Shown piece by piece: positions 1 through 64,000 of a DNA stretch of 64,000 nt; positions within the stretch are counted from its first letter, which is position 1; each line of letters begins with the position of its first letter. Source of the DNA: Macrostomum lignano (lineage: Eukaryota); contig NIVC01000831.1 of the NCBI GenBank assembly GCA_002269645.1, forward strand, positions 157,554 through 221,553. Reading direction: 5' to 3'. The notes beneath the pieces are model-generated. The model did not search any database. It saw only the letters and a list, made by a program, of their open reading frames with translations, and was not told the DNA's origin. The position numbers and the translations under genes were made by a program.

Positions 1-843
1 TAACTAAATTGAAAAACTATAATCTGCAAACATAAAAACATTTGCATATTAATTTGTAGATATTAATATTCATCTTTAATTGGCCTAATGAAGTTCTAGC
101 ACATGTGCCATAAAATTAAAAGTCAAGTGGATACACTTTCAAAAATGTATTTGTAGAAACTTTTTCTCACTGAACCTCATTAAGAGAATAGGGAATCAAG
201 TAAATCGTCATTGCATCAACCGTACAGGTAACTTTCTACACTTTTTTTTGCATTTTTGTAATTTTGGGTGCCCCATAAGTCTCCACCGCAAGTTTCAGAA
301 AAATCAAAAAATCGGAAGTATTTTATAAACATAAACTTAAAGAAGTCCCCTATGTTTAATTGCCACATTAATTCACTTGGAAGTTGGAACTGGTAGTTGA
401 CGAAATGACTCTCTTGAGGTAGTGCATGCAAATTAAGATGACAAAGTGACCCTAGTTGAGGTGAGCACCCCAGACACCCCAGATGACGAAGTGACTAATA
501 ACCTTTTGTTCAAACTTGCACTGTTCGAACTGTTCTGATATACTGTTCTGATTCTAACTTCTGGTTATATTTAATTTCGGTTTTTGTTTTTTTGGCACAT
601 GTTACAAAAGTTGGCGTATATTTAAAATTTGTTGGTGTATAATTCCATATAGGAAAAAGTTGTAAAACTGCGGATGGTGTCCGGCGCACTTTTGAAATTT
701 TTCTAAAGCGCAGCGCGCGCACAGGCGCAGCGCCTGCGCGTGCTGCCCTTTCTTACTGGCTGCTGCTCTAGCAAATACATATACATGGAAATGGGTATAA
801 TACCTCTGTTGAAGGGGCTTATACACTCGTAATTTATTAAGCT

Positions 844-1155
844 TAGAGATGTTCCGAAAATTCAATTTCAATTTTCCAAAATTTGAAATTTTTTAGAGCA
901 AATTTCAATTCCGAAATAAAATTTAGAAGTGAAAATTTTGGTAGTGTCTAAAAAGTCGCTAAAAATAAACTACTTTCTACTACATATACATGTATTACTT
1001 TTTGTTTAAGCAGTAAATTGAAAGTAAAAAAGTGAGTGTTGATCATACTAAACTTTGTTTTTCTGAATTATGATTTCGGGAAATTTCAATTTTGATTTTG
1101 GAAAGTTAGCGAATTTTGATTTCAACGAAACTGCAGATCTTTCGGAACATCTTTA
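844..1155. mobile_element. small MITE-like element
   Basis: Terminal inverted repeats tagagatgttccgaaa / tttcggaacatcttta around an AT-rich interior. TSD is not convincing. Confidence 0.5.
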
Positions 1156-1302
1156 ATAATCCTAAAGCGCGGTAAAATAGTTTGACTCTTTTCTAAAGCG
1201 TGTGTCTGCGGGTTTTTAACATTTATTCCAATAGGGGTATAATTGAAAATTCAATGAAAATGTGTCCAGCATTCACAGAAAACTTTTCGCAATATAGACA
1301 TT

Positions 1303-1396
1303 AGGTTATTCCAATTCTCTATATTCCATAGCTGTAGGGTCCCTAATATTACCATATTCCTATAGTTCCCATAGCTGTAGCCATAGTTTTAACAAA
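1303..1396. repeat. dispersed ~95-bp repeat, second copy at ~2588-2680
   Basis: ttattccaattctct...ccctaatattaccatattc...agccatagttttaacaaa occurs twice with substitutions. Confidence 0.7.
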
Positions 1397-2878
1397 GTCT
1401 AAAAAAACAAAATTGCTTGCTATCTAGGTGGATGCTTCTTCAATATTTGGGGGATGCTTTCTATATGTAGGATACTTGCTATTTGGGTGGATACTTCAAA
1501 AATATCTGGCAGATGTTTGCTATCTGCAAATGCTTACTATAGTGATGGATTAAAATTATAAGTCACTTTTATTGGTATGGGCATGCACTCAAATTTTTTT
1601 GGTGTTCATTTGTAATTATTCAATTTTTGTACTCAGTGTGATCTAGATATTATTTGCCATACTTGTATACTACATGCATCAGGTACCTTGGTGTGTGCTA
1701 TTATTGTGCACCAAGTGTAGTAGGGACCCTTGGTATATGCTGTGATTGTACACTAAGTGTGCCAGGGACCCTTTGTATATGCAAGAATTTTCTAGTACAT
1801 AGGCCACCTTGATTTTGGATAATAATTAAACATTGAAACAAAATTTGTGCATTTTGATTTTCCATTATAAATAGTTTAGGCAAGAAAGACAAATAATCAA
1901 CCAAATTAATATGCAAAAGAGTCCGTGACCTAGATTTGTAAGTGTAGGCATATATTCAATTTTTTGGCATGGATTTGTAACTCTTCAATTTTTGTTTGGA
2001 CTTGTACCCAGCATTATTTGGACTATGGTGTACATCAAAGTTGTATACTTTTTTCATTTTTAAATTCATTATTCATGTAGAGTAACAAACTTAGTTATAT
2101 AGAGTTAACTTAGGACAGGGGAGAATAAGCAAGGAGATAATTAGGGACTATTATGTCAACTTAAGCTCATAAAGTAACGAGTCCTTTTGCTAAACCTAGT
2201 TTCTTAGTATCATTGTAAGTAAAATGATATATCATTTATATACATAGGTTGTTTAGGCTCCACTTTATAAGCTTAAGTTGATAAGCCCTTTTTTAAAAGG
2301 TAGATTTTTACAAAATATATGATATAAAATGGGTGTAATAATTTTTAGCACAAAATTTGGTATTTTTGATTGTAAGCAGACCCTGTGTTCTTTTGATATC
2401 ACTTCATTTTCTTTGGCTCTATTGCTATTTACAGAGCTTTTCTTTTAAAAAGTTGGATTCTACAATATTTTTTGTTATATAGACATTTCTATGCCTTAAA
2501 ATAAAAAAAATGATTTAGTTCAAATTAGTGTTCTACCTTAAGAAGGGGCCATGTGCCATAAGCCATAGCTATAAGCAAAACTATGGCTTATTCCAATTCT
2601 CTGTATTCTGTAGCGTAGGGACCCTAATATTACCATATTCTTGTAGTTCCTGTAGCCATAGCCATAGTTTTAACAAAAAGTCCAGGAAACAAAATATTTT
2701 AATCAAGAAGATAGTGCTTAAACAACTGCAAATTTAAGGTAGAAAATATAACAAACACTTGATTGCCTTTTACAGAGTAAAGTCTATAATACAGTTACTA
2801 AAGTATCTTTGTTTTACTTTACCTTTTTCTAAAATAAATATATATATTTTTAAACTAATAACTATGGTAATGAGAATC

Positions 2879-3133
2879 CATACATGCGCAACCTCCCTGA
2901 TTTACACTGGCCATGCAACTTACTTTTTGACAAAAAATGCGACTTACCTGTGAAAAAACCTAATGCAATTTTGGGTAAACGGCAAGAGTAACTATGACTG
3001 TCTTATAAGGGCTAAATGTCTCGTCATCTAATTAGTACTACGTCTGTAATTTTTAGGCTGGGCATTTTTGCGACTTACCCCTGGTCCACCACAATTTATA
3101 GTGGCCAGATTGGCCAGGTCAGCCAGCAGTATG
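2879..3133 (+). mobile_element. MITE family A, copy 1, containing a 28S rRNA-like segment (2973-3036)
   Basis: Left end catacatgcgcaacctcc. Aligns along its length with the reverse complement of 17150-17446. The right TIR is degenerate. Confidence 0.65.
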
Positions 3134-3382
3134 GGAATCTATAGAATGTGACAACAACTACCATATTTTTGTAGTTGTAGCCATAAGAGCAGCTATCTAC
3201 CATAAGCATATCTGTAGTTGCCATTAGGCACCTATTTTACCATATTTGCCATAAGATCCTGTAGCCGTAGTAGCTACAGCAGAACACTAGCTCAAATTAT
3301 TGGTGTATAAATCTTTATTGTCCCTAAAAGATTATATTAACTAAAATTTTATAATTTCTATCCACCACAATAAAACAAACAG

Positions 3383-4006
3383 AAACGCTTCAAAGTGGAA
3401 GAATGCGCGCCAAGCAAGGTGATCCTAATCATGGATTTAAACAATTCAATCTCTGACGCCGACATTGTGGCCCTATTCAGTCGCTATGGCAACGTTGTTG
3501 ATATGCTCCGTTTAAAATCCGGCCGATCGGCTCTATTGGAATTTGACGATGTAAGCGTATCAAAAATGATGGTCTCGCAGTCTAAGGTGAACTCATTCTA
3601 CATCGGCTCCAATCCTGTGAAGATGGCGTTTGGCAATAGTCCTAATATTATTAGGAAGAGCGGCGCTCCAGTCACTTCTCTCAGCATCCTAGGCTATTGG
3701 CCTCATCCCAATGGCCCGGCTGGGCAACAGAATGGCGCTATGATGATGGGCGGCCCACCGCCTCAGCATTCAATGCCGCCTCAGATGATGCAGCAGCAGC
3801 CGCCGCCGCCGCAGCAGCCAGCTCCGGTGCCAGCTGCTCCGAGCCTAGCTATACAAGGCCTGCCAGGTCGCGTACTGCTGTTTAGCATTACCAACGCTAC
3901 CTATCCCATCACTGTTGACGTTATGAAGGCTATCTGTTCTCCTAATGGCAACTTGCTGCGCGTCAGCATTGGACCGAAGAAGGCCGACAATTCCTTGGAA
4001 GCTTTG
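3383..4006 (+). CDS. HNRNPL: hnRNP L-like RNA-binding protein, first visible coding exon (RRM1, Q/P-rich linker, start of RRM2)
   Basis: Acceptor aaacag|AAACGC at 3382/3383 and donor TTG|gtaag at 4006/4007. Translation KRFKVEECAPSKVILIMDL...ALLEFDD...GRVLLFSITNATYPITVDVMKAIC matches hnRNP L RRM1/RRM2. The start-codon exon was not located. Confidence 0.9.
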
Positions 4007-4136
4007 GTAAGCTTAGCCATCCGCATCTTGGATCCCAGATTTAAAGCATGCCAGTTTCACAACCCAAATTAAAGATGCTCTAGCATAACTTCAGTTTTGC
4101 GACCGCTAATCTACAAGCTATCCCAAACACCCTCAG

Positions 4137-4775
4137 GTGGAATTCGAGAACGTGGGAGACGCCAACAAGGCCATCGAGAATCTGAACGGCGCTGATATCT
4201 ACAGCGGCTGCTGCACTCTAAACATCACCGTCAGCCATCTGCCCGTGCTGCAAGTCTATAAAAACGATTCAGAATCGTTCGACTTTACTAATCCAAATTT
4301 GGGCGCGGAGAAAACTCCTTTGTTGGGGTCGGCTCCGCCGCAGCAGCAGGCTCCGCCGCAGCACCCAGCTGCCAGTTACCAGATGCAGCAGCCGCCGCCA
4401 TACCAGCAGCAGCCTCCCCCGTTCGGAGGGCCTCCTGGCATGATGGGGCCGCAGAGTGGCATGCCGCCGCCACCTCAACAGCAACAGCAGCAGCAATTCA
4501 ATCCACAGGACATGTCCTGGATGTTTCAGAAAGGCGAAGGCACAGTTGTGATGGCCTACAATTTGCCGCCTGGCCTGACCTGCCAGAATATTTTCAACAT
4601 CACCTGTTTGTACGGCAATGTGGCCAGGGTGAAGTTTCTCAAGTCTAGAGAAGGCTGCGCCATGGTGCAGATGGGCACGTCTGAACAGAGTGGCTACGTT
4701 GTTGACAACCTGAGCGGTCTGACTATCTATGGTCAGAAGGTGGAAGTCTGTCGCAGCAAGCAGCCGGAGGTTCAG
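4137..4775 (+). CDS. HNRNPL: hnRNP L-like, exon (end of RRM2, Q/P linker, RRM3)
   Basis: cctcag|GTG acceptor and CAG|gtgag donor, both phase 0. Contains the hnRNP L signature LNGADIYSGCCTL and VVMAYNL...NVARVKFLKSREGCAMVQM. Confidence 0.93.
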
Positions 4776-4889
4776 GTGAGATTTTTTACAAAGGTTTAAA
4801 TTAAAAGCAAATTTAATTGACATTGCTGTTTTGTTGATTCAAAAGATTTAGAAGGTACCAGTTTATTAGTCAAGTAAATTGTTAATTAT

Positions 4890-7706
4890 GTACAAAGCTC
4901 TCTGGTACAGGTGGTTAATTAAGGTAGGTACAAAGCTCTCTGGTACAGGTGGTTAATTAAGGTAGGTACAAGGCTCTCTGGTACAGGTGGTTAATTAAGG
5001 TAGGTACAAAGCTCTCTGGTACAGGTGGTTAATTAAGGTAGGTACAAAGCTCTCTGGTACAGGTGGTTAATTAAGGTAGGTACAAAGCTCTCTGGTACAG
5101 GTGGTTAATTAAGGTAGGTACAAAGCTCTCTAGTACAGGTGGTTAATTAAGGTAGGTACAAAGCTCTCTGGTACAGGTGGTTAATTAAGGTAGGTACAAG
5201 GCTCTCTGGTACAGGTTTATTGAGTAGGTAAAATGCTCTCTAGTACAGGTTTATTGGGTAGGTACAAGGCTCTCTAGTACAGGTTTATTGGTTAGGTACA
5301 AGGCTTTTTAGTACAGGTTTATTGAGTAGGTAAAAGGCTCTCTAGTACAGGTTTATTGAGTAGGTACAAGGCTCTCTAGTACAGGTTTATTGGGTAGGTA
5401 CAAGACTCTCTGGTACAGGTTTGTTGGGTAGGTACAAGACTCTCTGGTACAGGTTTGTTGGGTAGGTACAAGGCTCTGGTACAGGTTTGTTGGGTAGGTA
5501 CAAGGCTCTGGTACAGGTTTATTGGGTAGGTACAAGGGGAGTACGAGATCTGCTAGCAGGAAATCTGCTAGCCGAAGTTTGCTAGCGAGAAATTTGCTAG
5601 CCGAAATCTGCTAGCCGAAGTTTGCTAGCCGAAATCCGCTAGCCGAAATCTGCTAGCCGAAATGTGCTAGCCGAAGTTTGCTAGCGAGAAATTTGCTAGC
5701 CGAAATCTGCTAGCCGAAGTTTGCTAGCCGAAATCCGCTAGCCGAAATCTGCTAGCCGAAATCTGCTAGCCGAAGTTTGCTAGCAGGAATTTTGCTAGCG
5801 AGGATTTTGCTAGCCGAAATCTGCTAGCAGGAATTTTGCTAGCTGCCTTGCTCTCGTAGCTGTTGCATGTTATTTGCTGTGTTTTGATTCCGATTTGAGC
5901 TGCTTTGATTTGTACGAATAAATATATAACTTATATACCATATACTGCCACTACCAGCCATTAAGACTGAAAGGTGTGTATAGATAAGTTTAAATTTAAC
6001 TACCTGAACTACAGCTGCCTGAGCTACCTGAACTACGGCCTTACAGCTGATAATGCAAAAACATTATCAAGTGTCTACGAGTAAAATAGGACAAAAGTTA
6101 TAAATGATTTTGACGATTTCCAAGTGCAGTTTTAGCATATACAGTACTTTAGCATACAGTAACACACATGTTGGTGTACAGTATCTATAGCTAGATACAT
6201 GTATGTCCAAGGTACAATTTACTATAGCTATATGTATTGTTAATGTATAGATATTTTCCATCGCTTACGGTGCACTGTGTACAAGCAAAAACTCTATGCT
6301 GGTGTGGCCCACAAGCTCTTACCCTGTGATCATGGATGTAATATATTTACTTTATTCAATAGTGTTAGCTCGGAGTCGATTATTGAATCACTTTCACTTG
6401 ACAATCAAGCTGCATGCTCTCGCGGCTTACTTTGCCTTCTTTCGTTCTTTTTTATTTTTATTTATTCTTAAAAACACTTAAAAAAAGAAAATCGGTAATT
6501 TATCTTGACCAAAGTAGTCACATTTTAAAAGGTGTTAAGAAGAATAGAATTAACAAGCACATTTTGGATATAAATTACATTCAGATTCTTGTCATACGAG
6601 TGCTAGCTACAAAGAAATTTCTGATTTAGTACTTATTCGTACAAATTGCAATAAAAAATTACTTAATTTTTAATTGCATTATATTACGATACAACAATGC
6701 AGGCGGCAATTATTATATATTGCAATTTGAAGATCACTGCTAATAAGCACGATAAAGAGAGTCATTAGAGCGAAAAACGGAAATTTATTTGTCCTGCATG
6801 ATAAGTCCTGCAAAGTTTCTTGCGAAATTGGACAAGAAAAAATGTCTCTAGCAAATTACAACTTCGTAAATTGCTGTTCGCCGGTTTTGGTTAGATTATC
6901 GCTAGCAGATTTCGGCTAGCAAAATCCTCGCTAGCAAAATTCCTGCTAGCAAACTTCGGCTAGCAAACTTCGGCTAGCAGATTTCGTCTAGCAGATTTCG
7001 GCTAGCACATTTCGGCTGGCAAACTTCGGCTAGCACATTTCGGCTAGCACATTTCGGCTAGCACATTTCGGCTAGCACATTTCGGCTAGCAAACTTCGGC
7101 TAGCAGATTTCGGCAAGCAAATTTCTCGCTAGCAAACTTCAGCTAGCAGATTTCCTGCTAGCAAATTTCATAGACCCGGTACAAGGCTTTTTAGTACAGG
7201 TTTATTAGGTAGGTAAAAGGCTCTCGAGTACAGGTTTATTGAGTAGGTACAAGGCTCTCTGGTACAGGTTTATTGAGTAGGTACAAGGCTCAAGTACAGG
7301 TTTATCAGGTACGTACAAGGCTCAGGTACAGGTTTATTGGGTAGGTACAAGGCTTTTTAGTACAGGTTTATTGGGTAGGTACAAGGCTCTGGTACAGGTG
7401 GTTAATTAGGTAAGTACAAGGCTCTCTGGTACAGGTTTATTGGGTAGGTACAAGGCTCTCTGGTACAGGCTTATTGGGTAGGTACAGGGCTTTTTAGTAC
7501 AGGTTTATCAGGTAGGTACAAGGCTCAAGTACAGGTTTATTGGGTAGGTACAAGGCTTTTTAGTACACGTTTTTCAGGTACGTACAAGGCTCTCTGGTAC
7601 AGGTTTATTGGGTAGGTACAAGGCTTTTTAGAACAGGTTTATCAGGTAGGTACAAGGCTCTCTGGTATATGTTTATTGGATAGAAACACTGCTCTCTGGT
7701 ACAGGC
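4890..7706. repeat. intronic minisatellite (38-bp tacaaagctctctggtacaggtggttaattaaggtagg and ~34-bp variants), split by a MITE at 5537-7177
   Basis: Direct tandem units are visible at 4890-5536 and 7178-7706. Confidence 0.9.
5537..7177. mobile_element. non-autonomous DNA transposon with 8-bp TSD and inverted subterminal arrays of ~15-bp GCTAGC repeats (Merlin-like by GG ends and TSD length)
   Basis: Ends gggagtacgagatctgctagcagg / cctgctagcaaatttcatagaccc. TSD ggtacaag at 5529-5536 and 7178-7185. Inverted arrays at ~5550-5850 and ~6900-7165. Superfamily assignment is inference. Confidence 0.8.
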
Positions 7707-7805
7707 CTATTTTGTGCTTGAGGCGATAGTGCAAGTTTTTTAGATTAAATTTATTTGGTGTCTGCTCCATAATCTATTTAATTAATATTATACATTAATT
7801 CGCAG

Positions 7806-8067
7806 GTGGCATCCAAGCCCGAGTTGATGGAGAACGGCACCCCGATCTCGGTCTGTTACGAGGACAGCGTCAACAACCGATTCAAGCGGCCGGACATGTT
7901 CACCAAGTCGCGCCTAGTGGCCCCAACTAAGACTCTGCACTTCTTTAACTTTCCTCTCGGCGTCACCGAAAACGATTTGCGGCAGTTTTTTCTGCAGCAT
8001 GGCGGACCTCTGCCTGATAAAGCTGTCGTGTTCAAGCCCAAGCAGCAGGACCAGCGCGCTGCTATCG
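7806..8067 (+). CDS. HNRNPL: hnRNP L-like, exon (RRM3-RRM4 linker, RRM4 start)
   Basis: cgcag|GTG acceptor, ATC G|gtgcg donor (phase 1). NNRF...PTKTLHFFNFP matches hnRNP L RNNRF...PSNVLHFFNAP. Confidence 0.9.
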
Positions 8068-8089
8068 GTGCGAGTCCCTGTTTATGCCA

Positions 8090-9170
8090 GGTTTGGGGTC
8101 ATGAGACCCCCCTATATAATCAAAGGGCTGGAATCATGAGACGCCCCTCATATAGAACCAAATGGCTGGAGTCATGAGGCCCTTTCTATATAATCAAATG
8201 GCTGGGGTCAAGAAGCCTCTATATAATCAAATGGCTGGGGTCATGAGACCTCTATATAATCAAATGGCTGGGGTCATGAGACCCCCGCCTATAACCAAAT
8301 GGCCGGGGTCATGAGACCCCTTTCTATATAACCGAAGGGCTGGGTCATAAAACCTCTATATATTTTGCTCTATATATAATCAAATAGCTGGGTTCATAAG
8401 TAAGGCCTCTATATAATCAAATAGCTGGGGTCATAAGGCCTCTATATAATCAAATAGCTGGGGTCATAAGGCCTCTGTATAATCAAATAGCTGGGTTCAT
8501 AAGTAAGGCCTCTATACAATCAAATAGCTGGGGTCATAAGGCCTCTATATAATCAAATAGCTGGGGTCATAAGGCCTCTGTATAATCAAATAGCTGGGGT
8601 CATAAGGCCTCTGTACGAGTATAATCAAATGGCTGGGGTCATCAGACCCCTTCCTATAGAACCAAATGGCTAGGGTCATGAGACCCCTTCCTATAGAACC
8701 AAATGGCTAGGGTCATGAGACCCCTTCCTATAGAACCAAATGGCTAGGGTCATGAGACCCCTTCCTATAGAACCAAATGGCTAGGGTCATGAGACCCCTT
8801 CCTATAGAACCAAATGGCTAGGGTCATGAGACCCCTTCCTATAGAACCAAATGGCTGGGGGTCATGAGACCCCTTCCTATAGAACCAAATGGCTAGGGTC
8901 ATGAGACCCCTTCCTATAGAACCAAATGGCTAGGGTCATGAGACCCCTTCCTATAGAACCAAATGGCTGGGGTCATGAGGCCCTTTCTATATAATCAAAT
9001 GGCTGGGGTCATGAGACCCCCCTATATAATCAAATAGCTGGGGTCATAAGGCCTCTAAATAATCAAATGGCTATGGTCATGAGGACCCCTTCTATATACC
9101 TAAAGAGCCGGGGTCACTGGACCCCCTATACAATAAAAAATGATCTGGGTTGGCAGCCCCATATCTAAAG
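8090..9170. repeat. intronic ~37-bp minisatellite (accaaatggctagggtcatgagaccccttcctataga)
   Basis: Tandem units with subvariants in the hnRNP L intron 8068-9260. Confidence 0.9.
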
Positions 9171-9260
9171 CAGGGATCGAGAGTGAAAAGTGTCAGCCAG
9201 CAACCAATCAAATGGCTCTGTTAAAGCTATATATAAATTAATCTTCCAATCATTTCAAAG

Positions 9261-9544
9261 GCCTAGTTGAGTTCGACACAGTTGAGAACGCCGTATTAGC
9301 CCTGATGCGATCCAATCACGCCGAGGTGAAGCTTAGCGAACGGGCCAAGTTTCACGCTAAATTGTCGTTCAGTAACAAACCTATCGACCCAGCTGACTCT
9401 GCCGTTGTCAATTTCAAGCTGAAGGCTGAGCAGCAGCAGCAGCAGCAGCCTTCTGCTCCTGCCCAGCCTCCGTCTGGGGATGGCGCCACTACAATCTCTA
9501 AGCCGCCAGTCGTAGCCCCTAATAACGGTGTCAAATCCGAGTGA
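9261..9544 (+). CDS. HNRNPL: hnRNP L-like, last coding exon (RRM4 end, stop TGA 9542-9544)
   Basis: tttcaaag|GC acceptor completes a phase-1 Gly. GLVEFDTVENAVLALMRSNH...AKLSFS matches the RRM4 C-terminus. Confidence 0.9.
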
Positions 9545-11199
9545 GGCTCTTATCGAAGGTAAAAAGTGCGCTGTGGCATGCTTTGTTATTTAAATATATT
9601 GTTTACTAATGCCATTTGACAGTGTAGGCTAGCCATTATTTTAGCTATTCTCAAAATTATATTAGTCTTAATTATAGACTAGCAAAGTTCACAGAAATAT
9701 TAATCTATGATGATGAATTAATAAACCTTAATTGATAAAAATTTGCTCTCATGCTTCTTTTTTGTTCCAGTTAAACGCATGGCCTATTCATCCTAGAGAC
9801 ATAAAAATGTTTTGTGACACGATGGCAAAATATTAATAACAATAATAATTAACTGACAGTTACTGTCACGAGGACTTAACTTTATATCTAAACTATTAAT
9901 TCTAATGAAACTCTTAGCGAACCATTTAATTCAGCTTTTTTGTGTGTTACTCCTATGTTTGTGTTCATGTACTTATTTTAATGTAATGTAATACATTATA
10001 GTGACATTAAATTTATAGATGTGCAGCAGGGTCAAGTGTAGGAAGCTGAGCTCTATTGCGTCATCATAAGTATGTATAATTATAATCGTGTTGAATTTAG
10101 TTTGCATAACTATATCGTATATTATACAATAGGCATAAATTATTTACTAATATTCAATCAGTTATGAAAATTTATAAACTGTAGGCTTAACAAAAAATGA
10201 AGTTTATTTGGCAGGCATATTTTCCAGCTAGTTAGCATATAAATCAGGTAATATTTTATATCGTTAAGTAAAATTCGAGTAATTTTTATTCAAAAAACAT
10301 TTGCTTTTCATTCATACCTTGCACTTTAATAAGCCTGTCATTTGTGTACTACAGTGTCCAATTTAATATTAATATTGTCTATTCGATCTATAATCAATCT
10401 ATGGTTTTTAGTATATTCAACTATATTAAAAATTCTATTTAGTGTTGCACCTTTAAAAAATCTAGGTAGGCTTCAAACTGTAGTTAATGCTTGTTATTTA
10501 TCTTTATTTTATTATCTAATGCTATTTGTCTGCGTTCGCTATGCACGTCCCTATTCTTTGTTTGTTAATAGCAGTAGTAAGAATAGTGTATAAAGGTAGT
10601 ATGTAGGCCTCTATTTTTCTCTCTCACTGCCCGTTGTCCACCAGTTTCTGTGGAAAAAAACTAAATATTATGAAACACACAGTTGCTCTATTTTTTGCTC
10701 TCTAAAACTATGTGTAAACTCTTAATTCAATTTAACGACAAGTTTAAGGAAAAAAAATCTATATTTTAATTTGCCTAAAATATCAAATAAAATAGTTGCT
10801 TGTTATCGCAATGAATTCAACAACAAGTTTATTTTGTTGTTTAATGGTTTATTAAAGCCAGTGCGCTGTTTGGTTTTATTCAGGATATGCTTTTTTGTAA
10901 GGCCTTCACTGTCTTTGATAATTATTTTGGAAAATAAGCGCTAAATATCTGTTTGCTTTTGGCAGGCGCAGTGTGAATCCTTAGTTAGTAGCGAATTAAA
11001 ATGATAGTATTAAAACGTCAGTTAGCTAAATTTATTATTAAATTTATTTTTTCTTACGTGTGGACAACACTTTAGGACAGCTGCGAAGTGTAAGTAAAAG
11101 ATTGTGTGTTATTAAGTATACTTGCAGGTACATTAGACTCTGACTATAAGATTTGATTTTGTACCACCCATAGGTTCACACATCGCCTATAATCCCCCA

Positions 11200-12072
11200 C
11201 TTACCACCTCTAGAATCGCCCATTTACCATCTCTAGAATCGCCCATTTACCATCTTTAGAATCGCCTATTTACCAACTCTAGAATCGCCTATTTACCAAC
11301 TCTAGAATCGCCTATTTACCATCTCTAGAGTCGTCCATTTACCAACTCTAGAATCGCCCATTTACCATCTCTAGAATCGCCTATTTACCAACTCTAGAAT
11401 CGCCCATTTACCAACTCTAGAATCGCCTATTTACCATCTCTAGAGTCGTCCATTTACCATCTATAGAATCGCCTATTTACCAACTCTAGAATCGCCCATT
11501 TACCATCTCTAGAATCGCCCATTTACCATCTTTAGAATCGCCTATTTACCAACTCTAGAATCGCCCATTTACCATCTCTAGAATCGCCTATTTACCAACT
11601 CTAGAATCGCCCATTTACCATCGTTAGAATCGCCTATTTACCAACTCTAGAATCGCCCATTTACCATCTTTAGAATCGCCTATTTACCAACTCTAGAATC
11701 GCCCATTTACCATCTCTAGAATCGCCTATTTACCAACTCTAGAATCGCCCATTTACCATCCCTAGAATCGCCCATTTACCATCTCTAGAGTCCCCATTTA
11801 CCAACTCTAGAATCGCCCATTTACCATCTCTAGAGTCGCCCATTTACCAACTATAGAATCGCCCATTTACCATCTCTAGAGTCGCCCATTTACCATCTCT
11901 AGAGTCGCCCATTTACCATCTCTATAGTCGCCCATTTACCAACTATAGAATCGCCCATTTACCATCTCTATAGTCGCCCATTTACCAACTATAGAATCGC
12001 CCATTTACCATCTCTAGAGTCGCCCACTTATTCTACCATCTCTAGAATTGCTTATTTACCATCTCTAGAATC
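11200..12072. repeat. 23-bp minisatellite (tctagaatcgcccatttaccatc)
   Basis: Direct tandem array. Confidence 0.92.
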
Positions 12073-12409
12073 GAGTTGAGCACTTGGTCGGACTCTGATG
12101 TACATGGGTAAAGACTAATCCTTGCACTGCTAAATCTTAGTTGGTTATTCTTTATTAATAGCAATTTTTATTATTTACTAAAAGTCATGTCTTCGGCTCC
12201 TAGATGTTGCTAGAATTTAATGTCTAGGCAGTTAGCTATTCTTTGCCTTAGTCATACTATTATTGCCAGCATCATCACAAGTGATCTGTCTTACAATACA
12301 TGTAATTTGTCCGTCGTTGGTTGCGATTGCAAGGCATTCGTGCTTTCCACCCTAACAAATCTGCGATCAACCTCAGTTGCTAGACTACCGCTTCTCTCCC
12401 AAATCCCCA

Positions 12410-12675
12410 GTTTCTGAACCAGCCTCCCAGTTCCTCAGTTTCTGAACCAGCCCCCAGTTCCTCAGTTGCTGGGCCAGCCTCCCAGATCCTCAGTTGCTGG
12501 ACCAGCCTCTCAGATCCTCAGTTGCTGGGCCAGCCTCTCAGATCCTCAGTTGCTGGGCCGGCCTCCCAGATCCTCAGTTGCTGGGCCGGCCTCCCAGATC
12601 CTCTCGTTGCTGGGCCGCCAGCCTCCCGGATTCCCAGTTGCTCGAACAGCCTCCCAGATCCTCAGTTGCTGGGCC
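12410..12675. repeat. ~28-bp minisatellite (ccagcctcccagatcctcagttgctggg), same family as 34000-34545
   Basis: Tandem units; the same unit recurs in MXD intron 3. Confidence 0.88.
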
Positions 12676-13252
12676 ACCCTAACAGCAAACGAAGAAGCGG
12701 AAATGAATTTTTTTGAATGTGAATTTCTTGCTCCCGTTTTCAAATTTCAGTCTCGAGGCCGAACATCATGTTTGCCGTGCCGGACTTGAATCAGCAACTG
12801 GTACCGTAGCTATTTGCAATTAGTATTTGTATTTAAGAACTTTTAATATTTTTTAAACCGTTTTCTCGCATTTTATCAATGAGCAGTTGTTTTTATAAAT
12901 TGAAATTGAAAATAAGCATTTATTGTGACATGAAACGTCAAATATGTTTTTTATTATGATTGTGCTAATGTACGACGATCGACTGACTACAACAGCTGAG
13001 GTTTACATATTGCTCTAATTAACGAAGCAAATATTTTATATAGCTGGAAAATACGTCTTGAACAGATTTGTTAATATGCATTTGTCAGTTTTATTTGCAC
13101 TGTACTGCATGCATGTACTCTCTGGGGTTTGACGAATATTAGAACTAATTAGAGCTGTTTCATCATTTAGACAACTGTCAGAAAACTGTTTCAAATCATT
13201 GATACCGGATTTCTTCTCTGGGTGCGATGGCCGACTCAAGCGGCCAAGCTTT

Positions 13253-15690
13253 TCACGGTAGCACAGAGAAAAACTCATTGATTTCGGCCAGCGTCATTGA
13301 CTCATTGAGGTGTTGGCAACAGCCACGGCCCGAACAACTCCATTGAGACTGGCGCCTTCTCCGGTAAACCTGCGACCCACCGACAAAAACTGGCAGGGCA
13401 GCTGATGATTGGCATTCCAATTGTCTTCGTTGACAGAGACAAAATTGCCGTTAAAGTACATTGACGAAAGGGCGAAGTTGCCGGCTTTGACGGTGACCCC
13501 GATGTTGATCCACGACTCGTTGCTGGCTGGCAGCAGATTTTGATGGTCGGAGTACAGCACGAACCTGTTGCTTTCGGAATTTGATATCATCTTTGCAAAG
13601 TAAACTCGATTAGCCGAATCGTACTCCCAAACGTGGGCCCCATACGTAACCCAGTCTGAGCAGGACACAGCCTCCATGAAGGGCTGGATCCTCGGCTGCC
13701 TCCTAAGCCTCATCAGCCACGTGAAGCTGGCCGACGGGTCGCTCGAGACGAAGCGAGTACGACGATGTCCCGTCGAAGCGGGCGCCCTCCTCAGTCCACT
13801 GCAGGTTCGCGCTCTCCAGTCGGTGGCCGCCGCCGCCGCCGCTGTCGCTCTGGCACACCAGGTTGCTGAACCGGCTGCTCCCACCTGCCAGCCACACGCC
13901 CACCAGCTGAGCGTCGAGCGAGGCGTCGCAGCTCGCCAACGACAACGCACGATACACCGAGCACTGCGACTGCTGCACTGCAGCTCCAGCTCCGATCGCG
14001 ACGGCACCGCTTGCCTGCATCGTGCGACACCTGCTGGTAGTAGGGGGCGACCCAGTCCCGGGCCCGGGCCCGAAAAGTCGGGAATCCCGACCAAAATCGT
14101 GGCCCGACCCGGGCCCGGGCCCGACCCTAAAAAAGTCGGGAAATCGGGACAAGTCTTTTTTCCCTAAAGGCACTAACCGCGTGCGAATAAGAATAAAATT
14201 ATTTTTCAACATATTCACACTAATTTACGTTTAATTCCAGCCCCAGGAAAATGCAACTGCAACTGCAACTGTCTGTGACCGTGAGTGTCAGCCACAGCAG
14301 TTTCCACTTTCCAGGAAGATCGGATTTTTTTCCAGGAAGATAAAATTAAAACAGTTTTGCAATACTTTTTTGCAATATTGATTCCACTTTACACGCTGCA
14401 GGCTGCAGCCTAAAAGCAAAAATATGATTCTTTAAAAAGTTGATTTGTCATTTTTAAGCTTTTGTAAATAACATTTCCTATTTACATTCCAAGAAGTACC
14501 TATTAAGGGCCAAGGCAACCATTTTTCCAAGAAGTTTGCTATCTATCAGTATCAGAGTTTGTAATCGTGTTCATATTTGTATCGTATTCGTAGGTAGTCG
14601 TAGTCGTAGACTCATAGTATCGTATTCGTAATCATATTCGTTTAGGTGGGTAGGTGAGCAGGTAGGCAGGTATCAGCTAATTACTTGTATTTCCATTGTC
14701 TGTTTGCCTGTTCTGTTGAGACAGTTGAGTGTTGTGTTGTGTTGTCACTTCATTTGTGTTCTGCTCTGTTGTCTTGTCTTGTTGTCTTACTGAATACTGA
14801 CTGTGTACATGGCTCTTTACATTGAAGCTATGTAAAGGAACTAAAAATTCAAATAAAAGAATCAATCAATTGATTTGGTTCTTACTTGCTTAATGCTTCC
14901 AATGCCAAGTGCCTTACACTTAATGCTTCAGCTTTTCTTCTTTTTGATTACTGCCACTGCCAGTGCCAGCCGCACTGCCGCAGTGCCTGCTTGCCTACCT
15001 CACTGCCTGTTAGTGTCATTGTCACTGGCACACACACAGTACTTGTGCCACACAGGGACATTGAATTTGAACTATTGAGTATATTGATATTTGAGTATTA
15101 AGTCTTTTAATGTAACTCTTATCTATTCTGAAGTCGTAACTAATGTATTAAATAATAATAATATTTATTATATTTATATATTATTATATATTTAATGTAT
15201 TTATATATTATAATATATTTGATGTTTATCATATATTTATTATACATTTAATATATTATATTAAATTTAAAAATTCATATATTTATTATATATTTAATAG
15301 TAATCCGCATATGCTAAAAGTATTAAGATTTATTATGATTTTTTTCCAATTATTGAGCTGTCCTAAAGATCTTGTCCCGAATTCCCGAGGCCCGACCCGG
15401 GCCCGAGTCCTCATTCCCGGGCCCGACCCGGGCCCGACTTTGGCCGTCCCGGTCGCCCCCTACTGGTAGTGGAAGAGCGAGCACACACCTGTCTGCTTGT
15501 TCCACTCAAGCACCAGGTCGTCAGGCTCGCTGCTCGCTTTCAACACGCAGGCTTGCAGGCTTTGCGAGCTCCATCGAGTCAGCGCCGAGGTCTCGTCGAG
15601 GCAGTGCGGCATTCGGTACTGGCACCAGCGTCTGCTGCAGCTCGTTGCCGAGTCAGCAAGAGGCAACAGCAGAAGAAGAGCGGCTGTCAT
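13253..15690 (-). pseudogene. disrupted gene for a secreted protein: signal peptide, Cys-rich PAN/apple-like domain, LamG/concanavalin A-like domain
   Basis: ATG at 15690 gives MTAALLLLLPLADS (signal peptide) and a Cys-rich segment ending GVCSLFHY. After the 14041-15462 insertion come LVGVWL...GARFDGTSSY, then FTWLMRL...WINIGVT...MYFNG...LSVG...LNGVVRAVAVANTSM(TLAEINEFF), which are LamG3-type motifs. Lesions: the transposon, a frameshift near 13755, and an 8-bp duplication at 13294-13309. Confidence 0.75.
14041..15462. mobile_element. non-autonomous hAT-like DNA transposon inserted in the PAN/LamG gene
   Basis: TIR tagggggcgacc / ggtcgcccccta, subterminal cccgggcccg repeats, TSD ctggtag at 14034-14040 and 15463-15469. 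Confidence 0.88.
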
Positions 15691-16329
15691 GATGATTTTG
15701 CAGCTGTGGGTTTTGCCCGGTGATTCCATTTTGCTTAGCGGCTTAGCGGTACTGAGCATGAGATGTTGCGCGTGGGTTTTTGCCGTCGGCTTTTTGCCGA
15801 CTAAATTGCTTCAGCTTGTCTTCTCTGGCTCTCCGTAGCGACGGGAGCAGCGGAGTGGGGAGGGGAGTGGCTTGGATGTTGCGACAGGGGAGCTCGCTTG
15901 TTTGGTATGAGATGCGGGCAAAGCGTTGATGGGCTGCGCTCGGGTACTCAGTGGGGTGGCCAGCAATTGCCATTAATCAGCTGCATTTTATTTGACGCGG
16001 AGGCCACAGCTCTGCAGGCTTCCTGCGTCATCATCGCTATTGAAGTTGCTTTATGTCTCTTGATCGGTCCCCATCGACGTGATTCCCATCCCCATCCTCC
16101 TATTTCCTGATCAGTTGTTGCAGCTCTATGCATTTTTAATGAGCTCACTGGTGGGATGAGCTGCGGGCCTTGGCTGTTTTCATAGCCATCGGCTGCTAGG
16201 GTGCAATGCAAGGGTTGAGAGGCAGCTACAGGTATATCTGCGTTGTGGCCTGGATGATAGGCAAGATCGAAATTCAAACCTTATCTGTTCTACTTACTCA
16301 GTAGTATTCGGCGAATGTCTCTTGGCTTT

Positions 16330-16830
16330 ACTTACTTAATTTAGCTTAGGTGGTTCCAGGCATCCGGATACAGCGGAGGTATAGTCTAGGTATAGAGGTA
16401 TAGGTGAGCTGTCCCTGAGTAAAGGCGGGGCATTCACAGATGAAGTGCTTTGCATTCTCAACACCGGAGAAGCAGAATGGGTGTGCCTCTCACTGCGGAT
16501 TCTTCCGCAGGCCTGAGAGGTCCATGATCACCGCCCTGATATCCCTTCGGTTTGGTCCAAGCAGGGCCCTGCATGCAATATACAAAGAAGTTTTGTTAGA
16601 TTTAAAATTTGCAAGGCTGAAAAGTGCAGTTGCAATCAAATCATTTCGAAGTCGATTTGAACTCAAACATGGATTCTCAACAACCCATTGAGCCATAAAT
16701 TTAACCACCCTAACCCTGAGTATATGTATATGCAATAATATCCGCAGGAGGGCTGTATACTCACTCTCGCAGAAGGCCTTCAGCGACATGGTCTCACAAC
16801 CAGAGCTGAGGCAATTCCGCCCCTTTCCAC
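16330..16830 (-). mobile_element. decayed 3' end of a non-LTR retrotransposon (C-terminal CCHC knuckle; I/R1/ingi-group-like)
   Basis: Minus strand reads ...RALLGPNRRDIRAVIMDLSG...*EAHPFCFSGVENAKHFICECPAF, resembling the LINE ORF2 C-terminal C-x-x-C...E...H...CP motif, with stops. Confidence 0.5.
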
Positions 16831-16873
16831 TGACTACTGAGCACATACAAGCAGTACTGTATGCAGACACACA

Positions 16874-17522
16874 CAGTGGTCGTGGCGGTGGCGCGAATTC
16901 GCGCCTGCGCGAAAATGGCGCGAATACGCGAATTCTGTGACCATGGCGCGAAAAATGCGGATGGCTAATGGCGCGAAAATATGAAAAATATTCCCCCATT
17001 TTTGCGCTATTTTTTCATTAAGAAGCTTTAAACTCCAGGCACCCATTTGAATAATTAAATTTCATGATGTTCTGCACCTCCATAACTATTTTTACCTTCA
17101 TATTCACATGTGCATGTCTGAATTTGTTGGGTATTCTTAGCTGTATATACATACATGCGCAACAGTCGGCCGAGTCGGCCGATCCGGCCGACCGATTTGG
17201 CGGCCAATCAAGGAAGTCGCAAAAATGCCCACCCAAAAAATAACCTGAATAGTAGTACTAAGTAGCTGACGAGGCATTTTAGCTTAATAAAACAGTCATA
17301 GTTACTCCTGCCGTTTACCCAAAGTTGCGTTAATTTTGCTTTCGGGTTTTTTATATGTAAGTCGCATTTTTGGCCAAAAACTACGTCGCATTTTTGTTAA
17401 AACTAAGTCGCACGACTGACCGAATTTTGGAGGTTGCACATGTATGTGTATATATAGATACCTTTGGCGCGAAAAAATTTGGGTGGCGCGAAAATTTAGA
17501 AGGAGACCCGCCACGACCACTG
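16874..17522. mobile_element. hAT-like MITE with a nested MITE
   Basis: TIR cagtggtcgtggcgg / ccgccacgaccactg, TSD gacacaca / gacacgca (7 of 8 identical), subterminal ggcgcgaaaa repeats. Confidence 0.82.
17150..17446 (-). mobile_element. MITE family A, copy 2, containing a 28S rRNA-like segment (17257-17320)
   Basis: TIR catacatgcgcaac / gttgcacatgtatg in TA-rich flanks. Homologous to 2879-3133 in the opposite orientation. Confidence 0.75.
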
Positions 17523-18201
17523 GACACGCACTATCTGGCATACACATGCTCACACAGGGTGCACTGTGACTTTCGAATCGTCGAGCTTTCCAAAGGGGTC
17601 GCCCTTCAAAAACCAGAATCGTACGACAAACCACCCGGCAATTTTTTTCTTTCGCGAGACCCCAAGGTAACTAGACTGCACACGTCAGTGACTTCGGCAC
17701 GAGAGTTTGGATATCCTTGATGCATAATTTGACACTGCTACATGTACATGCAGATATAGTAGCGCAGGCTGTGTGGAACACTGTCACCGTCTGAAAGCTG
17801 TATAAACAAGGCTGTTTGCTTCTTAACTCTCGGAGACAAGTTTTAGCTAAACAGTATAAAGAAGTACAGCATGGCCCATGCTGTAGACGCACAGCAATAT
17901 GCACAATAATGTGCACCTTTGACGCTTTCTTCTGCCGTAGCAGCGGTTTTATCTGCTGAATTTCTGTGCGCAAAGTATTCTAATTATAGCTCTGACTCAC
18001 CTGCAGGCGCACTCCTGTTGTTAAGTAAAGCGAAACTGCCCATGAGGTGAACTCGCGACAGGCTACACAGCACCTCGTCTGACCACGCCATTCAATCTTT
18101 ATAAACGGCCCTACTGAAAAGAAGAGAGGCTCGAGAAAAGAAACTCGTCTGCATCTGCCTACACAAAGCTCTTAAAAAGTTATTGGCAGAAAGAAAGAAG
18201 T

Positions 18202-19573
18202 ATGAGCTCACAAGTAGCGTCTCTGGACGAGGTGTCCATAAATTCGATCAACATCGAAGCGGCGTCGATTGAATCGTCACCTGTTGATGCTGAAATCAAC
18301 GAAGCCGTCATTGCGTCCGCCCTTGAGATAATGGACAGTCCGGAGCAGATGGCGGCGCTGTCAGATGAAGATCGACAGCGGGTGTTGGAAATTACTCGCA
18401 ATTACTTCGGAGAACATCGAGACAGCGATGTCTCTGAAACTGAAGAGCGCTCGTCCGCTGGCAGTGAAGCTACCGACGACAACCTCCAGTCTGTGATGCA
18501 GGAAGCGAGCTTGGCGCTGACCATGCGGCTGCTGCACGAGGAGCTGGGCGACGCCATGTTCGCCGACCTGCCCCGCTCGTCGCTTTTCGACATCGTCCAC
18601 TCGATCGGCAAAGTTGCCTGCGCAAACGGAGAGCCCGTAGTGGAACTGCTGGAGTGCAGCTCTGCTGCGAACATCCTGCCGAGACTGCAGGCCTGGCCCG
18701 CCTGCCACCAGCAGCTGCAGGACAGCGCGGCGAGCTCCGAATTTTACAACCTGTTCACCGCGTCGATGCACGAGCTCAGCGAGCGGGCCGGAACCCGGGA
18801 CGAGTCGGAAGGCGAGTACAGGCTGGGCCAGTGCGACATCTGCTGCAGCGAGGACGACAGCCTGCTGTGGCTCGGCGGCTGCTGCCAGACCTCCGTCTGC
18901 GTGTTCTGCCTGCACCGCTGGCTCACTGACCACCTGATGGAGGTGGGCGCGAAGCTCGGCTGCCCGGGCTGCTCAGCCGTGCTGACGGTGCCGCAGCTGC
19001 GCCACCTGCTCAGCGACTCGGCCATGAATCGACGAGAGCAGCTGCTCGCCAGACAACGCGGCGGCAACAGCAGCAGCGAACGAGACTGTCCGAGGTGCAG
19101 CTGTCTGACCCAGCGTCCCAGCAGGCGGATGCGGCTGCGCAACGGCAGGTGGCAGAAGGAGCACGGAGGCGTCACGGTGAAGTGCGCCCAGTGCGACTAC
19201 GTCTGGTGCTTCGACTGTCACTCGCCGGCGCATCCGGGACTCTCGTGCCGCAGGTTCCGGTCGGGAGTGCACCTGCTGGAGGACTGGGCCAAGCAGTTGG
19301 AGCAGTCGGGTCTGAGGAAGGCCCGCCGGTGTCCGAAGTGCAAGGCGATGATTGAGAAAAACGACGGCTGCAATCACATGACGTGCGCGCACTGCGAGCA
19401 CGAGTTCTGCTACCTGTGCAGAAAGCGGTGGCGGATTCCGCAGCTGAAGATCCCCTATTTCCGCTGGAGCGTGTTCGGCTCGCATTCGAATCGGCTGAGC
19501 GTGTTCGGCTGCCGTGAGAAGTTCCTGCCCAACAGGCCGAGACTTCGACGACTCGTTCGAGGCTCCCTTTTCG
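18202..19573 (+). CDS. RNF217: RBR (RING-IBR-RING) E3 ubiquitin ligase, RNF217-like, exon 1
   Basis: RING1 CDICC...CCQTSVCVFC...CPGC, IBR CPRC...CAQCDYVWCFDCHSPAH, RING2 CPKCKAMIEKNDGCNHMTCAHCEHEFCYLC, followed by the RNF217-like LSVFGC...P.RPRLRRLVRGS. Donor TTC G|gtaag at 19573. Confidence 0.9.
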
Positions 19574-19686
19574 GTAAGAGTCGCCGTCCAGAGGACTGCA
19601 ACGATCGTAAAGCAGTGAACGGACGACCATAATAATTATGATTTCATTCTGAATGTTCAGTCAGAACTTGATATTGATTATTTCAG

Positions 19687-19841
19687 TTCTGCGCATCCTT
19701 GGACTCATCCTGGTGCCAACAGTCGGCCTGTCGGTCCTGCTGGCCGCGGCTGTCGCTCTGGTGGCAGTGGCGATCCCGCTCTCCCCGGTTATTGTCGCGG
19801 TGGTTGTGACGCTTACTTTAAAATCCCATCGCGTTGAGTAG
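19687..19841 (+). CDS. RNF217: RNF217-like, last exon (C-terminal transmembrane anchor)
   Basis: tttcag|TT acceptor completes phase 1. Hydrophobic VLRILGLILVPTVGLSVLLAAAVALVAVAIPL, then stop TAG. Confidence 0.85.
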
Positions 19842-20388
19842 TGTCAGACTGAATATTAACTTTTTGCTATAAAACTGCCTTTTTAATTGAGCTTTCATTG
19901 AATCTGTGGTAAATTATTAAAAAGGTTCAGATCTACAATACGCTTTAATTATATGGTTTGGGTCTGATAGGTTTTCAGAAAAATATCAGCTCTAGACAAT
20001 TGTAGGTTTATATCTACTTTTCACTCTTGAATATTCTCATATTTCGTATTGAATGATGCTTATTTATACTTCCAGTGACTCTCTGTTGCCGTTGAGTTTT
20101 AATTAATGCATAATTCATGTAAAATAACTGATTAGAACATTAAGTACTCGTAAAATTGAGTTCTTATATTTTTTTGCTGTAAGTTCCCGATTGTACAGTT
20201 TCAAAGCCAAGAATTTTTTGGCATGTCTGTTAGGTAAATAAACTGAAAATGTTATAAAAGTATTCCAAGGGCAACGCCATGGATTTTATGGTGGAAGGGG
20301 GACAAAGCCAAGAATTCAACATGTACATACATGGTACATGACTAAATTTCAACATTTCCATTATTTTGAGAAACGTGTTCTCTGCGCT

Positions 20389-21260
20389 CATTTTAGCGCC
20401 ACAGGCACTCATTTTAGCGCCGCAGGCACTCATTTTAGCGCCACAGGCACTCATTTTGGCGCCACAGGCACTCATTTTAGCGCCGCAGGCACTCATTTTA
20501 GCGCCGCAGGCACTCATTTTAGCGCCGCAGGCACTCATTTTAGCGCCGCAGGCACTCATTTTGGCGCCGCAGGCACTCATTTTAGCGCCGCAGGCACTCA
20601 TTTTAGCGCCGCAGGCACTCATTTTAGCGCCGCAGGCACTCATTTAAGCGCCACAGGCACTCATTTTAGCGCCACAGGCACTCATTTTAGCGCCACAGGC
20701 ACTCATTTTAGCGCCGCAGGCACTCATTTTAGCGCCGCAGGCACTCATTTTAGCGCCACAGGCACTCATTTTGGCGCCACAGGCACTCATTTTGGCGCCA
20801 CAGGCACTCATTTTAGCGCCACAGGCACTCATTTTAGCGCCGCAGGCACTCATTTTAGCGCCACAGGCACTCATTTTGGCGCCACAGGCACTCATTTTAG
20901 CGCCGCAGGCACTCATTTTGGCGCCGCAGGCACTCATTTTGGCGCCGCAGGCACTCATTTTAGCGCCGCAGGCACTCATTTTAGCGCCGCAGGCACTCAT
21001 TTTAGCGCCGCAGGCACTCATTTTAGTGCCGCAGGCACTCATTTTGGCGCCGCAGGCACTCATTTTGGCGCCGCAGGCACTCATTTTAGCGCCGCAGGCA
21101 CTCATTTTAGCGCCGCAGGCACTCATTTTGGCGCCGCAGGCACTCATTTTAGCGCCGCAGTCACTCATTTTAGCGCCGCAGGCACTCATTTTGGCGCCGC
21201 AGGCACTCATTTTGGCGCCGCAGGCACTCATTTTGGCGCCGCAGGCACTCATTTTGGCAC
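20389..21260. repeat. 21-bp minisatellite (gcactcattttagcgccgcag)
   Basis: Highly homogeneous tandem array that produces spurious 7-aa periodic ORFs. Confidence 0.95.
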
Positions 21261-22071
21261 CCTGAAGAAAAATTATTGATTACCACAACTGGTCACGCGC
21301 CTGAGGATTCTGACTATATTGTTATCAATATTTTCAATAATTGAAGTTGACAATTTCGTCCTGTTGGTCCTGTTGGATCTGCATGCAACTGGATATAAAG
21401 TAGCACAATGCAAAACTGAATTATAAAGAGTGCCAAAAAAATTTGATATGAGTGAAAATTATTTTGAGCCCAAACTATTTTAGATTAATTTGTAACGCTA
21501 AAATTATTTGAAAATTTGCGTACAAAATCTGTTTCAAGTGAAAAAAAAGTTCTTTCAATTTGCATGAGAAGTTTAACGCAGGTACTAATTTAGAAAGTTG
21601 AGTTTCAAAAACGAAAAAAATGTAATTCCATGAGCATATAGAAGCAAAAATAGTTTACGTCACTGTGAATTTACCGGTACGCTCGTACTTGCTAAAAATA
21701 TCTTTTAAAAACTGCCGACAGCCGATTTTTAACCATTTTAGCAACAGAATTTGTGTTTTTGCACCTAAAAATAGCTTTTTTCATGTAATACTAACCGGAC
21801 TAATAATGTACATGGAGAGTATTTACGTCATTCTTATCGCAGGCATGCGCAAAATGTTTTACTAACAGTAGAATAATAATGTTTGTTAATTTATTTTTGA
21901 TAAGTTTACATTCTCTTTTGATAGAATAAGTGAAGTGACTTTACACTCTAGAACACATTTACCTGCTACGAGCGTAGTTATTTTTTCAAGTTAGTTACTT
22001 TGCCAGTTAGACTTTGGAACAGTATTGTCTCACGGGTGTAGGGCTGCTGTTCAAAGTGAAGTTGTGTTTAT

Positions 22072-22752
22072 TAGATCAATTTGCATGTCTAACAGGTGAA
22101 TTTGAGTATCTAACAGGTGAATTTGAGTATCTAACAGGTGAATTTGAGTGCCTAACAGGTGAGGTCACGTGTCTAACAGGTGAATTTGAGTGTCTAACAG
22201 GTGAGGTTGCGTGTCTAACAGGTGAGGTTACATGTCTAACAGATATGGTTACATGTCTAACAGATGGGGTTACATGTCTAACAGATGGGGTTACATGTCT
22301 AACAGATGGGGTTACATGTCTAACAGATGGGGTTACATGTCTAACAGGTGAGGTTACATGTCTAACAGATAGGGTTAAATGTCTAACTGGTGAGGTTACA
22401 TGTCTAACAGATAAGGTTACATGTCTAACAGGTGAGGTTACATGTCTAACAGGTGAGGTTACATGTCTAACAGGTGAGGTTACATGTCTAACAGGTGAGG
22501 TTACATGTCTAACAGGTGAGGTTACATGTCTAACAGGTGAGGTTACATGTCTAACAGGTGAGGTTACGTGTCTAACATCTGAGGTTACAGGTCTAACAGA
22601 TGGGGTTACATGTCTAACAGGTGAGGCTACATGTCTAACACCTGAGGTTAGGTGTCTAACACCTGAGGTTAGGTGTCTAACGGGTGAGGTTAAGTGTCTA
22701 ACAGGTGAGGTTAGGTGTCTAACAGGTGAGGTTAGGTGTCTAACAGGTGAAT
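22072..22752. repeat. 21-bp minisatellite (gtctaacaggtgaggttacat)
   Basis: Tandem array with 7-aa periodic ORF CLTGEVT. Confidence 0.93.
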
Positions 22753-23827
22753 TGCGTACACAAAGGTGAACAAATTAGGCTTGTCTAACAGCACATATCT
22801 AGCTGCAGATGGAAGTCACTGATCACCTGTTAAGTGTGTGTTTTATCAATAACTGGCCATAGATTCTGGTTTACACATGACAAATTGCATCACAGATCAT
22901 AAGCGCGCTGCACCTCTGCGGTTCTAAAAAACTTGATCCACACTGACCTTCAAGTGTTTTCTGTATGTGTATGTGAATTTAAACAAGGCCCATATTGCAG
23001 GATTACATTAGGGAAGCCGCCCCTGGTCAAGTTTTGCTAGTCTTGCTTCGATCCAATCCAATTAATTTGTCGGTTACAGAACGCTCAGAATGCTAATGAG
23101 GCCGAGTCACTCGATTGTTTCTTATAAACAAGCGAGTTTTAGGTCACTTATAATTAAGGCCCCCGCAGGGAAGCTGATCGAACAAATCAAACTACGCGAG
23201 GAACCAGAAGCTTTGATTAATAAATATAGCTCGTAGTATTAAGCAACAAGTTGAAAACTCCCACAGCCAGAAATATTGACAAACCAGAAGCAATACTAGC
23301 CATGCAGAGAAAACAGATTAGTAAAACAAACGTGAGAAACACAGCGACTGAAGTGGTTGCTAACCAAGGCAGAGAAAAACACGTTTAGAGTGTGCCTTTG
23401 CATTCTAATGCTTTGCATTCACTTTTGCTACTCGCTTCTGATGGCCTACAGGCTCTGCTCTGAGTCAGCCAAAGGAAAGTTCAAGAAAAAAACGCCAAAT
23501 TTCTTGTGCAGAATAAATGTTTGCCTTCTTCTATGTAGCTACATGCATGTATGATACGACCGGGTGCCACGCTGCTTCTGGCATGCAGGCCGGCTGCTAG
23601 CAGATGCGGGATTGAAGCCATTCGACTCCGCGAGGCATGGAGGGCCGGCGGTGGGGGAGGGGGCGCGGCCCACGACTGAAAGCAAGGAAAGGATCAAGTT
23701 TCCCTGAGACATGCTGGCTGGCAGCACAGCAGCTCGAGATGGGAGAGTGACAGGGCCGGATATGAGGAATCAATTGGCGCTCCTGCCTCTCCTTCGGATT
23801 AATGGACAGTTCGTGGACACTATCTGA

Positions 23828-25716
<1,889 letters not shown>

Positions 25717-25799
25717 CATCCGCCTCTCCCTTGTTCTATCTCTCCCTGTCTTAATCCTAGCCTTCGCTTAGCCTTAAGCCTATGTTGATCTGAGGCAAA

Positions 25800-26560
25800 A
25801 TCTTAATCCGCATCCCCAACCTGCCCTGGAAGTCATGCTGCGCTGTCATAGGAAGTGTTTCAGCGGAGATTAAAATCCGGAGCGTTGCATTTCTTGCTGA
25901 GCACGAGCAGTAGCATGCAAAAATCTGTAATATTTTATTGCACAGCGCAGCGACTTGGCGTGCCAGGCTTTTCAATGCAAAGCATGAGTGACACGCCACA
26001 TTGCATGCGTCTCATATCGCATTTGACGGAGCCCGCCTCGCCGTTTGCTTCAAAGCAATCCTATTTAGAACTGAAAGCTACGCGAACGCATTGAAACAGA
26101 GTAGATATTGGCCTAAACGCTTGTGTTTGCTTTGCCACACTACAGAACAATGGGCACTGTTCTTGAGACCAAGCCTCAACCTTGGGCGTGGCTTACTACA
26201 TTCTTCTCTGATGGCCTTGTGCATCTTGGGCTGGGTACGGCTAGCCAGCTCCAGTTTCACAACACACAGTTTGATGATCGGATATCGCATACCTGCCTGG
26301 CCTTCGGAAGTTTGGAGTTTTATAGAAGACAGTATTATACTGCTAAATACGAATTCTGGCTGGGACTCCGCTGTTTACCGACTAGCATGCGGTGTTAGAG
26401 AGGCGAGGAGAGACAGATAACTATAGTCTATTTGTGTGCTAATATGACACGTCAAGAATTGTTTGATATAAGAATAAGGTCGATTCGAGGTAGGAAGGCT
26501 CATAAGAGCAGTAAAGGCTTTATAAGCACCTACGAGCGTAGATCGGGGGTCGGCAAACTT
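25800..26560 (-). mobile_element. decayed LINE reverse transcriptase fragment (CR1/L2/Jockey-like)
   Basis: Minus strand has YKAF...YIKQFLTCHISTQID...VNSGVP, resembling the RT motifs DxSKAF, WIKSFL..R.Q.V and V.SGVPQGS, with frameshifts. Confidence 0.45.
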
Positions 26561-26584
26561 CTGGGGCCCAGTCAGGGGCCAGCG

Positions 26585-26780
26585 CACTCGAGGAGGGGAA
26601 GTGGATAGGTAAAAGAGAATAGAGAAGAGATAGGAGAGAGAGACGACGAGAGGAAAGATATGAGAGGAGAGGAGAGAAAAGAGAACATAGAAGAGAGAAT
26701 AGGAGAGTAGAGAAGGAGAGGAGAGAGGAGAGAAAATAAAAACTATAGGAAATCCGAGAGAAGAGAACCGAGAAGGGAGA
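26585..26780. repeat. GA-rich low-complexity tract
   Basis: Degenerate agagg/agaga repeats. Confidence 0.7.
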
Positions 26781-28539
26781 AGACACAGACCTTGACCGGG
26801 CCGGATTGCTATTGTGAAGTCTGAAAGTACCCTACAGCCGAATAGAGAGCCTTTGCGGGCCCTAGATTAAATGTAGAGTCCTATTAAGGAATAATTTGGT
26901 TGGTAGGTAGGTTGATAGTTTGGATAGATAGGTAAGAAGATATATAGGTAGTCAGTTAGAGAGGTAGATAGGTTTGGACGGTAGGTTATCACCAGTTTGG
27001 GAGAATAGATGTGTGAAAACTCAGTTCGGTCAGCAATTAGGATACATTTTGATTTTATACTATTTATTACCGTACTAGCAATCGTACTTGTGCAGAGGTT
27101 GCACAAGCTGGACTAGAATTCGGTCAACTCTTGGGTATTCTATTAGCTTAAATTTATGTTAATAATTGTCATGGGCTTCAGCGAAGGAAGAAGCGAGTGA
27201 GCTTAGTCTTCAGAGAGAAATGTTGTAGAAAACTCTGAACCGTTCTGTTAAATGCGAAAGTGCGCTTGACGTACGTTGGAGCGTGTGTTATATGTACTTT
27301 TAAACTTAATGGCCATGCGTCCAGTTCGTGAACCGGTAGGGAACGGGTATAGTTTTTAGTAAGAGCTATTAGTATAGTAAAAGTACGCAAGTACAAGCGC
27401 ATGGATGTATTTTGCACTTAGTAGTGCGTGCGTGAAATAAGGTTGAATAAATAGATTTGTATTGTAATAGAGCTCTCATTGTCAATGGACTAGCGGCTGC
27501 CCCCCCCCGCTACCGCCATGGTGGTGATGCTCATAATCATAAGGACTAGCAAAGGCCCTCCTCCGATAATACCGATCTGGTAACACATAAAAGTACAATG
27601 CACATAGACTAAGGGACTCGTATGTGTACTTTTCATTTTAATGCAGTCATGCGTTCATTTCGTGAACGGCTATAGGGAACAGGCAACTATATTACCATAT
27701 TACGAGTAGTAGATTTAGCAGAACCTACTGATAAAAGTACACGAGTAAAGGAGGCGCAACTTCGTACACTCGTTGGTTAGCACTTAGTACAGTTGCGCGT
27801 GTGGGTAGGGTAGGTATACGTGAATCAATCAATATATTATTAAAACCGTGGTTATACGCGTAGTTTGTTTAGCACGTACAAGGCAGGAATTATTGAGTGT
27901 ATTTGCGTATCGCTCTAGTGTAGGACCTTCACAGACCCTATCTTCTGTCTTCCACCCAAACTTTGCCTTGCAGCAGGTAACAGTTTAGCTATATCTATCT
28001 ATCTGTACGAGCTCACGGCACTTTCTATAATCGCTCAAATGAAAGCTTTTTGACTTTTTTGTTGCATTGATTCAACCTATTCAAACCCCATAAAGCCAAA
28101 AGCCCTATTTGTAACACCATAACCTGTCAGCGCAAAAGCAAAGCAAGCGTGGGCACACGCCATGGCCGTATCCCCGCCCGATCGGATGGGAATTAGTTAT
28201 TTTTCTGGTTGGACTGCTGCGGTTGGGAATAGGGGCCGATTCAGCTGAGCTAAAGCTGCAGGGTGTGGTGTGCGGTACAAAGAATCGTCTTTCTCACTAT
28301 AAACTTGCTAAGTTTGAACGGCCTTGCGGCCTTGTTAGTTAGTTAGGAAGGAAAATGGAGGGACAAGTCAGGGCAAAGAAGGGTTGAGGAACTGGCGAAT
28401 CGGGCTTAGGGAAAGAGAGCTAGCCTGCCTGCCCTGACTTAGCCCTCTCCTTCCTCACTTCCTGAAGCAGCGGGAACACTTGCGCGCTAGAGAGAGAATG
28501 ATAGCCTTAAAAGCCCCCTCCCTTCCTTACCCAGCTGAA

Positions 28540-29100
28540 AACCCACGTGACAAGCACGCGGAGGAGGGTGGGGTGGGTGGGTGCGCGCATAACTCTCTGC
28601 GTATACTTGCGGTCGCGCTGGGCTGGGAAAGCTGCTTGCAATGTACGCGTGCCGTTTCGTGTACGACGGGGTAGTGGGGTAAATGCTGAAACAGGAAAAT
28701 AGGGGGGTGGGGGAACTTGTTCTATTCAAGTTCTATCAAACTGTACAGGACAATTCGACCGCATTGACCCTTGATGTTCATTGGACAGCCCATGCTCTGG
28801 TTCAGCCCATCCATTCGTTATGTTTAGAGTAAATGCGTCACGTGAGCCATATCGGGCGTCTTTTTATGACCATTCTACTCCGCCGCTTTCCATTCGCCCT
28901 ACACCTCCCTTCACCCGGGCGTTCATTGATCCGGCCTTGAAAATCATATGATTTAAAGCGTACTCTGCGCGCACCCTCTAGTTTAGAAGCTATTTTTAGC
29001 TACAAGGAAATCCATTACGCCTGGCCAATTGGCCTCGCTCACAATCCGCGCCTATATAAAACCTGCCTGCCGAGCGCAAAATGACGCCTCATCTCGCTGC
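28540..29100 (+). promoter_or_regulatory. MXD-like gene promoter (TATA, CCAAT, E-boxes)
   Basis: TATATAAA at 29053-29060, ggCCAATtggcc at ~29022-29033, CACGTG at 28544-28549 and 28839-28844, CACGCG at 28555-28560, all upstream of the ATG at 29246. Confidence 0.65.
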
Positions 29101-29245
29101 CCGGTTCAGCATATGCGCCGCCGCTTCCCTCTCTCGCCTGCATTCCTTGAATTATTTCCGGCTAAAAAACTCCGAAGTTGTGTAAGCCAGTTTAGATTGC
29201 TATCAGTAACAAAATAGAGAAAGCAACAAAAAACTACGCAACGCA

Positions 29246-29384
29246 ATGCACCGGAAGCGACTGAGCAGCAGTACCAGCAGCAACGGCAGCGGCAACGGCC
29301 TAGTAATGCTCTACGAGGCTGCCATGCTAATAGAGCAGCAGAATGTTCGAGTGCCAATTCCAAAACCGGCATTTCCGCCTGCTA
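29246..29384 (+). CDS. MXD1: MXD/MAD/MXI1-like Max-binding repressor, exon 1 (Sin3-interaction domain)
   Basis: ATG at 29246. GLVMLYEAAMLIEQQ resembles the SID (IQMLLEAADYLE). Donor GCT A|gtaagt. The symbol is family-level; the paralog cannot be resolved. Confidence 0.8.
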
Positions 29385-29626
29385 GTAAGTTTTAGTAGAA
29401 CTCGCGCACTCATAATAGTCACATGGACTAGCCACCGCCCACCCCCCACAGGGTCATGCTTATAGTCATATGGACTAGCGGCTCTCTATGGGGTCATGCT
29501 CATATAGTAATTTGAATTCGAGGCCGCCCTCATATGGTGGTCATGCTCATAGTCATTGAGTCTAGCGGCTGCCCCTCTCTTACAGTAGTCTTACTCATGC
29601 TCAAAAGTCTCTGCTTGCATTAACAG

Positions 29627-29954
29627 CCAGTTTGGCCAAGCCCCTGCTAGCAGCCGCACACAGTCGCAGCCGTTCAGTCAGCAACGGATCATTGGCGCTC
29701 TCATCGACAAGCTTCAATCAGCCGCAGACGGCATTCCGCGTGCCAGTTGGGTCTTCGGCTGCATCAACTCGAGTGCGCGTGGAGCCCACGGGGCATGGCG
29801 GCTACCAAGTGGTCGGGGCCTACCTGCCGCAGCAGCAGCAGCTGGCCACTACTATTCACAATGGTGTCCCTGTCACTTCCGGTAAACGGAGCGCTTCGGG
29901 GGCGAACTCCTCTGCTAACAGTCGGACGTCGCACAACGAGTTGGAGAAGAACAG
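29627..29954 (+). CDS. MXD1: MXD-like, exon 2 (basic region start)
   Basis: taacag|CC acceptor in phase 1. Ends SRTSHNELEKNR with donor AG|gtggg, matching MXD SRSTHNEMEKNR. Confidence 0.88.
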
Positions 29955-30885
29955 GTGGGCGTCTGTTAATTTCTGATTGGTTCAGTTTGATTGGCACCTT
30001 CTTAGTGCCAATTGAAAGGAGATATAAACTGTGTCAGATCCATGCTCATATCTTGTTGGAATTATGAATTATTAGCTTTTTGGGAATGCCTCAAGGTAGA
30101 AACCGGAAGAACGATATTATACGGTTCATAGGATCAATAATTACCTAAAAGTACAAAGGATCGACAGTACCATAAATCACGTAGGATCAATATCCTAAGG
30201 TACAAAGAATCGATACATATATATATATTCCAAAGTACATAGGAGCATTAATATCAGAACGGCTCAGTCATCTTCCTGAACACAGACACGCGCCTACTTG
30301 AACTTACGAAAACCGAGTGAATCACCTTATTTGGTATTCAGCCTAATAATAGTAGTTGTGTCGCGCAATGCAAGTCCCACGCTACAGCAAGTTAGTAACA
30401 TCTTATTGTATAAGTGAGTATGTTACCCCATCGTAGCTCGTACGCCCACGTCAGGCTGCAGACTGTACAGTGTACCTATACGCATAATATAAGCCTAGTA
30501 GATATGCATATTAGTCAGCCAGTTTGTGCCATATTTTATAAGGCTGTACATTCTTGTTTTTGCAGGGGTCACATTGGGTGGGGCGCAGCAAAGTTTGTGA
30601 CGCGAAGTGGAGAACATTTCTTCTGTGTTTTATTATGCTTCTCAAATCTTTTTTCTGTAGTTCTCAGTTGAGAACTTAATTTCTGCCAGGGTGGCCTTAT
30701 AGGCTCTGGTCAGAGTGAACCCTGGAGCAGGTTATAAAACTCAAGATACTGCTTGTGGGGCCCGCGACACTGGGTTACCTTTACCTACACCTTACTTAGG
30801 GGTTAGGTACGAGCTATCCACCCAGATTGTCCACCTACCTCTATTAAGAGGCGGGACAGCGGACAGTATGCTTGAAAATAAAAGA

Positions 30886-31608
30886 CAGACATTGAACTAG
30901 TCAGACATTGAACTAGTCAGACATTGAACTAGTCAGACATTGAACTAGTCAGACACTGAACTAGTCAGACATTGAACTAGTCAGACATTGAACTAGTCAG
31001 ACATTGAACTAGTCAGACATTGAACTAGTCAGACATTGAACTAGTCAGACACTGAACTAGTCAGACATTGAACTAGTCAGACATTGAACTAGTCAGACAT
31101 TGAAATAGTCAGACACTGAACTAGTCAGACACTGAACTAGTCAGACACTGAACTAGTCAGACACTGAACTAGTCAGACACTGAACTAGTCAGACACTGAA
31201 CTAGTCAGACACTGAACTAGTCAGACATTGAACTAGTCAGACACTGAACTAGTCAGACACTGAACTAGTCAGATATTAAACTAGTCAGACATTGAACTAG
31301 TCAGACACTGAACTAGTCAGACACTGAACTAGTCAGACATTGAACTAGTCAGACACTGAACTAGTCAGACACTGAACTAGTCAGACACTGAACTAGTCAG
31401 ACATTGAACTAGTCAGACACTGAACTAGTCAGACACTGAACTAGTCAGATATTAAACTAGTCAGACATTGAACTAGTCAGACATTAAACTAGTCAGACAT
31501 TGAAATAGTCAGACACTGAACTAGTCAGACACTGAACTAGTCAGACATTGAACTAGTCAGACATTGAAATAGTCAGACACTGAACTAGTCAGATACTGAA
31601 ATAATCAG
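30886..31608. repeat. 16-bp minisatellite (tcagacattgaactag)
   Basis: Homogeneous tandem array in MXD intron 2. Confidence 0.95.
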
Positions 31609-31877
31609 ATCTTCATAAATGACACATCAAGCTGACCAAATCCTAACTACTTCAGTACTATTTTCGTTTGGAAGAAAGAGACAACTGCTCGAATTTACAT
31701 GTATCAGAGGATAGATCCTCAATCTTATCCCCTTTCTCGTTATCCTCTTCTCAGTGGGCTAATGAATTTACATTCGTTGGGTAGATGCGAATAAAGAACT
31801 CAAGGGCACGACCAGAAATGAGCTGTAATGCGCATCGAAAATATGCGGCTGGAGGACAGGCCCTCGTTGATAAACAT

Positions 31878-33308
31878 TGGATAGGGTGAGATAGACACTG
31901 GATGGGGTGAGATAGACACTGGATGGGGTGAGAAAGACACTGGATGGGGTGAGATAGACACTGGATGGGGTGAGATAGACACTGGATGGGGTGAGATAGA
32001 CACTGGATGGGTGAGATAGACACTGGATGGGTGAGATAGACACTGGATGGGTGAAATAGACAATGGATCGGTGAGATAGACACTGGATGGGTGAGATTGA
32101 TATTGGATGGGGTGAGATAGACACTGGATCGGTGAGATAGACACTGGATGGGTGAGATTGATATTGGATGGGGTGATATAGATACTAGATGGGTGAGATA
32201 GACACTGGATGAGTGAGATAGATACTAGATGGGGTGAGATAGATACTAGATGGGTGAGATAGACACTGGATGAGTGAGATAGACACCGGATGGGGTGAGA
32301 TAGACACTGGATGGGGTGAGATAGACACTGGATGGGTGAGATAGACACTGGATGGGTGAGATTGATATTGGATGGGGTGATATAGATACTAGATGGGTGA
32401 GATAGACACTGGATGAGTGAGATAGACACCGGATGGGTGAGATAGACACTGGATGGGTGAGATAGACACTGGATGGGTGAGATAGACAATGGATCGGTGA
32501 GATAGACACTGGATGGGTGAGATTGATATTGGATGGGGTGAGATAGACAATGGATGGGTGAGATAGACACTGGATGGGTGAGATAGACAATGGATCGGTG
32601 AGATAGACACTGGATGGGTGAGATTGATATTGGATGGGGTGAGATAGACACTGGATGGGTGAGATAGACACTGGATGGGTGAGATAGATATTGGATGGGG
32701 TGAGATAGACACTGGATGGGTGAGATAGACACTGGATGGGTGAGATAGACAATGGATCGGTGAGATAGACACTGGATGGGTGAGATTGATATTGGATGGG
32801 GTGAGATACACACTGGATGGGTGAGATAGACACTGGATCGGTGAGATAGACACTGGATGGGTGAGATAGACACTGGATGGGTGAGATAGATACTGGATGG
32901 GGTGAGATAGACACTGGATGGGGTGAGATAGACACTGGATGGGTGAGATAGACACTGGATGGGTGAGATTGATATTGGATGGGGTGAGATAGACACTGGA
33001 TGGGTGAGATAGACACTGGATGGGTGAGATAGACAATGGATCGGTGAGATAGACACTGGATGAGTGAGATAGACACCGGATGGGGTGAGATAGACACTGG
33101 ATCGGTGAGATAGACACTGGATGGGTGAGATAGACACTGGATCGGTGAGATAGACACTGGATGGGTGAGATAGATAATGGATGGTGTGAGATAGACACTG
33201 GATGGGGTGAGATAGACACTGGATGGGGTGAGATAGACACTGGATGGGGTGAGATAGACACTGGATGGGGTGAGATAGACACTGGATGGGGTGAGATAGA
33301 CTCTGGAT
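31878..33308 (+). repeat. 20/21-bp minisatellite family S (gagatagacactggatggggt), array 1
   Basis: Tandem array in MXD intron 2. Confidence 0.95.
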
Positions 33309-33847
33309 ACGGTGAGGTAAACACTGAATGAAGCGACATTGCTTAATTGCGATTTCCTTTTTGCTTTGATGAGTCTTGACAACAAAGAGATTTGCCTTTT
33401 GCACGTGATTTGAATAGTTATCAGAATTAAATATCTTAGATTAAATCCAGGCACGATGACATGAATAACAGGCACTCATCTATTGAGAAAGCAGCTTTTA
33501 ATTGGGTTTTAAAGGGGGATTTCTGAGCCATTGAAGATTTTCTAAGATCTTCACGTTTACCTCCTTCCTACTCCTTTGTTCCCGCTGCCCCACTAGCAGC
33601 TTCCACCAGTCAGTCCATAACGAGGCCAATCAATGTCGAAAGCTCTCCCCCCTTACTGCTCCCTCTCTGGCAAACATCTCGGTATGGAGAAAACTACCCA
33701 TCTTCTTTTGCTGCTTTCTGCTTCGCCCTCCTCCACATCCGTAGCTGCCCAACTGAGTTCTTCTTCAATGAATTCTGCACTTTTCTGCCCCAACTGGCCG
33801 ATGCGGCCTGCCGTTCGCCTCTCATCTGTCTTTGCTTTCATTCACAG

Positions 33848-33965
33848 ACGGGCGCATCTGCGGCAGTGCCTGGACATCCTACGGGACCAGCTGCCTCTGG
33901 GACAGAGCGAGGCCACCAGACTGACCATGCTGAGTGTGCTGACCAAGTCTCATGCCTATCTGAAG
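33848..33965 (+). CDS. MXD1: MXD-like, exon 3 (HLH)
   Basis: ttcacag|A acceptor in phase 2. RAHLRQCLDILRDQLPLG...TMLSVLTKSHAYLK, donor AAG|gtgag. Confidence 0.92.
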
Positions 33966-33999
33966 GTGAGTCTGCTCACTGTTTGAGTCAAGTACACCC

Positions 34000-34545
34000 C
34001 CTAGCCAGCTTCTCAGTTGCAGGGCCAGCCTCCCAGATCCCCAGTTGCTGGGCGACCAGCCTCCCAGATCCTCAGTTGCTTGGTCAGCCTCCCGGATCCT
34101 CAGTTGCTGGGCCACCAGCCTCCCAGATCCTCAGTTGCTGGGTCAGCAGCCTCCCAGATCCTCAGTTGCTGGGCCAGCCTCCCAGATCCTCAGTTGCTGG
34201 GCCACCAGCCTCCCAGATCCTCAGTTGCTGGGTCAGCCTCCCAGATCCTCAGTTGCTGGGCCAGCCTCCCAGATCCTCAGTTGCTGGGCCAGCCTCCCAG
34301 ATCCTCAGTTGCTGGGTCAGCCTCCCAGATCCTCAGTTGCTGGGCCAGCCTCACAGATCCCCAGTTGCTGGGCAAGCCTCCCAGATCCTCAGTTGCTGGG
34401 CCACCAGCCTCCCAGATCCCCAGTTGCTGGACCACCAGCCTCCCAGATCCCCAGTTGCTAGGCCACCAGCCTCCCAGATCCCAGTTGCTGGGCCAGTCTC
34501 CCAGATCCTCAGTTGCTGGGCCAGTCTCCAGGATCCTCGGTTGCT
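34000..34545. repeat. ~28-32-bp minisatellite (ccagcctcccagatcctcagttgctggg)
   Basis: Tandem array in MXD intron 3; same family as 12410-12675. Confidence 0.92.
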
Positions 34546-35338
34546 CTAGGGTGACCCTCTAAACCCCAGGTCAGCCCCCCCCTCAAATCCTCACTCTGCC
34601 CCTATCAATTCGCAGCGCTTCGGACCCTCACACTCGCGGCAGTTGTCTTTCAGCGCAGCAGGAAATCTTTCCGCCTGCTTCTCGCCCCCCACCCCATTTT
34701 TTCCCGAGAGCGGTTGGCTCCGTCAATTTCCTTAGCTCAAAAATGCAATTACTCGGCCTGTGAGGCGGCCGTTCCGACGGCGGCGCGGTGGACTGAAAAG
34801 AAAAAAGAGAGTCGAGAGGAGCGGAAGAGAGGAACTGAGGGAAAGGTGGTTTTTCGGATCGGCGATGCAGCATCGGTTGCCTTGTAAAAAATAAGCCTGC
34901 AAGCACCGAAGGCTCCCGGGTTAATTAACAGCTTCTCCCAACCAGGTGTCAACATGACCTGGCCGGGAGAGAAGGGCAGAAACTCAACGGTTAGCCCACC
35001 TGGGTCTCACTGCAGCCTACAGAAGTCTCTCGTGTTCTGTCGCTTCTATAAAGAAATAAAAAATTCGATTTTGTGTATCGATTACTGCGATCCGACAGAA
35101 TAGGATGGCTACTCCGACTTTAGTCTTGTCGAGAGCGGAACTTGCTCAGACCTGGCTAGGTATCAGCTGTAGGACATGCGGCCCAGGGGTTTGATGCTTG
35201 CGCATTATTGTTGTGACCCCACTTGCAAGATGTACTTAGTGCGAAACAATTCCAGAAATTATCGAATTGGAGAGATAATGGGAGATGGACGCCTTGAAAG
35301 AGATTGGGAGACAAATAGAAAAACCAGCAGTCAGTGAT

Positions 35339-36032
<694 letters not shown>

Positions 36033-36057
36033 GCCCCTCCATCTCCAGTATCTGCAG

Positions 36058-36412
36058 TCTCTGGACTCTCGTCAGAAGAGTCGCCTTCTAACGCAGCAGC
36101 GCCGACACAGGGAGCTGCTGCACCGACGAGAGCAGCTCAAACGGACTTTGCGAATTCTTAGAAAGCGACTGGCGAACTCCAGTGGCCAGCAGCAACAGCA
36201 GCAGCAGCAGCAGCAGCAAAAGTCCAACAGCTCAGCCGTAGTGGCTCCTTCCCAGCTGAGCAGGAATCGCCGACCAGCTTCCCAGCGTCAGCAGCAGATC
36301 TCGTTTTCTGTGACTGGTTCGGCGGCTGCCCCAACGGCCAGGAAAGTCGCAGCCACTCAGCAGTGGCGCTGCAGGACCGCCTCTGAGATCTCAGCTGTCT
36401 CTGTTAGCTCGG
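36058..36412 (+). CDS. MXD1: MXD-like, exon 4 (leucine zipper, poly-Q)
   Basis: tctgcag|TCT acceptor (an alternative in-frame AG at 36047-36048 would add YLQ). SLDSRQK...[20 protein letters not shown]...[15 protein letters not shown], donor G|gtgagt. Confidence 0.8.
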
Positions 36413-36482
36413 GTGAGTTGAGAACTGCTTCTGCCAATGTGCTGACTGTGTCCGTCCATGGGCTTATTGTGTCTGTATCGGC

Positions 36483-37240
36483 CCATCCAGTATCTATCTC
36501 ACCCCTTACAGTATCTATTTCACCCCATCCAGTGTCTATCTCACCCAATTCAGTATCTATCTCACCCCATCCAGTGTCTATCTCACCCAATTCAGTATCT
36601 ATCTCACCCAATCCAGTGTCTGTCTCGCCACATCCAGTATCTATCTCACCCCATCCAGCGTCTATCTCACCCATAAAGTGCCTATCTCACCCCATTCAGT
36701 GTCTATCTCACCCACAAAGTGTCTATCTCACCCCACAAAGTGTCTATCTCACCCCATCCAGTGTCTATCTCACCCCACAAAGTGTCTATCTCACCCCGTC
36801 CAGTGTCTATCTCACCCAATTCAGTATCTATCTCACCCAATCCAGTGTCTGTCTCGCCACATCCAGTATCTATCTCACCCCATCCAGCGTCTATCTCACC
36901 CCATAAAGTGCCTATCTCACCCCATTCAGTGTCTATCTCACCCCACAAAGTGTCTATCTCACCCCACAAAGTGTCTATCTCACCCCATCCAGTGTCTATC
37001 TCACCCCACAAAGTGTCTATCTCACCCGTCCAGTGTCTATCTCACCCCATCCAGAATCTATCTCACCCAATCCAGTATCTATCTCACCCCATCCAGTGTC
37101 TATCTCACTCCATCAGGTGTCCATCTCACCCAATCCAGTATCTATCTCACCCCATTCAATATCTATCTCACCCCACCCAGTATCTATCTAACCCCATCCA
37201 CTGTCTATCTCACCCATCCTGTATCTATCTCACCCCACTC
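36483..37240 (-). repeat. minisatellite family S, array 2 (inverted)
   Basis: Unit accccatccagtgtctatctc is the reverse complement of array 1. Confidence 0.93.
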
Positions 37241-37770
37241 CAGCCCTGCATTCTAAAGCAAGCAGACGCAGCTCTCACGTAGTTATACAATTGCAGCAAG
37301 CCACCAGCCATTTTAACTCTGACGGAATATTTCATGTTTCGTCAGTTCTAATTTTAGTCTGTAACCGATAGACAGACAGTGGGCCACACGCAAGTCTGGA
37401 AAGAAAGACGACAGAATTGTTTGTAGCGAAAGGTTTTGCTTGCAGTACAGTAAGCTGGCAGGACAGCGCAAGGAATTCACCACTGCGCTACGCTAGGCAG
37501 CAGTTCTCAGAATTTTTATGTTCGCGGACAAGTTTGAAAAGCAGAAAGCATAATCTTTTTTATGGCCTGGCACTTAGCTGGTACGTTTTGTAGACTGCAG
37601 ACCAGCGTGCTTTACTGTTCTTATAGTCTGCGCACTGGTAGTTTGAAGCGTGGCGTTAAATATTTTCAGCTGAATGCATTTATTTCATTTCATACCGAAT
37701 ACGAGTAGACACTGTATTTGGTGAAGAGTTATTGCTATGGAATGCAGCAGGCATAGCATGCGTACGCAAA

Positions 37771-38552
37771 TGGGGTGAGATAGACACTGAGTGGAGTGAG
37801 ATAGATACTGGATGGGGTGAGATAGACACTGGATGGGGTGAGATAGACACTTTGTGGGGTGAGATAGACACTTTGTGGGGTGAGATAGACACTGAATGGG
37901 GTGAGATAGGCACTTTATGGGGTGAGATAGACGCTGGATGGGGTGAGATAGATACTGGATGGGGTGAGATAGACACTGGATGGGGTGAGATAGACACTGG
38001 ATGGGGTGAGATAGATACTGGATGGGGTGAGATAGATACTGGATGGGGTGAGATAGATACTGGATGGGGTGAGATAGACACTGGATGGGGTGAGATAGAT
38101 ACTGGATGGGGTGAGATAGATACTGGATGGGGTGAGATAGATACTGGATGGGGTGAGATAGACACTGGATGGGGTGAGATAGATACTGGATGGGGTGAGA
38201 TAGATACTGGATGGGGTGAGATAGATACTGGATGGGGTGAGATAGACACTGGATGGGGTGAGATAGATACTGGATGGGGTGAGATAGATACTGGATGGGG
38301 TGAGATAGATACTGGATGGGGTGAGATAGACACTGGATGGGGTGAGATAGACACTGGATGGGGTGAGATAGATACTGGATGGGGTGAGATAGACACTTTG
38401 TGGGGTGAGATAGATACTGGATGGAGTGAGATAGATACTGGATGGGGTGAGATAGACACAAATGTGAGTGACACAGACACAAAGGAGGGTGAGATAGACA
38501 CAAAGGAGATTGAGATAGACACAAGGGTGGGTGAGATAGACACAAGGGTGGG
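37771..38552 (+). repeat. minisatellite family S, array 3
   Basis: Tandem gagatagacactggatggggt. Confidence 0.94.
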
Positions 38553-39035
38553 TGAGATAGACACAATAACTCCAAGATGCTGGATGGCTGAGTCAGAATT
38601 TCATCTGCAATCGCAGCCTCACTCATTCCTATAGAGACACAGCGGCAGAGAATGATTAGGCAACGAAATATTGGCAAATTATGGAGCACAGTTGTGCCAA
38701 CCCAGCCACTATAGCTGATCGCATTAACAGGCTTGATGGAGGGCGAGACGCTTTGACTGTACAGGGGACGCAGTGGAGGCTGCAAGTCGAGGTCGGGCTT
38801 CACTGAATCAATCACTGGTGGCCTTCGCTTCCTCTGGCAAGCTGCATTCCTGATTTGGAAAGGCGCGGGCGGCTACGGAGGCTGCGACTGCCGGGTTGGG
38901 CAGTCAATTAACTCTCCATTGTGCGGCTGTAGGCACTCTAGTAGCTTTTCCAGTGCTCAGTCTCTCCCCATCTCTCACTGTCTGTCTGTGCGGGACTTGA
39001 CAGCTCCTGATTCTGTGCCTGACCAAGCGAGAGCT

Positions 39036-39171
<136 letters not shown>

Positions 39172-39284
39172 CCCTTCTCACTGCTAGAGAAGGGTACGCT
39201 CGTTTGTACAATTCACGTGCTATGCTGCTCTGGCTGACTGTTATGGTAGTTGAGTACATTTTTAGGATGAGATGTTGAGAGGGA

Positions 39285-39612
39285 GGGAGAAGAATGAGAG
39301 AAGAGGAAGAAAGGGAGAGAGGGAAAGATGGAGAGGGGGAAAGGAGAGGTAGAGAAGAAGAGGGAGAGAGGGAGAGGAGAGGAGAGGAGAGGAGAGGAGA
39401 GGAGAGTGAGAGGAGAGGAGAGGAGAGGAGAGGAGAGGAGAGTTAGAGGAGAGGAGAGGAGAGGAGAGTGAGAGGAGAGGAGAGGAGAGGGGAGGAGAGG
39501 AGAGGAGAGGAGAGGAGAGGAGAGGGAGAGAGGAGAGGGAGAGGAGAGGGAGAGAGGGAGAGGAGAGGAGAGGGGAGGAGAGGAGAGGGAGAGGAGAGGA
39601 GAGGGATAGAGT
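39285..39612. repeat. (GGAGA)n purine-rich tract
   Basis: Direct inspection. Confidence 0.88.
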
Positions 39613-40345
39613 GAACAAGCCAGTTCAGTCAAGCTAGAAGCAACTGCAAACTCATGCCTGAGCTACATTGTAAAATTAAAATTTTGCACAATTTCAAAGC
39701 CCCACAAAGGAAATCCAATCGGCCAGGATCTAAATTCTATTTTCTTCCATCTGCAAATAGCTGCGGGATTTGGTAACAAGGGCCTGAGGATCAAAGCAAG
39801 GGAATAAATCCTCTTTCTAATCCCCAATGGGCCTTGTTCCCCTTTTCCAACAGCGTTTCATTTGGGGCAGCACTGAGTGGGCTTTGAAAAACAGCTGAGG
39901 TATTATTTTACCCCAAGCTAAACCAGAACTTTACCCGCGTTGCCAGCTAAGCGCGAGGAGACCTGTTGTTGTCTCCTGTCCCGAGAATCCCAACCTTGCT
40001 ATTAATCCCGTCCACGTGACTGGCTTCTTTTTGGGTAATGTATTGCTAGTAGAAAAACCTAATTGCGGGTTTGCATAGCCGACTTGCGAGACTGCCTCTG
40101 CAGCTATTCTTTTTTCTTGCTCTAAGCGATCGGGCAGGATTTCGGCAAACGGAGTTGCCAGATTAACAATGGCTTGAGAGCTTTGCTATCGATTCAGTGA
40201 CAGGATTGTAGAGTGCCGTCTGCTGTTGCCATTGTGGACTGCAGTTCAGGGCCCAGCAACAGAGATTGAGATACTGAGAGATAAGAGGCCTCGGAAGGAG
40301 TTTTAGAGGGACTATGAAAAGGGGAAAGAAAGAGGTAAAAACAGT

Positions 40346-41055
40346 ATGGTGAGATGGAAACTTAGTGGGGTGAGATAGACACTGGATGGGGTGAGATAGA
40401 AACTTAGTGGGGTGAGATAGACACTGGATGGGGTGAGATAGAAACTTAGTGGGGTGAGATAGACACTGGATGGGGTGAGATAGACACTTAGTGGGGTGAG
40501 ATAGACACTTAGTGGGGTGAGAGACACTTAGTGGGGTGAGATAGACACTGGATGGGGTGAGATAGACACTGGATGGGGTGAGATAGATACTGGATGGGGT
40601 GAGATAGATACTGGATGGGGTGAGATAGATACTGGATGGGGTGAGATAGATACTGGATGGGGTGAGATAGAAACTTAGTGGGGTGAGATAGACACTGGAT
40701 GGGGTGAGATAGACACCGGATGGGGTGAGATAGACACTTAGTGGGGTGAGATAGACACTTAGTGGGGTGAGATAGACACTGGATGGGGTGAGATAGACAC
40801 TGGATGGGGTGAGATAGACACTTAGTGGGGTGAGAGACACTTAGTGGGGTGAGATAGACACTTAGTGGGGTGAGAGACACTTAGTGGGGTGAGATAGACA
40901 CTGGATGGGGTGAGATAGACACTGGATGGGGTGAGATAGACACTGGATGGGGTGAGATAGATACTGGATGGGGTGAGATAGATACTGGATGGGGTGAGAT
41001 AGATACTGGATGGGGTGAGATAGAAACTTAGTGGGGTGAGATAGACACTGGATGG
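40346..41055 (+). repeat. minisatellite family S, array 4
   Basis: Same unit with cttagtgggg variants. Confidence 0.93.
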
Positions 41056-41644
41056 GCGGCCGGCAGCGCTGGAACTGGTTTAGGACTTGAGAGTGGAACG
41101 AATCGCCAGAAAGAAGAGAGGAGAACGGAGAGTTTCTGCTTGGCTTGTTCCTGCCAGCGACTCAGGGCTGATTGCCTGGTTGAGACCGGGCCGGTTGCCT
41201 TCCCTCCTGCCTCCCTGAGCCGGGCTACTAAGATTTTAATCTCTGGATTATCTCCCTTCCGCTTCCCCGTCCTGCACGGCGGGTGATCAGGTCTCTGGGG
41301 AAATCCATTCTGAAACTGTCCCGGCGGTTGGGGGAGGGGAGAGTCTGGGGCAGTTTGTCCCAAATCTGTGCGACGCGGGAATGCGACGCCGAAGTCGGGA
41401 GCACGCACGATCGAGCAATACCCCCCCCCCCCTACCCCCGATAATAGGCATTTTCTTTTAACACGAAACTCCACTGCAGTGGCACTGATTACTTGTGCTA
41501 ATGCAATTTTTTTAGTCAGAAGGCAAGAGAAAAAATAGGATTAATCCTCTCTTCTGCTTTTTGGTGAATTAATTTTCAAATTTTGATAGATAGATAGATA
41601 GGCTAGATTGAGTTTAATACGCTTAACATTTCTCTGTATCCCTG

Positions 41645-42145
41645 TAGTTCAGGGTTCAGGATTCAGGATTCATGATTCAGTATTCGGGATTCAGGATTCG
41701 GGATTCAGGATTCGGGATTCGGGATTTGGGATTCAGGATTCAGGATTCGGGATTCAGGATTCGGGATTCAGGATTCGGGATTCAGGATTTGGGATTCAGG
41801 ATTCAGGATTCGGGATTCAGGGTTCAGGATTCAGAATTTAGAATTCAGGATTCGGGATTCAGGGTTCAGGGTTCAGGATTCAGGGTTCAGGGTTCAGGGT
41901 TCAGGATTCAGGATTCAGGATTCAGGGTTCAGGATTCAGGGTTCAGGGTTCAGGGTTCAGGATTCAGGATTCAGGATTCAGGGTTCAGGATTCAGGGTTC
42001 AGGATTTAGGGTTCAGGATTCAGGGTTCAGGATTCAGGGTTCAGGATTCAGGGTTCAGGATTTAGGGTTCAGGATTCAGGGTTCAGGATTCAGGGTTCAG
42101 GATTCAGGGTTCAGGATTCAGGGTTCAGGATTCAGGGTTCAGGAT
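41645..42145. repeat. 7-bp-unit satellite (ggattca/ggattcg/gggttca)
   Basis: Tandem array; a second array lies at 42858-43235. Confidence 0.92.
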
Positions 42146-42857
42146 GTGTGAAAGCTCCAAACCCAGAATATTGTTTGCAAGCTGCCGCTGCTAACAGAGA
42201 AAGGGCTGAAGGTTGACTGAGAGAACAGGAGAACTCATTATGTCACGTCGCCGCCCCGGCTATGCGGTGCCCAGAAAAAAGGCGGGTTGCAGCAAAAAAA
42301 AACAGCTCAGGGGTTTGGGTAGCCATGCGGGAATATTGAGTCAAGCCGTAGCCTCAGATCTTTGAGACCGCACCGCGCGCTGCAACCCCAAAATTGCCAG
42401 CCACAGTCCCTTCCCGCACCCCCAGTGAGTCAATAAAGTTAATTGATTGAGCATAGTCAGTGAGCTATTCCCGCAGTTCTCTTACCACCCCGACTCCGAT
42501 AGCTCCCTAGCCCTCAGCTCAGCTCAGTTGCTAAGTTTACAGTCAGCTGACTGTCGGTGCTCCCTGCTCCCAGCTTACTCACAGGTCACAGCGCAGGCCG
42601 GAGAGAGGAGGAGACAAATGATGCAGGTGCCCGCTATTCTCCCTTGCTCTGTCTTTCATGTATATTTATCTCCAGAGACGACTCAGCACACGCTGAGTGT
42701 ACATGCCTGATGAGTCTCAGGCTCAGGAGTCAGCGGGACGGGCAGAAGGGCCGTTAGCTCCGGTTGTGGGACGGTATTAAGAAGGCGTTGCGCCAGGGTG
42801 TCCGCAGCCCTCGTCCGAATTTTAATTTTTGGGGTCGTGTCGGGATTAAAAACTTGA

Positions 42858-43235
42858 GGTTCAGGATTCAGGATTCGGGATTCAGGATTCGGGATTCGGG
42901 ATTCAGGATTCGGGATTCAGGATTCGGGATTCGGGATTCAGGATTCGGGATTCAAGATTCGGGATTCAAGATTCGGGATTCAGGATTCGGGATTCGGGAT
43001 TCAGGATTCAAGATTCAGGATTCAGGATTCGGGATTCAGGATTCGGGATTCAGGATTCGGGATTCAGGATTCGGGATTCAGGATTCGGGATTCAGGATTC
43101 GGGATTCAGGATTTGGGATTCAGGATTCGGAATTTGGGACTCAGGATTCGGGATTCAGGATTCGGGATTCAGGATTCGGGATTCAGGATTCGGGATTCAG
43201 GATTCGGGATTCAGGATTCGGGATTCAGGATTTGG
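42858..43235. repeat. 7/14-bp-unit satellite (caggattcgggatt)
   Basis: Tandem array. Confidence 0.92.
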
Positions 43236-44079
43236 GATGCGAGATACGAGCTACGTTACTGGGAATTCGGGACTCAATCACCAGCATCATCCAGTCAGCA
43301 AGTCTGCCTAATTCGGGTTGGATGGCAGCTGGGATTAATTGCGAGGCTTCATCTCAACCCTATCAAGTCAGTCTTTATTCAGTTGTTGCGTGCCTTCGCA
43401 AGCGAGCCGAAGCAAGCAGACGATCTCTTTGATGCCTTCTTTTGACGTTAGAAGTCCGCGGCCTCCCCCCTTTTTGCTTGCATGTTTTGTGGCTTTGAAA
43501 ACTGGAGCTCAAATTCGAGTTCGGCTCTTCGGAGGAGTTATCCTTGACGCAGTTAAGCCTGGAGATTCTGTGTGCTTCGCCTCACTCGATCTCTTTGTCT
43601 CTCTGCTCTGTCTTTGCTCTGATGATGGATACAAATCCGCCTTTTTGATCGGCGACCTTGAATCGAACTTTGCATGGAAACTCGCACACTCGTTGATATA
43701 ATTCAAATTCCTAAAATCCTCTATCGAGTACAAAAATTTATTGCCGGATATGTGCTGCAATAAAAATCTTGACGATCTAAAACTGGCATATTATGACAGA
43801 TGTATGTTATATGTGCGCGAATATAGAAGTGGAAAGAGAGCCCGCGTGTGCCAGGCATATGGCTTGGTTGCTAGCCTGACCTCAGTTGACCTCAACTATG
43901 GTTGAAGCTAACAAGTTTAATAACCCTTACTGTGTCAGGCACTGTGGCCTCTATCAGGGCTCATTATATTTTCGCTCTGTGTAAGGTTTTACTGAGCACA
44001 TTTATCAATCAATGTAAAATTTATTTACAATAAAATTGTATTATTATTGGCAAGTTCATTCAAATTAAACTAAATGACT

Positions 44080-44790
44080 TTAGGGTCATTAGAAAGGCCA
44101 TATGACAGTGCAGTATTAGGGTCATTAGTAAGGCTATATGACACTGTAGTATTAGGGTCATTAGTAAGGCCATATGACAGTGCAGTATTGGAGTCATTAG
44201 TAAGGCCATATGACAGTGCAGTATTGGAGTCATTAGTAAGGCCATAGGACAGTGCAGTATTGGAGTCATTAGTAAGGCCATATGACAGTGCAGTATTAGG
44301 GTCATTAGAAAGGCCATATGACAGTGCAGTATTGGAGTCATTAGTAAGGCCATATGACAGTGTATACATTAGGGTCATTAGAAAGGCCATATGACAGTGT
44401 AGTATTAGGGTCATTAGAAAGGTCATGTGACAGTGCAGTATTAGGGTCATTAGAAAGGCCATATGACAGTGCAGTATTAGGGTCATTAGAAAGGTCATGT
44501 GACAGTGCAGTATTAGGGTCATTAGAAAGGCCATATGACAGTGCAGTATTAGGGTCATTAGAAAGGCCATATGACAGTGCAGTATTAGGGTCATTAGAAA
44601 GGTCATGTGACAATGCAGTATTAGGGTCATTAGTAGGGTCATTGACAGTGCAGTATTAGGGTCATTAGTAGGGTCATGTGACAGTGCAGTATTAGGGTCA
44701 TTAGTAGGGTCACTGACAGTGCAGTATTAGGGTCATTATTAGGGTCATTGACAGTGCAGTATTAGGGTCATTAGTAAGGCAGTATTAGGG
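44080..44790. repeat. 36-bp minisatellite (tattagggtcattagaaaggccatatgacagtgcag)
   Basis: Tandem array giving 12-aa periodic ORFs. Confidence 0.93.
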
Positions 44791-45039
44791 TCATTGCTTA
44801 TTTGAGTCATAATCCAAAATAAGGTTTATAATGACTAATATTAGTGTTCATAATTCCGTTGAAAATATTTTTTCCTAGTCTAATAGAAGTCATACAATAG
44901 CAATCATTTGGAAGGTTGGTAGTCACCTCTCAAAACTGTGTGAGCCGTCTCCTAAATTATTGATAAATTCTGGGGCTTAATCCATTAATGGCCATGCGTA
45001 TGATTAACCAAAAAACTTTTCTGAATTTGCCTCCGAGTT

Positions 45040-45425
45040 AACTCAGTTGAAAGGTCATAATAGAGTCAGTTAAAAGGTCATAAAAGAGTCGGTTAAAAGG
45101 TCATAATAGAGTCGGTTAAAAGGTCATAATAGAGTCGGTTAAAAGGTCATAATAGAGTCAGTTAAAAGGTCATAATAGAGTCAGTTAAAAGGTCATAATA
45201 GAGTCAGTTAAAAGGTCATAATAGAGTCAGTTAGAAGGTCATAGCAGAGAGTCAGTTAAAAGGTCATAATAGAGTCAGTTAAAAGGTCATAAAAGAGTCA
45301 GTTAAAAGGTCATAATAGAGTCAGTTAAAAGTCATAAATGAGTCAATTAAATTTCATAATCGAGTCAGCTAAAAGGTCATAGAGAGAGTCAGTTAAAGAT
45401 GGCAGATAAACATGCAGTTAAAAGG
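45040..45425. repeat. 23-bp minisatellite (aaaaggtcataatagagtcagtt)
   Basis: Tandem array. Confidence 0.9.
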
Positions 45426-45924
45426 TCACTTTAATGTTCACCCGCGACGCAATCGACCAGCACACTATGCATTGCATTACGAGTATGCTAGCTATAAGTG
45501 TGCAGCGGACGCCACTATAGCGGCTTAAATGTCGCGTTAAACTTAGCACTGCACAGAACCATTGCTATGCTAGTGGCATTTTCACCTCTCTGTCTCCATC
45601 TAAACAAGGTTTTTGAACAGGGCTACAAAGATAAGCGAATTAATTTGTTTATACTGGTAGGTTGTACCAGTGTTAGGGGGGTTCAGTGTGCCTACGGTAC
45701 GCGTGTGTCTTTTATCATATTTCATTTTTCCTTGCCTATAGCTAGTTCATTTCGGTAAACTGAAAAGGCGAACTGATTGAGAGGGATGAAAATGCGGTAT
45801 TATTGCAATGGGGTACAGAGTAGCGCATTGCAGATTATGTACGATATAAATAGATGGGAAAAGTGGAGCAGCCCGCGGAGGGAAGACAGAAGAGAGGTCG
45901 AGAATATAGAGAGGACAGAGAAGT

Positions 45925-46757
45925 AAGAGAGGTGAGAGAGGTGAGAGAGGTAAGAGAGGTGAGAGAGGTGAGAGAGGTGAGAGAGGTGAGAGGTGAGAGA
46001 GGTGAGAGAGGTGAGAGAGGTGAGAGAGGTGAGAGAGGTGAGAGAGGTGAGAGAGGTGAGATAGGTGAGAGAGGTGAGAGAGGTGAGAGCGGTGAGAGAG
46101 GTGAGAGAGGTGAGAGGTGAGAGAGGTGAGAGAGGTGTGAGAGGTGAGAGCGGTGAGAGAGGTGAGAGAGGTGAGAGAGGTAAGAGAGGTGAGAGAGGTG
46201 AGAGAGGTGAGAGAGGTGAGAGGTGAGAGAGGTGAGAGAGGTGAGAGAGGTGAGAGGTGAGAGAGGTGAGAGAGGTGAGAGGTGAGAGAGGTGAGAGAGG
46301 TGAGAGAGGTGAGAGAGGTGAGAGAGGTGAGAGGTAAGAGAGGTGAGAGAGGTGAGAGAGGTGAGAGAGGTGAGAGGTGAGAGAGGTGAGAGAGGTGAGA
46401 GAGGTGAGAGAGGTGAGAGAGGTGAGAGAGGTGAGAGGTGAGAGAGGTGAGAGAGGTGAGAGGTGAGAGAGATGAGAGAGGTGAGAGAGGTGAGAGAGGT
46501 GAGAGAGGTGAGAGGTAAGAGAGGTGAGAGAGGTGAGAGGTGAGAGAGGTGAGAGAGGTGAGAGAGGTGAGAGAGGTGAGAGAGGTGAGAGAGGTGAGAT
46601 AGGTGAGAGAGGTGAGAGAGGTGAGAGCGGTGAGAGAGGTGAGAGAGGTGAGAGGTGAGAGAGGTGAGAGAGGTGTGAGAGGTGAGAGCGGTGAGAGAGG
46701 TGAGAGAGGTGAGAGGTGAGAGAGGTGAGAGGTGAGAGAGGTGAGAGAGGTGAGAGA
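45925..46757. repeat. (GAGAGGTGA)n-type 7/9-bp satellite
   Basis: Direct inspection. Confidence 0.94.
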
Positions 46758-47090
46758 GCATGGTGTGTGTCGCATCATTTCGCAGTCATGCGAGGCGTTT
46801 TCCATCCAATCAATAGCGCAAGCAGACACCCCAGCTTGTTAGCATTCGATTGCAGTAAAGCAATACGAGTACAAAGTAACATGCAAGTAGCAAAGAAATT
46901 TTTTTTGAATATTTCAATCCAACAGACAAGTAGTGCTGTTCCACTCACTCTTAACTGCGCCTTATGTGGCGTCAATCCTGCGTACTGCGGTGGAAGAGGA
47001 GGGGTTTATTAGCGCAATAAATCTTTCGCTAGCGGTTGTACTTTGAATTTTTTCTGCCCACATGCAGTACTTGCGCACTAATAGAGCGGG

Positions 47091-47227
<137 letters not shown>

Positions 47228-47794
47228 GTGCCTCGCTCTGCCCATGGTCCCAGCAGTTCCGTCTGTCTCCGCGCGCAGGCAGGCAGACCGCTATGGCCTG
47301 CCGGCTCCAGCAGTTCAAAACGCAGCGCTACTCTCGTGCGGAGTAAACATAATAGAGGAAGAAGTCTCATTGGATTTATTCGTCTAAAACCCGCCAAACC
47401 CTGCGCCTAACAAATGAGGTCGCGAGTACATATGCACTAGATGTACTTTGTGGAGTTGAGAGCTCTACTCCTTTCCCTAGTAGATTTGACCGACAACCTA
47501 ATGCCCGCCTAATTAACATAATTAGGCCTGTCGATAATTGCATTTTACTTTAGTGAGGCCGCACGCAATCTGTCCAGTGCGAAACTTGCTAATTAAATCT
47601 GAGCATTTTCACCGGATAAATTTGGTACTGCAAGGCAGCTTGGGCGCAATCGAGGGGAATGGAAAACAGAGCTTTGGTTTCGGATTTAGTTTGCAGTCAT
47701 CTGCTGCCATACAGAAGTCAATTTTGATGTGCAGAAGTATATATGTACAACCTCTAATGTCGGCTTTTCTGGAGCCCTCTTTTTGGAGTCCTTT

Positions 47795-48170
47795 CATCTC
47801 TAGAGTTTGGCGCCCTTTTGAGTCTAGAGTTTGGCGCCCTTTCGTCTCTAGAGTTTCGCGCCCTTTCGTCTCTAGAGTTTGGCGCCGTTTCACCTCTAGA
47901 GTTTGGCGCCCTTTCGTCTCTAGAGTTTGGCGCCGTTTCACCTCTAGAGTTTGGCGCCCTTTCGTCTTTAGAGTTTGGCGCCCTTTTTCTTTATCGGCTT
48001 TTAAACAATTTTTTGGAGCCTTTCATCTCTAGAGTTTGGCGGACTTTTGTCTCTAGAGTTTGGAGCCCTTTCATCTCTAGAGTTTGGCGCCCTTTCACCT
48101 CTTGAATTTGGCGCTTTTTTCATAGAGTTTGGCACCCCCTTTGTGCCTAGGGTCTCTAGGTTTTGGCGCC
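47795..48170. repeat. 24-bp minisatellite (tctagagtttggcgccctttcgtc)
   Basis: Tandem array, degenerate toward its 3' end. Confidence 0.85.
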
Positions 48171-48457
48171 TATTTGTCCGCAGAGTTTCGCATCCCTTGT
48201 AGCTAGAGGGATAGACAGACAGAGAGACTAAGTGTAACGCAAGGTGTTTATTCTCAGTAATAAAAATGTTACGCAAAAACTCCGAGTAGACGGGTTGCGC
48301 ACAAGCCCAAAAAACTATGATTTATCCTAAATGTAGATTATATTTACTTTATGGAAGATTTAGGTAATTTATTCAAACTGCACTACTGCCCACTGCTACA
48401 GTAGTAGCAATATAAACATTTTATTGCAAAAAATCATTATTTAATTGACATTCACAG

Positions 48458-48663
48458 AGGATCTCTCAGCTTCTGCGGCGGCCGCCGCTGCCACCGTCGC
48501 CACCTCAAACGCCGCAGTCATCGTCGCCGTATCTGCGCCCGAGGCCCGCCGCGGCGGCAGCTGCGGCACCCCGGACTCGGGCTATGCCAGCCCGCCCAAC
48601 TGCAGCAATCAGACGGCCGCGGCCACCGAGACCTCGACAGGCAGCAGCGGCAGAAGCAGCTAG
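48458..48663 (+). CDS. MXD1: MXD-like, probable last exon
   Basis: ttcacag|AG acceptor is phase-compatible with 36412. Contains GTPDSGYAS, similar to the MXD C-terminal GSDEGYSS. Stop TAG 48661-48663. Confidence 0.72.
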
Positions 48664-48865
48664 TCAGCGAGTCAGTCGCTTCTGTTGTTTTCAAGACAGT
48701 TTTTGTCCCATTGAGGTTGAAGCTCGAATCTGGAGGTTCGAATATTTGCTTCGTTTTGTTTAGTTGTCTTCAGAATTTCGTATGCTTCTTGCTGTTTAAT
48801 AATACAGTTTGTTTGTTTGTGCTGAATTAGTAAGCCTGATCGCTTCTTATCTTTCATGATAGCGC

Positions 48866-49200
48866 TGGGATCTGAGATTCAAATTTGGGATCTGGGATTC
48901 AAATTTGGGATCTGGGATTCAAATTTGGGATCTGGATTCGAATTTGGGATCTGGAATTCAAATTTGGGATCTGGGATTCAAATTTGGGATCTGGGATTCA
49001 AAGTCGGGATCTGGGATTCAAATTTGGGATCTGTGATTCAAATTTGGGATCTGGGATTCAAATTTGGGATCTGGGATTCGAATTTGGGATTTGAGATTCA
49101 AATTTAGGATCTGGGATTCAAATTTGGGATCTGAGATTCAAATTTGGGATCTGGGATTCAAAGTCGGGATCTGGGATTTGAATATGGAATCTGAGATTCA
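48866..49200. repeat. 20-bp minisatellite (ctgggattcaaatttgggat)
   Basis: Tandem array downstream of the MXD stop codon. Confidence 0.9.
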
Positions 49201-50524
49201 AATATGGCACCTGGGCTTAAAACATCGAGTTTTGGTTTAAAACTTTGGACTAGGAGCTAAAATAGCTGGGATTCGGGATTTGGGATCTCGGACTTAAATT
49301 AAAAATCTGGCTACAAAAATCGGGATTTGAGTCTTGCAAATAGGATCTAGGACAATAAAGTGGGATCTGGAACTAAAATCTAATCTAATTTTCTAATGTA
49401 AAAAGATTTAATGTAATTAGAACCGATTGAAATGCACTACTGATGCCAGTAGTTGATATAGAGTTTAGCACTGTTTGCTTCGTTCTTATCTGTTCAATAT
49501 TTATTTGAGTGATTATAACGCTGTGTGTTTTATAAGCGGGCCCAGCGGAGCAGTATTTTTTTACGCTGTAATCTCAATTAAATGTCCACTGACGCAATGC
49601 ACCTAGGATTATAAACCTGGTTTGCTGACATAATTTATTACTTTGATAGATTAGCTCGCATGATCCTGTTATTATTGATTGGTTGATTGCCTGATTGAGA
49701 GTTTGAAAACCCGCTTTGCTGACCCGCAAAGTGACAACCTGTAGTTTCAGATTCCCGCCATTCTATTATTTTGCAATCTGTTATAAAATAATAATTTTGT
49801 CTTAAAATTCTGCACACAATCTTGCATCTCAAAATCTGTACTCAAATGCTGCACTGAAACCAGCGAACAGCCGCAGTCTCAGGAACTTCTCATTGAGCGG
49901 TTAAAAATGCTATCAAGGAGACGCCCTGCTTTTAAGTCACTCGCGGTGCCAATTTCTACCAGCATGTTGACGAGTTGGCAGTGACATTAAGCTGCACCCC
50001 ATATTCATTTACAGTGTATCAGGGTCTAAGACAACACAGAGATATTCTTTGTTATTTGCAAAGCTATTTTATTTCAACTTTCATCGCCCCCCTCCCCTTT
50101 TAACTGACTGTCGTGCTTGTAGCAATTTAGATTCTGTTGTGGTCGTGTTATGACGAACTTTTGGCCTGTTGAATTTCATAATTAAATATCTTTTATTACG
50201 TATTGACGGCACACCGAGTTCCATAGGGATCCTGAATCAACACTGTTTTTCTATTGGCAGATCATACTCTTGCGTGTTTCTATTTCTATCTGTCTAAATA
50301 TTTCAACCTATAGATTTACTTGTGTACAAAATATATAGTATAACAATAACAACAACAACACATCTTATGATATGCTACGATAATTATTGGCGTCACAAAA
50401 AACGCTAAGTTTGCAGAGGTTAATTAATCACTCTGAATTTATTTTTTTGTACTGGCTACTTCTGGTAAAGTGATTTAAGAATCAAGTTATTGTCGTTGTC
50501 AATATGATTAATGTCAATACAAGA

Positions 50525-51000
50525 GTTATAGCGTTCAGGGGCACTGGCGGCTGCAACAACGGGTCGATGTAATTGAAGTTATGAAGTCAAGCAGATGATG
50601 AAGGATGATGGTGAAGCAAAGTGGCAAGTGATGGCGCTGAGTACGGTGGTGGCGGTGAGTAGCAAGTAGACAAGTAGTGGCGTGATTGGGCGCTAGCCCG
50701 TGGCAGTACAAGGTGGAGCACGAATGCGTAAACAAGTCTGGCCCAGACAGGGTGGGGCCGTGGCGAGAGATGAAGGAGAAACGAACGAAGGCCAGAGGGA
50801 GAGCACGAAGGAAAGAGAGCGGAGCGAGCGAGCAAACCCCGAAGCCCGCCGCCAGGCGGGGTTAATAAAGGAGCGCAGGGAGGTAAGCATAATAAATGCG
50901 GAGAGTTTTCATTGGCTGGCGGGGGAAAAGCGAGAACTGAAATTATTGATCGCGCGAGACCCTACAGACGTACGCAAAGATTACCATGTACGCAATGATT
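50525..51000 (-). mobile_element. LTR-like non-coding unit, minus orientation
   Basis: On the minus strand, CCAAT, GC-box and AT-rich box precede a pyrimidine-rich leader, the same organisation as 52206-53197. No TSD or partner LTR was found. Confidence 0.3.
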
Positions 51001-51351
51001 AGCAATTGATACAGATTCGTTGGGCGCTACTACAAGTAAACGTGAGAATACACGATTGGAGAATATTAAATGAGAAATTGTAGTGAAATTGTAGTCCAAC
51101 GGCCCTTTTGCGGGACCACCTTAAACTGACAACGTCACACGGCCTAGGCAAGCAGGCTCAGGAAAGACGGTAGGGATTTGGGAAGCAAGGGAGGAGCCTT
51201 TTTGGGCGGCCCTATTTGGTATCGGTTTTTCCTCCCTCTCTGTGAGAGTCTATTCCAGACTTGCTAGGTTTAGAATTCCTTAGATCCAAGCAACTTTCAT
51301 CACAATTAAATATACTACAATATAACAATGAATAAGCAATAGGGCTTAAAT

Positions 51352-52050
51352 CAAGGACGACTTAAGTAGAAGGACGGGAAACCTCGTTTCTTAGAAAAGT
51401 TTTGAAGGCACTTTTTCCCGAAAAAAATACACTACGGAGATAGGAAGTTTTCATTTTTTCAGCACAAAAATTGTTATTGCGTTTGATATGAGGCAGATCC
51501 AGCGTTCGTCTTTTGATATGTTGTGCCTTTTTTATTGCTCTATCGATATTGATAAAGCTTTTCGTTCAGAAAATCAGGATTCTATGTTAATTTTTTATTC
51601 TACGTATATTTTCGCGTGTCTTGTGCTTGAAATACATTAGAATGCCACGGCTCGGCTCTTTGGTTTTATGAGTCTATTTTGTCATTCTTACCCGACTGTG
51701 TAGCAAATATTTGTAACAGAGATGATAAAATAGGTTCATAAAACCTAATATTGGAGCTGTGTCATGCATTTTTGTGATTTTTAGATACAGGAAAAATACG
51801 TAGAATAAAAAATTAACATAGAATCCTGATTTTCTGAACGAAAAGCTTTATAAATATCGATAGAGCAATAAAAAAGGCACAACATATCAAAAGATCAACA
51901 CTGGATCTGCCTCCTATCAAACGCAATAATAATTTTTGTGCTGAAAAAATGAAAACTTCCTATCTCCGTAGTGTATTTTTTCGGGAAAAAGTGCCTTCAA
52001 AACTTTTCTAAGAAACGAGGTTTCCCGTCCTTCTACTTAAGTCGTCCTTG
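51352..52050. mobile_element. fold-back MITE with ~260-bp TIRs and 8-bp TSD
   Basis: Ends caaggacgacttaag / cttaagtcgtccttg. Arms are near-identical inverted copies. TSD gcttaaat at 51344-51351 and 52051-52058. Confidence 0.9.
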
Positions 52051-52205
52051 GCTTAAATATGGTTGACTCGTCGATTATTGCTATTCATATTATAGATAGA
52101 TGTAATGTAGGCTATTAAAAGCGATAAAGGTCTGCTGGTTAAATTAATAATCATGAATAATTTCGTTTTAATATATTGCCACATTGCGCGGCATACAGAT
52201 TATAT

Positions 52206-53197
52206 TGTGGCAGGCGGGTTGCCACTGTTTTTTTATTACTTTCTGTTGACAATATTGTAGTGCATGCGCCCTTGTCAGTTGGCAGGGCGCGTTGCACTTT
52301 GGGGCTGGTTGGGGGGTTGGCGGGCGTGGCAGGGTTTGGCCGCCGGCCGGGCTTTGCGCGTGCCCCTCCCCAGCCGTGCCCCTGCCCCGTGCTCAGGGCT
52401 GGTTGGCTGCGGCCGGGCCAGCTTTGGCGCGGGTGCAGCCCCTCCCCCCTTAGGCGGGGTTTTGATTGGCTGGGCCGGCGTGGTTTGTTTTGGTGAGCTT
52501 AGCCGGTGGGGCCGTCTGCCCCAGGGTTTGGGTGCTATTTATGGTGCGACTCTGGCTCTTGCCCACCTCCTGCGTGCTTTTTGTGTTTTGGTGTGCTCCG
52601 AGAGTGCAAGCGCGAGACCTGATAAAAGAAACAGCAACATTAGCTACTTGGATAAAAGAAACAGCAACATTAGCTACTTCGATAAAAGAAACAGCAACAT
52701 TAGCTACTTCGATAAAAGAAACAGCAACATTAGCTACTTGGATAAAAGAAACAGCAACATTAGCTACTTCGATAAAAGAAACAGCAACATTAGCTACTTG
52801 GATAAAAGAAACAGCAACATTAGCTACTTCGATAAAAGAAACAGCAACATTAGCTACTTCGATAAAAGAAACAGCAACATTAGCTACTTCGATAAAAGAA
52901 ACAGCAACATTAGCTACTTGGATAAAAGAAACAGCAACATTAGCTACTTCGATAAAAGAAACAGCAACATTAGCTACTTCGATAAAAGAAACAGCAACAT
53001 TAGCTACTTCGATAAAAGAAACAGCAACATTAGCTACTTGGATAAAAGAAACAGCAACATTAGCTACTTCGATAAAAGAAACAGCAACATTAGCTACTTG
53101 GATAAAAGAAACACAATAGCCTAATCGAGAAGAGTCTTGGAGAATTAAGAAGAAGTCGGAAACTGCGCTTGAGACCTGCGAATAATAAACGGTGAAC
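52206..53197 (+). mobile_element. LTR-like unit (TG...CA) with GC box, ATTGG, TATTTAT, internal 30-bp array and AATAAA
   Basis: Starts tgtggcagg. ggcggggttttgattggc at ~52453-52470, tatttat at ~52536, aataaa at ~53183, ends ggtgaaca. No TSD or second LTR, so boundaries are inferred. Confidence 0.4.
52620..53112. repeat. 30-bp tandem array (gataaaagaaacagcaacattagctactt[g/c]), 16 full copies plus a partial
   Basis: Units are identical except for the last base. Confidence 0.97.
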
Positions 53198-53270
53198 AGT
53201 CATCTGGCCACTGGTAAGCCGCCTGCTGTTTGAGTCCTTTCTTTTCGGGAAGCTTGCTAGGCCGAATTCT

Positions 53271-53512
53271 TGCCAGAGCGTCATAACGCCGGGAGACCAT
53301 ATAGCTTCTGTAGTACGGTACCGTTTACCATATATATTGCGTACGCCCTACGGTATAGAGAATAGAAGCACTCGAGAGTGTCACCACACCTCGAGCCGCA
53401 GCGTGAACTCTGAGTGTCACAACACCAGAGGGATCGAATTATTATCGCAGAGCGTCGCCACGCCTGCTCGTCGTATTCATAAAAGTACAGACAGAGCGTC
53501 ACAACGCCTGTT
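53271..53512 (+). other. array of five conserved bulged-A tetraloop hairpins (consensus core G-A-GYGT-CRYM-ACRC-C)
   Basis: Hairpins at 53273-53293, 53371-53395, 53408-53430, 53447-53467 and 53490-53512 with covarying stems, paired by eye. Function unknown. Confidence 0.7.
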
Positions 53513-54184
53513 ATATCACATATAATATATATTGTACTCGGGACTGGGCACCCAAGCCGACCCGGGTCACAACAATATTTTACTGACAATTAATACGTTC
53601 TACGAAATTATCAAGTACGCCAACCCCGGAAAGTTTTTACAAATTTGCAACCATTTTGATCATAACGCCATTAACCCGTCCGTTGAGCTTATTCGTCCCA
53701 GTTTTGTTCTTGCTTTTTTACCCACTGATGAACTGTTGTCTTCCCACTGTTGATTTTACTAATTTCGCAACTATTACGAGTCAAGTTGTTTTTTTGCCCA
53801 ACTCTTTGTCCATGCCCTTGTCCAGCCCTCTGTCCAATCACCCGTCCCAGCCTGGCCCCGTCTGTTGATAATTTGAGTTTATTTCAATATTTAAAGCATT
53901 AATTGCTTCAAGCGCTGTTGCCGTTTTGTCCCTCCCCTTCCCCTTTTTCCTTGGTTCTCCTTCTGCTTCGTTCACTTTTACCTCCTGCGTTTAGTTATAG
54001 TACATTCGTTCTATTAATTAGTTCCGTTAGTGTTACTTTTGGTGCCGCCTCTAACTTCCATCCTAGCTAACCTTAGCGCACCGCGGCTCTGCTCGCATTC
54101 AATTCGTTCGTCGCCAATAATATTTATCCGCCTGCTTAACTAACTTGCAATGTAATATCTAGCGATCAATAATAATAAACGTCA

Positions 54185-54565
54185 ACCATATTTATTTCAA
54201 TTTATTTAATTAGTTAAGCCCATAGCCTATCTTGAGTTCTTTGCCCACGGGACGTAAAGCAATCCAGTTCTCATCTCAAAGAAAGCTCTGAGACTAATTC
54301 GTTTCGTAATGCAAAAATTACGGTGGTGGCAGCTCTACCCACCCTACTGATAGAAATCAACTCAACAAATCAACGCATTAATTTACGGTACCAAAAATCT
54401 CGGTGTCTACCATTTAAACGACCGTTCAGCTACGATCACGCCTACCCTCCCCCCGGACTTAAGACCCCGGCAGTCGGAGTAAAACAGGAGAAAATTTCGT
54501 TGTGATTCGTCTGCGCGAAACTTCTGGATTTAATCGTGCGAACGCAACGCCGGCGGAAATTCAAA
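54185..54565 (+). repeat. structured non-coding unit, copy 1 (putative LTR U5-PBS-leader)
   Basis: Clearly homologous to 55339-55728. Contains TGGTGGCAGC at 54324-54333. Confidence 0.75.
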
Positions 54566-55338
54566 AGTGATCAAAACTGCCCATCAAAGAAAGTGAACCT
54601 TTTTCTTTTCTCCGTCCCCACCTCAATATACTAGACGGTCTGACGGGCGGCAGCGCAGCTCGCCGTGCTCCCGGCGGCATAATTTTAAACCCTTTAAACG
54701 GCATAATTTTAGCTGCTGTGTTACCGACTAGACGCGGTCATCAAAAGGGTGATACTGATGGCAGGTGGGATGCCACTTTGACTTTGATAACAAATTTAAT
54801 AACTTTGAAATGCATGCGGAAAATTTTCTTTATTTTTTGTCCACTATTTGATTTGTTTCCTCCGTTTGATCCCGCCGAGGACCGTGGAGGTTTTGCATCC
54901 TTTTTTCTGGAAATTTATCCTCCTCCCAACGGACATTTTTGTTAAAATTTTTCTGTTTCCTTCAGTTTTTAGGCCGTCCGTGCCTCGACCACGCGCTGTA
55001 ATTTTTGTCCCGAAGCATATGCCCAACCGTTGATCCAACCGATGTTTTGCCATTTTTCACTAATATTTAAACAGCTCGTCATTGCTAGTGTCTCCATAAA
55101 CGCTCGCTCACTCTCTCTCGAACTTTTCTACGTACGTGTTCTCCCGCACTCGCCTTCTTCGTGCGACCAACACTAGCTAACTTAACGTAACTTGCCTATT
55201 TCATTTAGTTGATTTTTGCGCCTCGGAGCCCGTGAAATCTTCTCAGTCGTGAATTTATTAAAGCAATAGTAATCTTAATGACTTTCAATTTATTTCAAGC
55301 CTGCTGTTTTAATAATAACCAAATATCTAGTAAATTAC

Positions 55339-55728
55339 ACCATATTTATTCGTTGATCAATCAAGCCGTATAGCCTATCTTGAGTCATTTGCCCACGGGG
55401 CGTAAAACAATCAAAGTTCTCAACTCAAAGAGAGCTCTGAGACTTATTCGTTCCATAATACGTAAATTACGGTGGTGGCAGCTCTACCCTACTGATTTTA
55501 ATCAGCTCAACAAATCGACACATTAAATTTACGGTGTCAGAATCTTCGGTATCTACTATCTGAACGACCGTGCCGCTGAGACCGCTCGCCTACGACCGCA
55601 ACTACCCTCCCCCCGGAATTTGAGGACCCCGGCAGTCGGAGTAAAACAGGAGAAATAACTTTGTTGTGATTCGTCTGCGCGACTCTCCGGATTTATTCGT
55701 GCGAACGCAACGCCAGCGGGAATTCAAA
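55339..55728 (+). repeat. structured non-coding unit, copy 2 (putative LTR U5-PBS-leader)
   Basis: Homologous to 54185-54565. TGGTGGCAGC at 55473-55482. Confidence 0.75.
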
Positions 55729-55997
55729 CGTGGAATCCGCCCCACCTCACAGCAATCAATTATCCACGCATTTGTTTCCCCATTGATATTCGCATTGATA
55801 TTCGAATTTTAACAAAAGCAAAATACTAAAAGCAACCCGTAGCATGAAACTTTACACAGAGTAAACTGCAACCGTGAAACGACTATTGGTCAAGTTTCAG
55901 CTCGATATGTAACTTTGGCTCTGAGCAGGAGCGATTTTCGATGTGTTCCATTTAAAATACATGTGATTCCAAAATTCATATTGATATTCGAGTACAG

Positions 55998-56786
55998 GTG
56001 GAGGAGATGGCGCAACGTGACACAGTGGTCATTCTCGGAGACCTGAACGCAGTTCTGCGTAGGTCCGAGCGATCGCTGTTTGTGACAGCGCTCGAGAACG
56101 GCAACACCGGAGCGCTAGAGGACTTCCTGGAGAGACAGGACATGGTGTCGGCCAACACCAGATTCCGCAAGTCACCGGGCAGTCTCGCGACCTTCCTGGG
56201 CTGCAAGCGGAGGCGGCGGAACGCGCGCGGCCGGAACGCTACGCGGAGGCTGGCACAGCTCGACCACGTGCTTGTGCGCTTTCGTGTGCGCCGCCGCGTC
56301 ACCAACTGCCGCACCATTACGCCGCTGGCTCTGCGGTCCGACCATCGGCTGCTCATCTGCGACCTTCGGCTTCGGGACCCAGAGGGCGCGTGGCCTGGTC
56401 CGTCATCAACACTCTGACGGGGCGAAAGCGGCGCATCGCGCTCAACCTGGCAGGCGACATTCCGGATGAGCGCAGGAACGAGCTGCGCGAGTTCTTCGCC
56501 GCCATTGTCAACGCGCTGCCCCCTCCGCTTCCAGAAAATCTGAGGCTGCCGCCGGAGACGCCGTTGCCGGCGGAGGAGAGCTTCAACGTTGCCCCAGTCA
56601 GCACAGCCGACGTTGTGAAGTTCGCTCGGCAGTCGCCGGGCGGCAAAGCGCTTGGTCCGGACGAGCCCACCGAGGCGCTGCGGATCCACTGCGTGGCCAC
56701 TGAGGTCGCCAGAGTGATGAACCGCGTGCTTTCCGGTGAGGTGGCGCCAAACGAATGGACCACGGCGCACATCGTCTCCATTCCCA
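55998..56786 (+). mobile_element. RTE-clade non-LTR retrotransposon fragment (AP endonuclease and start of RT), internally deleted
   Basis: VILGDLNA, NTRFRK, AQLDHVLV, SDHRLL (APE motifs); KALGPD...EWTTAHIVSIP (RT N-terminal region); frame change near 56380. Confidence 0.85.
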
Positions 56787-56797
56787 GTTTCGTCAAG

Positions 56798-57135
56798 CCC
56801 GTACAACAATCCGACGTATCTGACCGACGTCGTACGACGTCTATGTAACATTACGTGTTTCCTATTGGTCGGACGTCGGGCTGACGTCGAAGTCGTAGTC
56901 GAAAAATTAAATTCGCCTTAATTCACGTTATTCGCCTTAAATAATTAAATTAAGCATAACAGTATTGCTTGCCAGTTCATCCCGCGAAAATAAATGTTAA
57001 AGAAGCGCGAAATAAATTTTTGGACTACGACTTCGACGTCGGCCCGACGTCCGACCAATAGGAAACACGTAATGTTACATAGACGTCGTACGACGTCGGT
57101 TCAGAGGTCGGTGCGACGTCGGATTGTTGTACGGG
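56798..57135. mobile_element. MITE with CCC/GGG termini and 3-bp TSD (CMC/EnSpm-like)
   Basis: TIR cccgtacaacaatccgacgt / acgtcggattgttgtacggg, ~120-bp inverted arms, TSD aag at 56795-56797 and 57136-57138. Confidence 0.82.
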
Positions 57136-58010
57136 AAGATCAGTGAATCAGAAGTACCTGTACTCGAATATCAATATGAATTTTGGAATCACATGTATTT
57201 TAAATGGAACACATCGAAAATCGCTCCTGCTCAGAGCCAAAGTTACATATCGAGCTGAAACTTGACCAATAGTCGTTTCACGGTTGCAGTTTACTCTGTG
57301 TAAAGTTTCGTCAAGATCAGTGAAGCAGAAGTACCTGTACTCGAATATTAATATGAATTTTGGAATCACATGTATTAATGGAACACATCGAAAATCGCTC
57401 CCGCTCAGAGCCAAAGTTACATATCGAGCTGAAACTTGACCAATAGTCGTTTCACGGTTGCAGTTTACTCTGTGTAAAGTTTCGTCAAGATCAGTGAAGC
57501 AGAAGTACCTGTACTCGAATATCAATATGAATTTTGGAATCACATGTATTTTAAATGGAACACATCGAAAATCGCTCCTGCTCAGAGCCAAAGTTACATA
57601 TCGAGCTGAAACTTGACCAATAGTCGTTTCACGGTTGCAGTTTACTCTGTGTAAAGTTTCGTCAAGATCAGTGAAGCAGAAGTACCTGTACTCGAATATC
57701 AATATGAATTTTGGAATCACATGTATTTTAAATGGAACACATCGAAAATCGCTCCTGCTCAGAGCCAAAGTTACATATCGAGCTGAAACTTAACCAATAC
57801 TCGTTTCACGGTTGCAGTTTACTCTGTGTAAAGTTTCGTCAAGATCAGTGAAGCAGAAGTACCTGTACTCGAATATCAATATGAATTTTGGAATCACATG
57901 TATTTTAAATGGAACACATCGAAAATCGCTCCTGCTCAGAGCCAAAGTTACATATCGAGCTGAAACTTGACCAATAGTCGTTTCACGGTTGCAGTTTACT
58001 CTGTGTAAAG
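57136..58010. repeat. ~177-bp tandem repeat (5 copies) derived from the MULE subterminal arm
   Basis: Units start at 57136, 57313, 57487, 57664 and 57841. Confidence 0.93.
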
Positions 58011-59300
58011 TTTCATGCTACGGGTTGCTTTTAGTATTTTGCTTTTGTTAAAATTCGAATATCAATGCGAATATCAATGGGGAAACAAATGCGTCAATTA
58101 TCCATCCACCAAAACTTTCTCCACCCCCACCTCAATACCCCCAGCCCCCACTACCACAAAACACATAACGGACGATTATAAGTGACAAACTTACAAGCTA
58201 CATACGAGCTACTTATTCTAGCCATCCCACTCTTGTTGTGAGGTAGCTTCATTTATTTCAGCACTACAAGGTAAGAATCAACCAACTTTCACTTGTGTTT
58301 TTTTGCTACCACTTTTGACAACATGTTAAAAGTGTATTTTTAATTTAATTTAATTTTTAAATGTAATGTAGACTGTAGTTATAGCTTGAACAATAAAAGT
58401 AAAGTAGGTTCTTCATTTTTCAAGTTTAGTTTATTGTAGGCATAGGCCTAATAAACAGTTCTGGCTTTTTTTATAGTATCATTATGTCTTAACTTTATGT
58501 AAAAAAATTGTTTTCAGTGCTAATGTCTAACTTGGTTTGTATTTCTATCTATGTTTCTTTTAATGATAATGATAGATCAAAACTTGATTTTAATTTTATT
58601 ATTCCAAAATTCAATACATTAGTATTCTGCCGCCATGAGTTTTGACCTCCGTAACTAACCATAACCGTAGCCGTAAGAAAGAAGCAACTTCCATAGCTGA
58701 ATTTTGCTGTCATTACGGGCTTAAAAAGTCCATAACCGTAATTTGCCGTAACTGTAGCTGTAATGTATAACAAAAATTGATATTTTTGCATGAAAAGTGG
58801 GGCAGACAGAAAAGGACAGATAAAAAAGATAAAAGGATAACAATAAAACCTACTTGTTGTTTGTTCATGCATTAATATTCATTTATTTTTTTTGTAAATA
58901 TAATATCTTTATCTAAGGTGAAATCCAAAAATCGAGGGCAAGTTTTATGAAAATTCGTTTTTTGGCAATTTGAAAGCAATAAAGCTATAAAATAAATTTA
59001 TTCAAGTTTTTAAAAGGTAAAAAAGTCTAATAAAGCACAAACTATTTTCTATAGCTTTATTTTTAATAAAATGATTTGTTAAAACAATAAGTTTAATTAC
59101 GACCTAATTCACCTAAAATGAGTCTAATGAAAATGATAGAAAAGCTATAGTAATATATTTTATTAACTTTAACTATCTTATAATGTTACACTCTATAATT
59201 CTACAACATAGTTAATATTATTTTCAAGGGTTTATTTGTTTATCACTTACGTTACTCTTGACAACATGTATTTTGTAGAGTTTGTTTGCAATAAATTGTA

Positions 59301-59892
59301 GGCAGTGCTTATCCCCACGGTACCGTAGGAATAATTTCTGTCTTATTCCAACGGTACCGTAGGGATAATTTTCTGCTTATCCGCACGGCACATTGACGAG
59401 ATAGCTGTCCTATCTTCTACATATGCCGTGGGAATAATTTTCTGCTTATCCGCACGGGTGAATTGTTGAAGCAATGCAATAATCTATACAAACAAATTGA
59501 GAATTTACATGTCTAGTAAGAAGTCTACAGAAGCAGCGGCAATGGACTTTTCGGGGATGTCGGGATTAGACTAGTTGCTAAAAGTTCTTAAATTGTAAAC
59601 AATTACTAGAGCAATTCATCTTAAATCATATGTCATAAATACAAAAAAGTGTTTTTTTGCGTAAAAAGGCCATTAAATCTTTACTTCTATCAAAATAATA
59701 GCCAAGCAAAGTTATGTTGTTATATTGCACTCAAGCCGTAAGTACTAAACTAAATTATGAACCCACGGCATATGTAGAAGATAGGCAGCTATCTCGTCAG
59801 TGTGCCATGCGGATAAGCAGAAAATTATCCCCACGGTACCGTTGGAGTAAGACAGAAATTATTCCTATGGTACCGTGGGGATAAGCACTGCC
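59301..59892. mobile_element. MULE-like MITE with 9-bp TSD
   Basis: TIR ggcagtgcttatccccacggtacc / ggtaccgtggggataagcactgcc. TSD taaattgta at 59292-59300 and 59893-59901. Confidence 0.88.
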
Positions 59893-61040
59893 TAAATTGT
59901 ATTCAACATAAGTTTATTATTTAAACATACAAATTCCCATAAGGATTGGAAAATTGCATTTTACTCAGCTTCTACTAAAGCAATTTGGAAAATTCTTTTT
60001 TCCTGCATACACGCTGCGATGATACATGTCTTAGTGTAATTTCATTGTTCTTTGTCGCTTAATGAGCATACAGTAAGCTGTAAGCATCTGATTTGGAAGC
60101 CAGGTAACACATTGGAATTCCTATGAGGATTGGAAAATTGCATTTTACTCAGCTTCTACTAAAGCAATTTTGAAAATTCTTTTTTTCCTACAATACACGC
60201 TGACTTGTTCTAAGAATCATTAGCAGCCTTGCTAATCCTGTTAAGATGGCCAGCAATTTGCTTGCAATAGGCTACCACATCATTGACAATTCGTTGCACT
60301 GGCTCTCCATCGGAAGGAGTTGATGGAATGTTCTTGCGCACAGCATTCTGTAGACGATGAACTACACACCCATGATGTGGGTACTCAAGCAACCTAACTG
60401 CCTTCTGCATCACTGGGGCATTGTCTGTGACAAAGGCAACTACCCGGTCAGTAAGTTGCCAGTCTTCCAGTGCCTATTAGCATTAAAAGGTAAGAAAGAA
60501 AAGAAAAAAAGTAACATAAATTATAAATAAAGTCAATAAAATGTTATTACTTATTTAGTATTAAAACAAGAAAATCAATACTGTATATTGTAAACTGTAA
60601 AAAAGAAAAAATTATTGCAAAAATTTTTAATTTACCTGCTTAATCACAATCTTTATGTTCTCAGCATTTGCAAAGCCACGGATCTCTAGGCAGCAGAGTA
60701 CAACATGGTTAAGCTTGCCATCGTCTTGGATAGTGAAAACAATAAGGCCCAAAATTTCAAAGGCAGCGTTTTCAGCAGTCTAACCATCTGTTGCAATTGC
60801 TACAGTTTTACTGGCAAATAAAATCTGACGTACTGGTTCAGCCACAGATTGGTACAGTTGTGGAATGGCAACATGGGCATGTGGTCAGCAGTTGGGATTT
60901 GGTACCTTTGGAAGCGTTTCTCTAAAAAGCTACCAAAGCCATAGTGTTCAACCATTGCATAGGGCTCCTGGTCAAGAGCAATGACCATTGCCAGGTCATT
61001 AGTCATCTCAATCGCCTTTGGATCAGAATGCACCCATTTA

Positions 61041-62332
61041 CGAGGGGCACTATTAAAGTTCTGAGCCTTAATATGAAAGAGAGGAGATATGGGCAAAGTG
61101 AGATAAGCTTTTCTCAACATAGTCTCCCCCAACCAAGATGCACTTATGGCATCTTGATCGCAGCGCCTCAATGCCACTCTGGAAGAATTGCACCGAGCAG
61201 CCCTCAAACCAAGCAGTTGCAGCATCCTTCAGCGCATCATCAGTGTCAAATCGCTGTCCACGGAGCGCCCGCTTGAGATGTGGAAACAGGTGGAAGTCGC
61301 TCGGGGCCAGGTCTGGTGAATAGGCTGGGTGCGGCAGCTCTCGAAACCCTGCGACACTGACAGCAGCCTTGGCAATCCTGCTAGTGTGGGCCGGTGCATT
61401 GTCGTGCAGCAGCACAACACCTCGGCTCAGCATCCCTCGCCTATTTTCCTTGATTGCCTCGCGCAGACGGGCGATCAGGTCAGCGTAGTAGGCGCCTGTG
61501 ACTGTCTGCTTGTGCGGTAGAAAGTCCAGCAGCAGCGGGCCCTTGGCATCCCAGAAGACGGTGAGCATAATCTTGCCCGCACTGCATGCAGTCCGTGCCT
61601 TCAGTGGTGCAGGTGAACCAACTGGCAGCCACTGCTTGGACTCCTGCTTGGACTCGGGATCGTGGTGATGGATCCACGTCTCATCCCCGGTCACGCAGCA
61701 GGACAGAAAGTTGGCAGGGTCCGGATCGTAGGAGTCCAGGACAAGCTTTGAGTACTGCACCCGTGCGGTCTTTTGGTCTCTTGTCAAGATTCGTGGGATC
61801 CATCTGGCAGAAACCTTGGACAGATAAAGATGCTGGTGCAGGATCTCAATGACTTGCGGGTCAGAGAGTCCAGTGTCTGCCGCAAGTTCCCTGACTTTCA
61901 CCCGCTGGTCACTGTCAACCAGAGCCTGGATGCGCTGGATGTTGTCGGCAGTGACAGCAGTCCGGGGTCGTCCACATCGGGGGTCATCTTCGAGCGAGTC
62001 GCGGCCACGCTTGAACTCGGCTGCCCAGCGCTTTATGGTGGCGTATGAGGGGCAGCGTCAGCGTACACACTAGCCATGCGGCTTTGAATTTCAGCAGGCT
62101 TTGAGCCCTCCAGAGTCAGAAATTTAATCACTGCCCTGTGCTCAAGCTTCAATTCTTGAGAAAATGCCATGGGGTGCTGGAAATAAAATGGTGCAGTGGG
62201 ACTTAGGGAATGCAGAAAATTCTGAAAAGTTGACAATAGGCTATTAACATGTGGCGCTTTTAGAGCCTAAAGTTTCAACACTTTGCCACTATAAGATCTT
62301 GGTCAGGCTCAGAACTTTAATAGTGCCCCTCG
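61041..62332 (-). mobile_element. mariner (D,D34D) transposon, full length, 1292 bp
   Basis: Perfect 28-bp TIR cgaggggcactattaaagttctgagcct with TA TSD on both sides. Motifs VSARWIPR, GDETW, HDNAPAH, YSPDLAPSD. Confidence 0.95.
61068..62170 (-). pseudogene. mariner transposase with one frameshift near 62045-62055
   Basis: ATG at 62170 gives MAFSQELKLEHRAVIKFL...VYADAAP. The frame then changes in a G4 run to YATIKRWAAEFKRGR and stays open to 61068. Confidence 0.88.
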
Positions 62333-62789
62333 TACTATTGACAGTTACAAAAGGCTGGCACTGTGTTTGCACTCTTTCAATATTTGCTTTGGGCTTTGTA
62401 GAACTTAGACTTGAAGTCAAAGTTAAAGTTGACTAAACCAAACTTTTTGGCTTAGATGATGCAGACTGCAAACGAGCTTTTTTAGTAGTAAGAAACATAG
62501 CATCAGCTGCAAGCTCATTTTCTTTGAATTCATATTTTCTTTTCTTCTCATCTTCATTGGCTCCTAACACCTTCTCATGTTCCTCTTTGTGTCTTGTCTT
62601 CAAATGGGACCACATGCCTCCATTGTAGTGTGAGCATCTTTTGCGATAGCCTTGTATTCTATTAGTTAGGTTTTGGATTATTGTTATTGATTTGTTATTT
62701 TGCTTTAGTTTAGTCATACATTTTGGTGTACTTTTTCCTTGTTAGTTAGAATCAATTTTGCGTAAACAGGCTAGAAGTCAGACGCCATT

Positions 62790-63600
62790 TGTGACTCAGC
62801 GGGGTTGAGTTTGTCTGCGAACCCCAGCTTTGCGCGGCCAGCCAATCAGAACCGGCCTGGACCCTGGCATGCGGCAAGTTTCAATTCTACCCGGCGCCGC
62901 GGGCACAGTACAATTCGGCTTAAGCAAGCGGCCGGCCAAACGACCACCACCCGGCTTGAGGGGTTTTGAGGGGTTGTGACTTTGACTATATATAAGTGTG
63001 TTTGGCAATCAGATCTCGCCTTCTCTCCTTGCCTTCTTTCCCAATTCTTGGTTTGTGTTCCAGCTTCTCGGCGGTGGCCTGTTTCCCTTTGGTTCGCATT
63101 TTGAGGCGTTTTGATTCGTCACCCCAGTCCATACTTTGTTCCCCGCCCAACTGCTTCAGTCTTGTGGCGTAACGTCTATGTCAAATTCCTGTCTGAAGTT
63201 GTCGCTATCAAGCGCGGTTAGATAGAGACTGTCGGATCTGATCAAGTATGCGGCCTCGACCCCGAGGGCCTCAGTGTCACACTGAAGGGCAGTGCCAATA
63301 GAATTTAGTCAGTACTCCATTGAACGGTCGGTTCGGCAGGGCTCGTTCGAGTGTAGGTTCTGGTTTAGGCCAGGGGTTAGGAGTCTTCTCCGTGGTTGTG
63401 TCCGGTTTTCTTCCTCTTCTTTTCAGCTGAGATCTGCTTGCTAGTTGCGTAATCTAATTATTATTATTAACCATTATCGTCGTTTTGTCAACTCTAGTTA
63501 TCTGCGCCACTTTGAATTTATATCTTGTAACTTGAAGTAATCAAATTAAATCGTCTAGCCAATTATCAGTTGTATCACATAGGATTATCACTCTAAATCT
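62790..63600 (+). mobile_element. LTR-like non-coding unit
   Basis: Starts tgtgac, with CCAAT at ~62842 and TATATAA at ~62987, then a pyrimidine-rich leader. It truncates the 5' side of the hAT relic. The right boundary and TSD were not identified. Confidence 0.3.
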
Positions 63601-64000
63601 TTCGGTTCGTGTTCCCTCGTGTTCTTTCTTTTCTTGTACTGTACCTGCGGCTATTGGAGAAAGACTGGTAGAACTCGCCGACCGGCGATAGGCGATTAGG
63701 ATTAATAGCTTTAAAATCTCTGACGCTCCAAGTAGGTTTGTCTAGGGCCTAACTAATTGCTCACCGTGCATGCTATTTATCTAATTGCCTATTTATCACA
63801 CCATTGGATGCATTTGCTTTCTTTGTTCTACAACAAACAGTTGCATGACACAATGTGCACTCAGAAACCAAATTGTCACCTGCATTTGGTAGCATAAAGA
63901 AGCTCCACAAAATACTGTGGCACGATGAGGCCTAACAATTTTGGCCTTGCAACTATGCTCAAGTTGCTCATGGCCACCCTCATGCTCACCGTCCTTATCA

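What the first reader, a model, noticed from the sequence alone, without database searches (positions are those of the whole stretch)
53271..53512. Array of five covarying bulged-A tetraloop hairpins, resembling phage operator or packaging sites, in a non-coding leader
Seen in sequence, five hairpins with one fold: ccag-A-gcgt-[cata]-acgc-cggg (53271-53294, one mismatch), ctcgag-A-gtgt-[cacc]-acac-ctcgag (53371-53395), ctctg-A-gtgt-[caca]-acac-cagag (53408-53430), gcag-A-gcgt-[cgcc]-acgc-ctgc (53447-53467) and gacag-A-gcgt-[caca]-acgc-ctgtt (53490-53512). The lower stem differs in sequence in every copy but stays paired. The upper stem shows a compensatory C-G/T-A swap. The bulged A and a C-R-Y-M loop are fixed. 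Spacers are unrelated in sequence and length (~77, 12, 16, 22 nt), so this is not a satellite. The first spacer is itself structured (gcttct/agaagc, taccgt/acggta). Established: a bulged-A stem-loop repeated as a protein-binding site is the architecture of MS2/PP7-type coat-protein operators, and extrahelical-base ssDNA hairpins are substrates for integron attC recombinases and HUH nucleases. Inference: lying just downstream of an LTR-like promoter unit, this may be a multivalent packaging, localisation or recombination signal that lets a non-autonomous element recruit a Gag, capsid or recombinase in trans. I do not recognise it as a described motif.
Basis: partly seen in the sequence, partly recalled or inferred. 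Interest (0 to 1): 0.82.

Follow-up and report, generated by a model that had tools for sequence, protein, structure and literature searches.

The report
Retrotransposon hairpin array with own regulator
Five bulged hairpins lie in the terminal repeat of a young flatworm retrotransposon and recur at the same place in related elements; they are likely the RNA docking site for a chaperone-domain protein that the element itself encodes, which would let its unspliced genome RNA leave the nucleus much as Rev does for HIV.

Summary
The five hairpins are real. They lie inside a solo LTR (52256-53574) of a young, autonomous Ty3/Gypsy retrotransposon, probably of the flatworm Macrostomum lignano, between a predicted splice donor and the primer-binding site. 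They are not a non-autonomous leader.

Full copies carry gag, pol and a third ORF (J-domain, acidic linker, helical domain with a basic loop). ORF3 is predicted to come from a spliced RNA whose intron removes the hairpins. In two related families the start codon arises only at that splice junction. No splice was seen in reads.

Four related families keep 3-5 variant hairpins in the same interval, with compensatory pairs and G·U wobbles favouring plus-strand RNA. The bulged A is not fixed. A family without ORF3 lacks the array.

Best reading: a response element bound by ORF3 that licenses unspliced genomic RNA, like Rev/RRE or Cer1's CERV (35%; ORF3 as binder in any role, 55%). Rivals: ORF3-mediated anti-silencing, Gag packaging signal, host factor. 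Binding is untested. New variant of a known kind; interest 0.68.

The parts
52252..52255 (.). Left target-site duplication (4 bp)
   Evidence: matching 4-bp TSDs in 7 of 7 full copies measured
52256..53574 (+). Solo LTR (TG...CA) of a young Ty3/Gypsy family
   Evidence: homology to other copies starts and stops here; full copies are 7.0-11.1 kb
52464..52469 (+). Reversed CCAAT box, predicted U3
   Evidence: function inferred
52536..52542 (+). TATA-like box
   Evidence: a TATA-like box lies upstream of the donor in 11 of 12 LTRs listed; start site not mapped
52621..53113 (+). 30-nt tandem array in predicted R / exon 1; 16.4 copies here, 2-18 in other copies
53184..53189 (+). AATAAA, predicted poly(A) signal
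   Evidence: cleavage site not mapped
53211..53218 (+). Predicted splice donor; intron would start at 53214
   Evidence: no read evidence
53242..53249 (+). Pyrimidine run plus GG(G) motif that follows the donor in most related LTRs
   Evidence: read by eye
53273..53293 (+). Hairpin 1 (weak lower stem)
53305..53369 (+). Irregular spacer stem between hairpins 1 and 2 (approximate ends)
53371..53395 (+). Hairpin 2
53408..53430 (+). Hairpin 3
53447..53467 (+). Hairpin 4
53490..53512 (+). Hairpin 5
53535..53571 (+). Terminal stem at the LTR end; in full copies the tRNA-Lys(TTT) primer-binding site follows
53575..53578 (.). Right target-site duplication (4 bp)

Best explanation
The hairpin array is likely an RNA response element bound by the element's own ORF3 protein, which would license the unspliced genomic RNA to escape splicing and leave the nucleus. 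SHOWN: the array sits in the LTR between a donor-like site and the primer-binding site; it is conserved as a plus-strand structure in four other families; the element encodes an intact J-domain ORF3 after pol. INFERRED, strongly: ORF3 is translated from a spliced RNA (LTR donor to an acceptor abutting its start; 6.6-kb intron in copy L039), so the hairpins, the primer site, gag and pol exist only in unspliced RNA. INFERRED, moderately: ORF3 is made first by default splicing, returns to the nucleus and binds the 3-5 hairpins through the arginine-rich loop of its C-terminal helical domain, at the G-C pairs flanking the bulge. INFERRED, weakly: its HPD J-domain recruits Hsp70 to remodel the bound complex, shifting output from spliced ORF3 mRNA to exported genomic RNA. 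ORF3 as the binder in any role is about 0.55; this export or splice-escape outcome is about 0.35.
For: (1) Position: a descriptor finds 21 hits in 2,932 nt of donor-to-LTR-end sequence against 8 in 69,852 nt elsewhere in 10 related elements, sense strand (B 3, B2 4, C 5, D 4, E 4, J 1, F/G/H/I 0). (2) Structure: 20 hairpins from families A-D are 85.6% paired, with 33 double changes; 0 of 500 shuffles reach the score. With no pairing demanded, the second pair was C-G 22, U-G 17, U-A 7, C-A 1 of 47. (3) Selection: between two subfamilies the hairpins are 110/114 identical and the rest of the interval 203/248 (Fisher p 5.5e-5). (4) Splice design: AG lies 0-1 nt before the J-domain start in 13 of 16 element rows. 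In families I and J the DNA has no ATG there; the donor exon ends in A and TG follows the acceptor in frame. [quoted passage not shown] (6) ORF3 has a basic loop with 5-9 Arg/Lys in 17-23 residues. It is better conserved than its flanks among A, B, D and E, which share the hairpin type, and not against F and G, which do not. It is the least ordered part of a confident model. (7) Precedent: Cer1's CERV, from a spliced mRNA in the env position, is required for genomic RNA export (PMC10309623).
Against: No binding was tested. No splice joint appeared in 8 of 8 runs laid (contigs only, RNA status guessed). The descriptor was tuned after seeing families A-E, so its enrichment is partly circular, and hairpin copies are related. 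Family I has ORF3 but 0 hits and J has 1. A covariance model gave only weak hits in E (E about 7-10) and none on the F, G, I or J hairpins. The loss in H is a single event; H keeps a donor-like site, one unrelated hairpin and a 1.0-1.5 kb unexplained spacer. Gag, RT and ORF3 trees are broadly alike, so co-variation cannot separate ORF3 from Gag. Whole-interval folding is not exceptional in most families (z from -2.2 to +0.3). The SIM-like, chromo and TatD modules point to chromatin rather than export. No export signal was tested.
Confidence: 0.35

Rival explanations
1. ORF3 binds the hairpins on nascent RNA but acts on transcription or chromatin, like Tat/TAR or the VANC anti-silencing proteins. 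It stays tethered while the long intron is transcribed and uses Hsp70 to strip silencing complexes from its own family.
For: All hairpin and ORF3 evidence above. A SIM-like motif with an acidic tail occurs in 5 of 10 in-genome ORF3s and 4 of 5 outside homologues. Family E has a chromodomain instead, and I/J add a TatD-like domain. Motifs are arrayed and family-specific, as for VANC targets (PMC5735166, abstract). BIV Tat binds TAR as a beta-turn peptide (PMC9062085, passages).
Against: The hairpins lie well past the predicted start site and inside an intron, not at the 5' end as TAR does (recalled). SUMO and histone binding are untested. D, G and C showed no SIM-like match.
Confidence: 0.2
2. 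The array is the packaging or dimerisation signal read by the element's own Gag; its place in the intron restricts packaging to genomic RNA.
For: It lies in the 5' leader next to the primer site and only on unspliced RNA. Gag has a zinc knuckle. Family-specific variants would give family-specific packaging. Trees do not exclude Gag.
Against: Family H has a Gag sister to G's and intact gag-pol yet no array. The five loops here hold 1 G in 20 positions, whereas zinc knuckles usually read unpaired G (recalled). Packaging signals need not follow the donor (RSV, FIV; PMC5035971, passages), so position alone does not favour Gag.
Confidence: 0.2
3. A host RNA-binding protein reads the hairpins to tune donor use, suppress the 5' poly(A) site, export the RNA (CTE-like) or control translation.
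For: The array starts about 60 nt after the donor and 90 nt after AATAAA. MPMV exports through a host-bound RNA structure (PMC10309623, section 15).
Against: A fixed host ligand would not be expected to drift by family (A or U bulge, 3- or 4-nt loop, different forms in F and G) nor to vanish with ORF3 in H.
Confidence: 0.18
4. The repeats act as double-stranded DNA sites or single-stranded cDNA hairpins (attC/HUH-like), or are neutral relics of local duplication.
For: Each core is a spaced palindrome. In this family all upper pairs are Watson-Crick and 3-4 of 5 also fold on the minus strand. Family D's array is a plain tandem duplication.
Against: Lower stems change sequence yet stay paired. 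U-G 17 against C-A 1 is strand-specific. Hairpins are more conserved than spacers. No recombinase or HUH domain appeared in the three ORFs.
Confidence: 0.07

Closest known systems
Cer1 / CERV of C. elegans (Ty3/Gypsy; PMC10309623)
   Same: [quoted passage not shown]
   Different: CERV has H, M (Cys loop) and G-like domains; ORF3 has J-domain, acidic linker and a helical domain with a basic loop. No direct sequence comparison was run. The sections I read name no RNA target for CERV; here a candidate target exists but function is untested.
Rev/RRE and Rev-like systems of complex retroviruses (PMC5568270)
   Same: Protein from a spliced RNA, arginine-rich motif, multivalent structured target present only on intron-containing RNA.
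   Different: Target is an array of small separate hairpins in the LTR, not one large element in env; J-domain; no export signal or oligomerisation shown; host is a retrotransposon without env.
Tat/TAR, especially BIV (PMC9062085)
   Same: Bulged hairpin in the LTR-derived leader; flexible Arg/Gly-rich loop that could bind as a beta-turn.
   Different: 3-5 copies, downstream of the donor rather than at the 5' end; no cyclin T-binding Cys domain seen.
VANC/VANDAL anti-silencing (PMC5735166)
   Same: Element-encoded accessory protein and family-specific, repeated non-coding motifs.
   Different: VANDALs are plant DNA transposons with DNA motifs (recalled); here the motif behaves as RNA structure.
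MS2 / PP7 coat-protein operators (features recalled)
   Same: Single bulged A below a short capped stem.
   Different: MS2: 2-bp upper stem and ANYA loop; PP7: 6-nt loop. Here 4 bp, C-first 3-4-nt loop, bulge A or U; no coat protein.
M. lignano Ty3/Mdg4 families (PMC12801592)
   Same: Same superfamily and probably the same species.
   Different: That paper's main text has 0 occurrences of DnaJ, hairpin, stem-loop or splic-. The clade was not tested; Gmr1/Osvaldo is a guess from recalled features.

Membership tests
Ty3/Gypsy LTR retrotransposon | Direct LTRs with TG...CA ends and short TSD | tested here: met
   4-bp TSD in 7 of 7; LTR pairs differ by 0-2 substitutions in 440 nt
Ty3/Gypsy LTR retrotransposon | tRNA primer-binding site and polypurine tract | tested here: met
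   site matches host tRNA-Lys(TTT); purine run before the 3' LTR
Ty3/Gypsy LTR retrotransposon | gag (CCHC) then pol in order PR-RT-RH-IN | tested here: met
Gmr1/Osvaldo clade | RT phylogeny with reference elements | not tested
   no reference sequences in hand; one search holds only this group
   25 full-length gag matches at 99% or more; this copy is a solo LTR
Rev/RRE- or CERV-type export system | Regulator encoded by a spliced RNA | tested here: inconclusive
   conserved donor, acceptor and junction-made AUG; no joint in 8 of 8 contig runs
Rev/RRE- or CERV-type export system | Structured target confined to intron-containing RNA | tested here: inconclusive
   structure and position met; depends on the unproven splice
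Rev/RRE- or CERV-type export system | Arginine-rich RNA-binding motif | tested here: inconclusive
   basic loop present; RNA binding not shown
Rev/RRE- or CERV-type export system | Regulator binds target and is required for export | not testable with these tools
   needs binding and knockdown experiments
Tat/TAR-type transactivation | Bulged hairpin at the 5' end of all transcripts (recalled) | tested here: not met
   array lies about 700 nt past the TATA-like box and after the donor; start site unmapped
Retroviral-type packaging signal | Selective Gag/NC binding and packaging | not testable with these tools
   position fits; absence in family H and G-poor loops weigh against
MS2/PP7 operator | Fixed bulged A with 2-bp stem and ANYA loop, or 6-nt loop (recalled) | tested here: not met
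attC / HUH hairpin substrate | Cognate tyrosine recombinase or HUH nuclease | tested here: not met
   none in the three ORFs scanned; rest of genome not searched
Hsp40 J-domain protein (ORF3) | J-domain with HPD motif | tested here: met
   Pfam DnaJ E 7e-18; closest solved chains are cellular DnaJB/DnaJ; HPD degenerate in family G
Any Rfam family | Score at gathering threshold | tested here: not met
   5 weak miRNA matches, none on the array

The most novel reading that the evidence does not exclude
A flatworm Gypsy clade has independently built a complex-retrovirus-style feedback circuit from a captured Hsp40 J-domain. A spliced accessory protein reads a family-specific code of bulged hairpins in its own LTR intron through an arginine-rich loop and uses host Hsp70, with SUMO-, chromo- or TatD-type add-ons, to switch the element from spliced to genomic RNA or to undo silencing. 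It would give a defined cis response element for a retrotransposon accessory protein, which my searches did not find in print.
Probability: 0.3. Interest if true: 0.85.

Novelty: new variant of a known kind. Interest (0 to 1): 0.68.

Why it matters
How Gypsy elements get intron-containing genomic RNA past splicing and nuclear retention is open; CERV is the one precedent I found, and the sections read name no RNA target. Here a candidate protein and a 25-nt candidate target come in several natural, family-matched versions in a transgenic model animal, so specificity can be tested by swapping pairs in vitro. A J-domain accessory gene kept intact across about nine families is itself unusual. If binding is family-specific, the pairs would be orthogonal RNA-protein tags like MS2/PP7.

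Tried and rejected
Splice evidence: no RNA holder on record; 8 of the 20 holders were laid, all contigs, with no donor-to-acceptor joint. This shows neither presence nor absence. Contig breaks near L039:6955-7000 coincide with short repeats and were not used.

Hairpin conservation therefore rests on one genome.

ORF3 C-terminal domain: no hit by word search; 9 hits by profile among 1.84 billion proteins, 8 inspected and all of this ORF3 type; no Foldseek match at E<=0.001 in PDB or viral libraries; best VIA Z 8.4 (rmsd 2.7, 86 aligned), below the level meaningful for helical bundles; a DnaJ-X look-alike at 0.77 is a lead only.

Covariance model: weak in E, blank on the F, G, I, J hairpins and in H. 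Other window hits at 711, 4449 and 54759 are single and near the background rate.

Trees could not separate Gag from ORF3 as partner. The identical basic loop of E and E2 is a recombination, not selection. A short local intron in family H was dropped because its acceptor is not conserved. Rows left out of counts: L099 (no pol nearby, probably a host DnaJ) from the acceptor count; H loci L057, L063, L072, L104 and hybrid-looking L066 (no 3' LTR held) from the ORF3-loss count.

Literature: nine searches ran; none listed this hairpin or a DnaJ ORF in a Gypsy element. The authors' earlier classification (ref. 16 of PMC12801592) was not seen, and that paper's supplements were partly cut, so prior mention is not excluded. 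Earlier scan findings: nothing.

Full report
OBSERVATION. The five hairpins are in the sequence as described. A strict scanner finds 4 of 5 in 470 nt, against at most 1 in 5000 shuffles. Folding favours the plus strand (z -2.55 against -0.88). In the leader of a full copy the upper stems form with probability 0.61-0.85; hairpin 1's stated lower stem is weak. Rfam has nothing on the array.

CONTEXT. The stretch had 268 first-look candidates in the 764-Mb genome; the 40 scored were all 99-100% identical, often in pairs 6-10 kb apart. Homology spans window 52256-53574, with TG...CA ends and a 4-bp TSD, so this is a solo LTR. Of 9 paired loci, 7 had both LTRs complete; all 7 have matching TSDs and 0-2 substitutions in 440 nt between LTRs, so the family is young. 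Full copies have a primer site matching host tRNA-Lys(TTT), gag with a zinc knuckle, pol in Gypsy order, and a third ORF with a DnaJ domain. A near-identical protein is named Macrostomum lignano, so that is the probable host. Its assembly is described as redundant (PMC12801592, first sixth of the text read), so copy counts overstate.

SPLICE DESIGN (inferred). The LTR reads: TATA-like box, variable 30-nt array, AATAAA, donor-like GTAAG at 53214, hairpins, terminal stem, primer site. A GTRAG site was found at this place in 12 of 12 related LTRs, in search windows I chose by eye. An AG lies 0-1 nt before the J-domain start in 13 of 16 element rows and within 16 nt in the other 3; the rows represent about six lineages. 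In families I and J the DNA has no ATG there, but the donor exon ends in A and TG follows the acceptor in frame. The host's spliced leader ends in ATG (PMC8629364, passages) and would put that frame out, so cis-splicing from the LTR fits. The 6.6-kb intron would remove the hairpins, primer site, gag and pol. No joint was seen in 8 contig-only runs, which cannot show absence.

CONSERVATION. Gag searches gave related families at 36-64% identity; labels A-J are mine. Families B-E carry 3-5 hairpins of the form N-G-Y-G-N-[C..]-N-C-R-C in the same interval. The descriptor gives 21 hits in 2,932 nt there against 8 in 69,852 nt elsewhere, and 6 against 10 on the antisense strand; it was tuned on these families. 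Twenty hairpins from A-D show 85.6% pairing and 33 double changes, with 0 of 500 shuffles as high and all slid controls lower; the count of pairs with a double change was not exceptional (39 of 500). With no pairing demanded the second pair was C-G 22, U-G 17, U-A 7, C-A 1, which points to plus-strand RNA; the bulge was A in only 29 of 47. Between subfamilies A and A2 the hairpins are 110/114 identical and the rest 203/248. G has a repeated pair of a different form, F two similar hairpins by eye, J one degenerate copy, I none. A covariance model did not reach F, G, I or J.

ORF3. It is present in A-G, I and J, with intact frames in most, and in a few outside samples. It has an HPD J-domain nearest cellular Hsp40s, a disordered acidic linker with a SIM-like motif in 9 of 15 proteins scanned, a chromodomain in E and a TatD-like domain in I/J. 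The C-terminal five-helix domain models well (pLDDT 87.6) with no informative fold match. Its flexible loop has 5-9 Arg/Lys and is conserved above its flanks among A, B, D and E but not against F or G. Family H, sister to G in the Gag and RT trees, has no ORF3 match in 5 elements with both LTRs and no array, though it keeps a donor-like site and one unrelated hairpin.

MECHANISM. I commit to a response element bound by ORF3 that licenses unspliced RNA (0.35). Default splicing makes ORF3; ORF3 binds the intronic array; Hsp70 recruitment shifts output to genomic RNA. The structure, position, conservation and ORF are shown; the splice is strongly inferred; binding and outcome are untested. Rivals: ORF3-tethered anti-silencing or transactivation (0.20), Gag packaging signal (0.20), host factor (0.18), DNA-level or neutral (0.07). 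The main weaknesses are one loss event, few hairpins in I/J, uninformative trees and evidence from one genome.

COMPARISON. It would work like Cer1's CERV (PMC10309623: abstract, passages, sections 6 and 15 read) and Rev/RRE (PMC5568270, passages), with echoes of BIV Tat/TAR (PMC9062085, passages) and VANC (PMC5735166, abstract). Membership is established only for Ty3/Gypsy and for the J-domain. MS2/PP7 and attC features are recalled and not met. PMC5035971 (passages) shows packaging signals can precede the donor. PMC13524379 (one passage) added nothing. Ten searches listed no description of this motif or of a DnaJ ORF in Gypsy elements. PMC12801592 has none in its main text; its supplements were searched but partly cut, and the authors' earlier classification was not seen.

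VERDICT. Observation confirmed; interpretation partly supported. New variant of a known kind; interest 0.68; novel case probability 0.3, interest 0.85 if true.

Noticed in passing
L043:2427-2459 (also L044, L067): Family D's LTR holds 33 of the 35 nt of the host spliced-leader exon, between AATAAA and the donor; it suggests capture from a trans-spliced RNA.
   Followed up: partly
L050:8179-9162; L086, L087, L089 after pol: ORF3 is modular: chromodomain inserted in family E, TatD-like domain appended in I/J, degenerate HPD in G.
   Followed up: partly
L021:5080-5900 and L022:1250-1880: Two variable tandem arrays inside the element: a 27-nt coding repeat at the gag-pol junction, in the pol frame, and a GC-rich repeat after ORF3.
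   Followed up: no
L114, L115: Two copies have a primer site that runs further into the tRNA T-arm.
   Followed up: partly
L039:6900-7015: Repeated short ATGCGTCA-like motifs between pol and ORF3, with similar ones in L042; possible internal enhancer.
   Followed up: no
L094 vs L050: Recombination inside ORF3, with the breakpoint just before the basic loop.
   Followed up: partly
L058:7700-8790 (oriented) and other H copies: ORF3-less family H has a conserved 1.0-1.5 kb spacer with open frames of 100-250 aa on both strands, unidentified.
   Followed up: no
window 54150-54570 and 55300-55740: Two diverged direct repeats of about 400 nt, 1.15 kb apart.
   Followed up: no
window 51346-52056, 55759-58101, 59290-59903: Foldback or MITE-like inverted repeats; the middle one encloses an endonuclease-like fragment and a 177-nt tandem array.
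   Followed up: no
window 3374-4796, 18118-19629, 61071-62057: RRM-domain exons, an IBR-domain ORF and a Tc1/mariner-type transposase ORF.
   Followed up: no
P0011 and P0019: A Gag homologue and an ORF3 homologue from a metagenome source share a longest-contig length of 7,008, so the clade probably occurs in another sample.
   Followed up: no
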